In this document: positions 1-64,000 of the stretch, in pieces
Layout of the letters: each line of letters starts with the position of its first letter
Numbering within the stretch: position 1 is the stretch's first letter
Source: Asterias amurensis
Taxonomy: Eukaryota
DNA: 64,000 nt
Reading direction: 5' to 3'
NCBI RefSeq assembly: GCF_032118995.1
Contig: NC_092655.1
Coordinates: 14,525,223-14,589,222, forward strand
Position numbers and translations under genes: made by a program
The notes under the pieces: generated by a model
What the model was told of the DNA's origin: nothing
Database searches by the model: none
What the model saw: the letters and a program-made list of their open reading frames with translations, nothing else

Positions 1-319
1 TTTTAGAAGGACTCCAGTCTCATCTCTCCTACCGCCAGTCTATGCGCTCTAAGAACAAACATCTTTCAGAGAAAACCCCCTGGCCAAAACATCATGGGGT
101 GAAAGATCATTTAGTTCTGCTGCCACTTCATTATAAAACAACTTGCCGGATCATACTGAACTTTCCCCATCACTAGCTTAGTTCAAAACTTCCCTCAAGA
201 CTCACCTAATGAGGACTGCATAAAAATCATGGGCTTATTACTTGGGTAAAGTTTGGGCTATCAACACACGTTGCCACCTATGGGGCTGAAACAGTGTTAC
301 CCCCTTCCCAGTGTAAAGA

Positions 320-775
320 TGTATTTAATAATAGTAATAATATTTGGTTTTTATATTGCACTTTATACACCATGTCTCAAAGCACTTCCAACTGTATTAC
401 CCTGATCACTGGGCCATTTCATTCCTTAAACCATCTCAGCTCCCTGGGGAGTATACAGCCTGAGCTGCCAAATATGTAGCGCACTATTAAGCTAAACCAA
501 CCACAAGAACCATCTCTGCCCTCACTGGTACTCGCATCTACCCCTGGGTGGAGAGAAGCAATTATAGTAAAGTGCTTTGCTCAGGGATGCAAGTGTCCTG
601 ACCGGGACTCGAACCCACACTGTCCTGACCGGGACTCGAACCCACACTGTCCTGACCGGGACTCGAACCCACACTCTGCTGAACAGAAACACCAGAGCTT
701 GAATATGGTGCTCCATCTTCTGGGCCACGACACCCCCTGCAGCCACTGTAGGAACATGGTTGGTAGAGCAGAATG
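320..775 (-). mobile_element. tRNA-derived SINE (family B), minus orientation, with an internal 27-bp x3 tandem duplication at 581-661
   Basis: Reverse complement shows a tRNA-like head (GGGGGTGTCGTGGCCCAGAAGATGGAGCACC...). The body motif gaagggcgtct.aaagcgcttcca...ccatctcagctccctgggg is shared with copies at 17395-17722, 27590-27760 and 35060-35760. The unit gtcctgaccgggactcgaacccacact is repeated three times. Confidence 0.6.
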
Positions 776-789
776 CACTACTTTCCCAA

Positions 790-1445
790 AATAAGATTTT
801 TATTACCCATTTCAGACAGGCGCACTAGAGTCACGCTGAACCAAATAGTTTAAGAGTGACTCTAGGAGCAAGTTCGAGTGTGCACAATGGTTATTTAAAG
901 GTTGACCATTTTGAGTCGAACCCAGGCTGGTCGACCATTGGTTGACTACTGTGGTCGACCATTTGGAACCAGCCACGAGCCCATGGTTTCTTCACTGGTC
1001 CCAACAACATGTTCCATTCTAACATGTGTTTTAAAAGCGCAGAGGGGAACCAGTGACACTTTAGCGAAAAGGTGGAAGGTTGACTAGACTACCAACGAGT
1101 CGTTTGGGTGAGTATGTCACTGCGCATGTGGGTTGCTAGTCTGTGGTCGACCACTGGTGGACTAAATGTGCGCACTCGAACTTGCTCTAGGTCGACCAAA
1201 ACAAATTTTGGTTTCAGACAAGTGAACTTAACATAACATAGCATTAACATCGGCTCGGCTTGGCTAAAGACAGTTGACATGATTGACATCTGAAACTGAG
1301 GTGCTCCTGAGTCAGTTCTGAACAACAGTCGATCTTTCAACTTCTAGCGCATTGTTTGAGACTTCAAACTTTTCACATACTGGTACTTAATACAGAGTTT
1401 GGAGGGACTCTTGAGCACCTGTCTAAAATGGGTGTTAAGGCCCGG
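790..1445. mobile_element. TIR-bounded non-autonomous element (family M5), ~650 bp
   Basis: The terminal sequence ccatttcagacaggcgcactagagtcacgctgaaccaaatag at the left end is inverted at the right end (gagcacctgtctaaaatgggtg). A shorter related copy lies at 39025-39345, and related fragments at 3800-4140 and 58920-59040. Confidence 0.45.
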
Positions 1446-1612
1446 TCACACAGGCCCCGATAACGAGAACGAAAACGATAACGATAAAAATGCACGCCCT
1501 CGATTGGTTGAATGGGCGTGGGCGTATTCTGCAAGGAGCAATTAAACCAATCGCGAGCAGGCATTTTTATCGCTCTCGTTTTCGGTCTCGTTATCGGGGC
1601 CTGTGTGACCGA
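1439..1612. repeat. Long inverted repeat / hairpin (~60 bp arms, ~55 bp loop)
   Basis: ggcccggtcacacaggccccgataacgagaacgaaaacgataacgataaaaatg ... catttttatcgctctcgttttcggtctcgttatcggggcctgtgtgaccgagcc are near-perfect reverse complements. Confidence 0.7.
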
Positions 1613-1711
1613 GCCTTTAGATGCTTTAAGATGTTTATTGTTTCCTGTTAATTAAAAGCGACTCATGTTTTGATTGCAGTGAGGTACAGGTAGGCAGGAG
1701 CGCATCCTTAG

Positions 1712-1817
1712 ATGACGTCATAGAGTCATTCAAGAGGAATCAGGTGGCACTCAAAGGGATTATTCACACACCCTGGGGAGGTGGTGGGGAGCTACAGACC
1801 CTCAACATGAAGATTAG
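1712..1817 (+). CDS. IDH3B: IDH3B-like exon (first one visible in the window)
   Basis: Translates to ..DVIESFKRNQVALKGIIHTPWGGGGELQTLNMKIR, similar to the RRNRVALKGNIET region of NAD-IDH beta. AG acceptor at 1710-1711, GTAACT donor at 1818. Phase joins cleanly to the next exon (AG+A=R). The upstream exons are outside the window or not identified. Confidence 0.6.
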
Positions 1818-1846
1818 GTAACTCGCATTTATTGGGAAAAATTAAA

Positions 1847-2224
1847 GACACTGGACACTATTGGTAACTGTCAAAGACCAGTCTTATCACTTGTTGTATC
1901 TCAACATATGCATCAACCTGTGATTCACAAACTTGTGAAAAGTTGAGCTCAATCGGTCATCGAAGTTGCGAGATAATAATGAAAGAAAAAACCCTTGTCA
2001 CACAAAGTTGTGCGCTTTCAGATGCTTGATCTCGAGACCTCAAATTCTAAATCTGAGGTCTCAAAATAAAATTCAGTGAAAATTACTTCTTTCTCAAAAA
2101 CTACTCCACTTCAGAGGGAGCCGTTTCTCACAATGTTTTATACTACCAACCTCTCCCCAAAACCAAGTAAGGTTTTGTGCTAATAACTGTTTTGAGTAAT
2201 TACCAATAGTGTCCACTGCCTTTA
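1847..2224. mobile_element. MITE family M1 (~375 bp, TIR GGCAGTGGACACTATTGGTAA, TTAA flanks)
   Basis: Terminal inverted repeats cactggacactattggtaa / ttaccaatagtgtccactgcc, an internal palindrome gatctcgagacctcaaattctaaatctgaggtctc, flanked by ttaa/tttaa. More than 13 copies are present in the window. Confidence 0.7.
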
Positions 2225-3353
2225 AGCCTTGCATTAGAACTATTACTCCTGAGGCCTTTTGGCCAGCCAGGGCTGTATTTTACAATATTCTACAATCCTG
2301 TTATCTTTCTCAACTCCCTGGGGAGTATTTGGACCGAGCTGCCGTGACATTCTGAAGGCTTTTTCAAGCAAAATGCCCCTGTGTGAAAAGAAACATTTTA
2401 TAGTACTTAAAGCATCCTGCTCAAGGATACAAGTGTCATGACTGGGACTCGCACCCACCTTTCGATGACTTAATCATCACAGCTTGAATTTGATGCTCTG
2501 AACTACTTTGTCTTTACATTCAAGATACTCCATAGATATGGACATGGCCTGACAACACTTTTAAATAATACATATGAAATATCCATTCTAAAGTTCTTAT
2601 TCTTGCATAGTATCAGAACTGCTTCTTCCCAAAAAGTAACCATCGTCCCATGTTCTTTGATTATTGTCTACCGCCCACCTCGAATTCAACACTGGTCCTA
2701 TTCCTACACTCGCTACAGAAAACGCACCTTCTTGGTTGCCGCACACGCTCTCTGAAACAACCTTCTCATCCACATACCGTCCACATACCACACCTTCCCT
2801 ACTACATTGTTTGATTCTGTTTTAACCCTTTCACTTTTGTGCGCATGCCATTTAAAATTTGATAAACGTAATAAGGAAGTGTTCACTCATGCAGAAAGTC
2901 TGAGGGTTGATTTGGTAGAAATTAAAAAGCTACGACATTGGTCCATCAATACTTAGTGGCAGATTTTTTGTAACTTACGACAAATCCATTTCTAAGTAGG
3001 ATTTGAAACTTTGCATGGTGGAGATAAGATATAGAAGAGTTTGCGGTAACACCATGTAATAATAATCTTTAAATGAGTTAGGGTGGTTCTGAAAAGAACC
3101 GTTGGGTTAACTCTTTAAATCCATTTCTGATATGTTTTTCTAAATGTATACGTTTTTTGTAAACACCCTGTGTACTCTTTCAACTCTATAGTGTATACTC
3201 TCTATATTCTTACCATTGCACTCATAAAAATTCATTATTTGTGTATTATTTTCATTGTATTGTGTATTTAATTCCTTTTATGTTTCAGCGCTATATAAAT
3301 GCATGCTACTAGTATTAGTATACAATTCTCATGACACCATCCTTCTTTTCTAG

Positions 3354-3486
3354 ACGAGAGCTGGATCTATTTGCCAATGTCGTAAGGTGTAATACTCTAC
3401 CTGGAATTAAGACGAGACACAGTGATCTGGACTTGGTAGTTATCCGTGAACAGACAGAAGGGGAGTACAGTGCATTGGAACATGAG
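3354..3486 (+). CDS. IDH3B: IDH3B-like exon
   Basis: (R)[43 protein letters not shown] matches the conserved NAD-IDH beta/gamma core (LDLYANV..SLPG..TRH..D..I.RENTEGEYS.LEHE). Acceptor ttttctag at 3351-3353, donor GTAACT at 3487. Confidence 0.85.
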
Positions 3487-4164
3487 GTAACTAGTTTCTT
3501 ATATAGGAAAACCCGTTTCAGACATGCGCGCCAGAGTTGAGCCAAACCAAATAAACACATTAACAAAAGTAAGTCGCCCCCAAACAATTCGTCATAACAT
3601 CGTAGGGTAAAACATTTCACAAATACAAATAATTAAGAAATAATTCTATGACATGTTTCCTAAGTGGTGTATGAAAATGAAAGACGTTCATGAATTCATG
3701 GCTGAATGAGCTCAAATGGAAGACAAAAACTGCCATTCTTAAATGTGTTGATGTGTTTAGATGAGTCCACCCAAATCAATTTTCAGAGTGGCGAACTAAA
3801 CATAGCATTTACATTGGCTCGACTCAAGACAAGCTATGAAGGCATCTCCCTTGTGGTGAACAGGTCAGGCAAACCAGCTGATGACAGAGCTGCCTGCCGC
3901 CTATGGAACGGTCTGCCTGTCACCTTCAAAAAGGGTCTAACGTCTCACCTGTTCTTCAATCTGTAGCTGGTTGTCACCATCACTTTTGTCTTTCTTATCT
4001 CCTTATAAGCGCCTTGCATCCTTTGGTAATTTGGCACTAAATAAATCCAGTATATCCAGATCAACATCTTAAACAAAGGGGCTTCAGAGTCGTTCCGATC
4101 AAATGCAACAGTCAATCTTTTGTGTCCAGTTGCTCCTTACTGATTTCAGTCGTCAAACTGTTCA

Positions 4165-4510
4165 TGAACTTTTTGTAACACAAAACACAATGTCCACAGA
4201 TGTACATTCAACCTACACCGTTTGAAGATAATGATAATGGAAAGCTACCCTTAAAATATTAGGTGCTGAGGTGCTTTAGTTTTTGAGAAATGAGTAAACA
4301 ATGTCATGAAAATACATTTTTACACGCTAAAATAATTTTTGTCTCGTGATCAGTGAGACAAAAATTATTTTCATGACATTGTTTTACTCATTTCCCCAAA
4401 ACTACAGCACCTCAGCCGGTAATTTTTTCAGGGAAGCTTCCTACTATCTTTATCTTCAAACTGTGAGTTTAGTGTAAATCTGTGGACATTGTGTTTTTGG
4501 CCGACAAAAA
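4165..4510. mobile_element. Palindromic MITE family M4 (TIR caaaacacaatgtccacagat)
   Basis: Near-perfect long inverted structure around a tgtctcgtgatcagtgagacaaaaa centre. Sister copies at 5395-5750 and 7745-8155. All three lie in consecutive IDH3B introns. Confidence 0.65.
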
Positions 4511-5188
4511 GACCCTTTAATCGGAAGTCGCACCTTTCTGAAACATAACTGGGCCCAATTTCATAAAGCCTGCAAGCACAAACACTTTCTAAGCACAGAA
4601 TTGTATTGCCTTAGCAGAAACAGATGTTACCAGCCAAAATTACATAACAGTGATCAATCAGTGAACAATTTCCCTTGAATAGCATAGCAAAATGTATCAG
4701 TTGCTACTGGAAAACCATCATTTCTATCTAGCCATATGGTGTAGTACATTCCTATAGTTGTACTGTAAGGTGCAAAGTGCGTGATCAGGAACAAGTGAAA
4801 AAAGTGCATTCAGTGTGCACAAAACAAGTTCAGTCAAAGTGTTTTGCTACGCAAAATTGACGATGAAATTGCTAGCACTCTGCCAACTGATCCTTATGTC
4901 GGCAGTCTCCTTTTTTTGTCAATTTGTTCGGGGTGCCAGTTCAGAAGCAATAGACAGATCCATTAGGCTCTGCCCACGACGCACTTGTGAGGAAGAACAC
5001 GTGGTGCTCTCCAATACCTTTCTGCACAATCTGCCGCGTGCGTCAAGCATACGCGCATGACGCATGTCGGACCTTATTTGTTGGACCTTCGTGGCAGTGT
5101 GATTGGTCAATACGCAATGGGGCGGAGCTTAATGGAGCGGTCTCCTATTCCACCTGTAACTACCACATTCCTTTCTTTTTGTTGACAG

Positions 5189-5322
5189 AGTGTTCCAGGT
5201 GTCATTGAATGTTTGAAGATAATCACAAGGGACAACTCATTGCGGATTGCTAAGTTTGCTTTCGACTATGCCACAAGAAACAATCGCCACAAAGTAACTG
5301 CGGTTCACAAGGCTAACATCAT
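5189..5322 (+). CDS. IDH3B: IDH3B-like exon
   Basis: [44 protein letters not shown](M) against beta-subunit [24 protein letters not shown]...[12 protein letters not shown]. Acceptor ttgacag, donor GTAAGT at 5323. Confidence 0.9.
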
Positions 5323-5394
5323 GTAAGTCTAACATTGTCTTCAGTACATTGGGGTATTATTCTAGAAATAGCTGTGAAGTTTAAAGGGTCTAGG

Positions 5395-5750
5395 TACTTT
5401 TTGTAGGACAAAAAACACAATGTCCACAGATTTACACTAAACTTACACAGTTTGAAGATAATGATAGTAGAAAGCTTCCCTGGAAATATTACTTGCTGAA
5501 GTGCTGTACTTTTTGAGAAATGGTTAAAACAATGTCATGAAAATAATTCATGAGACGAAAATTATTTTGAGCATGTAAAAACGTTTTATCATGACATTGT
5601 TTTACTCATTTGTCAAAAAAAAACGCACCTAAAAAAATATTTCAAAGTACCCTTTCTATTATCATTCAAACTATCATACTATCTTCAAACGGTGTAAAAA
5701 AAGTTTAATGTAAATCTGTGGACATTGTGTTTTGTATCACAAAGAGTACC
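5395..5750. mobile_element. Palindromic MITE family M4 copy
   Basis: Same TIRs (aacacaatgtccacagatttacac ... gtaaatctgtggacattgtgtt) and internal palindrome as 4165-4510. Confidence 0.65.
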
Positions 5751-6711
5751 CAAATTCTTTCAAGCCAGGTTCATACTTCCTGCGAATGCGAATGCATTTT
5801 GATGTCACAAATTCGCAATGAATAATTCGCATCAGTTGATTTGTGCTCAACCTTGCTACCATGAGCAGCGCGCTGTATCACGCTAGCTCTGCTAGCTTTT
5901 TATGACTTTTATTACACACAGCGCATCTAGCCTGTGCGCGACTAACGCCCAAATCACAACAGATCAACCACAGGACTAATTGTAATATTCCTTATATTTG
6001 GATATTTTGGAGTTACACTTCCAGGGGTTATGATCGAGCAAGGCATGCTGGGAAAAAATGGCGCAGCGAGATCGATCACCCCTGGGAACGAGGTTGATTT
6101 GTGCTCAACTCCCGTGAAACGCAGCTATGTGACGCCAAATTTTGCTTTGCATTCACATGCGCAGGAAGTATTAACCGGGCTTTACATTCAGTACATTATT
6201 CAGTACATTAGGGCATAATTCTAGAACTAGCTGTGAAAGATACACAGTCAACGTTGTCCATATCACCATTAGAATCTAGGCACATGCTTACACCATGCTA
6301 CTTTTCTGGTGTTAAACACTTCTGGGTGGTTCCGTAACCTCAAAATAACAACCATTTAGAACAACTGCGGACATAGCGTACATAGAAAGTGTGACGCTTT
6401 ACTGTGATTCCTGTACACCAACTAAAACTGTAGACAGGAGATTTATTGAGAATTTTTGAGCAAGTTTGGACAATGTTTCATTTAGACTCCCAAACAGTCG
6501 AATCAATTATAACACACAGTTGATGTCAACAGAATAGTTTTTATTTGAATTTTTGAGAAAACATTATAATCTGTTGCAAACTTGTTACCAAACCAAAATT
6601 AAAAAAGGGTCTTAGAAAAAGAGTTTAAGCAGAGTCTTTTTCCTCAGGCCACTTTTTCTTTTTCTAACACAAAAACACGATGGTTATGAAATTATTGTGT
6701 TATTTATACAG

Positions 6712-6961
6712 GAAACTCGGAGATGGTCTTTTCTTGAACAGCTGCCGTCAGATCTCAACCCTTTACCCCAAGATCCAGTTTGAGTCGATGATTGTGGATA
6801 ACTGTTGTATGCAGCTAGCGTCTAACCCCCACCAGTTTGACGTACTGGTGACCCCCAACCTGTATGGTAACATCGTGGATAATCTTGCCGCTGGCTTAGT
6901 GGGAGGAGCTGGAGTGGTACCGGGGGAGAGCTACTCAACTGAATATGCCATATTCGAGCCT
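6712..6961 (+). CDS. IDH3B: IDH3B-like exon
   Basis: (M)[83 protein letters not shown]. This is near-identical in pattern to vertebrate IDH3B (KLGDGLFL...[54 protein letters not shown]). Donor GTAGGT at 6962. Confidence 0.92.
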
Positions 6962-7609
6962 GTAGGTTGAAATAAGTAAACTTTTATTATTTATTAGTGT
7001 TTTTATATAATTCTGGTAATGAAACCAAGGATGACGATACCAATTTTAGTGGTGGGATCTAAATCCAATTTATTCCACCCAGGGCGAATGTTTAGGTATG
7101 GGGCCATCACTGCTGAAGTGCAATCTGGGGGAAATCTGTGCTGGGCAGCACTGTGTATCTTGCTCAGAGTGCTGGGCAAATTATTTTGGTTCTGGTGGCT
7201 ACTCTAAGCGAACTTTAATAATCACTGTAGTTGGTTGGCAAGCCTGAGGAAACCTGTAAACAAGGGTGCTTGCCGCGTAAACCAGAAACACCGGGGTTAA
7301 CCCCGACTCTTGATAAGTGTTTTGGGTTCTTTTACGTGCACTATCAATCCTAGTATATGGGACTCACAGCTTAATGCCCAACAGACGGACAAAGCGATTA
7401 TGGTAAAGTATCTTGCTCAAGTACACAAGTGTCATAACCCACACTCTGCTGATCAAAAAAACCAAAGCTTGAGTCCGGTGCTCTTAACTGCTCGCCCAGG
7501 ACTTGCCAAATCTTGTCTGTTGGTTGGTCCTCCCAATGTTGTAAACAAGCAATTGTGTATTTTTAAGAACCATTGGTAACTTCTATAAACATGTTGTTAT
7601 TTGGATCAG

Positions 7610-7704
7610 GGAGCCAGACATACTTTCTCAACAGCTGTTGGTCGTAACATCGCCAATCCAACTGCAATATTGCTCTGTGCTGCCAACATGCTCAAACACC
7701 TACA
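7610..7704 (+). CDS. IDH3B: IDH3B-like exon
   Basis: [31 protein letters not shown] against [31 protein letters not shown]. Acceptor cag at 7607-7609, donor GTGAGT at 7705. Confidence 0.85.
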
Positions 7705-7744
7705 GTGAGTATCAGCGTTTCATATTTTGTTTAAAGGGTTTGGG

Positions 7745-8155
7745 TACTTTTTGTTGGACACAAAACTCAATGGCCGCAGATTTAAATTGAACTTACATGG
7801 TTTGAAGATAATGATGGTAGAAAGCTTCCCTTACAACATTACTTGCTGAGGTGCTGTAGTTATTGAGAAATGAGTAAAACAATGTCACAAACATAATTTT
7901 CATCTCAGTGAGACGAAAAATGTTTTAACATGTAGAACGTATTACCCAGTTTTGGTATTTATACCAAAATACACCAAAACTTTTATATATGTTTTACATG
8001 CTAAAACTGAGACGAAAACAATTTTTGTGACACTGTTTTACTGATTTCTCAAAAAACTACATCACCAGCAAATAATATTTTAGCGTAAGCTTTCTACTAT
8101 TATTCGTTTAAAACTATTTAATTTTGATGTAAATCTGTGTAAACCAAGTAAATTA
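7745..8155. mobile_element. Palindromic MITE family M4 copy
   Basis: Ends tgttggacacaaaactcaatggccgcagatttaaa ... atgtaaatctgtg. Same family as 4165 and 5395. Confidence 0.55.
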
Positions 8156-8668
8156 AACGTCAGGCACAAGTGTTATATGAGTAAGATTTGAAACTTTGCA
8201 CGGGGGCGGGAACACACAGTAAGGGTTGCAGAAGCACCATGTACATAAATGTCTCTACAAGTTGTGGTGATTCTGAAAAAAACCGACAGTTTGACAACTT
8301 GACATTTCCATCAGTATGATTGGACCATCTTCAGGAGTGTGCTGGACTTTGTTGCTTTGTGCTGTTTAATTTATACGTGCAGGGGCCAATTTAATGGCTC
8401 TGCTTACCGAATTCTGCGCTTGCAATCACCATTCTCCACTATTAGTGTAAGCGCTGAACTTCTGCACCAAGCAAAGAATGCCTAATATTAACGTGGGGTG
8501 TGACGCGCACAATCACAAACTCCCTGCTAACCTGTGAACTACGCTTGACTTAAAGCAGGGAGTTCCCTGCTTCCATAAGTTCAGATTCTTCAAAGCCATG
8601 AAAGTTGGCACAGGAGAAGACAAAGTTGTAAACTTATTTCCCGTTTTTCCTCTCTTTGCTCCCGACAG

Positions 8669-8729
8669 TTTGGACTCATACTCAAATCTCATCAATACTG
8701 CTGTGAAATCCGTTCTGAAAGCTGGCAAG
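8669..8729 (+). CDS. IDH3B: IDH3B-like exon
   Basis: (H)LDSYSNLINTAVKSVLKAGK against beta-subunit [21 protein letters not shown]. Acceptor cccgacag, donor GTAAGA at 8730. Confidence 0.75.
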
Positions 8730-9782
8730 GTAAGAAACAAAAATGGCCTGAGTCTGTCTTTCCCTTTTCCTCTCTTTAACAAGCTCCAGCCCTCCTCTAG
8801 ATCCTTTGATTTCCCATTCATAAATATCTCAGACAGTTTCGCTATTCATATTGGTGGAGAGCGTGTCACGTTGGTGTGCATGAACCTTTGTTTATGATCA
8901 GTAAAAAGTGTTGAAAACATGGGCGTGACACACGCGCTTGCACCTGTGCTTATAAGACAGTTTCTCCATTCCTATTGGTCAAGAGCAACGGCTAAAAAAG
9001 TTGTGCAACATCACGCAATACATGCAAAGGGCACAGCATCTCCTTATAAGGAGTTGTTTACCCGAGGGCCTTACCTTTTCATAGCTGGAGGGGTGTTGTG
9101 TTGAACGAAATCATTGAACATTTATAACTTGTGCATTTATTTTACCTTTTGACCAAGAAGTGTTGATGTTTTTTTACCGAAAAGGTATTTATGAATGGGA
9201 ATCAAAGTGTGTTGAATCGGTTTTCAACTAGTGTTTTAAACCTGCCAAGGCCTGGTTCTTGATAATTTACCTCGACTTCGTCTCGTTAAAATTATCAAGT
9301 CCAGGCCAAGGCGCGGGTTTAAACCACTAATTGAAAACCTCTTCACCACACATTGACTCCCTTATTCAAAACTGTATCCTGTATTACAATCTTCATATCC
9401 CTCCTCTTTACCTTTGCCCCTTTATAGGCAGTGGACACCATTGGTAATTACTCAAATAAATTGTTAGCATACAACCTCTGGTAACAAACAATGGAGAGCT
9501 GTTAATAGTATAAAACATTGTGATAAACGACTCCCTCTGAAGTAACATAGTTTTTTTTAGAAAGAGGTATTTTCTCACTCAAATATTAAAAGACTTCAGC
9601 TGAAGCCTTTTTATTTTTACCTGAAGGCACACAAATTTATACAACAAGGGTCTTTCATAATTTTCTAGCAACTTTGATTACCAACTGAGCCCGAATGTTC
9701 ACAGGCTTGTTATTTTATGCAAATAATGGGATACACCTAGTGAGAGTACTGGTCTTGACAATTACATGTACCAAACCTGTCC

Positions 9783-9918
9783 TGGGGTCGATTTCACAAA
9801 GAGTTAGGACTAGTCCTAGGAGATATACAAATTGCATGGGTAGTCCTATTAGGACGAGTAACTGGTCCTAACTTGAGATAAGACTAGTCCTAACTCTTTG
9901 TGAAATCCACCCCAGTGC
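9783..9918. mobile_element. Short palindromic MITE (family M2, TIR GGGGTCGATTTCACAAAGAGTTAGGAC)
   Basis: ggggtcgatttcacaaagagttaggactagtcctagg ... agtcctaactctttgtgaaatccacccc. Related copies at 23183-23712 (split), 40963-41112 and 61884-62048. Confidence 0.65.
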
Positions 9919-10008
9919 CTTGAACTCTCTCCTGTCTAAGTTTTGCCACTCCCATTTGAGTCTTCCAAACCAAAGTCTATTATTTTGGTTTACCCTGACT
10001 TGGTTTTA

Positions 10009-10306
10009 CCCATAGAGTTATATATAAGAACTAGAGCACGCACTGGCCTATATACGCGCCCCGGTATGCGAGCAGGCGGCCATTTTCTAAGTTGACAAAA
10101 CGGCTATCTCACAGTGTGTGTTTGTGCGGCCATTTGTAAGTTGAACAAACAGCATCGCGTGAGCGTTCAATAAAAAAAAACTCACACGTGTATTTCATAT
10201 TCAACGCGCGTGCAGAATGACGCGCTTGTCATCTTGCGGTCCCGTGGCTTTTGTGCACGAAGCATCACTCGTGCGCCCTCTAGTTCTTATATATAACTCT
10301 ATGGTT
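10009..10306. mobile_element. MITE family M3 (30-bp TIR catagagttatatataagaactagag.gcgcac)
   Basis: Perfect TIRs at both ends. A second copy with the same TIRs lies at 33394-33673. Confidence 0.7.
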
Positions 10307-10321
10307 TTACCCTAACACCGA

Positions 10322-10460
10322 TGTGTGTGTCAGCACTGTGTACTCAGTACTTTCAAAATTTCTGTGAAAAAAAAAAATCCCAGGCATATTAGTCGGTGGT
10401 CAGGTTGGTAAGACATCTGCTCTAGATTGGCAAAGGTTGTGGGTTCGAATCCTACCCAAG
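10322..10460. mobile_element. Rearranged copy of the tRNA-like SINE family D
   Basis: The tail is in reverse orientation (cagcactgtgtactcagtactttc...tcccaggcatatt) and is followed directly by the tRNA-like head in forward orientation (gttggtaagacatctgctctagattggcaaaggttgtgggttcgaatcc). Compare the intact copies at 34222-34385 and 59337-59510. Confidence 0.5.
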
Positions 10461-10664
10461 TTGTGTGCAGTGCATTTACAAATTGTTTAAGAACAAACAT
10501 TGTTATTGTGAACACCTAGTCAAACTAGTTCCACCATAAAGTATGGTTAGTTTGCTAATTTGCCTGAGGATAAAGAAAGAAATAGCTTTAGAATTAAGTA
10601 GTTCATGTCTGATGAATCATTTATTAAAACTAACTTCCATCCATTGATTTTTCCCTGTTTGAAG

Positions 10665-10739
10665 GTTCGGACTCAGGACATCGGTGGGTACGCTTCAACC
10701 ACAGAGTTTACAAGTGCAGTCATTAACAACCTGCGATAG
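10665..10739 (+). CDS. IDH3B: IDH3B-like terminal exon, ends with a TAG stop at 10737-10739
   Basis: VRTQDIGGYASTTEFTSAVINNLR* against beta-subunit [23 protein letters not shown]. Acceptor tgtttgaag at 10662-10664. Confidence 0.85.
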   Translation, partial: VRTQDIGGYASTTEFTSAVINNLR

Positions 10740-10857
10740 GACTATCCAAGCAATGAAAACCATTGAAGCATTACAGTCAATGTAAAAGGTCAACAAACTC
10801 AGGAACTTAAAAATAGAGCCCTCATCAACACCCTGCTGCTTTGCTATTTTGTGAATT

Positions 10858-11075
10858 CTATAGACGATGTGACCTATGTTTACATTCAAACCGCCCTCTG
10901 TTGACAAAACACTATATACGTCATGTTTCGCCGGGCAAAAACACCCGTAGTCATGGTAAGATTGCATACACTTTCTAGCTGGCTGCTGAAATACAAAGGT
11001 TTTGCCCGGCGGTATGCGCGCGAATCATGTTATGATTTTCGAGTGACGTCAGAGGTCACATCGTCTATAGCCATT
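10858..11075. mobile_element. MITE family M7 (17-bp TIR TATAGACGATGTGACC)
   Basis: ctatagacgatgtgacc ... ggtcacatcgtctatag. Copies with the same TIRs at 31913-32123 and 63683-63903. Confidence 0.7.
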
Positions 11076-12430
11076 TGCCTTTGAGGTATGGTGGACACTA
11101 TACATGTAGGAGTTCATTGCTGTTTGTTTTGGGTGTGTACAGACAAGTTTACCCCAACCAAATAGTGTTATAGTAGTGTGTTAACCATATCTCAAAATGG
11201 CTTGTGGTGTAGATTGTATGTGTGCAATTGAAGTAAAAGCTTTATAATTTAAGTCTACATAGACACAATAACAACATTTGCAGTGAGACAAAAAGATATG
11301 GAAACTTGAATGAAAAATTCACCTCCACAGATGTTCAACTCGGTTTTAAGAAAAATGGGTCGCAGTTTAAAAATAATAAATGCAAGTGCATTCACTGGGT
11401 GTGACTGCTACAGTCAGTACAATTTGATTGAGGATTTTGTAGATTTTACACTTTGCTGTGTAAGAATGTAAAATTTTGCAGCTTTTTAAAGAAATAAAAA
11501 TGTTTTGGAAATCTTTTTTTTATGAAATACAACTGATTGTATGTTCTGTATAATTTATACGATGAAATGTTTTAGCGGCAATTTTACTTAGGATAATGGG
11601 GAGGCAGTCATTACAACAGTAAAAGTGTATCACAAATTTACCAAAATGTAATGATAGATGACAAAGTTCAGTTTGACTTGGCGTGTACAGGGTTCGAGTT
11701 TAGGAGAAAATCAACATGATTTCAGCAGCTCAAACCAAAATTAGAAAAAAAAACTTCCTGAATCCTGATACAGTCAGACATGAAATTAACTCAGTGTTTT
11801 TTTTTAAACAAAGCACTAAGACATGTCAGCGAAGATTGATTTCATTGGGGTGTTAAGTTTACTTCATTCTTCAACGGAGGTATTTTAAAGACTCAAGGGC
11901 AGCATTTGAACATAAATAGTTTCTGTTAAAGATATTTCACAGTTAGGTGTTGTTATTTAAAACACAAGACTGCCGGACTAGTCCGGTCATAAGTTTACTT
12001 GCTAGACACAAAAACCTCGACATGTTTTTCTAATAAGTTTGTAAGTTTTGGTTAGAATTCCAACTGAAGCTTTTTGGGGCAGGCTGTCAAAAGAAACGTC
12101 CTGGCCATTCCTTTCTTTCTTTGGCTTTCTGGCAATTTATATCACTAAATAGATATACAGTTAAACTTTCCTCTTTGTTACCTCTTACGGCTAGAGTTAT
12201 ATTTATTTAAACATAACAGTAAAGTACTTTAAAGATAAAAACAAAACTTTGATTTATTGTTTTAGTTTTCACTAAAAAGGTATTTATATTTAAACAAGTT
12301 GTTGCAATTAATAGCCACTCATGTGGAGATGAATAAATTGTTGAAAATGTTGACAGAATATAATTTGACAATCAATTTGTATTATTTATCAATCCTTGAA
12401 TATATTTGTTAGTTTTGTTCAACCATTGCC

Positions 12431-12815
12431 TTAAAGGCAGTGGACACTATTGGTAATTAATCAAAATAATTATTAGCACAAAACCTTACTTGGTAAGAAG
12501 TAATGGGGAGAGATTGGTGGTATAAAACATTGTGAGAAACGGCACCCTCTGAAGTGCCATAGTTTTCGAGAAAGAAGTAATTTTCCATGAATTTGATTTC
12601 GAGACCTCAGATTTAGAATTTGAGGTCTCGAAATCAACCATCTAAATGCGCACATTTCGTGTGACAAGTGTGTTTTTTTCTTTCATTATTATCTCGCAAC
12701 TTCGACGACCAATTGAGCTCAAATTTTCACAGGTTTGTTATTTTATGCATATGTTGAGATACACAAAGTGAGAAGACTGGTCTTTGACAACTACCAATGT
12801 GTCCACTGTCTTTAA
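12431..12815. mobile_element. MITE family M1 copy
   Basis: ttaaaggcagtggacactattggtaatt ... ctaccaatgtgtccactgtctttaa, with the internal palindrome gatttcgagacctcagatttagaatttgaggtctcgaaatc. Confidence 0.75.
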
Positions 12816-13589
12816 TTGGTGGCATGCAGAAGCTTGATAATGGGGGTAAGGTGTGGTAGGGTTGGGATGAGGGTATCCAGTACACCCTTAATCAGCTGTA
12901 CCCCAATTTATAATTTTTTGAAATGTAGGTGAATTTATTTAAATGCCTGCTGGAAGCTGACTGCTGGAAAATGTCTTAGTGTTAAGATGGCCCAATTTCA
13001 TACAACTGTTTCAGCAGCAAATACTGCTTACCAATATTCTTTGCTAAGCAATGTCTTTGCTAAGCAAACCATTAGCGGGGCACCAGTTGCAACAATGTAA
13101 ACTTTATTGAATTTTGTCTGGTAGCCTACTGGTTTTGTATTTCTGTGCAAGTTTTTATGCTCACCAACAAATATGTTCCATTGGGGGAGAAACAAAATGA
13201 TAAACGATTTATTTGAAAATAAAAATAATTGATTTGTTTTTTTAGCAATTGCATGAGAAAGAATGTCTTTAGAATATTTAAAACAGTTAGACAAAAATTC
13301 AATATTTTGATATTTTCAAGGAAATTAACCACAACTGCGCTGGAGCGCCACCAAGCGACAAAGTTGATGGTGCATTACGTCGTCTGCACTACACACACGT
13401 CGTAAACACAATACATACGGCATAGCATTACATCATGTACACATTTAAACATAACTTAAAAAGTCAATCGATCGGGTGTGGTACGTGTTGCTGTTGTGTT
13501 GGTATCGGACCTGCGTTGTTTTCTCCACTTTTTACAGACTTAAACCAGTTAAATTTTAACTTAAAACTTCTTTGAAAACGTGGCGAGCA

Positions 13590-13645
13590 ATGGCTGGGGA
13601 ATTGTGAACATCGGTCCAGTAGAGTTTGTTCACGTTTTAGATGTG
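13590..13645 (+). CDS. MVP: MVP start-codon exon with an apparent 1-bp frameshift
   Basis: ATG at 13590 gives MAGEL and then a stop. The +2 frame gives GIVNIGPVEFVHVLDV followed by a GTGAGT donor at 13646, matching the MVP N-terminus (IIRIPPYHYIHVLDQ) and joining in phase to exon 2. Adding one G to the GGGG run at 13596-13599 restores MAGGIVNIGPVEFVHVLDV. A possible acceptor ttttacag at 13538-13545 suggests an upstream non-coding exon. Confidence 0.6.
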
Positions 13646-13739
13646 GTGAGTTCGTGTATTTTGAGAGAACTGTTGGTAGTTGCATGTTTTACACTCTAGT
13701 CTACATGTAGGTAGGATAGGATTTTAGGAATACAGTTGT

Positions 13740-13955
13740 CACTCAGATTTCGGTTTCGTCCGCTATCGTCTCCGGTTATGGGAGACGATAGCGGATGAAA
13801 CCGAAATCGTTCTAGGAGTAACTCAGACCATGCTCAGACCATGCTCAGACGGGGGCTGGTTACTCCTAGAACTTTTTCAGTTTCGTCCGGCTATCGTCTC
13901 CCGTTATTACGAGAGACGATAGCCGGACGATACCGAAATAGTTCTAGGAGTAGGG
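13740..13955. repeat. Compound foldback element (two perfect hairpins nested inside a larger inverted repeat) in MVP intron 1
   Basis: tttcggtttcgtccgctatcgtctccggttatgggagacgatagcggatgaaaccgaaa and tttcagtttcgtccggctatcgtctcccgttattacgagagacgatagccggacgataccgaaa are flanked by the inverted pair ctaggagtaac / gttactcctag. Confidence 0.7.
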
Positions 13956-14685
13956 GCTGGTCATCTCGCCACCTACAGCAAGCTCGCCACCAATAAAGTC
14001 CCCCTGCAAAAAAAAAAAAACGGCTTAGTTTTGGTTTACTGGCTCAATTTTGACCTCCTTGATGTAAGCACAGAATTCCCTGCTTCTGTAAAGTGCAAAA
14101 GGTACAAGCAGAGTCATGAAATTCAAATTGGGAACTATGAGGTTTGTTCTGCTACCGTCTTCACAAGGAGATGATAGCAGAATGAACATCATACTGTAGT
14201 TCTATGAGTAGACAGGATTACGATTACTCCTAGTAGAACTCTGACTATATGAGGTTGGTTCCGCTATTGGCTCCAAGAATAGTGGAGCAGGTAATGATTA
14301 TCAGACCTAAGACTAATAATAAAACACCTTTAGCGCCAAATCCATTACAAATGCCCCCAGGCGCTTTACCACATAAAGAAAAATCATAAAAAGGTCAAAA
14401 AAAAAGTAAACAAATAATAATAAAACACAGTTTTACAGTGCAGTCATTTGCTTGTTGTGTTGTATCATTGGAACTTCATCGATTTCAAACCATCTTGAAG
14501 TCAGCCAATTAAGCCTGATTTTGAAGAGTCACAGCCTTAAAAAAAACACAAAAAAAAACATTTCAAAGACCGGGGGAGGGGAAGGGCTTTGAGGGTAATT
14601 GTTGTGATAATCGTAACCTTCCATCCTCCTGATAGCCTAATGTTCCAAATTCTGTCTGTACTTCAGTTGACTTTATGTTGACTGT

Positions 14686-15072
14686 GGAAGTGTCGTGGCC
14701 GAGCGGTTCAAGAGCACCGAATTCAAACTCTGGTGTTTCTGATCAGCAGAGTGTGGGTTTGAATCCCCAGCCAGGACACTTGTGTCCTTAAGCAAGACAC
14801 TTAACAATTGCTTCGCCCTTCAGATGGGACGTAAAGCCATTGGTCCCATGTGTTGTGTAAACGCATGTAAAAGAACCCAGTGCACTTATCGTAAAGAGAA
14901 GGGGTTCGCCCAGGTGTTCCTGGCTGGATTGGCAGCATATTGCACCACAGCACCTTGTAAACCATTACATGGCCCTAAGGATTAGGTCTTATATCTCAAA
15001 CTTCGTCCCACTCCTTGTAGTAATAATACCTGGCGCTTTGTATCCTTTGGCAAAAGGCGCGTTATAAATAAG

Positions 15073-15105
<33 letters not shown>

Positions 15106-15108
15106 GTT
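14686..15108 (+). mobile_element. Full-length tRNA-derived SINE family A with an (ATT)n tail
   Basis: Head ggaagtgtcgtggccgagcggttcaagagcaccgaattcaaactctggtgtttctgatcagcagagtgtgggtttgaatcc. Body gacacttaacaattgcttcgcccttcagatgggacgtaaagcc...gcacttatcg.aaagagaaggggttcgcc. Tail (att)n at 15075-15108. About 10 more copies lie in the window. Confidence 0.75.
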
Positions 15109-15344
15109 TGTTTTCCTAACAATGACAGCACAATGTTTGTCTCTAGAGTTAACAGATGACTTGAGTTGCCATCCAAACAAGCAATTATTCAAATCCAGGT
15201 TCAAGGCCGTGTTTGCAATTTGGTGAATTCAACAACTGGGTTTGGGAGTGCATTATTTTGATGAGCAATGCCCAGTGAATAGATTCTTTGTCATGGAAAG
15301 TAGGGAAAAAGGAAGTACTATTATAGAAACGTGTACACAGGAAC

Positions 15345-15708
15345 CTTAAGTGAGAATTGTTGTCAAAGACCAGTCTTCTCACTTGGTGTATCTCAACATC
15401 AAACCTGTGAAAATTTGAGCTCAATTGGTTGTTGAAGTTGCGAGATAATAATGAAAGAAAAAAACAAAACCTTGTCACACAAAGTTGTGTGCGTTTAGAT
15501 GGTTGATTTCGAGACCTCAAGTTCTAAATCTGAGGTCTCATAATCAAATTTGTGGAAAATTACTGTTTCTCAAAAACTATGGCACTTCAGAGAGAACCGT
15601 TTCTCACAATGTTTTATACCATCAACCTCTCCCCATAACTCGTCACCAAGTAAGGTTTTATGCTGATAATTATTTTGAGTAATCACCAATAGTGTCCACT
15701 GCCTTTAA
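15345..15708. mobile_element. MITE family M1 copy (5' TIR degenerate)
   Basis: Internal core and 3' TIR aatcaccaatagtgtccactgcctttaa are conserved. Confidence 0.6.
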
Positions 15709-15737
15709 TTCTATCTCTTTCGAATAGGGGATCTTTT

Positions 15738-16020
15738 AAAGCCATTATACACTTTCGGAACAGAAAAAAAAATAAAAGTTCACAGATTTACAAATAACTA
15801 ACTCTCGATGTCGAGAATTACGGATTTATTTTAAACACATGTCATGACACGGCGAAACGAGCGGAAACAAGGGTGGGTTTTCCCGTTATTTTCTCCCGAC
15901 TTCGATGACCCGTTAAGCCTAAATTTTCACAGGGTTGTTATTTTACATTGTGATGTCCACGAAGTGTGGGCCTTTGAACAACACTGTTTACCGGAAGTGT
16001 CATATGGCTTTAGATTAGTT
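15738..16020 (-). mobile_element. MITE family M6 copy (reverse orientation)
   Basis: Reverse complement of the family seen at 24045-24375, 35195-35572 and 45818-46172 (TIR ttaaagccattggaccctttcggtaaacag). Shares the aaacctgtgaaaatttg.gct.aatcggtc core with M1. Confidence 0.5.
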
Positions 16021-16261
16021 TTTGGAACCATTTGATTGTTTTCAACTTTTATTATTGTAGATACGATAAAACTATCATGTGAACAATTTTCGTTCAAAGG
16101 GTGGTCACGCTTCTGAGATATTGCCGAAAAGTCCATGCAGGAAGAATAATCCGAAATACACAATGTAGGAGTACACAATCTGGGACATGTTCTGCGGTAA
16201 AACTGGGCATAAAACTTAAATGCCTTTTTTACAAACCACTTTACTTTGAAGTATACCTTCC

Positions 16262-17061
16262 CATGGAAGTGTCGTGGCCGAGCGGTTAAGAGCACCGAAT
16301 TCAAACTCTGGTGTTTCTGATCAGCACAGTGTGGGTTTGAATTCCCAGCCGTGACACTTGTGTCCTTAATAATAATAATAATAATAAGACTTGTAATGCG
16401 CACATATCCACCCTGCTGGGTGTTCAAGGCGCAGTAAACCAAAACAAAACAAAACAAAAACACAACACAAAGAAAAACAGACACAACAAAATTAGTCATT
16501 GAAAACCTGTGACATAAGATAAGTTTTGAGAAGAGACTTGAATTTTGCGGTACAAAGACAAGATCGAAGATTAAGTGGTAGAGAGTTCCAGATGCGTGGC
16601 GCGGCTACAGAAAAAGACCTGTCACCCCATGAGTGTCGAGACTTGGGTTCAATGAGGAGAAGCATGGAACTTGATCGAAGATTCCTTGATGGAGTGTAAA
16701 CTTGAAGCAGTTCAGAAATATAGTGGGGAGCCTTGCCATTTAGAGCTTTGTGGACAATGAGCATCAGCTTGAAGATGATTCGTTGAGAGACACTTAACCA
16801 TTGCTTCGTCCTTTGGATGGGACGTAAAGCCCATGTGTTGTGTAACGCATGTAAAAGAACCCAGTGCACTTATCGAAAGAGAAGGGGTTTGCCCCGGTGT
16901 TCCTGGCTGGATTGGCTGCGTAATGCGCCACAGCACCTTAGAAATAATTACATGGTGCTAAAGATTAGGTCTCATAATTCAAACTTCGTCCCACTCACCT
17001 TGCAGTAAAAATACCTGGCCCTTTGTATCCTTTGGGAAAAGGCGCGTTATAAACACGGTTA

Positions 17062-17097
<36 letters not shown>

Positions 17098-17100
17098 GTT
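16262..17100 (+). mobile_element. SINE family A copy interrupted by a ~400 bp nested insertion
   Basis: SINE-A head at 16262-16372, then an (aat)n run, then an unrelated insert at 16386-16790, then the SINE-A body resumes at about 16790-17060 with an (att)n tail at 17062-17098. The insert carries, on the minus strand, the recurring conserved ORF-like tail (...RIIFKLMLIVHKALNGKAPHYISELL...AAPRIWNSLPLNLR...FKSLLKTYL). Confidence 0.6.
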
Positions 17101-17220
17101 TAAAATGAGAATGATGTTTGTTCAATCATTATCATTGTTTGAATTCTGCCTCTTTTGAAGAGGAATTCTTAACATACAGCACTTAAATTTGTTTCTCTCT
17201 CTCAATAATATTTATTTCAG

Positions 17221-17354
17221 GGAACAAATATAACTCGTCTTGAGGTCGGGCCAAAGAGGCTGATGTTACAGAACAATGAGCAGTTGGTAGCCGGACCTAT
17301 ACCATGTGTTATTGTTCCTCCTGGTCACTACTGCCGCATCAAAGACCCAATGAG
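17221..17354 (+). CDS. MVP: MVP exon 2
   Basis: GTNITRLEVGPKRLMLQNNEQLVAGPIPCVIVPPGHYCRIKDPM against MVP [44 protein letters not shown]. Acceptor tttatttcag, donor GTAATA at 17355. Confidence 0.9.
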
Positions 17355-17394
17355 GTAATAACAACAGTAATAGTCGTTTCTTATAGCCTTTTAA

Positions 17395-17722
17395 ACACCT
17401 GAAGGGCGTCTCAAAGCGCTTCCACTTTATTACCCCTGGTCACTGGGCCTTAAGTCATTCCTTAAACCATCTCAGCTCCCTCGGGGAAAATACAGCCTGT
17501 GCTGCCAAATATGTAGCGCACTCAAGCTAATCAATCACATGAACCATCTCTGCCCTCGCAGGTCCCTATTTTACCCCTGGGTGGAGAAAAGCTTATAAAT
17601 GGTTATTAAGTGTCTTGCTAAAGGATACAAGCGTCACAACCTGGATTCAACCCACACTCTGCTGAACAGAAACACCAGAGCTTGAGTTCGGTGCTCTTAT
17701 CCACTCGGCCATGACACCCCAC
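17395..17722 (-). mobile_element. SINE family B copy (minus)
   Basis: gaagggcgtctcaaagcgcttcca...ccatctcagctccctcgggg...ctgctgaacagaaacaccagagcttgagttcggtgctcttatccactcggccatgacacccc. The tRNA-like head, in reverse complement, is at the right end. Confidence 0.65.
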
Positions 17723-18430
17723 ATACCCATCAGGTACATGTACATGTATGTATACATGTACTAATATAACTCATGCATCTTTGTCATGATTGATGGAATA
17801 TTAGGCCTACAAAAAAAAGGCCTCAACACCCACAGCATGTGCCATGGTGCCCTGTGCTTTTGCTGTGGTGCCCTCTGCAAGGTTCAAATACAAACTTACA
17901 TTCTTCCCATACAAGTGCCCCTTGTCAGAGAAAAATTGCTGTGCCCCTTCAGCAAAGCAAAGTCCAAGGCCTGAAATATGCGTGTCTTCCTATATTTTGC
18001 CAATTGGTACATGTATATTTACTGTTATGATGTTGGACAGGCATATAAACCCCTGTGTATGGAAATAATATGACATTGTGTAGTAGGCCCATTGATTTTT
18101 TGATAAAACAAGGCCCACACTCTCCGCGCAGGGAGTCTAGTTTATTTCGTTCGAAACTGTATATTTACTGTTTTGATGTTGGACAGGCATAAACCCCTGT
18201 GTATGGAAATAATATGACATTGTGTAGTAGGCCCATTGATTTTTTTTGACGCATAGTTCTCAGCATGTTGAATTCCAAAAATTTGTTTTCAAAACGATGG
18301 CTAAGAGGTGGAGTTGGATATGAGATGCACATCTGACAGTCAGAGAATGTCATTGCGCATTCTTTCCCAATTGCATATTTTGTCCTTTGAAAAAAATAAA
18401 AGGTAGTATTATAAGCAATGGCATACAACT

Positions 18431-18822
18431 TTAAAGGCAGTGGACACTATTGGTAATTACTCAAAATAAATATTGTCATAAAAACTTCCTTGTTAACTAG
18501 TAATGGGGACAGGTTGATAGTATAAAACATTGTGAGAAACAGCTCCCTCTGAAATGACAAAGTTTTCCAGAAAGAAGTAATTTTCCACGAATTTGATTTC
18601 GAGACCTCAGATTTGGAATTTGAGGTGTCAAAATCAAGCACACAACTTCGTGTGACCATTGTGCGACGGGGGTGTTTTTTTCTTTCATTAATATCTCGCA
18701 ACTTTGACGACTGATTGAGCTCAAATTTTCACAGGTTTGTTATTTCATGCATATTATGTTGTGATACACCAACTATGAAGACTTGTCTTTGACAATTACC
18801 AACAGTGTCCAGTGTCTTTAAA
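18431..18822. mobile_element. MITE family M1 copy
   Basis: tttaaaggcagtggacactattggtaattactc ... attaccaacagtgtccagtgtctttaaa, with TTAA flanks. Confidence 0.7.
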
Positions 18823-18964
18823 ACAGGGTGTCCAAAAGACACCAAGACACCCCTCTCTGGCTAACACTATGGTCAGAAAAAAAGTTCAGATATTTGTCTC
18901 TGACAAGATCAGGATCCATAAATTTGATTAATCCCAATCAATATTTTGTTTCTTTTTCCTACAG

Positions 18965-19028
18965 TAATTATGAAGCAGGTCAACAATGTCAGCTAAAGCA
19001 TGGCCACATTGACGTTCGCTTTCATCAG
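18965..19028 (+). CDS. MVP: MVP exon 3
   Basis: (S)NYEAGQQCQLKHGHIDVRFHQ against MVP [28 protein letters not shown] (shorter). Acceptor tttttcctacag, donor GTACAT at 19029. Phase consistent. Confidence 0.75.
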
Positions 19029-19536
19029 GTACATGTGGGAGTCTGTTGTGTTAATGCAGTTTTTTTTAAATCAAATTATTATAAAGCATTATTCTGACAC
19101 GTAAAACAAGTGTAAAAGATATATAGCGAGATGCATCACACCCATTGACACCCCTAAATAACAAAGCAACCAGCCAGTTATTTAGGATTGACAGTTACAA
19201 AGACAATTTCGAAATTACCAGAAAAACAGTATATTTTTTGATAAAAAACAATGTAGGTAAATATTGCATTTAGGATGTACACACATGTATAGAAGATTGT
19301 ATACATTTTGTTATAAGCACTGTATACTCGACGCTTTCCTTGGCCCTGCAAAAAAATTAAAATATATCCACAGACATACCACTTTGTGTTATCCCACAGA
19401 ACTTGTATCCGTTCACTTCCCAAGCGCTATGCTTTCCAGAGAATAATTATCTAGGGTTTTCCTCTCTTGTCTAAAACTGTCTCCGAAATGAAATGTTTCT
19501 CAAAATACTTTATACCATAAAATAAAGTGTAGTGGA

Positions 19537-19945
19537 AGTGTCAGGGCCGAGCGGTTAAGAGCACCGAATTCAAACTCTGGTGTTTCTGATCAGCAGAGTT
19601 TGGGTTTGAATTCCCAGCAAGCAAGACACATAACCATTGCTTCGTCCTTCAGATGGGACATTAAGCTGTTGGTCCCGTGTGTTGTGTAGCGCACATAAAA
19701 TAACCTAGTGCACTTATCGAAAAGAGAAGGGGTTCGCCCTGATATTCCTGGATGTGGCTGCTGTATGCGCCGTAGCACCTTGTAAACCCGTATCGGGTGC
19801 TACATAATTGGGTCTCAGAATCCATCACTACAGGTAATAACTTGTCTTTTTGGAAGTTTGTATATTATACTCAGCGCCTTGAGTACCTTGTTTGGTAGAT
19901 ACGTGCATTATATAAGACTTCAATATTATTATTATTATTATTTCT
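19537..19945 (+). mobile_element. SINE family A copy, ending 37 bp upstream of MVP exon 4
   Basis: ggaagtgtcagggccgagcggttaagagcaccgaattcaaactctggtgtttctgatcagcagag... through to an (att)n tail at 19921-19945. Confidence 0.7.
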
Positions 19946-19981
19946 TCAAATGTATCTTCTATTTAACTTGATCTAATCTAG

Positions 19982-20048
19982 GATCCATTTCCATTGTACC
20001 CTGGAGAGATACTGGAAGGTGTTGGAGCGCTACAGTCATCATCACAAG
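19982..20048 (+). CDS. MVP: MVP exon 4
   Basis: [22 protein letters not shown] against MVP [24 protein letters not shown]. Acceptor ctag at 19978-19981, donor GTAATT at 20049. Confidence 0.9.
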
Positions 20049-21454
20049 GTAATTCACCATTTCCTTCTTGCTAATCAGAGTGGTCATACGGTAACACTGT
20101 CATGTCACAACAACAGAACAAAGTGTCAACTATGACTGTTTCAGGCCTGACAATAACCCACAGCAATAGACCGATCCATTAGGCTCTGCCCCTGGCGCCA
20201 AGTCAGCAAGAACATGTGAGCCTCTCCAATGCCATTCTGCACAACTTTTTACCATGGTTTTGTATTTAATGTATTGCTCGCACTGTTGGAATGGATTGGT
20301 CGGGGCAGCGTTATCTGGTCACGGGCGGCTACAAGGGGTTAGGAGTAGTGTTTTTTTCCCCCAGCCTGTTGTTGTCTTGATGTCCTATTGTGACCGGTTG
20401 GCGTTGTTTTGGCTGGTGCATTGTTTTAGTGTGCAGGTCTTTTGTATTTTGTTGCTTTGTATTTCTAACTAAACTTATTTTGTAACTTAAATAGTTTTTG
20501 TATTGATTGTGTGTACTTGTAATTTGGCCAGTGGATGTCAAGTTTCTATGTTTTTAACGTGGACAATAAAATAACTCTATTCTATTCTATTCTAACTCTT
20601 TATACGTGCACGCATGTCAGACTTTATTTTGTCAGACTTTTGGTGGCGCAACGGGTTGTGATTAGTCAATTCGCAATGGTCTGTTGCCTTGGTGCCCTGT
20701 GCAAAGTTCCAATACACGTTTATGTTTTTGTCATAGAAATTTCCCTTACCATAGGGAAAATATTGTGGCCCTTTAAGAGTGAAGTTCAAGGCCTGCTGTA
20801 GTGCCTTATTGTTTTGATGGCTTTCTTTTGTTCTCCTAGCTTTAGAACACTTAAGCTTACTTGGGCTAAATTTATACAGATTTGTTTTTACGTCCTGCAA
20901 GGTTTTGGAAAAACGATTGCAAAAGTTTTCTCTGGAGACCGAAACATAGGCTTATGAAATTAGAAGGGTAAATATCCCTTTTCACACTGTATCTCTCATA
21001 TCCCGTGGAATACAGTTCTGGGATGGGGAGGCCCCTGGACTTTGTTGTACCCCATGATTAACCAGCTCACTTTCATACTTTATCCCTTCTTCACAGGGTT
21101 CCGACCGGTTGCACATTTCAAGAATACTCCAGGGTTTTACCGCTTACCCCTACTCCAGAGCAGGGGTGGTTATTCCCTGAGGTATGCCCATTTGCCAGGG
21201 CAGACCGGGGGTAGACCAGGGGTAAAGTGACCATCGTATGAAAAGGCTGGCCATCTTTCCCTGAGAGGGCAATGACACCTGAGTAGTGGGAAAGGGGTTA
21301 AAGGTTAAAGGGAGCATCTTTCATTATATTTCTTGGATAAGCTTTTCTCCTTGTTAGTTGGATATATGGAGTGATTTTGTTTGTAATTTCTAGAAACTAA
21401 CAAAAGTAATGGCTTGAATTGTATTTTGGGTTTTAAACTTTTACTTGTTTTTAG

Positions 21455-21612
21455 GGTACAGCAAGGCTATCCAGCCCCTGCCTGTGGTCAAACCTAATCA
21501 AGCCATTCGTCTGAAAGCTGTCCTTGACCATGAAGCTGATGGGGTTGAGAGACTAGCCGGTGACCTCTGGCAGCTTGAGGGACCTTTGACCTATCACCCC
21601 ACTTCATATTCT
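21455..21612 (+). CDS. MVP: MVP exon 5
   Basis: (G)YSKAIQPLPVVKPNQAIRLKAVLDHEADGVERLAGDLWQLEGPLTYHPTSYS against MVP [35 protein letters not shown]. Acceptor tttttag at 21451-21454, donor GTAAGT at 21613. Confidence 0.9.
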
Positions 21613-22166
21613 GTAAGTAACCCAGAAGCAATTGGGGCCAAATTCATGAAAATGCTTATTGCAGAAGTCTTGTGGACTTATTTACCTCCATGCTTATACA
21701 CAGCGCCTATGGACCTTATAAGCACACAGTTCTGTGGTAAGCAGTGCCGTAAAGCCATTTCGAGATATGGTAGACACATGACCAGGTCCCAATTTCATTA
21801 AGCTGTTTACCCGTAAGCAAATTTTTGTGCTCATTAACCCGTAAACCTGTTCTGTGTACTTTTTACATGTATGTTGGAAGGGATCATCAAACATTTAAAT
21901 CCATGAGTATCTGAGACTAGTTTTTTTTTCTTTTTTCTCTCCATTCTTTTCAAATTTTAATTTGTTATTTCTCATGAATTTACAGAACAAAACTCGAAAA
22001 ATAGAATTGGCTGGTGCAAACTTCTACCATTCTAACCAACCAAAGTGACAGAGGGAGCGTAAGCATACAGAAAGAAGGGGACAAATACTTGGGCCACAAT
22101 GTATATCTTTTGTGAAGGAATTGCTTAAAAAATTGTGAATGCAATAAATTTGTTTTTTTTTTACAG

Positions 22167-22258
22167 AAAATAGTGGCATGGATTGAGCCTAAAGTGATAG
22201 GTCAAGGAGAAGCGCTACATTTGAGAGCAAGCCAAGAATATACAGACAGAGAAGGAAT
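22167..22258 (+). CDS. MVP: MVP exon 6
   Basis: KIVAWIEPKVIGQGEALHLRASQEYTDREG against the MVP repeat ...IIRQNQALRLRARKECWDRDG. Acceptor ttttttttttacag, donor GTAAGT at 22259. Confidence 0.85.
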
Positions 22259-23182
22259 GTAAGTATTTGTTTGTGATGATCAAAGCTATGGATGTTGAGT
22301 TTTGGAAATAAAAGAACTGCCCTTTGATGGCAAAACACGCCTTATACATAAAAGTTTGGGTTTCATCTATCAGATCATTTCTGGATAAATTATGGGAGTT
22401 ATTTTATTTCATAGTTTCAAAGGCATACTTTGGATGTGAGTATAACATTTCCCATCTATTATATGATTTGAGGCATTGCATGATGAGGTATCAATATATA
22501 TTTTGGTTTGCTGGAACAAAATGTGTGTATCTACTTGCCAGGTAGAGTTCGTTCTTTAGAGAATTGTCTTTCTATATTCTACTACCGCTAAGTAGCGTTA
22601 TCGGATTGTTCGGGATTGTTCTCAGTTCTGAAAAGAATTGTTCTGCTACCTGGGTGGAAGGTATAGAACAGTTGCTGGGACTACTACTTTAACCTACAGG
22701 ATCGTTATTAACTGCACTACAGTGAGTTCTTAAATTGGTCTCAACGTTTCGACTAGCTTGCTCTAGTCATCGTCAGGAGACTGAAGAGATAAGAGAGATA
22801 AGATAAGAGAAGTGGGCCTATTTACCTTGGCTTTTTTTAACACTGGCATCATGTTTCTATAGCAAAACAGCGTATCTTGCCTTTCTCAAAATGTCATTTT
22901 TCAAAATGTTCATGCCGACAATAACAATTTAAGCATACACGAGAAAACACATATCGATGAATATAATAATGAAGGACCAATGCAATGTATAGAATTTGAA
23001 GATAATAACTACAAAAATTAACGTTATAGTCAACATGCAGGGAAAAAGTTTAAGCATAATGCTTTTGTATATTTCCCTGAACTATACTTGTGAGTATGAC
23101 CCATGTTTAAATCTCCCTTTGGGAGGAGTGTTGATTTTATGCTAATATATATTTTGAGTATTAACCAAATAAGTCCACCAGG

Positions 23183-23712
23183 GGTCGATTTCACAGAGAG
23201 TTAGGACTACATGTAGTCCTAACTTAAAGGCAGTGGACACTATTGGTAATTGTCAAAGACCAGTCTTCTCACTTAGTGTATCTCAACACATGCATAAAAT
23301 AACAAACCTGTGAAAATTTGAGCTCAATTGGTCGTCGAAGTTGCGAGATAATTATGGAAGGAAAAACACCCTTGTCACACAAAGTTGTGTGCTTTCAGAT
23401 GCTTGATTTCGAGACCTCAAAATCTAATTCCGAGGTCGCAAAATCAAATTTGTGGAAAATTACTTCTTTCTCCAAAACTACGTTACTTCAGAGGGAGCCG
23501 TTTCTCACAATGTTTTATACTATCAACAGCTCCCCATTACTCGTTACCAAGTAAGGTTTTGTACTAATAATTATTTTAAGTAATTAGACTAGACTTTAAG
23601 ACTAGTTCTAAGAGATATTAAAAACTTAAGGCTAGTCCTAATTTAGGACGAGTAACTGGTCCTAACTCGAGATAAGACTAGTCTTAACTCTCTGTGAAAT
23701 CCACCCCAGTGC
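23183..23712. mobile_element. Short palindromic MITE (M2) split by a nested M1 MITE insertion at a TTAA
   Basis: M2 left arm at 23183-23221 (ggggtcgatttcacagagagttaggac...). M1 element at about 23224-23590 (aaggcagtggacactattggtaatt...; its 3' TIR is truncated). M2 right arm at 23590-23712 (...agtcttaactctctgtgaaatccacccc). Confidence 0.6.
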
Positions 23713-23846
23713 ATTTAATGCTTTGGGATATTGTTCCAATTCATAACAGTGGAGGTTGTGATGAATGATCTGTCTCCAGTATGATTGTGAGATGTTAAAT
23801 GGTAATTAAGATCAATATTTGATACTACTGTATTATTTCTTTGTAG

Positions 23847-23916
23847 CACCCGTGTTGCCGGTGAAGAGTGGATGGTCAGGAAGGAAGGAGCATATCTCCC
23901 AGGTGTATTTGAAGAG
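23847..23916 (+). CDS. MVP: MVP exon 7
   Basis: (I)[23 protein letters not shown] against MVP [22 protein letters not shown]. Acceptor tttctttgtag, donor GTAAGG at 23917. Confidence 0.9.
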
Positions 23917-24044
23917 GTAAGGCTTCTCGTTCAACCCCTTTAACATCTAAAGGACATAATCCTCGTCGGATTTCTGTTAAAGGGACAATACAGGATTGGT
24001 TTTTGCTAATAAAACAGTTACTAGCAGTGTAGCACTTTCTTTAA

Positions 24045-24375
24045 AGCCATTGGACCCTTTCGGTAAACAGTATTGTCCAAGACCCACACTTCGTGCATCA
24101 CAACTTCTATATCAAATAACAAACCTGTGAAAATTTGGGCTTAATCGGTCATCGGAGTCGGGAGAAAACAACGGGAAAACCCATCCGTGTATCCACGTAT
24201 TTCGTCGTGTCATGACGTGTTTAAAATAAATCCGTAATTAACGAGAATTGATATTGTTTTACTGTTTTCTTTCACTGTTTTCTTTCACCCCTACCTTCTG
24301 TAACCCAAGTTATTTGTAAATCTGTGAACTTTTTTTTTCTTCCTGTACCGAAAGTGTCCAATGGCTTTAATTCAC
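24045..24375 (+). mobile_element. MITE family M6 (TIR TTAAAGCCATTGGACCCTTTCGGTAAACAG), TTAA-flanked
   Basis: ctttctttaaagccattggaccctttcggtaaacag ... ctgtaccgaaagtgtccaatggctttaattc. Copies at 35195-35572 (nested in a SINE), 45818-46172 and 15738-16020 (reverse). Confidence 0.65.
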
Positions 24376-24627
24376 CATATACATAAACTGAGATCGATCG
24401 GCCATCTGGGTTGCAAGAAAATAGTTAAAAACCAATTACACACTTTGCATGATACAAATATTTTATTTTTAATAAAATGTTGACTGAGTGATAAATTCCA
24501 TACAGGAAATTATGGATTTATTTTCTCATCAAATATGGCATTTCAGACAGAAATATTTCAAGGGATGTTTTCTTCTATCATCATTTGACCATGTAAGTTT
24601 TATGAAAATATGTGATCTTTTAGACTG

Positions 24628-24880
24628 TTGTTTTCTTACAAATTCTGTGATGTTCCTTTAAATACAGAACAGAATACAGTTCTGCTCTTTACATCCAAAA
24701 CCCTTCATGGATTAGCTCCATCCTACATTCAAGACTTGTTGCAACCCGCGACAAGGCCTCAGATCTTCTTTATCACTGATATTATCTGTTCCCTATCTGT
24801 TCCTGGCAAGCTACCGTGAGCGGGCTTTTTCCAGCTGTGTACCACATCACTGGAAGCCCATGCCAGATGAGTTGAGGGAC
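24628..24880 (+). repeat. Fragment of the recurring conserved ORF-like tail repeat (retroelement-derived?)
   Basis: Translation ...LLFTSKTLHGLAPSYIQDLLQPATRP... is related to the 32409-32786, 36880-37060, 16492-16869(-) and 3880-3960 copies (motif L.G.AP.Y...LL..Y.P.R.LRS...AAP..WN.LP..IR...S...FK..LKT.LF). Confidence 0.4.
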
Positions 24881-25359
24881 ACAACTGATCTTTCATCATT
24901 TAAACACAATCTTAATACCTATCTTTTCAATCTTACGTTGGAACCACAGTCGATTTGCTACCAACCAGCACCTTTGAATGATTGGTCCTTTAGATGCTAT
25001 GGGACATATTTTCTTTTATTATTATCATTATTAAAACAGTCAAAAATTCATTCAAACTATTTAGAAGTATAAGTGTACTTCACAAGTTGTCAAGTGGTCT
25101 CTTCGAACATGCTCACAAAAATGGAGTCACATTGTTCTGGCACTCTTTTACCAGTGGACCGTTTTTGAGGTATCGGCAAAAATCCGCAGCAGTTATGTCC
25201 ACAGAGAGAGATAAACCCCCATAGGAATTACACAGTCTGAAAATTTGTATCCAGTCATGCTTCTCAGATTCAAACTTTGGGGCATAAAAACTGATGTATT
25301 TTTACATCACCACATTACTTTGAAATGAAATGTTTCACAAAATGCTTTATATGGGTTCG

Positions 25360-25625
25360 AATCCCGGTCGTGACACTTGTGTCCTTGAGCAAGATACTTT
25401 ACTATAATCGCTTCTCTTCACCCAGGGGTATAAATGGGTACCTGCGAGGGTAGAGGTTGATATTGTGAATCAAAAGCTTTCGGAGCGCCACGGCAGCTCG
25501 GGGCTGTATACTCCCTAATGGGAGCTGAGAAAGATTAAAGGGATGTTTATTGGCCCTATGACCAGGGGACTAATGTAAAGCGCATTGATACAGTTTATTG
25601 TGAAATGCGCTATATAAGAACTTGT
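25360..25625 (+). mobile_element. SINE family C (5'-truncated copy of the element that is full-length at 37757-38110)
   Basis: gggttcgaatcccggtcgtgacacttgtgtccttgagcaagatactttactataatcgcttctcttcacccaggggtataaatgggtacctgcgagggtagaggttgatattgtg...gctatataagaacttgttaataataa. Confidence 0.65.
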
Positions 25626-25727
25626 TAATAATAAATACTATCGAAAACTGCTGTATAGGCTTCTAACCAATTTTTTTTATTGTCAATAATTTTAAGAGTG
25701 ATTACCAAACAGATAGTATACATGTAA

Positions 25728-26065
25728 GTGGAATACGAAAAAATATAGCGCTTCCGCATCCCATATCCAACGAGGCCAAAGGCTGAGTTGGATATGGGGC
25801 GCAGACTCGCTATATTTTTTCGTATTTCACTTCCAGTCTCACTTGCAACGTGCACAGTTAAAAACTTCAGAGCGTTATTTCACGCGCACAAAGTTTAGAA
25901 TGTAATTTTTGTACTGTCCGTACACGGAGCGTGACAAAATGACTTTCACAATACGCACTGTGTAAAAACAGAGGAAGTAGGATATAAAACAGAGGTCGTA
26001 GCATATATGTTTTTATCCCCCTAGTAGGTCGAGCATCTGATTGGTGGATTAGCGCGTACTGGATG
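25728..26065. repeat. Interspersed repeat carrying an internal hairpin (second copy at 49900-50140)
   Basis: ggaatacgaaaaaatatagcgcttccgc...gcagactcgctatattttttcgtatttcac forms an inverted repeat. The downstream stretch aaagtttagaatgtaattttt...acagaggtcgtagcatatatgtttttatccccctagtag..catctgatt.gtgg.ttagcgcgtactgg is shared with 49950-50140. Confidence 0.5.
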
Positions 26066-26199
26066 AAAATATTTTATTATTTATTTGTTTGCTGTTTAGG
26101 TTTCTTTGTTCCTTTTAATGCCTTGTATTTGCACTTGTTATTATTGTATTCTTGAGGTCCAAAAAATAATAATGATAAATTCCCTTTTAACAATGTCAG

Positions 26200-26361
26200 G
26201 TGGTTGAGGTTGTCTCGGCCTACATATTGAAACAAGAAGTGGCGTTACACCTTCTTGCCGAGCATAGCTGCAGAGATGCCCTGGGCCGTCTCAGACAGGC
26301 TGGCGAGGAGTGGCTGGTCACAGTGGACGACACTGAAATGTACATCCCAGAAATAGGAGAG
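26200..26361 (+). CDS. MVP: MVP exon 8
   Basis: [54 protein letters not shown] against MVP [54 protein letters not shown]. Acceptor caatgtcag, donor GTAATA at 26362. Confidence 0.93.
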
Positions 26362-26454
26362 GTAATACGCACAGGAAATTCAACATTCAAACTTGTTGCA
26401 CAAAAAGTGAACTGTTGGTTATCTTAGAAAGATTACAGGGGTCGATTTCACAAA

Positions 26455-26765
26455 GAGTTGCTCCATTGCTTCATCCTTCGGATGGGACTTAAAGCTGTTG
26501 GTACCATGTGTTGTGTAACGCATGTAAAAGAACCCAGTACACTTATCGAAAAGAGAAGGGGTTAGCCCCGGTGTTCCTGGCTGTGGCTGCTGTATGTGCC
26601 GTAGCACCTTGTTAATCCTTATTTAAGGTGCTAAATAATAGGGTCTCAGAATTCATCACTGCAATAACCTATCTTTCTGAAAGTTTGTATGTATACTCAG
26701 TGCCTTGAGTACCTTGTTTGGTAGATACGTGCGCTATATAAGACTTAGATATTATTATTACTAAT
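26455..26765 (+). mobile_element. SINE family A body (5'-truncated), ending 22 bp upstream of MVP exon 9
   Basis: ttgctccattgcttcatccttcggatgggacttaaagctgttggtaccatgtgttgtgtaacgcatgtaaaagaacccagtacacttatcgaaaagagaaggggttagcc... Preceded by an M2-type TIR fragment (ggggtcgatttcacaaagagttg). Confidence 0.65.
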
Positions 26766-26786
26766 GTGAAACACTCCCTATTGTAG

Positions 26787-26928
26787 AAAGCAGTTCAGTC
26801 CATCACCAAGGTAGTCCTTGAGAAGAGTCAATACTGTGTGGTGTGCAACCCGGTAGATGCAGATGGCCACGCCCAGTTAGGATGTGAGGAGCTCCGTAAG
26901 GGTCAAACAAGCTTCTTCCTTCATCCAG
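26787..26928 (+). CDS. MVP: MVP exon 9
   Basis: KAVQSITKVVLEKSQYCVVCNPVDADGHAQLGCEELRKGQTSFFLHP(G) against MVP [47 protein letters not shown]. Acceptor ctattgtag, donor GTATGT at 26929. Confidence 0.93.
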
Positions 26929-27924
26929 GTATGTCTGACTATTTTCTTCACTTTCCTTGGTATAACAGACCCATACAATACAATAGGCCTACATTAATGT
27001 TTTACCATCATTTCATCAAGACCACAGTTGTTTGTGATGATATACAGCAAAAGGAACATGGCAACCAATGATACAAAATTACTAAACTATTAAACTAAAA
27101 TCATAAAAGCAAACAATCATTGCGGGAGCAGGTGTGATTTCAGATGCTTCTTGAAAATATGAAGTGAATCAGCAGAGCGCAGGGGGGGGGGGAGACTATT
27201 CAAAAGCTTAGGGGCTACAAAAGAGAAGGTTTTTCAGCAGCTGATTCCAGAGATCTGTGATAAGTTTTGTTCTCAAAACAGGTAGTGTCTTTTGATGACC
27301 ACAAGCCGACTCTTCTTGGGGTATACAAAACCAAGCATGATTTTAATTATGTAAGGCCCAGATAATTATAAAGGCATTTGTAAACAAAGCACATAGTTTT
27401 GTATTGGATTAAATTAATTGTTTGCTTTAATTATATGCCTAAACCTGTCATACACCCATCCAAAAGTAAAGTAAAGTCTGTCTGGTGTCCGGTGTGTATA
27501 CCTGGTTTCCATAGCATTGAACGACTGAGAATATTTCTAATCCCCCTGGATGGACAGGAGTCCATTCCATTGCAAGTTACTCCCCAACTCTCGCCGGTAC
27601 CCATTTATACTCCGAGGTGGAGAGAAGCAATTATTATAAAGTGCCTTGCTGAAGAACACAAGTGTCGCGACCGACAAGGCCAGGATTTTTAAAAACTCAC
27701 ATACTGTAAATTAGAGCTTGAGGCCACCGCCCAAGACCACTCGGCCACAGGACACTCCACCCAGCCCAAACCCAATCCATTATTCCCATGATATGTTTGA
27801 AGTATTTTATAGCTGAGTTTTCTTCATTAAATTATTAGTGATTTTTTTTAATGTAAATTTGTCCGCGATGTTGCTATTTAACAGATGGAAATTTTCATCG
27901 GAGATAACAAATATAATTTTTGGG

Positions 27925-28065
27925 TTTTACCCATGCATACTGATGTGTTTAAGCACTGTACACTCAGTACTTTCCCGAGCTCTGTGAAAAAAATCACAGG
28001 CATATTGGTGGGTGGGATTCAAACCCACAACCTTTGCAATTCTAGAGAAGAGTCTTATGTTGCTG
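27925..28065 (-). mobile_element. SINE family D copy (minus)
   Basis: The reverse complement contains ctctagaattgcaaaggttgtgggtttgaatcccaccc...atgcctgtgatttttttcacagagctcgggaaagtactgagtgtacagtgct. Matches 34222-34385 and 59337-59510. Confidence 0.55.
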
Positions 28066-28099
28066 TTTCTGACTAGCTCTTTGTCATTGGATTTGGCAG

Positions 28100-28201
28100 G
28101 TGAATTCATTAAGAATGGTATACAGGAGCAGTTTGTATTGTCTGAAGATCAGGCTATTGTTCTCCAGGCTATCAATGAGTTTGAAGATGATACTATGCCA
28201 G
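28100..28201 (+). CDS. MVP: MVP exon 10
   Basis: (G)EFIKNGIQEQFVLSEDQAIVLQAINEFEDDTMP(G) against MVP [35 protein letters not shown]. Acceptor atttggcag, donor GTAAGT at 28202. Confidence 0.9.
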
Positions 28202-28878
28202 GTAAGTCCCAATTTAATGGCTCTGCCGTCGATTTGACCAAACTCTTCCGTACTTAGGATTAATCTTCGGACTTAGGAATAGTTCAATTCCATATCGAAA
28301 GACGTTAGGTCGCATTTAACCCATCCTAGGTTAGGATGAGTTACTCCTTCTTACTCGAGATAGTGCTCAGTGAAATCAACTGCCGCTTATGGCAGGGAAT
28401 GATGTGCTTATGTCAAGCGTGTTTCACGGGTTAGTAGGTTTTTTTTTTTTACTTGTGCGCGTGCATACTTCATGTCACTAGGCTTTCTTTGCTTACACAG
28501 CTAGTGCAGTAAGCAGAGAAGGTGATTGTAAGCGCAGAGTTTGGCGATAAGCAGAGCCATGAAATTGGGCCCATATTGTCTGATTGTCAAAAAATATTTA
28601 AAAACACTCACTACATGTTGTGATGTGATTTTATAGGCAGAGTTACGCGGTAAACAGAGCCATGAAATTTGCCCCCGTTGAAATTCAAAATCCAAGAAAA
28701 GGTTTTGTGGTAATCCACAAGTGGCATATTAAAGATCAACCTCAAACAAAATTTATTTGCTGTATTTTGGGGTTGGTGTTTGTTAGAGAAAAGGTTTTTA
28801 TTTTTTTATTTTTAGTTAGGTATCAGAGCTGTTATGAATATAATACCGGATGAACTGTATTTTGTTTGTCTGATTCAG

Positions 28879-28990
28879 GGAAGTCCAAGAAGAGGATTCC
28901 TGGTAATCGCTGGATGATTAAGGGTCCAATTTGCTACATTCCACCTGTTCAAGTGAAGGTTGTGGACCAGGGTAATCAAACCCTAGTCAG
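28879..28990 (+). CDS. MVP: MVP exon 11
   Basis: (G)KSKKRIPGNRWMIKGPICYIPPVQVKVVDQGNQTLV(R) against MVP [30 protein letters not shown]. Acceptor ctgattcag, donor GTTAGT at 28991. Confidence 0.88.
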
Positions 28991-29054
28991 GTTAGTATGA
29001 ACATCCACCAAGTCATCCTCCTCTTTGAGTTTGCCAGCTGAGCGTGGCAGAGTG

Positions 29055-29355
29055 CTTAATAATAATATAATATCGAAGTCTTATGTATCTACAAAACAAG
29101 GTACTCAAGGCGCTGAGTATGACAAACTTTCAGAAAGATGGGTTATTGTAGTGATGAATTTTGAGACCCATTTATTTAGCACCTTATAATTGTTTACAAG
29201 GTGCTACGCGCGCATACAGCAGCCACAGCCAGGAACACCAGGGCGAACCCCTTCTCTTTTCGATGTGTGCACTGGGTTCTTTTACATGCATTACACAACA
29301 CATGGGACCAATGACCTTACGTCCCATCCGAAGGACGAAGCAATGGTTCAGTGTC
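29055..29355 (-). mobile_element. SINE family A copy (minus, head truncated by the adjacent M1 MITE)
   Basis: The reverse complement matches the SINE-A body (…ggcgaaccccttctcttttcgatgtgtgcactgggttcttttacatgcattacacaacacatgggaccaatg...ccatccgaaggacgaagcaatgg). Confidence 0.6.
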
Positions 29356-29365
29356 TTGCTTATTT

Positions 29366-29740
29366 AGGCAGTGGACACTATTGGTAATTTTCAAAATAAT
29401 TTTTAGCATAAAAACTTACTTGGTAATGAGTAAAGGGGAGAGGTTGATAGTATAAGACATTGTGAGAAACGGCTCCCTCTGAAGTGACGTAGTATTCGAG
29501 ACAGAAGTAATTTTCCACGAATTTTATTTCGAGACCTCAAGTTAAAAATTTGAGGTCTCGAAATCAAGCATCTGAAAGCACACAACTTTGTGTGACAATA
29601 GTGTTTTTTCTTTCATTATTATCTTGCAACTTCGATGACCGATTGAGCTCAAATTTTCACAGGTTTGTTATTTTATCCATATGTTGAGATACTCCAAGTG
29701 AGAAGACTGGTCTTTGACAATTACCAATAGTGTCTACTGA
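29366..29740. mobile_element. MITE family M1 copy
   Basis: ggcagtggacactattggtaattttcaaaataatttttagc...gagacctcaagttaaaaatttgaggtctcgaaatc...ttaccaatagtgtctactga. Confidence 0.65.
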
Positions 29741-29851
29741 CGCAAGTGTCAGGTTGAGCCGGAGCCCCTGGTGTATTAAGAAAGCCCATAGTTTGCAATA
29801 AAGGCTTGGATATGATAACAAATATTTCTCTGTTTTTACTTTTTTTTACAG

Positions 29852-29912
29852 GCAAGCTATACCCCTTGATGATTTGGAAGGCATCTATGTACGCAACTTG
29901 AAAACAGGCAAG
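29852..29912 (+). CDS. MVP: MVP exon 12
   Basis: (R)QAIPLDDLEGIYVRNLKTGK against MVP [21 protein letters not shown]. Acceptor tttttttacag, donor GTAATA at 29913. Confidence 0.92.
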
Positions 29913-30074
29913 GTAATATCATTTGCCACTTGAATTTAATGATCAATAAGTTGTTTTTTTAATTTTCTTGTAGTTGCAAATACTCTGCTTGGCACTGTGA
30001 AACAATTCGCCATTGAATGTGCACCACAGCCAAAACTGCTGTTTCCGAGACTGGTTTTAATGGTTCTTTTGCAT

Positions 30075-30420
30075 TTAAAGCCAATGGACACTTTCTGAAC
30101 AGAACCAATATTAAAACCTGTGAAAATTTGAGCTCAATCGGTCGTCAAAGTTGCAAGATAAGAATAAAAGAAAAAAACACTCTTGTCACATAAAGTTGTG
30201 TGCTTTAGATGCTTGATTTCAAGACCTCAAGTTCTAAATCTGAGGTTTCGAAATCAAACTTGTGGAAAATTACTTCTTTCTCGAAAACAACGTTACTTTA
30301 GAGGGAGCCGTGTTATCACAATGTTTTATACTATCAACCTCTCCCCATAACTCATTACCAAGTGAGGTTTTATGCTGAAAATTATTTTGAGTAATTACCA
30401 ATAGTGTCCACTGCCTTTAA
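30075..30420. mobile_element. MITE family M1 copy (5' end degenerate), directly abutting the intron-12 tandem array
   Basis: ...gatttcaagacctcaagttctaaatctgaggtttcgaaatc...gagtaattaccaatagtgtccactgcctttaa ends at 30420. Confidence 0.6.
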
Positions 30421-30427
30421 AGCAATA

Positions 30428-30801
30428 CTTTCCTGTGCTAGGTTTGTGCAGTGATGGGGCGAAATTTGTTTTGAAAAGCACACACCAAAATTACCATATT
30501 CAATGTTGTTGTTCACACCAGAAAATGATGTACAGTATGCTGCATGTATTTTGACTCTCTAGGTTCGTGCAGTTATGGAGTTAAATTGGTTTTAAAAAGC
30601 ATAAAACTAAATAATATTATTCTCATTATTAATATTCGCACCTGAAAAATGATGTATGCTTTAAATGTATTTTGACTTTCTAGGTTGGTGCAGTGATGGG
30701 GCAAAAATGGTTTGAAAATCACTCACTCAAAATTATTGTATTCATTATTATTATTCGCACCAGACAACATCATGTATGCTGAATATATTTTGACTGTCTA
30801 G
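30428..30801 (+). repeat. Tandem array (3 extra units, ~120-130 bp each) duplicating the exon 13 acceptor region and its first ~17 exonic nt
   Basis: Units start at about 30436, 30558 and 30679, each reading ctaggtt.gtgcagtgatgggg.aaa..ggttt.gaaaa.ca...attattcgcacc.gaaaa.gatgtatgctg.atgtattttgact.t. The fourth unit is the genuine tgactgtctag|gttcgagcagtgatgggtcctgac exon 13 junction at 30801/30802. Confidence 0.8.
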
Positions 30802-30896
30802 GTTCGAGCAGTGATGGGTCCTGACTCTTATCTTCTGACTGCGGATGAACAACTCTGGGAAAAAGATCTGCCTCCTTTAGTCGTGAAAATTCTGCA
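30802..30896 (+). CDS. MVP: MVP exon 13
   Basis: VRAVMGPDSYLLTADEQLWEKDLPPLVVKIL against MVP [30 protein letters not shown]. Acceptor gtctag, donor GTGAGT at 30897. Confidence 0.92.
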
Positions 30897-31239
30897 GTGA
30901 GTTGACACTCTTAAATTTCATCATACATAATGCCAGAACCGATGCTTTTAAATTTACTGATTTCAACAGGTCTTCTTTGACAATTCACCATCCAGACTTG
31001 TGACGAGCCTCAGACTTTTGACAAACAAACCTCCCTCCCTGGTTTTGGTTTCCTGGTTTTGTTAGAGGAACAAAACAGTTTTGTTCTTCAATAAATCGGC
31101 TTGCAGGTCCAGATATTACTTCTGTTGTTTGTATTTGTTTGGGGGGTACCAGTCAGAAGCCATACAACCATTAAATGCCAAGAAGCCAGGGTTGCACCCT
31201 GGTCTCGTGGAAGGTGGCAGCCAGGAGATCACCTTCAAG

Positions 31240-31645
31240 TGGAAGTGTCGTGGCCGAGCGGTTAAGAACACCAAATTCAAACTCTGGTGTTTCTGATCAG
31301 CAGAGTGTGGGTTCGATTCCCCAGCCGTGACACTTGTGTCCTTAAGCAAGACACTTTACCATTGCTTCGTCCTTCAGATGGGACGTAAAGCCGTTGGTCC
31401 CATGTGTTGTGTAACGCATGTAAAAGAACCCAGTGCACTTATCGAAAAGAGAAGGGGTTCGCCCCGGTGTTCCTGGTTGTGGCTGCTTAATGCACCGTAG
31501 CTCCTTGTAAACCCTTATAAGTGCTACATAATTGGGTCTCAGAATCCATCACTGCAATAACCTATCTTTCTGAAAGTTTGTATATATATTCAGCGCCATG
31601 AGTACCTTGTTTGGTAGATACGTCCGCTATATTAGACTTTTTTTA
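31240..31645 (+). mobile_element. SINE family A copy
   Basis: ggaagtgtcgtggccgagcggttaagaacaccaaattcaaactctggtgtttctgatcagcagagtgtgggttcgattcc... with a complete body and no microsatellite tail. Confidence 0.7.
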
Positions 31646-31912
31646 AGGGGATGCATTTTTGCTCAACAAACCGGCCTCCACACTACCATCATTGAATTTA
31701 TTTTCATCAGTTTAGCAGTTAGCACTTTTGATACATTGGATATCGGATATTCGATCCTCCTTTGAAAACCATTTTTTACCCACTCATTTCCTCCCCCCCC
31801 ACTTCTTTCAAGGGTCAGCTTTCAACTGGTTTTAGGAATTTTTTTAGTATGCCTGACGATAGCCTAAAAAAAATCTAAATCAAAGGTGGACTTTTGCCAA
31901 TTCTGGCATATG

Positions 31913-32123
31913 TATAGACGGTGTGACCTCTGACGTCACACGAAAACCATAACATGATCCGCGCGCATATCGCCGTGCAAAACCTTTGTGTTTTGGCAGC
32001 CAGCTAGAAAGTGTATGCAATCTTACTATGAATCCGCAACTCAGTGCCCGGCGAAACATGATGTATGTAGTGTTTTGTCAACAGAGGGCAGTTTGAATGT
32101 AAACAGGTCACATCGTCTATACA
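31913..32123. mobile_element. MITE family M7 copy, ending ~55 bp upstream of MVP exon 14
   Basis: gtatagacggtgtgacctctgacgtcacacg ... caggtcacatcgtctatac. Same family as 10858-11075 and 63683-63903. Confidence 0.7.
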
Positions 32124-32177
32124 AGAATAGCAAAATTACGAATTGTATTTTAATGATTTCATTATTATTACTTGTAG

Positions 32178-32262
32178 GAATGGAGGTGGTTATGGAGAAG
32201 GAGATATAAGAAAGCTAGCTTACTTTGAATCATCCATTGATGCTGACTACACCCCAGGCAAG
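32178..32262 (+). CDS. MVP: MVP exon 14 (variable linker region)
   Basis: (Q)NGGGYGEGDIRKLAYFESSIDADYTPGK. The sequence is weakly conserved, but phase, the cttgtag acceptor and the GTAGGA donor at 32263 are consistent, and it aligns positionally to MVP KGQDPLADRGEKDTAKSLQPLAPRNK. Confidence 0.7.
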
Positions 32263-32408
32263 GTAGGAAACCCGAGTAGGCTATGAAAAAACACTTTAAA
32301 CTTAGGCTATGACAAAACACTTTAGTGCATGCGCACTTACATTTTGGGGGGCAAAATGAGGGAATATCGGGCTGTTTTGTACACGGCTAATGGCTGCGCG
32401 ACGCAGAC

Positions 32409-32925
32409 ATGAAAAGGGTCCATTTAAAACAGTTTTATGACCTGGCTGCTTCCAATGTTCGGTCCCAACTGGACTGGCTTCCTATACATGTTCGTATTCT
32501 TTTCAAGCTGCTTCTTTATGTCTATAAATGCTCCCAGGGTCTTGCTCCAAATTATCTTTCTGTTCTATTGTCTTCTTATACACCTGGCAGAGAAGGTCTA
32601 TGCTCCTCCTCTGGTAAATCCCTTCTCTGTGAGCAAAGGCCTTCTCGATCTGCCGGCTCCAAGTCTTTTTTTCTTGCTGGGCCGAAGGAATGGAATGAAT
32701 TACCTAAACTGATCAGGGAGTCATCTTCTACTGCCATTTTAAAAAATTACCTCAAAACTTACTTTTTCAGTCAGCCTCGTCATTAATCCTTTGCGGTTTT
32801 GTTTATATTTCTTTCTTTGCTTTGTTCTTGTTTTATTCATTGTTCAGTGCTTTGATCTGTGTTTAAGGCGCTATATAAATACCTATATTATAATTATTAT
32901 TATTATTATTATTATTATTACTAAC
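32409..32925 (+). repeat. Recurring conserved ORF-like tail repeat followed by an (ATT)n microsatellite
   Basis: ORF 32409-32786 reads ...LDWLPIHVRILFKLLLYVYKCSQGLAPNYLSVLLSSYTPGREGLCSS...SAGSKSFFLAGPKEWNELPKLIRESSSTAILKNYLKTYFFSQ. It is homologous to the copies at 16492-16869(-), 24628-24880, 36880-37060 and 3880-3960. (att)n at 32889-32925. Confidence 0.5.
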
Positions 32926-33072
32926 CTTTTCACCTGGTAGTAAACTCCTCTTGAAGATTTCGTGCAGTGTTTTGATTTGAAATATTATAAAACACAAAGA
33001 GAAAGTGTAGAGAACTTTCGTTGTCAATAACACAAGCTTTCAAATGTGTGTTTTTGTCTTTGTTTTTCCTAG

Positions 33073-33129
33073 AAAAGAGATAAAACCAGAGTGGTCAGGT
33101 ACCGTTGCCCTGGAAACACAGCAGTGCAG
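33073..33129 (+). CDS. MVP: MVP exon 15
   Basis: KRDKTRVVRYRCPGNTAVQ against MVP RNKTRVVSYRVPHNAAVQ. Acceptor tttttcctag, donor GTGAGA at 33130. Confidence 0.9.
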
Positions 33130-33393
33130 GTGAGATGATATCCTTTTTAACCTAAAGAATATCTATTTTTATGTAATTTTTATTTATTTTAATTTTATGT
33201 AACCACTGTAAAATCAGCTTCCTCACTTTATTTCTCTCAACAAGTTTCATCAGATATTTTGTTTGATGAAAAAGTAATGGTGTGTAAGTAATGATAAGTC
33301 ATATAGACTATAATAGAAGATCAGTTGGAGTTTTGGCTATGAAAAGAGCCAGTGTGGTCTTGTCTCCTGACGATGAGCAGAGTGTAATGCATA

Positions 33394-33673
33394 GAGTTAT
33401 ATATAAGAACTAGAGGGCGCACTGGTGATGCTTCTTGCACAAACGCGCTGGTACCGGAACTAGACACGCGCGCCATTATGTATGCGTTGAATATGAAGTA
33501 CACGTTGGAGTTTGTGTTTATTGAACGCTGACGCGTGTTTATTGAACTTACAAAATGGCCGCACAAACACACACTAAGCATGCCTGTTTGTTCAACTTAG
33601 AAAATGGCCGCCTGGGCGCATGCCAGGGCGCGTATATAGGCCAGTGCGCCCTCTAGTTATAATATAACTCTAT
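33394..33673. mobile_element. MITE family M3 copy
   Basis: catagagttatatataagaactagagggcgcac ... gtgcgccctctagttataatataactctatg. The internal sequence is inverted relative to the 10009-10306 copy. Confidence 0.7.
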
Positions 33674-33842
33674 GCTGTAATGTCGAGACTGCACCGGCTC
33701 TTTTCAGAGGCAACACTACCACAAAAGAGATGTACACATGGTTGTACCTGCAAATTTACCATTTTGAATAACATCTTCTTGTTCATACCATGAGAAGCTT
33801 TAAACACCACTAAACATCTATCATGTTTTTTTTTTCTTCAAG

Positions 33843-33939
33843 GTGTACAAGTATCAGGAGAAGACTGCCCGTGTTGTCTTTGGTCCTGACATGGTGATTC
33901 TTGGTCCTCAAGAAGACTTCAACGTTCTCAGTCTGAGTG
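33843..33939 (+). CDS. MVP: MVP exon 16
   Basis: [32 protein letters not shown](G) against MVP [34 protein letters not shown]. Acceptor ttcttcaag, donor GTACGC at 33940. Confidence 0.93.
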
Positions 33940-34221
33940 GTACGCTTCTATTGGAATTATCTTGTATTGGTCATTTATTGACAATTAATTACAGGGCTCA
34001 AACTTTGGCAATAAATCCTTACTGGACTGGGATTTTATTAACAAGACTTGAATCAAAATGAAAAGAGACTAGAGTCAAAATAGAAGCAAAGTTTTAACAT
34101 CTCTACTACTTTAAGAAATAATAGGTGTTAAATTTGCATCGAGGATAAAGAATATTTTTTTTGGTTTTACCCATATATTGTTGCGGTATAGTACCCGCTG
34201 CCAAAACATAGGATTCGAACT

Positions 34222-34385
34222 GCTTCTAGCTACCGGGCAACCTCAGTAGTCTAGTTGGTAAGACACTGCTCTAGAATAATAGAGTAATATGCCTGTGATA
34301 TTTTTTCACAGGACTCGCGGCGAAAGTACTGAGTATACAGTGCTAACACTTATCGGTGTATGGGTTAAAACAAAAATTAATCTTG
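34222..34385 (+). mobile_element. SINE family D (tRNA-like head plus short tail)
   Basis: gggcaacctcagtagtctagttggtaagacactgctctagaataatagagtaatatgcctgtgatattttttcacaggactcgcggcgaaagtactgagtatacagtgctaacac. Confidence 0.55.
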
Positions 34386-34389
34386 TTTT

Positions 34390-34774
34390 AAAGACACTGG
34401 ACACTATTGGTAATTGTCAAAGACCAGTCTTCTCACTTGGTGTATCTCAACATATGCATAAAATAAACCTGTGAAAATTTGAGCTTGATTGGTTGTCGGA
34501 GTTGCAAGATAACTATGAAAGAAAAAAAAACCACCCTTGTCACACGAAGTTGTGTCCTTTTAGATGCTTGATTTCGAGACCTCAAATTATAAATCGGAGG
34601 TCTCGAAATCAAGTTCGTGGAAAATTACTTCTTTCTCGAAAACTACGCCACTTCAGAGGGAGCCGTTTCTCACATTGTTTTATACTATCAACCTCTCCCC
34701 ATTACTCGTTCCCAAGTGAGGTTTTATGCTGATAATTATTTTGAGTCATTGCCAATAGTGTCCACTGCCTTTAA
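34390..34774. mobile_element. MITE family M1 copy
   Basis: taaagacactggacactattggtaattg ... cattgccaatagtgtccactgcctttaag. Confidence 0.7.
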
Positions 34775-34866
34775 GAAAGGTAGACAAAAAAAGAAGACAA
34801 TAAAGAAATACTAGTTATTATTCCAATGATTTTAAAACTACGCTTTTTATTTTGGTTCCCCCTTAG

Positions 34867-34946
34867 CTGGTAAGCCGAAGGTAGAGAAAGCCATGCAGAC
34901 AATCTGCCTGATGCTTGGACCGGATTATATTACAGATATATTAGAA
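34867..34946 (+). CDS. MVP: MVP exon 17
   Basis: (A)GKPKVEKAMQTICLMLGPDYITDILE against MVP [28 protein letters not shown]. Acceptor ccccttag, donor GTAGGT at 34947. Confidence 0.85.
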
Positions 34947-35059
34947 GTAGGTTAAAGGCAAAGTATTCCTTTCGTTTTTGAAACCAATCAATTGTTTTAA
35001 TCCTATATAAATGTAGATGTACACAATAAAACTAATGATAGTAAAAATAATAACCAGTT

Positions 35060-35760
35060 TTTTATATAGCACTTTTCACACCCGAAGGGCGTCTAAAAGC
35101 GCTTCCAACATTATTATTCCTGGTCATTGGGCCTTAATTCATTCCCTAAACCATCTCAGCTCCCTGGGGAGTATACAGCCTGTGCAACATTAAAGCCATT
35201 GGACCCTTTCGGTAAACAGTATTTTCCAAGGCCCACACTTCGTGTATCACAACTTCTATATCAAATAACAAACCTGTGAAAATTTGGGCTTATTCGGTCA
35301 TCGGATTCGGGAGAAAATAACGGGAAAACCCACCCTTGTATCCGCGCGTTTCGCCGTGTCATGACATGTGTTTAAAGTAAATCCGTAATTCTCGTTAACG
35401 AGAATTGATATTGTTTTACTGTTTTCTCAAAAAGTAAAGCATTTCATGGAATAATATTTCAAAAGAAGTATTTCACCACTACCTTCTGTAAACCCTGTAA
35501 GTTATTTGTAAATCTGTGAACTTTTTTGTTTTTTTTCTGTACCGAAAGGGTCCAATGGCTTTAATATGCGCTACTCTGCTAAATCAACCACAAGAACCAT
35601 CTCTGCCCACACAGGTACCCATTTACCCCTGGGTGGAGAGAAGCAATTATAGTTAAGTGTCTAGCTCAGGGACACAAGTGTCCCTCCGAACCACCACCCT
35701 GAACAGAAAGCACTAGAGCTTGAGTTCGGTGGTCTTATCCGCTCAGCCTCGACACCCACA
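35060..35760 (-). mobile_element. SINE family B copy (minus) carrying a nested M6 MITE at 35195-35572
   Basis: SINE-B tail at 35060-35194 (gaagggcgtctaaaagcgcttccaacattattattcctggtcattgggcc...cagcctgtgc). M6 insert flanked by TTAA (ttaaagccattggaccctttcggtaaacag ... ctgtaccgaaagggtccaatggctttaat). SINE-B resumes at 35573-35760 up to the tRNA-like head. Confidence 0.6.
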
Positions 35761-35983
35761 AACTAAAATATTATGAGCAGACATGCTTGTAATATTGGCC
35801 ATTCCCTGAGAGAATTATTTTTAAGTGAAATAAATTGGGAAAAAAAAAAAAAAAAGGTGTCCCCACATGTATGTTTTCAGCTGATTGTTTTCATGACAAA
35901 TTTGTAAGTGGCAAATGGACAAACATAAATTTGTAAAACAGACATTCTTCAAACTCTACTATTTTTTCTGTCGTGCCTTTCAG

Positions 35984-36043
35984 GTTGAAACTTCTGATCA
36001 TGCCAGGCTGAGAGTGAGGATTGCTTTCAACAATTTCTTTGAG
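35984..36043 (+). CDS. MVP: MVP exon 18
   Basis: VETSDHARLRVRIAFNNFFE against MVP [20 protein letters not shown]. Acceptor cctttcag, donor GTAACT at 36044. Confidence 0.93.
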
Positions 36044-36687
36044 GTAACTTTATAAGTCTTTCTTTAATCTCATGACTATAGGGTCATTTGTGCGATTTCT
36101 ATGGATTTTATCAATCTGGGTTTGAACATTTTGGAGCTCTTCTGGTAAATGCAATATATTGATCAAGAGTTGTCGCCAAAGTAGTTGTTTGTTAAAAAAA
36201 AGCCCAATCGTTTCGGAAGAAAAACATTCATTTATGTATTTTTGTTTCCATTTTTTGTTCTTCAGATTTAAACATATACTTTATTGAATGCCCGTTGATC
36301 TTTTCAGATATGAAAATGCAATTTACGACTAGGCGCTTATTTCTTGGCTCTGCTTACCGTAAGCTAAGAGTTGGCGCTATGGAAGCAGGGAATTCCTTGC
36401 TTATGTCAAGCGTATTTCATGGGTTAGCAGGAAATTTTTGCTTGTGTGCGTGCATACTCCACATTACTAGGCGTTCATCACTTACACAGCTACCGCAGAA
36501 ATTCGGTGCTTGCATGTAAGCGCAGAATGCTAATTGTATGTGCAGAATTCGGCGGTAAGCAGAGCCATGATGAGCTGACGATTAGTAACATTTGTTCACA
36601 AAGACTGATCTAAGATATTAGTGAAGTTGAAAGACACATCCAGATACCGTTAAGCCAACTGAAATTGTTTTCAATTGCTTTTTCCAG

Positions 36688-36766
36688 TTTGAACGTGGCA
36701 ATGAAGCATCAGAAAAATCCATCTTTGCTGTTCCTGATTTCATTGGTTTTGCTTGCAGACAAGTGG
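36688..36766 (+). CDS. MVP: MVP exon 19
   Basis: FERGNEASEKSIFAVPDFIGFACRQV(G) against MVP [28 protein letters not shown]. Acceptor tttttccag, donor GTATGT at 36767. Confidence 0.88.
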
Positions 36767-36879
36767 GTATGTTTTCAGTGTTATGTTTTTGGATCTTGTG
36801 ATAAGACAGTTCAAGACAGGAGGAAGTAAATGTACTAAAATATTTTCATTAACACTTTTGAGAAGGAGAGAGTTAAGTA

Positions 36880-37400
36880 ATTTTTGTGACTTTCATAAAG
36901 TTGTTAATCAACCTTATTGGCTTCCCATCACTCACAGAATCATTTTCAAAGTTATGATCCTGATGTATAAAGCATGCTATTTTAAGCAAGCTCCTGGATA
37001 TATCACGGACATGCTCAAATTGAGGTCTCAACAAAGACATCTTCGTTGGTCTACCTAGTGCTCCCTTTTTGTTGGGCCAAGAACTCGCTATTCAACTTTT
37101 GCAGAGAGATCATTCTCCCTATATGCCCCTAAAATGTGGAATTAAGCTTTCTTTTACAAATTTGGTCTGCCGGATCACTTACCTCATTCAAGAGCCTCCT
37201 TAAAGCTCACATGTTTCACTCCTTAGAGCAAACTTTTGATTTTTGGCGCTCAACCATTAAATTTTGATTGATTGTTTGATTGATTGATTGTTTGTTTGTT
37301 TGTTTGTTTGTTTGTTTGTTTGTTTGTTTTTTTGTTTGTATGTATGTTTGATTGATTGATTGATTGATTGATGATTGATTGACTTTTTTTGACTTTGCGA
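36880..37400 (+). repeat. Recurring conserved ORF-like tail repeat copy followed by a complex (GATT)n/(GTTT)n microsatellite
   Basis: ...NQPYWLPITHRIIFKVMILMYKACYFKQAPGYITDMLKLRSQQRHLR... then ...FTKFGLPDHLPHSRAS-like tail. (gattgatt)/(gtttgttt) repeats at 37255-37390. Confidence 0.45.
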
Positions 37401-37756
37401 AAGAAACACTTTATTCATTCACAAAATATACAGAATTTACAAAACATAGAAAACTTAAAAAATAACATTATTAGACAAGAAATGTCTTTTACAAATGACC
37501 TGTCGGTAGCCAGGATTGAAATTACATTCAAGTTAACATAAAAGCAAATACATTAGTACGGCCTTGTAGACAAGGATGAGAAACAAAACTACAGAGGCCA
37601 TTCAATGTCATTGACAATATCTGGGATATGTTGCAGATACCCCATTTCTTGAGGAAAATGGAAGCATTGTTCTGGAACTTGTAGTAGCGGTACTCTGATT
37701 AATTGATTGATTGATTGTATGTTCACTGATGATTGACTGACTGATTGATTGATTGA

Positions 37757-38110
37757 TTATATAGGGTGTCGTGGCTAAGCTTTTAAGAGCATTGAATTCA
37801 AGTTCTGGTGCTAAGTCACAGGAGTGTGGGTTCGAATCCCGGTCATGACACTTGTGTCCTTGAGCAAGATACTTTACTATAATTGCTTCTCTTCACCCAG
37901 GGGTATAAATTGGTACCTGCGAGGGTAGAGGTTGATATTGTGTTTGAAAAAGCCTTCAGAGCGCTACAGTTGCCCCCGGCTGTTGCTCCCCAGGGAGCTG
38001 AGAAAGATTAAAGGAATGTTATTGGCTCAATGAGCAGGGCACTAATGTAAAGCACATTGAGACGTTTATTGTAAATTGCACTATATAAGAACTTGTTATT
38101 ATTATTGATT
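37757..38110 (+). mobile_element. Full-length SINE family C, ending 18 bp upstream of the MVP exon 20 acceptor
   Basis: tRNA-like head gtgtcgtggctaagcttttaagagcattgaattcaagttctggtgctaagtcacaggagtgtgggttcgaatcccggtcatgac, then a body shared with 25360-25625, then the tail ...gaacttgttattattattgattgatttattgttttacag, which runs straight into exon 20. Confidence 0.7.
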
Positions 38111-38127
38111 GATTTATTGTTTTACAG

Positions 38128-38270
38128 GTAGTCGTATCCGTGGAGCTGTTTCTCAAGTGCGGTTTGATGAATTTCATCGCCACTCCAATAAACTACTCCA
38201 GAGGGCAGTGTTTGGTTTAGACGCTAAGGGAAACATGAGGAATAGACTGAAGTTTGAAGCCAATAAATTG
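38128..38270 (+). CDS. MVP: MVP exon 20
   Basis: (G)SRIRGAVSQVRFDEFHRHSNKLLQRAVFGLDAKGNMRNRLKFEANKL against MVP [43 protein letters not shown]. Acceptor ttttacag, donor GTAATG at 38271. Confidence 0.92.
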
Positions 38271-38379
38271 GTAATGACCACATTGTATAATCAGTGCTTT
38301 CTCTGACAGGATGATAACAAGTAAATAACTTTTTTTTGTTCTTGTATTGAGTGGGGTCTCCAGTCGACAAGCTGATGCT

Positions 38380-38625
38380 TTATAGAAAGGTTTGTGGTAA
38401 TACCATGTAATGACTATCTCTAATGAGTTGAGGTGGTTCTGAAAAGAACCGTTGGTTTCAACTCTTGAGTTGAAACCAACAGTACTTTTTAGAACCAACC
38501 CAAGAAAACCAGTTGTTCTTTTCAGAACCACCCCAACTCATTAGAGATAGTCATTACATGGTGTTACCGCAAACCTTTCTATATTGTATTTCCACCATGC
38601 AAAGTTTCAAATCCTACTTAAGCTG
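38380..38625. mobile_element. Palindromic MITE family M8
   Basis: ggtttgtggtaataccatgtaatgactatctctaatgagttgaggtggttctgaaaagaaccgttgg ... ttcagaaccaccccaactcattagagatagtcattacatggtgttaccgcaaacc. Copies at 45270-45495, plus partials at 2990-3120 and 8190-8290. Confidence 0.65.
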
Positions 38626-39024
38626 ATGCTTCTTGGAGACCTCCTTCCTCACTCAATTATCCTAATGTAAAATATATTACATGACTATTTCATCACTTAG
38701 TCTTTGTGTGTTGGAAAAAATTAAAGAAACGAATGATTGAAAAATAAATCAATATTAGCTGACTGTAGAATCATTCTATGTGTGACAAAATAGGAGCACA
38801 GTGTTTGAAATCTCAACCTCAAGTTGTTTTTAGAACTACACTTCCCCCAGTCTCACAAGCAAACAGGTGCTCCATCATAAATAATCCAATGCCCACTCAG
38901 ATGTGTCTATACTGACTGGGACTTGTCAAATTATAATGAGTTTTTTTATTGATCTCGGACCACCCTCATCCTCACTGGCCATGTCATACTGACCATTCCT
39001 GACCAATATAGAAAAGTCGTACAC

Positions 39025-39345
39025 CCGTTTCAGACTGGGGCTCCAGAGTCACGCCGAACCAAATAGATTAGGAGTGACTCTGGGTCGACCCAATTCAATT
39101 TTGGTTTTATACAGGCGAACTTAACGTTACCATTTACATTAGGTTCGGCTCATGACAAGATTGACGTCTGAAACCAAGGTGCTCCAGAGTCGTTCCGACC
39201 GACTGCAACAGTCGATCTTTCGACTTCTAGTTTGTCCACTCGCTCCCAACTGTTTCAGACGTCGAACTTTTCATGTACCTAATTCAGAATTTGGTTCGGT
39301 GCGACTGTGGAGCGCCTGTCTGAAGCGGGTGTTATTTTGCATTCT
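39025..39345. mobile_element. TIR element family M5 (short copy)
   Basis: cacccgtttcagactggggctccagagtcacgccgaaccaaatag ... ggagcgcctgtctgaagcgggtgt. The TIRs are related to those of 790-1445. Confidence 0.5.
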
Positions 39346-39774
39346 CAGTCTTTCTATTCTCTTTTCCGGTTATTAGCCCAGTGCACACTGTGGTCCAAAT
39401 CAGTTTCTCTGCTTCTGCTTTTTTCTTCACTACTCTTTTACTTTACTTGATTATTGGGTCTCAGAATTCATCACTTCAATAATCTATCTTTCTGGAAATT
39501 GGTGTATATACTCAGCGCCTTGAGTACCTTGTTTGGTAGATACATGCGCTATATAAGACTCCAATCTTATTATTATTATTATTATAGCCATACACACTTA
39601 TAAAAATAACTTTTTTTTTTATATAATAGTCCAAAGATAATAGTAAATATATAAGGTTTATTCGTATGAGTTACCAGCCAACTTGTTTGTGACACCTCTA
39701 TTTTGAGTGATACAGTAGCTTCACCATGCAAAACCTTCAAGTAACTTCTGACTACTTATTATTTCTATATTTAG

Positions 39775-39875
39775 GTGATTAGCAATGTTGACATTCAGGG
39801 GATTGAGCCAGTGGATGTCACTATGAGAGACAGTCTGATCAAGTCAGTACAGATGGCTATTGAGATAGCAACCAA
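39775..39875 (+). CDS. MVP: MVP exon 21
   Basis: [33 protein letters not shown](K) against MVP [34 protein letters not shown]. Acceptor atatttag, donor GTAAGC at 39876. Confidence 0.92.
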
Positions 39876-39898
39876 GTAAGCATTAGGCAAGCTGCGTT

Positions 39899-40285
39899 TT
39901 AAAGGCAGTGGACACTATTGGTAATTACTCAAAATAATTATCAGCATAAAACCACACTTGGTAACGAGTAATGGGGAGAGGTTGATAGTATAAAACCTTG
40001 TGAGAAGCGGCTCCCTCTAAAGTGACATAGTTTTCGAGAAAGAAGTAATTTGCCACGAATTTGATTTTGAGACCTCCAGTTTAGAATTGAGGTCTCGAAA
40101 TCAATCCTCTAAAAGCACACAACTTCGTGTGACAAGGGTGTTTTTTCATTTCATTCATATCTCGCAACTTCCACACCCAAATGAGAACAAATTTTCACAG
40201 ATTTTGTTATTTTATGCATATGTTAAGATACACCAAGTGAGAAGACTGGTCTTTGACAATTACCAATAGTGTACACTGTTTTTAA
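39899..40285. mobile_element. MITE family M1 copy, starting 23 bp after the exon 21 donor
   Basis: ttttaaaggcagtggacactattggtaattactc ... attaccaatagtgtacactgtttttaatt. Confidence 0.7.
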
Positions 40286-40962
40286 TTTTTTAATTTTTTC
40301 TATAAGAGACCGCCCCACATCATAAGGCATCCTCATTGGGGCATTTTTCTGTCTTAGGATTTTTAACCCCTATCCTGTGCTGTGCACTGTGGAACAAGCT
40401 GAGGTTACTTGGACTCTAAACTCAAGCCTGGGTAAAATTTCATGCAGCTAAAAGAAAAAGAAGAAAAAAGGGCTTTTCGTTTCATTCTGACTGGTCAGCC
40501 AAATACACCAACATCATATGTGGAAATATGCCAATTGTTCAGTTTACCTACAATCACTGATAGACTGAGTCATTTATTTGTCAATTTTGGTAAGACCTTG
40601 TTTGAATCTGAAAACTACAGGCACTGGCTCCCACCAAACAAAAACAACAACTTGCGGGATGCCAACAAAATGTGCCCCCCAAAATGTAGAACTGGTCGTT
40701 ACAAAAATAGTTGCATTCCATCCCTTGTCCAAGCACTGAACAATAGCTCTTGATTTTTGTTCACTCTGTTGGCTTGCCTTTTGTCCCCAACCCCAACCTT
40801 TTTGTAAGTTTTAAACGTTTCTATTTTTTATGAATCTCTGTATTTTAAACTCAATTCAGCTTGTAGCTGCGATGTTTGAATGTGTTTTAATAAACCAATA
40901 ATAATAATAATAATAAATAAGTAACTTCAGGGTGAGCGCAGGCACGTTAATCCGGAGCAGCA

Positions 40963-41112
40963 GCTGATTTCACAAAATTCTAGGATTGATCCTATCTCAA
41001 AGAAGTAACTCGTCCTTACTTAGGATGGGTTCAATGCGTTCTAACGTCTATGGATACAGAACTTAACTTCTAAGTCTTACGATTAATCCTAAGTTTAGAA
41101 GAGTTTTGTGAA
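40963..41112. mobile_element. Short palindromic MITE (M2-related, TIR GTCGATTTCACAAA) ~90 bp upstream of exon 22
   Basis: gatttcacaaaattctaggattgatcctatctcaaagaagtaactcgtccttacttaggat...gattaatcctaagtttagaagagttttgtgaaatcgacggc. Confidence 0.55.
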
Positions 41113-41199
41113 ATCGACGGCAGGCGTGTTAAAATCTCGCTCTAGACAATTAATTTGTCTTTATTCAACCTTTAACTATTTTTGTATTTGTTTATTCAG

Positions 41200-41380
41200 A
41201 TCAATAGAGAGAGCTGCTGCTCATGATGCTGCCAGGAAGGAGCAAGAAGCCAGAGGGGTCTTGGATCGACAGAAACTGATGAATGAGAACGAAGCTGAGA
41301 AACAGAGGACCTTGCTGTTTGAGTTACAGGCAGAAGCTGCAGCTATAGAGTCTACTGGCCAGGCCAAAGCAGAGGCTCAG
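41200..41380 (+). CDS. MVP: MVP exon 22 (coiled-coil region)
   Basis: (K)[60 protein letters not shown] against MVP [60 protein letters not shown]. Acceptor tttattcag, donor GTATAC at 41381. Confidence 0.93.
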
Positions 41381-44300
41381 GTATACACAACCTTTGCAGA
41401 ATTATCAAAATGGATAACGCTGTATTAACTGAAACTACTGAATTGTCGTGAGGCAAGCTGCAGCTATAGAGTCTACTGGCCAGGCCAAAGCAGAGGCTCA
41501 GGTATACACAACACTTGCAGAATTATCAAAATAGATAACACTGTAATAACTGAAACTACTGACTTGTCGTGAGGCAAGCTGCAGCTATAGAGTCTACTGG
41601 CCAGGCCAAAGCAGAGGCTCAGGTATACACAACACTTGCAGAATTATCAAAATAGATAACACTGTAATAACTGAAACTACTGACTTGTCGTGAGGCAAGC
41701 TGCAGCTATAGAGTCTACTGGCCAGGCCAAAGCAGAGGCTCAGGTATACACAACCTTTACAGAATTATCAAAATAGATAACACTGTAATAACTGAAACTA
41801 CTGAATTGTCGTGAGGCAAGCTGCAGCTATAGAGTCTACTGGCCAGGCCAAAGCAGAGGCTCAGGTATACACAACCTTTACAGAATTATCAAAATAGATA
41901 ACACTGTAATAACTGAAACTACTGAATTGTCGTGAGGCAAGCTGCAGCTATAGAGTCTACTGGCCAGGCCAAAGCAGAGGCTCAGGTATACACAACCTTT
42001 GCAGAATTATCAAAATAGATAACACTGTAATAACTGAAACTACTGAATTGTCGTGAGGCAAGCTGCAGCTATAGAGTCTACTGGCCAGGCCAAAGCAGAG
42101 GCTCAGGTATACACAACCCTTGCAGAATTATCAAAATAGATAACACTGTAATAACTGAAACTACTGAATTGTCGTGAGGCAAGCTGCAGCTATAGAGTCT
42201 ACTGGCCAGGCCAAAGCAGAGGCTCAGGTATACACAACCTTTGCAGAATTATCAAAATAGATAACACTGTAATAACTGAAACTACTGAATTGTCGTGAGG
42301 CAAGCTGCAGCTATAGAGTCTACTGGCCAGGCCAAAGCAGAGGCTCAGGTATACACAACCTTTGCAGAATTATCAAAATAGATAACACTGTATTAACTGA
42401 AACTACTGAATTGTCGTGAGGCAAGCTGCAGCTATAGAGTCTACTGGCCAGGCCAAAGCAGAGGCTCAGGTATACACAACCCTTGCAGAATTATCAAAAT
42501 AGATAACACTGTAATAACTGAAACTACTGAATTGTCGTGAGGCAAGCTGCAGCTATAGAGTCTACTGGCCAGGCCAAAGCAGAGGCTCAGGTATACACAA
42601 CCTTTGCAGAATTATCAAAATAGATAACACTGTAATAACTGAAACTACTGAATTGTCGTGAGGCAAGCTGCAGCTATAGAGTCTACTGGCCAGGCCAAAG
42701 CAGAGGCTCAGGTATACACAACCTTTGCAGAATTATCAAAATAGATAACACTGTATTAACTGAAACTACTGAATTGTCGTGAGGCAAGCTGCAGCTATAG
42801 AGTCTACTGGCCAGGCCAAAGCAGAGGCTCAGGTATACACAACACTTGCAGAATTATCAAAATAGATAACACTGTATTAACTGAAACTACTGAATTGTCG
42901 TGAGGCAAGCTGCAGCTATAGAGTCTACCGGCCAGGCCAAAGCAGAGGCTCAGGTATACACAACCTTTGCAGAATTATCAAAATAGATAACACTGTATTA
43001 ACTGAAACTACTGAATTGTCGTGAGGCAAGCTGCAGCTATAGAGTCTACCGGCCAGGCCAAAGCAGAGGCTCAGGTATACACAACCTTTGCAGAATTATC
43101 AAAATAGATAACACTGTAATAACTGAAACTACTGAATTGTCGTGAGGCAAGCTGCAGCTATAGAGTCTACTGGCCAGGCCAAAGCAGAGGCTCAGGTATA
43201 CACAACCTTTGCAGAATTATCAAAATAGATAACACTGTATTAACTGAAACTACTGAATTGTCGTGAGGCAAGCTGCAGCTATAGAGTCTACTGGCCAGGC
43301 CAAAGCAGAGGCTCAGGTATCAAAAACCCTGGCAGAATTATCAAAATAGATAACACTGTAATAACTGAAACTACTGAATTGTCGTGAGGCAAGCTGCAGC
43401 TATAGAGTCTACTGGCCAGGCCAAAGCAGAGGCTCAGGTATCAAAAACCCTGGCAGAATTATCAAAATAGATAACACTGTAATAACTGAAACTACTGAAT
43501 TGTCGTGAGGCAAGCTGCAGCTATAGAGTCTACTGGCCAGGCCAAAGCAGAGGCTCAGGTATACACAACCCTTGCAGAATTATCAAAATAGATAACACTG
43601 TAATAACTGAAACTACTGAATTGTCGTGAGGCAAGCTGCAGCTATAGAGTCTACTGGCCAGGCCAAAGCAGAGGCTCAGGTATACACAACCTTTGCAGAA
43701 TTATCAAAATAGATAACACTGTAATAACTGAAACTACTGAATTGTCGTGAGGCAAGCTGCAGCTATAGAGTCTACTGGCCAGGCCAAAGCAGAGGCTCAG
43801 GTATCAAAACCCTTGCAGAATTATCATAATGGATACACTGTCTGTAATAACTTAAACTACTGAGTTGTCTTGAAGCAAGCTGCAGCTATAGAGTCTACTG
43901 GCCAGGCCAAAGCAGAGGCTCAGGTATCAAAAACCCTGGCAGAATTATCAAAATAGATAACACTGTAATAACTGAAACTACTGAATTGTCGTGAGGCAAG
44001 CTGCAGCTATAGAGTCTACTGGCCAGGCCTAAGCAGAAGCTCAGGTATACACAACCCTTGCAGAGATATCAAAATAGATTACGCTGTCTGTTATAGCTAA
44101 AACTACCCAAGTTTTCTGAAGCAAGCTGCAGCTATAGAGTCTACTGGCCAGGCCAAAGCAGAGGCTCAGGTATCAAAAACCCTTGCAGAGTTATCAAAAT
44201 AGATAACGCTGTCTGTTATAGCTAAAACTACCCAAGTTTTCTGAAGCAAGCTGCAGCTATAGAGTCTACTGGCCAGGCCAAAGCAGAGGCTCAGGTATAC

Positions 44301-44615
44301 AAAACCCTTGCGGAATTATCAAAATAGATAACGCTGTCTGTTATAGCTAAAACTACCCAAGTTTTCTGAAGCAAGCTGCAGCTATAGAGTCTACTGGCCA
44401 GGCCAAAGCAGAGGCTCAGGTATACAAAACCCTTGCGGAATTATCAAAATAGATAACGCTGTCTGTTATAGCTAAAACTACCCAAGTTTTCTGAAGCAAG
44501 CTGCAGCTATAGAGTCTGCTGGCCAGGCTAAAGCAGAGGCTCAGGTATAAATAACCCTTGCAGAGTTATCAAAATAGATAACGCTATCTGGTATAACTAA
44601 AACTATGGTCAAGCC
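41332..44615 (+). repeat. About 27-unit tandem array of a 120-bp unit made of the last 49 nt of exon 22 plus the first 71 nt of intron 22 (5' splice site duplicated in every unit)
   Basis: Unit: gcaagctgcagctatagagtctactggccaggccaaagcagaggctcag|gtatacacaac.tttgcagaattatcaaaatagataacactgtaataactgaaactactgaattgtcgtgag. Unit 0 is the genuine exon end, which reads gcagaagctgcagct. Subfamilies are visible (gtatacacaacc, gtatcaaaaaccctggcag, and 123-bp units with gctgtctgttatagctaaaactacccaagttttctgaag at the distal end). The ORF track shows no ORF of 60 aa or more across 41428-44753. Confidence 0.9.
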
Positions 44616-44799
44616 ATAGGCATGTACATGTATTTCACCCAATGATATCTCTTTTGCCGTGTTCCATTTTTTCCATTTCTTTCTTAATTTTTTTTTTCTT
44701 GAGTCATGTGCTTCATCTACAGCTGTGGTCTAAATGAAACGGCGGTATATAAATGCCTTTTTGTATTTTATTGTATTTTATTGTATTGTATATGTGCCT

Positions 44800-45235
44800 T
44801 TTGGAAATCAGCCACATCGACCCTTGTATAATAATAATATCAATAATATCGAAGACTTATATAGCGCACGTATCTACCAAACAAGGTACTCAAGGCGCTG
44901 AGTATATACAAACTTTCAGAAAGATGGGTAATTGCAGTGATGAATTTTGAGACCCAATTATTTAGCACCTTATAAGGGTTTACAAGGTACTACGGGCGCA
45001 TACAGCAGCCACAGCCAGGAACACCGGGGCGAACCCCTTCTCTTTTCAAAAAGTACACTGGGTTCTTTTACATGCGTTACAGAACACATGGGACCAACAG
45101 CTTCATGTCCCATCCGACCACTAACCAGAGGGCTCGGAGAAAAGACTGAAGAGGACATACAACCCTCGCTGGGAATCAAACCTGGGCCACAGTGGTGAGA
45201 GGCGAGCGCTTTACATACTAGCCGCCCATTGTAAT
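44800..45235 (-). mobile_element. SINE (family A body with a variant tRNA-like head), minus
   Basis: Reverse complement: body ...cttatatagcgcacgtatctaccaaacaaggtactcaaggcgctgagtatatacaaactttcagaaagatgggtaattgcagtgatgaattttgagacccaattatttagcacc...ggcgaaccccttctcttttc. The head differs from the canonical family A head. Confidence 0.55.
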
Positions 45236-45269
45236 AACATTGCAAACTCACTGATGTCAATCCTAATGC

Positions 45270-45495
45270 TATAGTAAGGTTTGTGGTAACATCATGTTAT
45301 GATAATCTCTAAATGGGTTGGGATGGTTCTGAAAAGAACCATGGGGTTCAACTCAAGGTTTTGATCAGTATGCTCTAACGTAGAATCTCCAGAAGACGAT
45401 CAGACCATTTTGAGATTATCATTACATGGTGTAATTAACCACAAACCTTACTGTATCATATTTCCACCATGCAAAGTATCAAATCCTACTAAACC
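45270..45495. mobile_element. Palindromic MITE family M8 copy, ending ~25 bp upstream of MVP exon 23
   Basis: aaggtttgtggtaacatcatgttatgataatctctaaatgggttgggatggttctgaaaagaaccatgggg ... gaccattttgagattatcattacatggtgtaattaaccacaaacctt. Confidence 0.6.
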
Positions 45496-45519
45496 CTATT
45501 GTTCCTTCGATGTTCACAG

Positions 45520-45711
45520 GCCAGGGCCGAGTCACTCTTGATCGAGTGTCACAGTGCGATTGACTCAGCGAGACTCAAAGCACAAGCTGAAGAGATCATC
45601 CACGGCACCGAGTTAAAAACCCAGAGTCAGCTGCGCATGTCAGAACTCGGCTATAATCAACGCCAGAATGAGATTGAGATAAACAGATTAAACAAACTCT
45701 CCGATATTGAG
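45520..45711 (+). CDS. MVP: MVP exon 23
   Basis: ARAESLLIECHSAIDSARLKAQAEEIIHGTELKTQSQLRMSELGYNQRQNEIEINRLNKLSDIE against MVP [64 protein letters not shown]. Acceptor gttcacag, donor GTAGAT at 45712. Confidence 0.9.
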
Positions 45712-45817
45712 GTAGATTAATTTTTTTTTAATCCTTGCCACACAGATTGCCACTTTGGGTTTGACTTGAACAATGTGTGTGGACAGAAGAAAAACAAGTC
45801 AACATCCGGTTTAAAGC

Positions 45818-46172
45818 CATCGGACTCTTTCGGTAAACAGTGTTGTCCAAGGCCCACACTCATGTATCACAACTTATATATCAAATAACAAACCTGTGAA
45901 AATTTTGGCTTAATCGGTCATCAGAGTTGGGAGAAAACAACGGAAAAACCCACCCCTGTTTCCGCGCGTTTCGCCGTGTCATGACATGTTTTTAAAAAAA
46001 ATCCGTAATTCTCGTTGTTTTGCTGTTTTCTCAAAAAGTAAAGCATTTCATGGAATAAAATTTCAAGAGAAGTCTTTCACCATTGCCTCCTGTAAACCTT
46101 GTAAGTTATTTGTAAATCTGTGAATTATTATTTTTTTTTCTGAACAGAAAGGGTCCAATGGCTTTAACTCAC
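45818..46172 (+). mobile_element. MITE family M6 copy
   Basis: gtttaaagccatcggactctttcggtaaacag ... ctgaacagaaagggtccaatggctttaactc. Confidence 0.65.
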
Positions 46173-46689
46173 AGTAAATAACCCATTGACCTCCGTGAGC
46201 ATTTTTGGAACGGACAGTGACTGTTTCAGAACACACAGTGATCATGACCACGACAAGCATCTGTAAATAAACGGGATGTTAGAAAAGGGTGGCGTCTGCT
46301 TTGTCCTCTTAAAACCGAAGATTAACCATATTGGGTTTTACTCAGTGCTGTCTGGCCTCTTTTTTGAGATATTGATTAAAATCCTGATTGAAGTTATGTC
46401 CATGCAAGAAGAATAACTCCTAACTGGAATACACAATCTGAAAACTATAACATGGTATAACGCCTCACAGAGTTAAATTTTGGGGCATAAAAACTGTTTT
46501 ATAGTACATAACCACACTACTTCAGGGTAAAATGTTGCTAAAAATGCTTTATACTACCAAATGCTGCTGTAGGCTTCCAACCATGTATTTTTTATTAACA
46601 ATAATAATAATTGTGGCTTCTTATATTGCACACATGTGCATCACTTAGTGACGCTCCTGGCGCTGTAACATACACTATTTCCTGCAAGA

Positions 46690-47030
46690 CGGGGGACTAC
46701 GTTTTGAATTATGAGACCTAATTCTGGTAGCACCATGTAATGTTTTACAAGGTGCTGTGGCGCAATTTGCTGCTGATCGGACCAGGAACACCGGGGCGAA
46801 CCCCTTCTCTTTTCGATAAGTGCACTGGGTTCTTTTACATGCGTTACATAACACATGGGACCAACGGCTTAACGTCCAATCCGAAGGACGAAGCAATGAT
46901 GAAGTGTCTTGCTTAAGGACACAGGTGCCACGGCTGGGGATTCGAACCCACACCTTGCTGATCAGACACACCAGAGTTTGAATTCGGTGCTCTTAACCGC
47001 TCGGCCACGACACTTCCATATTACCACGCA
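46690..47030 (-). mobile_element. SINE family A copy (minus); its head end lies ~46 bp upstream of MVP exon 24
   Basis: Reverse complement: ggaagtgtcgtggccgagcggttaagagcaccgaattcaaactctggtgtgtctgatcagcaaggtgtgggttcgaatcc... through the body to ...ttgcgccacagcaccttgtaaaacattacatggtgctacc. Confidence 0.7.
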
Positions 47031-47075
47031 GAGTGATTACCAAACGTTAACCTTCCCTTTAAATGTGTTATTCAG

Positions 47076-47156
47076 GTATCTCAGTTTGACTCCATGGTGA
47101 ATACCCTCGGGGCGAGTACCATTGCTGATATTGCCAACTCCGGACCAAAACTTCAG
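47076..47156 (+). CDS. MVP: MVP exon 24
   Basis: VSQFDSMVNTLGASTIADIANSGPKLQ against MVP [27 protein letters not shown]. Acceptor gttattcag, donor GTAAGC at 47157. Confidence 0.92.
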
Positions 47157-47538
47157 GTAAGCAAATTCCCTTCTTGGACATTTCTCAAAGCTCGACTTGG
47201 GCTTCGGCTCCATGCTCTGTCTGATGTTCTAGCCACCACTGCGTGCAAAATACATGCTGCTCCGAAAGTACTTGCTGCGTGTCCACGGCATACGCAGCAT
47301 GCGGAGCCCAAGCCAGAGGCAGACCCCAAGCTTACACATTGTAGATATTTGTGACAAATGAAAAATTTCTCTTAGTGCCGGTTTAACTTATTTTGATTTT
47401 ATTTGTTTGCATGACATTTTGAGTTACTTATAATTCATAGAGATGAACCCAAAAGCACCAATAGAATGCTTAAGGTGTCCATTTTAGTGTAGTCTTGTAA
47501 CAAGCCGTTTTCTTTCCTATTCTGATGTCGCTTTGTAG

Positions 47539-47646
47539 GCGGAGCTTCTGGGGAGCCTTGGGATCGAGACTACACTCATAATGGATGGTGACAATCCTGT
47601 CAACTTGTTCAATACAGCCAAGGGCATGATATCAGGGCACCAGTGA
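47539..47646 (+). CDS. MVP: MVP terminal exon, TGA stop at 47644-47646
   Basis: [35 protein letters not shown] against MVP [32 protein letters not shown]. Acceptor ctttgtag. Confidence 0.9.
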
Positions 47647-47807
47647 GAAACCAACAAGGAAGGTCGGTATAATAATGAATGTTACCCAATGGGTATAGAT
47701 ACATAAGTGAATACCCATTGGGTAGCTGATATCTGTTGACATATTTAGGCTGTATCTAAAGTGTTGGTCAGACCTGTAAAAAATAGACTGCCAACCGTTA
47801 CATAGGT

Positions 47808-48517
47808 TTAAAGGCAGTGGACACTATGTGTAACTGTCAAAGACTAGCCTTCACAGTTGGTGTATCTCAACATATGCATAGAATAATAAACATGTGAAAT
47901 TTGAGCTCAATCGGTCATCGAACTTGCGAGATAATAATGAATGAAAAAAACACCCTTGTCACACGAAGTTGTGTGCATTTAGATGGTTGACTTCGAGACC
48001 TCAAGTTCTGAATCTGAGGTCTTGAAATCAAATTCGTGGAAAATTACTTCTTTCTCAAAAACTACGCCACTTCAGAGGGAACCGTTTCTCACAATGTTTT
48101 ATACCACCAACCTCTCTCCATTACTCGTCCCCAAGAAAGGTTTTATGCTGATAATTATTTTGAGTAATTACCAACAGTGTCCACTGCCTTTAAAGGCACT
48201 TGACACCTTTTCATGGTAATATTGTCCAAGACCAGTGGTGTATCCCTACATGCATGAAATAACACATCTGTGAAAACTTGGACTCAATTGATCGTCAAAG
48301 TTACGAGAGAATAATAAAAGAAAAGCACCCTTTTTGCACAAATTTGTGTGCTTACAGATGGCTACACAAATATTAAAAGACTTCAGGTCCGAAGCCTTTT
48401 TTTTAAATATTAAAATATTCAGAGGGAGTTGTTTCTCACAGTGTGTTTTTTTTCTTAACATGCAGCTCGCCATGCTGTATTTTGATTAATTACCAATAGT
48501 GTCCAGTGCCTTTAATG
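47808..48517. mobile_element. Two M1 MITEs inserted in tandem, sharing a TTAA junction
   Basis: First copy at about 47808-48194 (gtttaaaggcagtggacactatgtgtaactg ... attaccaacagtgtccactgcctttaa). Second, more diverged copy at about 48195-48517 (aggcacttgacaccttttcatggtaat ... attaccaatagtgtccagtgcctttaa). Confidence 0.65.
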
Positions 48518-51129
48518 ATCTTGTGAATGTCAGTTGGGAAACAGTCATTATTGTTTTTGAGTAACCTGAAATGGAGGTCAACAATTTCATACTTACTGCG
48601 AATACTAATCATGTGAAGTGAATTTGACAGCACAGCCAAACTCTTGCATACTGTTTGCTATGAATTTGCGATTGTCAAATTCACTTTGCATTCGTATTTG
48701 CAGGAAGTGTTTTAACAAGTTTTATTCTGACATTTCTTATTCCTTTTTTAAACAAAATATGATATTTTTGATGCATTTAGTGAATTTGTAACTTTCAGTT
48801 GCTGTTTCAAATTCATATTTATATGCCAACATTCAGACCCCCTTGCTCTAAACTAACTCTTGGTCAGAAATGATACGAAGTTAAGTTGCAGTTGAGGTTT
48901 GGTGCAACTCCAACCGCTGTCTAGCGTTGCCTATTTCACATGAGGTCTCTAAATGATGGTCGTTGGGGAACATTTGCATCGGCGCATTGTAAAAAAATCG
49001 CAAATCTGCCTTGTGTGAAATGAACCTGTGTGATGAAATCGCCACAGACCTGCATAATAAACAACTAGGGCGAACATCTCGAAAAATCGCATCCCTGTTT
49101 AGAATTGGCAAGATCAGTGGTGTGAAACGACGCACGCCATTATAAATAACAAATGAAAAAAAAAATGATTTTGTATGCGCACACTATTAAGCAGCACACG
49201 CCATCAGTCGATGGATAAAAGGTTGTTTGTTTATTTGAGGCATCCATCAAATTGGCAGAGGGCAGAACAATTGTTGTTGTTGAAATTTTGTATTTAAGAT
49301 TGCTTTCCTCAAAGTTTTCATGCTATGACCAATAAGCGTCCGATCAAGAAAGCCTTGAAATTTCCATTTTCCGACAAAATACTCTTACTCATCTCAAGAG
49401 TCGGGAAGCTGATAAGTCGTAAAAAAACAACCCACAAATGTCGCGCCCAGAAAGTGATCCGCGGTAACCTAATGCAGTTAAAAGCAGAATGCACTTCCTG
49501 AACAACTTGCACTTGCTTCTGGCAAAGATTGATACTGTTGACAGTAAGCAATAGGCGTAATGTAGATTGCAGTTTTGTAGGTTAGATGTTATCATAGAAA
49601 CACAATGTCAAATTGATGTACATACATTAATAAATAATATTCTGTGATAAGCAGTGCCTGGCGCAATTTCAAAGAGCTGCTTTAAGCACGAAAAGTAGCT
49701 AAACACAATCAAATCATGCTTACCAGAACGAGGTCGCCAGCAAAAGTACCATTTCACATGTACAATCTGTGACTGGTATCCTGTATATTTACGCTAAGCA
49801 GAACATGTTCAAGCAATTTTTTCTGCTGAAGCACTTCTATGAAGTAAGTTGGGCCCAGGTTGTTACAGCCTTTGCTTTCATAGATTTCTGATATTATAAA
49901 TTATCACACAAGCGCGAGTGGAATACGAAAAAAAATATCGCGCTTCCGCGCCCCATATCCAAAGTTTAGAATGTAATTTTTTCACTGTTTGATATGGCGC
50001 GTGACAAAATGACATTTCAAAACACGCACTGTGTAATAAAAACAGAGGAGGTAGGGTATAAAACAGAGGTCATAGCATATATGTTTTTATCCCCCTAGTA
50101 GTTCAAGCATCTGATTAGTGGGTTAGCGCGTACTGGAAGATAAATTCAAATGTGCTCACAATAAAGTTCCTTAATTTACAAACTATAACATGCTCCCACA
50201 AAACATGATATGTTGTTATCAATGCTAAGAATTATTAATATTTGAAACAATAGATGTAAAGTGAAGGAGAATTGTAGATATTACTCCACTCAAGAATTTA
50301 TGGATGTATTAATATGTAAAGAAAATAATTTATGATTTAACAAAAAAATACTAGTCTTTATACCTTTATAAATGTTTATGTTTAAGTTGTCCTGTAATCA
50401 GTGGCTGAAACGATGAATGAGAATTCTTGGATTTTCTCTTCGAGTACCTCTTGGATGAAAATATATCTTGTATTTTTGATAGTAATAGTATTTTTTGAAT
50501 TGATATGCAATAAAAGTAGTTTTATGAAAATGCCTTTATTCTGTCTGTTTTCAGTATAATGGCCATTTCAAACTTTATTAATAATAATAATAGTAATAAT
50601 AACCTTATTTATAACGCGCCTTTTGCCAAAGGATACAAAGCGCCAGGTATTATTACTGCAAGGAGTGGGGCGAATTTTGAGATATAAGACCTAATCGTTA
50701 AGCACCGTGTAATGGTTTACAAGGTGCTGTGGCGCAATATGCTGCCAATCTATTGTGACTCAATAATGTTGCCAAATGTTTGTGATGTTTTTTAGCATGG
50801 ACATGATGGAAAGCACTCAATCGGTATGTTTCACAGGGCCCGAAAAGCACAAAAACTTGCAAAACTCTTTATAAGGTTAGTATTTGGTAACCAGGCAAAG
50901 TACGCTACAGTTGCCGTCTCTGTGACTTGTACCCCACTAATTTCTAACAAGCAAAAAGTGCTAAGCAGAATCTTCTGCTATGAAAGTCGCATAGCTCTGC
51001 TTACCGTAAAACAAAGATTCCAAGCTTACACATTACAGGAGCAGGGAAATTTGCGCTGATGTCTAGCGAATTTCACAGGGTAGCTGGGATTGCTTGTGTG
51101 CCTGCGTACTAAGTGTAATTAGGAAATTA

Positions 51130-54100
51130 TAAAATCGCTAGGGGTAAGTCCAGCATTTTGACCAATATGGGCGAAAAATTATTGCAAGGGGTAAGGCCAG
51201 CGTCTAAAACAATTCAAATTTGCGCCAAAAGTCCGACATTTTTTCTAATTTATGGCCAGAAACTAAAAAATCACAAGGGGGTAAATCCACCATTTTTATC
51301 AAATTTAAGCAAAAGAAAATTGAGGAAAACAAAATTTTAAAAACGCATGGGGTAAGTTCAGCATTTGTATCAAATTTAGACAAAAAATTGAAAAAATCAC
51401 AAGGGGGTAAGTCCAGAATTTTTATCAAATTTAGGCCTAAAATTAAGGAATTTCACAACGGTGTAAGTCAAGCAGTGTTATCAAATTTAGGCGAAATTGA
51501 AGAATTTCACAAGGGGTAAAATTTTTATTAAATTTCAGCAAAAAATTGAAAAAATCACAAGGGGGTAAGTCCAGAATTTTTATCAAATTTAGGCCTAAAA
51601 TTAAGGAATTTCACAACGGTGTAAGTCAAGCAGTGTTATCTAATTTAGGCCTAAAATTGAAGAATTTTACAAGGGGTAATGGTAAGTCCAGCATTTTAGT
51701 CAAATTTAGGTGAAAAAAATGAAACAAATCACAAGGGGTAAGTCCAGCATTTTTACTAAATTTGTGCGAACAATTGAAAAAGTCACAAGGGGTAAGTCCA
51801 GGATTTTAATCAAATTTAGGGCCAAAAACAAAAAATCACAAGGGGTAAGTCAAGCATTTTGTAACAAATTAAGGTTGGAAATTTAAAAAATCACAAGGGG
51901 TAAGTTCAGCATTTTTTTTCAAATTTAGGCGAAAATTTGAAGAAAAATCATAAGGGGTAAGTCCAGCATTTTTATCAAATTTAGGCCAAAAATTAAAAAA
52001 AATCACAAGGGGTAAGTTCAGCATTTTTATCAAATTAAGGCCTAAAATTGAAGAATTTCACAAGGGGTAAGTCCAGCATTTTTTTTTTATTTTGTGCAAA
52101 AAATTAAAAACACAAACTTTAGGGCAAAAAATAGAAAACATCAGAAGGGGAAAGTCCAGCATTTTTGACAAATTTAGGCAAAAAATTGAACAAATCACAA
52201 AGGGTAAGTTTAGCATTTTTATCAAATTTAGGCCTAAAATAGAAAAAATCACAAGGGGTGAGTTCAGCAATATTATCAAAATAAGGCAAAAAATGAAAAA
52301 ATCACAAGGGGTACGTCCGGCATTTTTTATCAAATTTAGGCCTAAAATTTAAAAAATCACACGGGGTAAGTTCAGCATTTTTATCAAATTAAGGCCTAAA
52401 ATTGAAGAATTTCACAAGGGGTAAGTCCAGCATTTTTTTTTATTTTGTGCAAAAGATTGAAAAAAAAAACAAATTTAGGGCAAAAAATTGAAAAAATCAC
52501 AAGGAGAAAGTTCAGCATTTTTGACAAATTTAGGCGAAAATTGAACAAATCACAAAGGGTAAGTTTAGCATTTTTATCAAATTTAGGCCTAAAATAGAAA
52601 AAATCACAAGGGGTGAGTTCAGCATTATTATCAAATTAAGGCAAAAAATTCAAAAATCAAAAGGGGTACATCCGGCATTTTTATCAAATTTAGGCCTTAA
52701 CTAGAGAAATCACAAGGGGTAAGTCCAGCTATTTTCGTAAATTTATGCAAAAAACTTAAAAAAAAGGGGTAAGTTCAGCATTTCTATCAAATTAAGGCAA
52801 AAAATTGAAAAAATCACAAGGGGTAAGTTCAGCATTTTTATCAAATTTAGGCCAGAAATTTAAAATATCCCAAGGGGTAAGCCCAGAATTTTTTTCACTT
52901 TTAGGCCTAAAACTGAGGAATTTCACAAGGGTTAATCCAGCATTTTTTTCAAATTTAGTCAAAAAATTGAACAAATCACACGGGGTAAGTTCAGCATTTT
53001 TAACAAATTTAGGCCTAAAATTGAAGAATTTCACAAGGGGTAAGTCCAGCATTTTTACTTAATTTGTGCGAACAAGGTGCGAACAATTGAAAAAGTCACA
53101 AGGGGTAATTTAGGGCCAAAAATAGAAAAAATCACAAGGGGTAAGCCCAGCATTTTTAACCAATTTAGGCGAAAAAAAATGATAAAAATCACAAGGGGTA
53201 AGTTCAGCATTTTTATCTAATTTAGGCCTAAAATTGAAGAATTTTACAAGGGGTAATGGTAAGTCCAGCATTTTAGTCAAATTTAGGTGAAAAAAATGAA
53301 ACAAATCACAAGGGGTAAGTCCAGCATTTTTACTAAATTTGTGCGAACAATTGAAAAAGTCACAAGGGGTAAGTCCAGGATTTTAATCAAATTTAGGGCC
53401 AAAAACAAAAAATCACAAGGGGTAAGTCAAGCATTTTGTAACAAATTAAGGTTGGAAATTTAAAAAATCACAACGGGGTAAGTTCAGCACATTATCAAAT
53501 TTAGGCGAAAATTTGAAAAAAATCATAAGGGGTAAGTCCAGCATTTTTATCAAATTTAGGCCAAAAATAGAAAAAATCATAAGGGTAAGTTCAGCATTTC
53601 TATCAAATTTAGGCCTAAAATTGAAGAATTTCACAAGGGGTAAGTCCAGCATTTTTATCAAATTTATCCTAAAATTAAAAAAATCACATGGGGTAAGTTC
53701 AGCATTTTTATCAAATTAAGGCCTCAATTTGAAGAATTTCACAAGGGGTAAGTCCAGCAGTTTTACTTAACTTGTGTGAACAATTGAAAAAGTCACAAGG
53801 GGTAATTTAGGGCCAAAAATAGAAAAAATCACAAGGGGTAAGCCCAGCATTTTTAACCAATTTAGGCGAAAAAAAATGATAAAAATCACAAGGGGTAAGT
53901 TCAGCATTTTTATCAAATTTAGGCCTAAAATTGAAGAATTTCACAAGGGGTAAGTCCAGCATTTTAATTAAATTTAGGCGAAAAACTGAAAAAAATTACA
54001 AGGGGTAAAATCCAACATTTTTATAAAATTTCGGCCAAAAACTGAAAAAATCACAAGGGGGTAAGTCCAGCATTTTAATCAAATTTAGGGCAAAAAATGA

Positions 54101-57100
54101 TAAAAATCACAAGGGGTAAGTTCAGCATTTTTATCAAATTTAGGCCTAAAATTGAAGAATTTCACAAGGGGTAAGTCCAGCATTTTAATTAAATTTAGGC
54201 GAAAAACTGAAAAAAATTACAAGGGGTAAAATCCAACATTTTTATAAAATTTCGGCCAAAAACTGAAAAAATCACAAGGGGGTAAGTCCAGCATTTTAAT
54301 CAAATTTAGGGCAAAAAATAGAAAAAATCACAAGGGGTATGTCCAGCTATTTTCGTAAATTTATGCGAAAAGCTTAAAAAATCACAAGGGGTAAGTTCAG
54401 CATTTCTATCAAATTAAGGCAAAAAATTGAAATCACAAGGGGTAAGTTCAGCATTTTTATCAAATTTAGGCCCCAAATTTAAAATATCACAAGGGGTAAG
54501 TCCAGCTTTTTTGACAAACTTAGGCGAAAAATTGAACAAATCACAAGGGGTATAGCATTTTTATCAAATTTAGGCCAAAAATAGAAAAAATTAGCATTTT
54601 TATCAAACAAAGGCAAAAAATGAAAAAATCACAAGGGGTACGTCCGGCATTTTTATCAAATTTAGGCCTAAAATTGAGAAATCACAAGGGGTAAGTCCAG
54701 CTATTTTCATAAATTTATGTGAAAAACTTAAGAAATCACAAGGGGTAAGTTCAGCATTTTTACTAAATTTGTGCGAACAGTTGAAAAAGTCACAAGGGGT
54801 AAGTTCAGCATTTTTATCAAATTTAGGAGAAAAATTTAAAAAGCCCAGAATTTTTTTCACTTTTAGGACTAAAACTGAGGAATTTCACAAGGGTCCAGCA
54901 GTTTTATCAAATTTAGGCAAAAAATTGAACAAATCACACGGGGTAAGTTCAGCATTTTTAACAAATTTAGGCCTAAAATTGAAGAATTTACAAGGGGTAA
55001 GTCCAGCATTTTTACTAACTTTGTGTGAACAGTTGAAAAAGTCACAAGGGGTAATCAAATTTAGGCAAAAAATTGAACAAATCACAAGGGGTAAGTTCAG
55101 CATTTTTAACAAATTAGGCCTAAAATTGAAGAACTTCACAAGGGGTAAGTCCAGCATTTTTAGTAAATTTGTGCGAACAGTTGAAAAAATCATAAGGGGC
55201 AAGTCCAGCATTTATATCAAATTTGGGCAAAAATTGAACAAATCACAAGGGGTACGTCTGGCATTTTTGTCAAATTTAGGCCTAAAATTGAAGAATTTCA
55301 CAAGGGGTAAGTCCAGCATTTTTACTAAATTTAGGTGAAAAATTGAAAAAAATCACAAGGGGTAAGCCCAGAATTTTTATCAAATTTAGGCCTAAAACTT
55401 AAAAATTTCACAAGGGGTAAGTCCAGCATTTTTATCAAATAAAGGCAAAAAATTGAAAAAATCACAAGGGGTAAGCCCAGCATTTTTAACAAATTTAGGC
55501 GGAAAAATTAAAAAAAATCATAAGGGGTAAGCCCGGAATTTTTATCAAATTTAGGCCTAAAACTGAAGAATTTCACAAGGGGTAAGTCCAGCATTTTTAA
55601 CAAATTTAGGCCTAAAATTGAAGAATTTCACTAGGGGTAAGTCCGTCTTTTTACTAGTGCGAACAATTGAAAAAATCACAAGGGGTAAGTCCAGCATTTT
55701 TGAAAATTTTAGGCGAAAAAATGAAAAAATCACAAGGGGTAAATTCAGCGTTTTTATCAAATTTTGGCGAAAAATTGCATAAATCACAAGGGGCAAGTCC
55801 AGCATTTCAATCAATCTTAGGGCCAAAAATAGAAAAAAATCACAAGGGGTAAGTCCAGCATGTTTGACAAATTTAGGCGAAAAAATGAAAAAATCACAAG
55901 GGGTAAGTTCAGCATTTTTATCAAATTTAGGCCAAAAATTTAAAATTCACAAGGGGCAAGCAAGTCCAGCATTTGTATCAAATTTAGGCCAAAATTAGAA
56001 AAAAATCACATTTAGGCCAAAAATTGAAAAATTTCACAATGGGTAAGTCCAGCATTTTTATTAAACTTAGGCAAAAAATTGAAAAAAATCATAAGGGGAA
56101 AGTCCAGCATTTTTAACAAATTTAGGCGAAAAAATGAAAAAAACACAAGGGGTAAGTCCAGCATATTTATCAAATTTAGGCCAAAAATAGAAAAAATCAC
56201 AAGGGGTAAGTTAAGCATTTTTATCAAATTAAGGCAAAAATTGAACAAATCACAAGGGGTACGTCCGGCATTTTTATCAAATTTAGGCCTAAAATAGAAA
56301 AATCACAAGGGGTAAAGTTCAGCATTTTTATCAAATTTAGGCAAAAAATTCAAAAAATCACAAAGGTCCAGCATTTGTACCAAATTTAGGCCTAAAATAG
56401 AAGAAATCACAAGGGGGTAAGTCCAGCTATTTTCGTAAATTTATGCGAAAAACTTAAAAATCACATGGGGTAAGTTCAGCATTTCTATCAAGGCAAATTA
56501 AGGCAAATTAAAGCATTTTAAACAAATTTAGCCTAAAATTGAAGAATTTTACAAGGGGTAAGCCCAGCATTTTTATCAAATTTAAGCGAAAAATTGAAAA
56601 ATTCTTAAGGGGCAAGTCCAGCATTTCTATCAAATTAAGGCAAAAATTTAACAAATCACAAGGGGTACGTCCAGCAATTTTTATCAAATTTAGGCAAAAA
56701 ATTGATAAAATCACAAGGGGTAAGTCCAGCATTTTTAACGAATTTAGGCCTAAAGTTGAAGAATTTCACAAGGGGTAAGTCCAGCATTTTTACTAGATTT
56801 GTGGGAACAATTGAAAAAGTCACAAGGGGTAAGTCCAGGATTTTAATCAAATTTAGGGCCAAAAACAAAAAATCACAAGGGGTAAGTCAAGCATTTTGTA
56901 ACAAATTAAGGTTGGAAATTAAAAAAATCACAAGGGGTAAGTTCAGCATTTTTTTCAAATTTAGGCGAAAATTTGAAAAAAATCATAAGGGGTAAAATCC
57001 AGCATTTTTATCAAATTTAGGCCAAAAATAGAAAAAATCACAAGGGGTAAGTCAAGCATTTTTGACAAATTTAGGCGAAAAAATGAAAAAATCACAAGGG

Positions 57101-57440
57101 GTAAATTCAGCGTTTTTATCAAATTTAGGCGAAAGTTGCAAAAATCACAAGGGGCAAGTCCAGCATTTTAATCAAATTTAGGGCCAAAAATAGAAAAAAA
57201 TTACAAGGGGTAAGTCCAGCATTTTTATCAAATTTAGGCCTAAAATAGAAGAAATCACAAGGGGTAAGTCCAGCTATTTTCATAAATTTATGCGAAAAAC
57301 TTAAAAAATCACAAGGGGTAAGTTCAGCATTTCTATCAAGGCAAATTAAGGCAAATTAAAGCATTTTAAACAAATTTAGCCTAAAATTGAAGAATTTTAC
57401 AAGGGGCAAGTCCAGCATTTTTACTAAATTTGGGCCAAAA
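51130..57440. repeat. 6.3 kb minisatellite, ~55-bp unit in ~115 copies with higher-order repeat blocks
   Basis: Unit consensus cacaaggggtaagtccagcatttttatcaaatttaggcctaaaattgaagaattt, with variants (...aaaaatagaaaaaat..., ...gtgcgaacaattgaaaaagt...). Multi-unit blocks recur: 51665-51895, 53235-53465 and 56795-56935; 53093-53215 and 53793-53915; 53943-54170 and 54173-54400. The ORFs called on both strands are low-complexity artefacts of the repeat. Confidence 0.9.
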
Positions 57441-58392
57441 ATTCTATACTACATGTATTCATGGAAAAACTGAGGTAATAATGGTACAGCACCAAACAGT
57501 GACAGCGTTTCAGACAAATTTATTTGTGCAATAGACTTCCTTCCAGTATTTCTTACTGAGTCAACTAAATTGTCCTTCATGTACAAGTTTAATTGTGTCT
57601 ACTTTCTTACCATAACTTCTCTACTTTCATCTAAGAGTGCATAGAGAACTCTCTTTGTATGTACTATACAAGAATGGTTCAAGTGTCAATGGACCGATCC
57701 GGCCTGTCAATCAAACTGTATGCGTTCACCCATTTTGACTTATCACAGCAATGATTGTGGTCGGACAAACTCGGTCATGCATGCGCGTATATTTGGCACG
57801 CGCGGCAGAACCGTGCAGAATGTCATTGGGAGTGCTTGTACACGTGTCTTGCTCACGTGCGCGGTGGGCGGAGCTTAGTGGAAAGCCGGAACGGTCCATA
57901 CTGGAACACTAATCCATGCTCTGCTGATCAGAAACCCCCAGGGCCAAACTTCATACAGCTGGCTAAGCAGAAAAAGTAGCTAAGCGCAACAAAAGTTTGC
58001 TTACCAGCGTAAGATTACCAGCCAAACTACCATGTTACATGTACAATTTAAGACTGGTTTTCAATCTGGCTCATCTCTGCTTAGCAGAAAAATGTTAAGC
58101 AATGCTTTCTGCTTAAACAACTCTTTGAAATTGGGCCCAGAGATTGAGTCCAGTGCGCTTGACCACTTGGTCAAGACAAGCCGCCTTGAAGCTTGACGTT
58201 TTGTACAGCTCTTAAGGGCTATTTGCATACTGTTTTATTCAGAAAAGGTATATACTTACAAGATAAAAATAGCCCTAAACATTGAACCCTGATCCTTCTC
58301 ATCTTCACAACATTGAGCAAGTTGGATTGTCACGTTAAAGAAAGGTAGTACAATCAAAAGCGCATGTTAGTATACAAAATTTATATATTGTT

Positions 58393-58760
58393 AAAGACAG
58401 TGGACACTATTGGTAATTGTCAAAGACAAGCCTTCACAGTTGGTGTATCTCAACATATGCATCAAATAACAAACCTGTGAAAATTTGAGCTCAATCGGTC
58501 ATCAAAGTTGCAAGATAATCATGAAAGAAAAAAAGGTTGTGTGCTTTCAGATGCTTGATTTCGAGACCTCAAATTCTAAATCTGAGGTCTCGAAATCAAA
58601 TTCGTTAAAAATTACTTTGTTCTCGAGCACTACATCACTTCAGAGGGAGCCGTTTCTCACAATGTTTTATACTATCAACCTCTCCCCAATACTTGTCACC
58701 AAGACAGAGTTTATGATAATAATTATTTGAGTAATTACCAATAGTGTCCACTGCCTTAAA
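58393..58760. mobile_element. MITE family M1 copy
   Basis: gttaaagacagtggacactattggtaattg ... aattaccaatagtgtccactgccttaaag. Confidence 0.7.
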
Positions 58761-59336
58761 GTCGACCCATGATTGACCACTGACTAGCGATGACATGCGT
58801 AGTGTTGCACTCGCTCAAAATGACTTAGGAAATCTAGTCACCCATCGATATTCCGCTTTTTTTGCTATACTCTAACTGTTCCGCTTCTGTGCTTCCCACA
58901 TGTTAGCCTAGAACATGCTATCGGGACCACGGAAGAAACCATGGTCCTGAGGCTGGTTCCAAATGGTCGGCTGCAGTAGTCAAACCAAGGTCAACAAGCC
59001 TGGGTTCGAGTCAAAATAGTCAACCGTGGGGCTCACTCGCACTTGCTCATTGTTGCCAAAGAACGTTAACAGGGATGTACACAGTCAAACAATAAGTAAG
59101 AATATGTTATTCACACACAGCGTACATTCACATACAGCGTACATTCACATCAAACTATTGGATTAAACGATACTGATGGGTATCTAGCAAAATACACATT
59201 TTTACTGGAGAAAAAATAACTTTACAAAAATGAGCCGTCTCTGGGCATTGTGAAATAAATGGGCCCTGAGAGGTTCATTTTGTTTGGCATCGTCCAGGAA
59301 TCAGACACTTATCAAAAAGTCTGTTATCCAGCTGTC

Positions 59337-59510
59337 GGGCAACCTCGGTAGTCTAGTTGGTAATAAGACACTGCTCTAGAATTGCAAGGGTCGTGGGTTG
59401 GAATCCCACCCGAGTAACATGCCTGTGATATTTTTTCACATGATTCGAGGAAAGTACCGAGTATACAGTGCTAGCACACATCGGAGTATGGGTAAAAACC
59501 AAAATTAAAA
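59337..59510 (+). mobile_element. SINE family D copy
   Basis: gggcaacctcggtagtctagttggtaataagacactgctctagaattgcaagggtcgtgggttggaatcccacccgagtaacatgcctgtgatattttttcacatgattcgaggaaagtaccgagtatacagtgctagcacac. Confidence 0.55.
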
Positions 59511-60257
59511 AGCCTGTTATCGGTGGAAATATCTAGATTTCAACATGCATAGTTAAATAAGGTATACGTTTGGTAATGTTGGTTGGAAGCCTACAGCAGC
59601 TTATAATAGTATAAAGCATTTTGGGAAACATTTCACTTAGAAGGAATATGTTTTTTTAAAAAGTTGTTCTGCCCCAAAATTTGAATCTGAGAAGCATTAC
59701 ATTTTGGTGAGTATTCTTCCTAATGGTCATACCTGGTCCTGGTTTAAAAAACCACGTCCACCTTTTACAATGAAGTTTTATTGTATACATCTTTATTTAT
59801 GATTTTTGGGGTTGAACAAAGAATTGACTAGAGTCAACTCCAAAAATCATTTTAAAAAAATCGACCGATTCCAAGAACCAAAGGTGTACTTTGCCTTAAT
59901 AAAAACTTTGCCTACTCACTGCTCACCACATTCTGATATAAATACATTTCTGTCATCACTCTATATTTTCTTAATTATTAAAAACACTTATGTCACAATT
60001 CCACCGAGGCCAATTCTACATTCGAGTGCGATAGTACGTGTTGTCGGACCACATTACCAGCCTAAATGCATTACAGCGTGACTTTTATGGGATGGCATTG
60101 CATGATGAGCTATCAATGTACACTTGGTCTGCGGTAACAGCATATGTATGTCTACTTGCTGGGTAGTTTAAATTCTTTTTGAGATCTTGTCTTGCTCTAA
60201 TTCTACTACCAGGGAATATGAGTTTTTATTTCTGGCTGCCCACTCCATGTAACCTAT

Positions 60258-60530
60258 GGGTGCATTCGTTTAGCTTCCCTGGGTCTACCCCGCGGTGCTT
60301 ACTCGGGTGAGCCTATGACTAGAGCTAAATGAACGATCACTCACCGCTCTCGTAGTGACGTCATGCACCCTGGGGCCAGCCCCCAAGTGACCCACTCCAC
60401 AAGCAGGGCACTGGGGGCTGACCTGGGTGAGCCAATGGAATGATGTCAAAGCTATTCTAACGCACCAGGGGGAAGACCGGGGTTGATCCAGGGAAGCTTA
60501 ACAAACGCACCCAATGTGCGTACATTGAAT
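60258..60530. mobile_element. TIR-bounded element (~270 bp)
   Basis: gggtgcattcgtttagcttccctgggtctaccccg at the left is inverted as caccagggggaagaccggggttgatccagggaagcttaacaaacgcaccc at the right. Confidence 0.5.
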
Positions 60531-60974
60531 CCTCTACAGAAGCTGGAGAGGGGTGTTTTTATTCCATTGTAATTGACAACTTCTCAACATAGAAATAAAA
60601 CCCGGAGAATGCGGAGTGTGACATTGTGCGTGAGATTTCATTGTGAGACCACTTTTATCGATGCGCGTATGCACTTCTTTGCCATACAGTAGGCGACATG
60701 ATCATTGACCAATGAAAACACTCACGTGCACTCACGTGATGATCATTTTGCCATACACGTATGTCCCATGGTGCGATAAGCGGCGTCCACAGACAACACA
60801 CTGGACGGTTGAGCTCAGCGTTCTCCGGGTTCCATTTCTAAGCTCCTAACTAGTGTCATTGAGCGTTGCATCACAAACCCTTATTGAAGTAAACCCTGTC
60901 GATACTTCCTCCTCTCTGCTTGATACTCGCTTGAAGATCCTCCTCGAGGTGATTGGTGGCGATAGAACTGTGAA

Positions 60975-61325
60975 AAAAGAAATAATAATAATAATAATAT
61001 CAAAGTCTTATATAGCGCACGTATCTACCAAATGAGGTACTCAAGGCGCTGAGTATATACAAACTTTCAGAAAGATAGGTTATTGCAGTAATGAATTCTG
61101 AGACCCAATTATTTAGCACCTTATTAGGGTTTACAAAGTGCTACGGCGCATACAGCAGCCACAGCCAGGAACACCGGGGCGAACCCCGTCTCTTTTCGAT
61201 AAGTGCACTGGGTTCTTTTACATGCGTTACACAACACATGGGACCAGTGTCTTTACGTCCCATCCGAAGGACGAAGCAATGGTTAAGTGTCTTGCTTAAG
61301 GACACAAGTGTCACGGCTGGGGAAG
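60975..61325 (-). mobile_element. SINE family A copy (minus) with an (aat)n tail at 60975-60995
   Basis: Reverse complement matches the SINE-A body (…ggcgaaccccgtctcttttcgataagtgcactgggttcttttacatgcgttacacaacacatgggacc...ccatccgaaggacgaagcaatggttaagtgtcttgcttaaggacacaagtgtcacggctgggg). Confidence 0.65.
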
Positions 61326-61883
61326 CAATGTCACAAGCGGAAAATGGAGATGGGAAGATTGAGTACTAGATAGGACTGGGCCCAATTTCATTGCTCTGCT
61401 TACCGCCGAAATTTGCGCTTCAATCACAATTCTCGGGATACGTGCAAGCGCAGAATTTCTGCGCTAGCTTTGTAAGCCAAGAATGCCTAGTAACAAGGAG
61501 TACACCCACGCAAAAAATTCCCTGCTAACCGGTGAAACACGCTTGACGTAAGCAAAGAGTTCCCTGCTTCCATAAGCGCACTTTAATGCTTAAGGTAAGC
61601 AGAGCCATAAAATTGGGCCCCGCTCTCAAAAGTAACTAGGTTCTTATGTAGCACTTATCACACCCCTAGAGGCGTATCAAGGCCCTCACAGTTTTGTCCT
61701 GCAAGATATATGGAGCTACATTTTTTAAGTATGAGCCCTTTTCCTTTATAGCACCATGCAATGGTTTTACGAGGTGCTGTGGTGCATAATGCTGCCGGTC
61801 AAACCAAAGACTTCTGGGTGAACCCCTTCTCTTTACGATAAGTGCTTTAGGTTCTTTTACATGCATTACACAACACCTGCCGT

Positions 61884-62048
61884 CGATTTCACAAAGAGTT
61901 AGGACTCGTCTTATCTCGAGTTAGGACGAGTAACTCGTTCTAACTTAGGATTAATCTTAAGGTCTGCATGCTACAGTGCAGGGTTGGGACTCGTCCTAAG
62001 TTCTAAGATTAATCCTAAGTTAGGAAGAGTTTTGTGAAATCGACGGCT
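61884..62048. mobile_element. Short palindromic MITE (M2-related)
   Basis: ccgtcgatttcacaaagagttaggactcgtcttatctcgagttaggacgag...ctaagttaggaagagttttgtgaaatcgacgg. Confidence 0.6.
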
Positions 62049-62271
62049 GGGACCTACAGCTTTACATCTCGTCTATAGGACGCAGCAATAATGGTTAATG
62101 TAACAGTACATACCTTTTTTGAGGGAACAGTGCACAGCACATGGGTGTTGCAAAGACCAACCTACATGTATACAAAGCAAGATATAAAAGTTAGCTTATA
62201 GGAAAAAGTGACATCAACACAAGATAATGAAAAATTTGATTAGCATATGAGAGCCCAAGACTCTGCTTTGA

Positions 62272-62651
62272 CGACTCTGGACAGTATTGGTAATTGACCA
62301 GTCTTCTCACTTGGTATATCTCAACATATACATAAAACAGCAAACCACTGAAAAATTTTAGCTCAATTGGTCGTCGCAGTTGCGAGATATAATAATAAAA
62401 TAAAAAACACCCTTGTCACACGAAGTTGTGTGCTTTCAGATGCTTGATTTCAAGACCTTCAAAGTCTAATTCTGAGGTCTCAAAATCAGATTCACGGAAA
62501 AATACTTCTTTCTCAAAAACTACCTCACTTCAGAGGGAGCCATTTCTCACATGGTTATATACTATCAACAGCTCTCTATTGATTGTTACCAAGTTAGGTT
62601 TTATGCTAATAATTACTTTGAGTAATTTCCAACAGTGTCACCTGCCTTTAA
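62272..62651. mobile_element. MITE family M1 copy
   Basis: ctggacagtattggtaattgacc ... agtaatttccaacagtgtcacctgcctttaa, with the internal gatttcaagaccttcaaagtctaattctgaggtctcaaaatc palindrome. Confidence 0.6.
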
Positions 62652-63682
62652 CTTGTTTGTCTTGTGATATTTTGTTCCCATGGAACGTCAACACTTTAAA
62701 ACCCCTTTTGTACAACTGAAAATTGTATCTCTGACTATAGAGACAGTTGCAGAGTCACATAATTTGGGTCAAGCTTTTGAGTAGTTACGTAAGAGACGGT
62801 GAACACCCATACAAACAGATACCAGGGTTTGCTCATCTGGAGGTTGCTATACAAAAGCTTGCCCCGAACCATTTGACATAGCAACTGTCATTATAGTCTA
62901 CATGAGAAACTCAAATGTAAGCGTTAAATTGTGACTAAGCAGGTCATTGTACAAAACACTATTCAAATCTAACTCGCAAATGGCTTATTGAGAGAGCATC
63001 TTAAAACTGTTTTGATTGTGGCTTGTTTAACATCGAACATATTTGAGTTAACTTACGTCAGACCTACTAGGCCCACTTGTATTGGTGCGTTCATAACTGG
63101 GTAGCGCTTCAGAAATGCACCTTTTTCCAACTTGTTCATGATTAATGGTGGGATGCCTTTGGGATTAAAACAAAAATATTAACCTTTCAGATCTATATAC
63201 ATATATTTTTTTTGTGAGGCGTCACCCCAACTCACAAGGCCAGACGGCCACTTCAAGGTGAAGCTTACAAAACTGACCCGGATCAGTTGTCACCATTGGG
63301 ACATGACCGCCTACTCCTGGAGATGAAAAAAGGGTTACCCCACTTCACAGTCAGGTAGGATGTAGGCATGGGTATCATCCACTAGGAGCCTGGTTGCCCC
63401 ATAGCATATCATGATGGCATGGGGTCCCAGGGAAAGCTGGAAAAGAGCGATGGAAGATGAGAGAAGGCGTCGGGAAGCTGATGATAATGAAGATGAATGA
63501 AGGGCTACGAGGTCATGGAGATAAACTGGGGCCAAATTATGAACAACTTTTTACAGTAAGCAGAAAAAAAAGTAACTATAAATACTAAAAAGTAAACTTG
63601 TGGGTACAACTATGTATAAGATCTCTTTTGAGGGAGTGTTGGCTCTGAAAACAGCTGGTGTGGTCTGGACATTTTGAACAGT

Positions 63683-63903
63683 ATAGACGATGTGACCTCT
63701 GACGTCACACGGAAACCATAACATGATTCGCGCGCATACCGCTGGGCAAAACCTTTGTGTTTTGGCAGCCAGCTAGAAAGTGTATGCAATCTTACCATGA
63801 CTACGTGTCTTTTTGCCCGGCGAAACATGACGTATACAGTGTTTTGTCAACAGAGGGCAGTTTGAATGTAAACATAGGTCACATCGTCTATACTCTGCTC
63901 GTC
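63683..63903. mobile_element. MITE family M7 copy
   Basis: tatagacgatgtgacctctgacgtcacacgg ... ataggtcacatcgtctatac. Confidence 0.7.
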
Positions 63904-64000
63904 TTCAGGATACAAGCAGAGTATACTCTTTGAAATGTCGAGAATACTCTGCTCGTCTTCAGGAGCGTGCAGAGTATACTGTTGGAAACGTCGAGACCAA

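Follow-up and report, generated by a model that had tools for sequence, protein, structure and literature searches.

The two halves of the human vault are joined by the R1 repeat found in major vault protein (MVP), which provides Phe6, Ile7, and Ile36 as a hydrophobic patch together with polar contacts (PMC13347060). MVP-like genes are also found in sea stars, where the Asterias rubens protein (XP_033633589.1) opens with MAGIVNIGP... and its Patiria miniata counterpart opens with MAGVVNIGP.... The same ATG that opens both of these proteins is present at positions 13590-13592 (+ strand) of the 64,000-nt stretch of Asterias amurensis DNA analyzed here (hereafter, the window), and it represents the ancestral start codon of an MVP-like gene. 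In the window, this ATG is out of frame with the remainder of the gene, and the feature is an ordinary start-proximal 2-bp frameshift, real or artefactual.

The gene itself is the A. amurensis orthologue of an already annotated echinoderm 'major vault protein-like' gene and a clear MVP family member belonging to a divergent invertebrate MVP-like clade. A first search, for which the query was a rough 296-aa model, recovered nothing beyond MVP fragments of ≤44% identity because the short query retrieved no close full-length relatives. This was fixed with a full-length query, for which the top matches were 'major vault protein-like [Asterias amurensis]' (P0121, XP_071792973.1, 826 aa), Patiria miniata at 77% identity, Acanthaster planci at 74%, and, at 50-61%, further echinoderms, hemichordates, and numerous invertebrate 'MVP-like' proteins. 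The 90% cluster of P0121 includes the A. rubens isoforms X1 and X2. When translated from Met33, the window product is identical to XP_071792973.1 at 826 of 826 residues, and this database protein begins with MLQNNEQ at the exon-2 ATG at 17263. Since exon 1 offers no in-frame ATG, an annotator would choose the Met33 start, and XP_071792973.1 very probably annotates just this sequence; RefSeq would in that case have handled the frameshift by annotating a truncated Met33 protein. The domains PF17794, PF01505, PF17796, PF17795, and PF11978 (Vault, Vault_2/3/4, MVP_shoulder) are found in order on the identical XP_071792973.1, Vault and Vault_2 were found by Pfam on the N-terminal 226 aa, and the match to rat MVP structures has an E value of 1e-65. 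Among the protein matches, two distinct MVP genes are present in each of several invertebrates, for example Mytilus coruscus (P0150/P0152, on one contig), Babylonia (P0173/P0204), Halichondria (P0190/P0201), and Solemya (P0106/P0217), and the window gene groups with the divergent 'MVP-like' copy of those pairs.

A tblastn search, for which the query was a human MVP sequence, located MVP-like exons on the + strand between 17.2 kb and 47.6 kb, and a purpose-written protein-to-genome spliced aligner bore this out, aligning exon 1 (IVNIGPVEFVHVLDV) to human IIRIPPYHYIHVLDQ, with the spacing of HVLD, 7 residues, and (L/V)EVGP being identical to that of human MVP. Spliced alignment with the A. rubens orthologue defines a whole coding region of 25 exons at 13590-47646 (+), ending with a TGA at 47644-47646. 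The A. rubens X1 protein could be followed through all 25 exons from 13598 to 47643 with 17 amino-acid differences and no frameshift or internal stop, and all 24 of the downstream exons are exactly of A. rubens length, which confirms an earlier sequence-only reading of the window (the first-pass annotation) that had judged these exons to be intact and phase-consistent. Exon 2 (17221-17354, +; placed by splice signals and alignment) follows tttcag in phase 0, opens with GTNITRLEVGPK, and contains the ATG at 17263-17265 that corresponds to Met33 of the repaired protein. Across 856 codons compared with A. rubens by the Nei-Gojobori method, dS was 0.10 and dN was 0.008, yielding a dN/dS of 0.08. 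This strong constraint rules out an old pseudogene. A processed or decaying pseudogene was also rejected, given the 25 exons with introns, the single lesion, and the same dN/dS. A chained blastn alignment of the window with the A. rubens locus contained 30,150 aligned non-coding bases with 8.4% mismatches and 440 gap events (192 of 1 nt and 76 of 2 nt), versus 2,494 aligned coding bases with 2.6% mismatches and one gap event, the GG at 13596. Accordingly, 2-nt indels between both Asterias species number ~2.5 per kb in non-coding DNA.

Several other features of the locus were recorded. A 121-bp tandem array (26.7 copies, 96% matches) occupies 41334-44582 of the window; its unit, the length of which is no multiple of 3, starts within exon 22, and each copy consists of the last ~47 nt of the exon, the GT donor, and ~74 nt of intron. 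Consequently, intron 22 harbors ~26 additional copies of a genuine splice donor; it measures 4,139 nt here versus 1,090 nt in A. rubens. The Rfam model 'Histone 3' UTR stem-loop' was matched twice, at 3061-3105 (-) and at 38410-38455 (-), the latter within intron 20 of the MVP-like gene, with scores of 37.4 and 34.8 bits that are barely over the gathering score. No histone ORF was found beside either match, and both are probably part of a repeated element. A tRNA-like Rfam match lies 3' of the MVP-like gene (59342-59417, +; 38.8 bits) and could be a tRNA gene or the head of a tRNA-derived SINE. The upstream neighbor, at ~3300-9000 (+), encodes a member of the isocitrate/isopropylmalate dehydrogenase family (PF00180) and lies on the strand of the MVP-like gene. 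The same neighbor in the same orientation is shared by A. amurensis, A. rubens (L002 1-7157), and Patiria (L001 1-3112), indicating that local synteny is conserved.

Translation of the window shows how the start region is arranged. The ATG at 13590 sits in a strong Kozak context, with G at both -3 and +4, and is followed by GCT GGG GAA TTG TGA, so that it opens a five-codon ORF, MAGEL-stop, at 13590-13607 (+) with its stop codon at 13605-13607. The conserved coding part of exon 1, GIVNIGPVEFVHVLDV (13598-13645, +), is 100% identical to A. rubens DNA and lies in the frame of the remaining gene. The frame with codons from 13592 reads GWGIVNIGPVEFVHVLDV up to the GTG/gtgagt donor, for which the intronic portion begins at 13646, and with its upstream part included the same frame reads ...NFFENVASNGWGIVNIGPVEFVHVLDV until the donor after 13645. 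The R1 strand motif I-x-I-x-P-x-x-[FY]-[IV]-H-[IV]-L-D is present and aligned in this frame, which has no ATG here. Much of what the first-pass annotation proposed therefore stands: MAGEL followed by a stop is what the DNA encodes, the conserved vault N-terminus does lie in another frame that splices in phase to exon 2 at 17221, and both the human MVP alignment and the A. rubens orthologue identify this segment as exon 1 of an MVP gene. The parts of its reading that did not survive were a one-base repair of the start, a homopolymer error as the preferred cause, and a different upstream start exon, each of which is considered below.

The size and direction of the lesion became apparent from blastn and from a three-way DNA alignment of the A. 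rubens and Patiria miniata loci with the window. The start of the gene is ATGGCTGGGGAATTGTG in the window, ATGGCTGGAATTGTG in A. rubens (MAGIVNIGP), and ATGGCAGGAGTTGTA in Patiria miniata (MAGVVNIGP), which align as ATGGCTGGGGAATTGTGAAC (window), ATGGCT--GGAATTGTGAAC (A. rubens), and ATGGCA--GGAGTTGTAAAC (Patiria); the corresponding proteins start with MAGIVNIGPVEFVHVLDV in A. rubens X1 and MAGVVNIGPVEFVHILDV in Patiria. The run of four G's at 13596-13599 (+) is GG in both relatives, and the window accordingly carries two additional nucleotides directly after codon 3. Comparison with the MVP proteins of related species, which had been suggested in the first-pass annotation, therefore agrees that the ancestral ATG is out of frame owing to the G run, and it shows a surplus of two bases (GG to GGGG) where a deficit of one had been proposed. 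Once the two G's are set aside, all 54 bases of exon 1, starting at the ATG and ending at the donor, match A. rubens, which rules out a chance pattern, and the flanking UTR and intron exhibit both substitutions and indels relative to A. rubens (blastn). In an N-terminus alignment spanning sea stars, urchins, a brittle star, sea cucumbers, an acorn worm, and a bivalve paralogue, M-x-x precisely precedes the [ILV][IV]x[IV]GP strand in 9 of 11 orthologues. From this conservation of N-terminal length and from both outgroups, we can conclude that removal of the two G's recreates the ancestral state. Addition of a single G, as previously suggested, would yield MAGGIVN..., and was rejected because the A. 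rubens and Patiria proteins are one codon shorter and because of the M-x-x spacing of the 9 orthologues. The lesion is single and, judged from the unchanged remainder of exon 1, looks young. No compensating in-frame ATG has arisen in the exon 1 coding frame.

The frame might also be restored by another upstream coding exon or by translational recoding (ribosomal frameshifting), which we regard as very improbable. A conserved acceptor-like ttttacag at 13530-13537 (AG at 13536-13537, rather than ending at 13545 as first reported) and an Acanthaster isoform with an alternative first exon (MSNVMLPVKKE...) speak for it. However, three in-frame stops at 13541, 13550, and 13562 (13541-13564, +) lie between the acceptor and the conserved codons, where the frame reads T-stop-TS-stop-ILT-stop-NFFENVASNGWGIVN..., and these exclude an upstream coding exon joined through ttttacag, including the different start exon envisaged in the first-pass annotation. 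The Acanthaster first exon had no match in the window, and a scan of the upstream region and intron 1 for exons comprised of an ATG plus a phase-0 donor returned only weak, unconserved candidates, none of them convincing. As for recoding, a -1 or +2 shift would be needed, and GCT GGG GAA does not conform to X XXY YYZ. Programmed frameshifting was rejected, since no slippery heptamer occurs in the zero frame (GCT GGG GAA TTG TGA), and slipping by +1 on GGGG leads into a non-coding frame. The surrounding DNA also contains a 12-nt insertion relative to A. rubens (L002 ~9971), TTAAATTTTAAC at 13549-13560, in the presumed 5' UTR ~30 nt before the ATG, a SINE-like repeat (ggcagtggacactattggtaatta...) 0.8-1.1 kb 5' of exon 1 (12440-12820), and two palindromic MITE-like elements in intron 1 (13740-13960) with arms tcggtttcgtcc...gacgatagcgg.

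Whether the two additional G's are present in the animal depends upon the reliability of a single consensus sequence, from which the length of the run at 13596-13599 was read. The first-pass annotation considered a homopolymer-length error to be the most economical explanation. Residual HiFi errors are mostly of +/-1 in long homopolymers, not of +2 in a 2-base run. Likewise, homopolymer errors are typically recognized by a long run, a length off by one, and error-prone reads, whereas the run examined here goes from 2 to 4 bases in HiFi data. The RefSeq-annotated assembly (GCA_032118995.1), the presumed source of the window, was produced with hifiasm from 22.7x PacBio HiFi coverage and has a Merqury QV of 48.51 (PMC10625585), and it is the only public A. 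amurensis assembly annotated by RefSeq. A QV of 48.51 equates to ~1.4e-5 errors per base, or ~0.04 errors of any type expected in 2.6 kb of coding sequence, whereas neutral 2-nt indels, at the ~2.5 per kb given above, exceed the error rate by orders of magnitude. Taken together, the assembly QV and the natural 2-nt indel rate make a real 2-bp insertion likelier than a consensus error. A. amurensis is also ~1% heterozygous (PMC11090083). We therefore favor, with reasonable though not high confidence, a 2-bp insertion allele that is real, recent, and either null or hypomorphic, and a real frameshift allele, which the first-pass annotation had listed as its second option, is now the more likely of its explanations. 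An assembly or consensus error, introduced when reads were corrected or the consensus was called, would mean that the animal has GG (MAGIVNIGP...), with a normal gene and a wrongly truncated RefSeq protein; this seems unlikely, although it deserves to be taken seriously. The defect falls within a mononucleotide run, everything else in the gene is wholly intact and under strong constraint, and an error could likewise look like a frameshift three codons into a gene with a dN/dS of 0.08. Moreover, the total HiFi depth of only 22.7x is modest, equivalent to ~11x per haplotype, and no independent sequence confirming GGGG was found: a protein search with the short N-terminus found nothing closer than 56% identity, and metagenome contigs scanned for the DNA pattern, with the length of the G run left free, yielded 0 matches.

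If the insertion allele is real, as we favor, it would be young, probably segregating, and possibly heterozygous, residing in the haplotype picked by the HiFi assembler. Ribosomes initiating at the ATG at 13590 would terminate after MAGEL, and full-length protein would then arise only inefficiently, by either of two routes. One would employ the GTG at 13580-13582 (+), which lies in the conserved coding frame with A at -3 and G at +4 and is the only start-like codon of that frame 5' of the conserved residues. Based upon its sequence context, it is a possible weak near-cognate initiation site, from which GUG initiation may supply a little near-full-length protein (M-ASNGW-GIVNIGP...). When the 39-aa genomic ORF beginning at this GTG was looked up as an exact sequence, no match was returned. 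The other route would be re-initiation at the ATG at 17263 (Met33), beyond a second mini-ORF. This second mini-ORF, MWEQI-stop, is also of 5 codons and is created by an out-of-frame ATG at 13641 once the transcript is spliced; the ATG at 17263 is accordingly behind two mini-ORFs, and its context is weak, with C at -3 and T at +4. Because R1 has no Pfam model, the loss of R1 from a Met33 product was judged by alignment to solved structures, in which residue n of the repaired protein corresponds to residue n+3 of rat/human MVP. By this measure, the Met33 product would be missing the equivalents of human MVP residues 1-35, which is most of the R1 repeat, and it would probably be defective in closing whole vaults. 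The allele is consequently predicted to be a null or strong hypomorph in a gene on which purifying selection is otherwise strong.

The same two initiation codons are central to an alternative that we consider improbable, namely that the insertion is fixed and functional, with the ancestral ATG serving as a 5-codon uORF and the protein being made from the GUG at 13580 or from Met33 with a remodelled or shortened R1. The in-frame position and favorable context of the GTG, the use of Met33 by the RefSeq model, and the purifying selection upon the gene body would all be compatible with this scenario. However, A. rubens has the identical GTG in an identical context, although out of frame there, indicating that the codon exhibits no adaptation to such a role. 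The weak context of the ATG at 17263 and its position after two mini-ORFs also count against it, and exon 1 is unrelaxed (54/54 identical), which argues for a recent change. In addition, loss of the equivalents of human residues 1-35 takes away part of the half-vault contact. It seems a slim prospect that the insertion is both fixed and associated with vaults having an R1 waist that is remodelled or largely missing, such as open half-vaults. If this were true, the species would provide a natural experiment on what holds vault halves together, and only then would the locus inform vault assembly. The favored reading of a young insertion allele carries a more modest implication. MVP knockout in mice is reportedly tolerated, and the allele, if real and segregating, would be a further loss-of-function variant close to a start codon, in a marine invertebrate that is highly polymorphic. 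Of more immediate practical relevance, the public A. amurensis MVP-like protein XP_071792973.1 is without 32 conserved N-terminal residues owing to a 2-bp difference, and comparisons of vault N-termini would be misled by this truncated entry.

Overall, the A. amurensis gene is most similar to its A. rubens orthologue (XP_033633589.1, LR699100.1), with which it shares 25 coding exons, 24 of them of the same length, 98% amino-acid identity, the Iso_dh upstream neighbor, and an exon 1 that is identical save for the G run. The two differ in that A. rubens has GG and an open MAGIVNIGP... start, whereas in the window the run is GGGG and the frame is closed. Relative to the window gene, XP_071792973.1 differs in silently missing the 32 conserved N-terminal residues of exon 1, with no frameshift flagged. 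Compared to vertebrate MVP (rat/human; PDB 4HL8, 7PKR, 3GF5), the order of the R repeats, shoulder, and cap helix is alike, while the window product has ~45-49% identity, an N-terminal motif offset by 3 residues, IVNIGPVEFVHVLD in place of IIRIPPYHYIHVLD, and an additional GGGYGEGDIRKLAYFESSID segment in exon 14. As in the general class of start-proximal frameshift alleles, an indel near the AUG creates a mini-uORF and an in-frame downstream AUG is present; the difference from the rescued alleles of this class is that rescue is here a prediction from sequence context.

Follow-up and report, generated by a model that had tools for sequence, protein, structure and literature searches.

A 6.3-kb array downstream of the sea-star major vault protein gene probably represents a locally expanded member of a dispersed 54-bp satellite family

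Downstream of the major vault protein (MVP) gene of the sea star Asterias amurensis lies a long tandem array that is probably a non-coding satellite or minisatellite, a locally expanded member of a dispersed 54-bp repeat family. The family is scattered, mostly as arrays of 2–20 units, in forcipulatid (Asterias-like) sea stars. The array consists of tandem copies in one orientation throughout, is non-coding, corresponds to no known structured RNA and has relatives at other loci with changed copy number. It grew as single units and blocks of several units were duplicated, probably through unequal exchange or slippage during replication. In relatives, short arrays are flanked by conserved modules, which suggests that the family may have been seeded through the genome by a mobile element or some comparable means of dispersal. 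Most likely, the array has no sequence-specific function. All coordinates refer to the window, the whole 64,000-nucleotide stretch analysed (contig NC_092655.1).

Array structure

TRF detected a head-to-tail, AT-rich array with a period of 54–55 bp on the + strand. Segmentation of positions 51136–57450 resolved 109 full units, and ~10 gaps of 28–45 nt corresponded to truncated units, giving a total of ~116 unit-equivalents over ~6.3 kb. Borders set by self-similarity were 51124–57444. The main features are:

51136–57450, + strand: tandem array of the 54-bp unit, consensus CACAAGGGGTAAGTCCAGCATTTTTATCAAATTTAGGCCAAAAATTGAAAAAAT (TRF, segmentation and conservation profile)
51136–51343, + strand: degenerate left edge, where unit divergence is highest (mean alignment score 58 vs ~75 in the interior)
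47539–47646, + strand: last MVP coding exon, stop codon at 47644–47646 (tblastn of MVP homologues, translation)

A preliminary description, made from the letters of the window, had reported an A/T-rich tandem array of about 115 units and 6.3 kb some 3.5 kb past the MVP stop. Size, composition (GC 0.31–0.33 vs ~0.39 in other parts of the window) and position (3.49 kb from the stop codon to the array start, on the same strand) are borne out. The 55-bp consensus given there represents one sub-variant (...GGCCTAAAATTGAAGAATTT); the majority consensus is 54 bp long. Unit lengths are mixed (53, 54, 55 and 56 bp), mean pairwise identity is 78% (i.e. ~22% divergence), and most units are unique. The array has an AT skew of +0.2, and a 37-mer gave 44 matches vs 0 in shuffles. 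Across the window, no unit-like sequence was found outside the array, whose edges fade gradually into unique sequence.

The 5′ half of the unit is better conserved than the 3′ half and contains a conserved core of 28 nt, CACAAGGGGTAAGTCCAGCATTTTTATC. Together with near-identical consensuses in several species, this unequal conservation could reflect constraint; alternatively, mutability of the A-runs, combined with the recovery of ancestral sequence by consensus-taking, may account for the same pattern. Near the 3′ half, the unit contains a near-palindrome (CAAATTTAGG/CCTAAAATTG). The unit DNA folded no better than shuffled sequence and gave no significant fold, and a structured DNA or RNA hairpin built on this weak palindrome was rejected.

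Several multi-unit blocks recur within the array, as previously described and near the positions given then:

51618–51906, + strand: five-unit block, copy 1 (289 bp, 96.5% identical to 53195–53483; unit-class string BCDE.FG)
53195–53483, + strand: five-unit block, copy 2 (match to 51618–51906)
56762–56963, + strand: five-unit block, partial copy 3 (95% vs 51725–51926, the distal 202 bp of copy 1)
53865–54347, + strand: four-unit 221-bp block, local tandem duplication of 2.2 copies (96% identity; class string GKLMGKLM)
53072–53259, + strand: 188-bp block, recurring at 53769–53956 (94.7%)
56447–56584, + strand: 138-bp block with an aberrant unit (...CAAGGCAAATTAAGGCAAATTAAAGCAT), recurring at 57295–57432 (92.8%)
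52178–52314, + strand: 137-bp block, recurring at 52533–52669 (94%, offset 355)
51363–51498, + strand: 136-bp block, recurring at 51521–51656 (92.6%, offset 158)

The eight block pairs are isolated, 136–289 bp long and about 93–96.5% identical, with two or three copies each at irregular distances (158, 221, 355, 697, 848, 1577, 3460 and 5037 bp). Only the stretch 53865–54347, in which 53865–54126 matches 54086–54347 as a tandem pair, resembles a higher-order repeat (HOR). Mean identity was flat as a function of unit lag (0.77–0.79 over lags 1–24), and neither periodicity nor autocorrelation of diagnostic variant positions along the array was significant. These two results rule out a regular HOR satellite, so that the proposed evolution in the manner of classical satellites was overstated: the array shows scattered duplications of two or three copies and no array-wide multi-monomer period.

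Genomic context

Homologues of MVP, which carry Pfam domains PF01505 and PF11978, identified the upstream gene by tblastn, with exons running from 17212 on the + strand. Canonical AATAAA polyadenylation signals lie 239 and 667 nt past its stop codon. The stretch from the MVP stop to the end of the window yielded no evidence of coding, and the array therefore most likely lies in intergenic DNA, as judged from sequence. No Pfam domain was detected in ORFs of the array or of its flanks, and Rfam returned no match, whether thresholds were gathering or permissive. The consensus unit is open in four of its six frames, which leads gene callers to predict "proteins" from arrays of this type; here, the longest ORF reaches 189 aa. 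A coding repeat protein was ruled out by frames broken at units of 53, 55 and 56 bp and by the lack of a Pfam match.

Dispersal of the family

The 54-bp family, whose loci include L001–L010, occurs on at least eight unrelated contigs, so the unit is not specific to this locus, a finding that the preliminary description had itself named as one that would lower the interest of the array. An exact-pattern scan returned three contigs of a single assembly. With translations of the array ORFs as queries, 7–15 predicted "proteins" were recovered from marine metagenomes, and the contigs behind them (L004–L010) carry arrays of nearly identical consensus; the first 28 nt are near-identical across all seven array consensuses. 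Plankton metagenomes from the Mediterranean contained short arrays as well, and conserved modules flanked some of these. The unit had no match in scans that covered bacterial and archaeal genomes and viral contigs, and a literature search for the unit and flank sequences, the JACSEG accession and any Asterias satellite found no description.

Locus L003 is a spliced, complement C3-like sea-star transcript (protein 82% identical to that of A. rubens) with 12 units in its 3′ UTR, antisense to the mRNA. The orthologous, collinear site in A. rubens (L011) holds two degenerate units, also antisense, so that copy number at this site is 12 vs 2. A second A. rubens site with three units lies 5 kb off. 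Reading two A. rubens mini-loci as independent transposed copies was rejected, as they belong in part to an inverted duplication of 1.45 kb confined to that region. The family is antisense to the host transcript in L001 as well, and L006 and L011 contain members in both orientations. Three independent family sites were present in the ~125 kb of Asterias-type DNA sampled, and any genome-wide abundance is an extrapolation from that sample. In separate comparisons of repeats, the window gave 616 matches to 60 kb of A. rubens DNA (up to 96.7% identity), 16 to Patiria, and almost none to a sea urchin or a brittle star. This sharing of repeats assigns the window to an asteriid sea star, with the C3-like transcript of L003 as a further, indirect pointer.

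Some relatives are embedded in conserved modules. L001 and L002 have in common two units separated by a ~130-bp spacer, 79–81% identical, in otherwise unrelated surroundings, and a 19-nt junction among the conserved flanks is common with L005. L004 has four arrays, of which three are preceded by an alignable common left module (83% identity) and three are followed by a common right module. Flank modules of L001, L002, L004 and L005 were sought beside the window array and none was present, so that a transposon origin of this particular array stays hypothetical. Nor were the flank modules of the related arrays found in A. rubens. An inverted-repeat scan around the window array recovered only intra-unit palindromes and unrelated MITEs, with few flanked copies available to define termini.

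Alternative explanations

Each unit was previously said to contain a perfect 5′ splice site, and a U1-telescripting or polyadenylation-suppressing element was named as one possibility for the array. On the MVP strand, a motif with strong complementarity to U1 is indeed found in most units, and exact GGTAAGT occurs 69 times in the array vs once elsewhere on the + strand of the window; it is restricted to those 69 units, however, and ~40% have lost it. Among 103 aligned units, 59 contain GGGGTAAGT and 91 have GT at +1/+2; position −2 of the unit motif is G, and that of the splice-site consensus is A. The resulting hypothesis is that ~70 strong 5′ splice-site motifs on MVP read-through RNA recruit U1 snRNP and thereby cause telescripting, a block of polyadenylation, or tethering and retention of the RNA. 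It draws on the placement of the motif 3.5 kb beyond the stop, on the occurrence of only one AATAAA across 6.3 kb of AT-rich DNA, on telescripting being an established process (PMC5499120), and on three sea-star transcripts in which all family members are antisense, as if sense copies were not tolerated in mature mRNA (n = 3, not significant). Against it, conservation of the 9-mer (positions 6–14) does not exceed that of the remaining 5′ half (mean 0.93 vs 0.95 for positions 1–9, 0.92 for 17–25 and 0.92 for another 9-nt window), the related array L004 uses mainly GTAAGC, the family occupies many loci and can face either way with respect to genes, and MVP has polyadenylation signals of its own. 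A splice-site consensus on the MVP strand is present, without stronger constraint or a consistent sense orientation. GGG|GTAAGT is probably just a part of the well-conserved 28-nt 5′ half, with no special function indicated. We regard U1 recruitment as improbable and the earlier suggestion as unsupported. A broader version appears quite improbable too: the family would be a lineage-specific, transposon-spread "U1 sponge" whose core is kept for U1 binding on read-through RNA. Sense arrays a few kb past genes, such as that beyond MVP, would bind many U1 snRNPs, enforcing chromatin retention or blocking downstream poly(A) sites or the next gene, and 3′ UTRs would tolerate antisense copies.

That one mobile-element insertion (a tandem-repeat MITE or non-autonomous Helentron) contributed all 6.3 kb as its central repeat module, in place of a free-standing satellite, is unlikely, if the least so of the alternatives. 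The bracketing of relatives' short arrays by conserved modules and the dispersal of the family speak for this explanation, the near-palindrome resembles DTC84 core repeats (PMC3879986), and the satellite-like arrays of oysters have been spread by elements of a similar kind (PMC7492417). At the borders of the window array, however, no module, terminal inverted repeat or shared junction was found; these edges decay gradually, and 116 units far exceed the 1–5 core repeats reported for such elements. An assembly artefact, in which a collapsed or mis-expanded repeat makes copy number and block pattern unreal, is highly improbable. Mis-assembly is common in tandem repeats, and several 200–290-bp blocks are 95–96.5% identical; yet the ~22% mean difference among mostly unique units provides ample assembly anchors, identical-unit runs and N gaps are absent, and arrays of the same kind occur in independent contigs of other data sets. 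We give almost no credence to spliced-leader-type small-RNA genes or pseudogenes (putative leader ...AATCACAAGGG) or to a repeat-protein coding region. Some related arrays have an Sm-like AAATTTTGGG ~20 nt past the donor motif, whereas the corresponding window site is AAATTTAGG, which is not canonical; a 54-bp unit is too short to hold a promoter, Rfam gave no match even at E ≤ 10, and 22% divergence is unlike that of functional gene arrays. An array of spliced-leader or snRNA-like genes was rejected on the lack of Rfam matches, the non-canonical site and the 78% unit identity. Trans-splicing is not known in echinoderms. For a repeat protein, the open frames are offset by the frame-breaking unit lengths and by a longest ORF without a Pfam match.

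Implications

As a dispersed satellite, the family adds an apparently undescribed 54-bp entry to the asteriid repeat catalogue and a further case of near-gene short arrays that expand at some loci. Its arrays are turned into spurious proteins by metagenome gene callers, and the family could be used as a marker of sea-star DNA in plankton metagenomes. The array itself would matter more only if its sense U1 sites influenced MVP 3′-end formation or read-through; a true "U1 sponge" would be a repeat-encoded, transposon-spread device shaping transcription units.

Comparison with known systems

As in primate alpha satellite, multi-unit blocks of the window array are more alike than adjacent single units, and the 221-bp four-unit block is doubled in tandem. 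Unlike alpha satellite, the array has no regular multi-monomer period, and its blocks are irregularly spaced in two or three copies. U1 snRNP telescripting is an established process in the human, the mouse and Drosophila (PMC5499120), and the array has in common with it dense sense-strand matches to the U1 recognition sequence and few AATAAA signals downstream of a gene. Known telescripting, however, uses ordinary intronic 5′ splice-site-like sequences and no dedicated repeat array, and in the 54-bp family the motif is not conserved above its surroundings, nor is the orientation to genes consistent.

Tandem-repeat-containing MITEs include DTC84 in Donax trunculus and pearl/CvA in oysters (PMC3879986), and the Cg_HINE elements are Helentron-borne (PMC7492417). 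Shared with these are the short arrays between conserved modules in L001, L002 and L004, the near-palindrome near the 3′ half of the unit, and dispersal. At the window array, no such flanks, terminal inverted repeats, AA target-site duplication or terminal microsatellite were found; it also differs in being 20–100 times longer than their central arrays, and in its unit of 54 bp rather than ~150–170 bp. The dispersed-satellite reading finds its counterpart in the scattered satellitome of Crassostrea gigas, with its dispersed euchromatic satellite DNAs (PMC8268682, PMC10048060). Although the taxon differs (asteriid sea stars), the 54-bp family likewise has a short AT-rich unit with variant sub-families, numerous short arrays dispersed close to genes and now and then a long one, and array copy numbers that vary between related species.

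Results

The ~6.3-kb tandem run downstream of the major vault protein gene (MVP) is real but unremarkable: a satellite array of a dispersed asteriid sea-star repeat family. Tandem Repeats Finder reported overlapping arrays with a period of 54–55 bp at 51331–57339, self-similarity placed the borders at 51124–57444, and fit-alignment segmentation with the consensus unit resolved 109 full-length units (51136–57450) plus ~10 gaps of 28–45 nt between full units that represent truncated units. The long array of the preliminary description was thus borne out, with a total of ~116 units, all oriented one way. The majority consensus is CACAAGGGGTAAGTCCAGCATTTTTATCAAATTTAGGCCAAAAATTGAAAAAAT; unit lengths were mostly 54 bp (n = 47), 55 bp (n = 22) and 53 bp (n = 21), and mean pairwise identity between units was 78%. 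Per-position conservation reached 87–100% in the 5′ 25 nt and varied more in the A-rich 3′ part; the A-runs of the 3′ half are consistent with its weaker conservation. The array is most degenerate at its left edge, has a GC content of 0.31–0.33 versus ~0.39 elsewhere, and is rich in A and G on the + strand. All 44 matches to a 37-nt core (≤3 mismatches) fell within the array (shuffles: 0), and a unit HMM run on both strands of the window found no match outside it.

The gene context of the array is as follows.

17212–47643, + strand: MVP exons (recognised from homologues bearing Vault and MVP-shoulder Pfam domains)
47644–47646, + strand: MVP stop codon

The array starts 3.49 kb after the stop codon, in agreement with the ~3.5 kb first estimated, and canonical AATAAA signals lie 239 and 667 nt 3′ of the stop. 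Interspersed repeats, namely MITEs and the heads of tRNA-derived SINEs, were all that we found from the stop codon to the window end, where no ORF has a Pfam match; on this negative evidence, the array looks intergenic. Upstream of MVP, an exon-like ORF with an NAD-isocitrate dehydrogenase signature was observed at 6680–6970 (+).

Repeated sequence makes up 52% of the window, in which the following features were also seen.

3061–3105 and 38410–38455, − strand: two histone 3′-UTR stem-loop matches (CCAACGGTTCTTTTCAGAACCACC) above the Rfam gathering score
10389–10464 (+), 59342–59418 (+) and a fragment at 28009–28057: tRNA-Ser(AGA)-like sequences
47804–48518, 58374–59025 and 62260–62660, among others: very abundant MITE (~370 bp; terminal inverted repeats TTAAAGNCAGTGGACACTATTGGTAATT), at least 13 copies
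59109–59150: small tandem repeat, 17 bp × 2.5, unrelated to the 54-bp family
63890–63996: small tandem repeat, 53 bp × 2.0, unrelated to the 54-bp family

Both stem-loop matches sit in a dispersed, partly palindromic interspersed repeat away from histone genes, which looks like a mobile element bearing a predicted canonical SLBP-binding hairpin; related copies occur at 8180–8285 and 45270–45490. The tRNA-Ser(AGA)-like sequences, 80% alike and imperfect in structure, most probably represent the heads of a tRNA-derived SINE, not tRNA genes. The ~370-bp MITE is common to the window, Asterias rubens (84–94% identity) and one plankton-metagenome contig, and is absent from the Patiria sample.

The possibility that the unit is specific to this locus did not survive a search elsewhere: the family occurs on JACSEG01, A. 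rubens and seven plankton-metagenome contigs (L004–L010), and is dispersed. A metagenome scan with the unit core matched three contigs, all from assembly JACSEG01. One of them (L003) holds an unbroken 1760-aa complement C3-like ORF, its protein sharing 82% identity with A. rubens C3-like, 60–61% with Patiria and Acanthaster, and 33% with sea urchin. Its alignment breaks into ~40 exon blocks on the A. rubens gene, so L003 is a spliced transcript from a forcipulatid sea star related to A. rubens. On the strand opposite to the mRNA, 3.2 kb after the stop codon of C3, it carries an array of 12 units; in the same 3′ UTR, an unrelated 70-bp satellite (10436–11039; 8.7 copies, 88% matches, higher periods of 209 and 279 bp) directly adjoins it.

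Genomic DNA of A. rubens runs collinear with the L003 3′ UTR, and at the corresponding point of the C3-like locus (L011, LR699110.1; 54030–54124) it carries two degenerate units; the two are one orthologous array, of 12 units in L003 and 2 in A. rubens. A second A. rubens site (59573–59716) has three units, and a third (59388–59440) is the other arm of an inverted duplication of the first.

L011 55472–54023 (−) versus 58043–59446 (+): inverted duplication, 1.45 kb, 85% identity, downstream of the C3-like gene

Both arms terminate in a pair of degenerate 54-bp units and include a further tandem repeat. The 60-kb A. rubens locus gave 616 repeat matches to the window (best 96.7% over 275 bp), against 16, 2 and 1 in equivalent samples of Patiria miniata, Strongylocentrotus and Amphiura; the unit itself was not found in ~265 kb sampled from Patiria, sea urchin and brittle star (reversed-sequence control, 0 matches). 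The repeat sharing assigns the window to an asteriid sea star, A. rubens itself or one closely related to it.

L001 and L002, two more sea-star contigs, have in common a composite of unit, ~130-bp spacer and second unit at 79–81% identity within unrelated surroundings. Because the unit spans 18 codons and is open in four of six frames, gene callers predict "proteins" from such arrays. A 189-aa array ORF of the window recovered seven predicted proteins (15 in an exhaustive search), all from SOLA coastal Mediterranean plankton metagenomes; these entries (P0020–P0034, ENA SOLA22-1 assemblies), with 18-residue repeats of the KSQGVSPAFLSNLG type, are translated sea-star satellite and hence spurious gene calls. 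The underlying arrays on L004–L010 comprise 5–19 units. One contains a head-to-head inversion (L006), another is interrupted by a MITE of a family abundant in the window and A. rubens and absent from the Patiria sample (L009), and L004 has four short arrays, three preceded by a shared left module (83% identity) and three followed by a shared right module. The seven array consensus units are nearly alike over their first 28 nt and differ mostly at positions 29–40.

Discussion

The preliminary description assigned a perfect 5′ splice site to every unit. This overstated the motif: 69 units have an exact GGTAAGT (one further same-strand copy elsewhere in the window), GGGGTAAGT occurs in 59/103 aligned units, and GT is retained in 91/103, the variants being GTAAGC, GTAAAT, GCAAGT and GTACGT. 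The predicted donor is strong, yet off the textbook consensus because of a G at position −2. A 3′ splice-site-like TTTTTATCAAATTTAG|G is also present in ~60% of window units, and its AG is GG in most related arrays. That sense-strand donor motifs act via U1 has a low probability. The family is antisense in all three sea-star transcripts, which fits exclusion of sense copies from mature mRNA, although n = 3 proves nothing. Against a U1 role, the donor 9-mer is conserved no more than other parts of the unit's 5′ half (mean 0.93 versus 0.95 at positions 1–9 and 0.92 at 17–25), ~40% of units have a degraded motif, one related array mostly has a weaker donor variant, orientation relative to host genes is inconsistent, and the unit has neither an RNA family match nor significant structure. 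Nothing supports a function for the motif, and the near-identical consensus across several species needs no selection, since the ancestral unit tends to re-emerge when many copies are reduced to a consensus.

The nested higher-order structure proposed earlier held only in part. Block repeats do exist close to where they had been placed, with eight pairs inside the array (136–289 bp, 93–96.5% identical), one of them a 221-bp tandem doubling. No regular period accompanies them: unit identity is flat at 0.77–0.79 over lags 1–24, and diagnostic variant positions along the array showed no significant periodicity. The pairs are sporadic segmental duplications, not a regular higher-order repeat. Block copies 95–96% alike atop units 78% alike mark recent events on an old background.

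The 54-bp repeat family is apparently new to the literature, in which our search found no paper describing it. Its simplest account is a forcipulatid satellite family, mostly in short arrays close to transcription units or inside them, that expands now and then. The MVP-proximal locus has grown to ~116 units by duplication of units and blocks, consistent with unequal exchange or slippage. The modules flanking the relatives' short arrays were looked for beside the window array and none was found, so module-borne seeding here is an inference. Such modules may account for the seeding of the family at many sites, and in their conservation around short arrays they resemble tandem-repeat-containing MITEs and the Helentron-borne arrays of bivalves (PMC3879986, PMC7492417).
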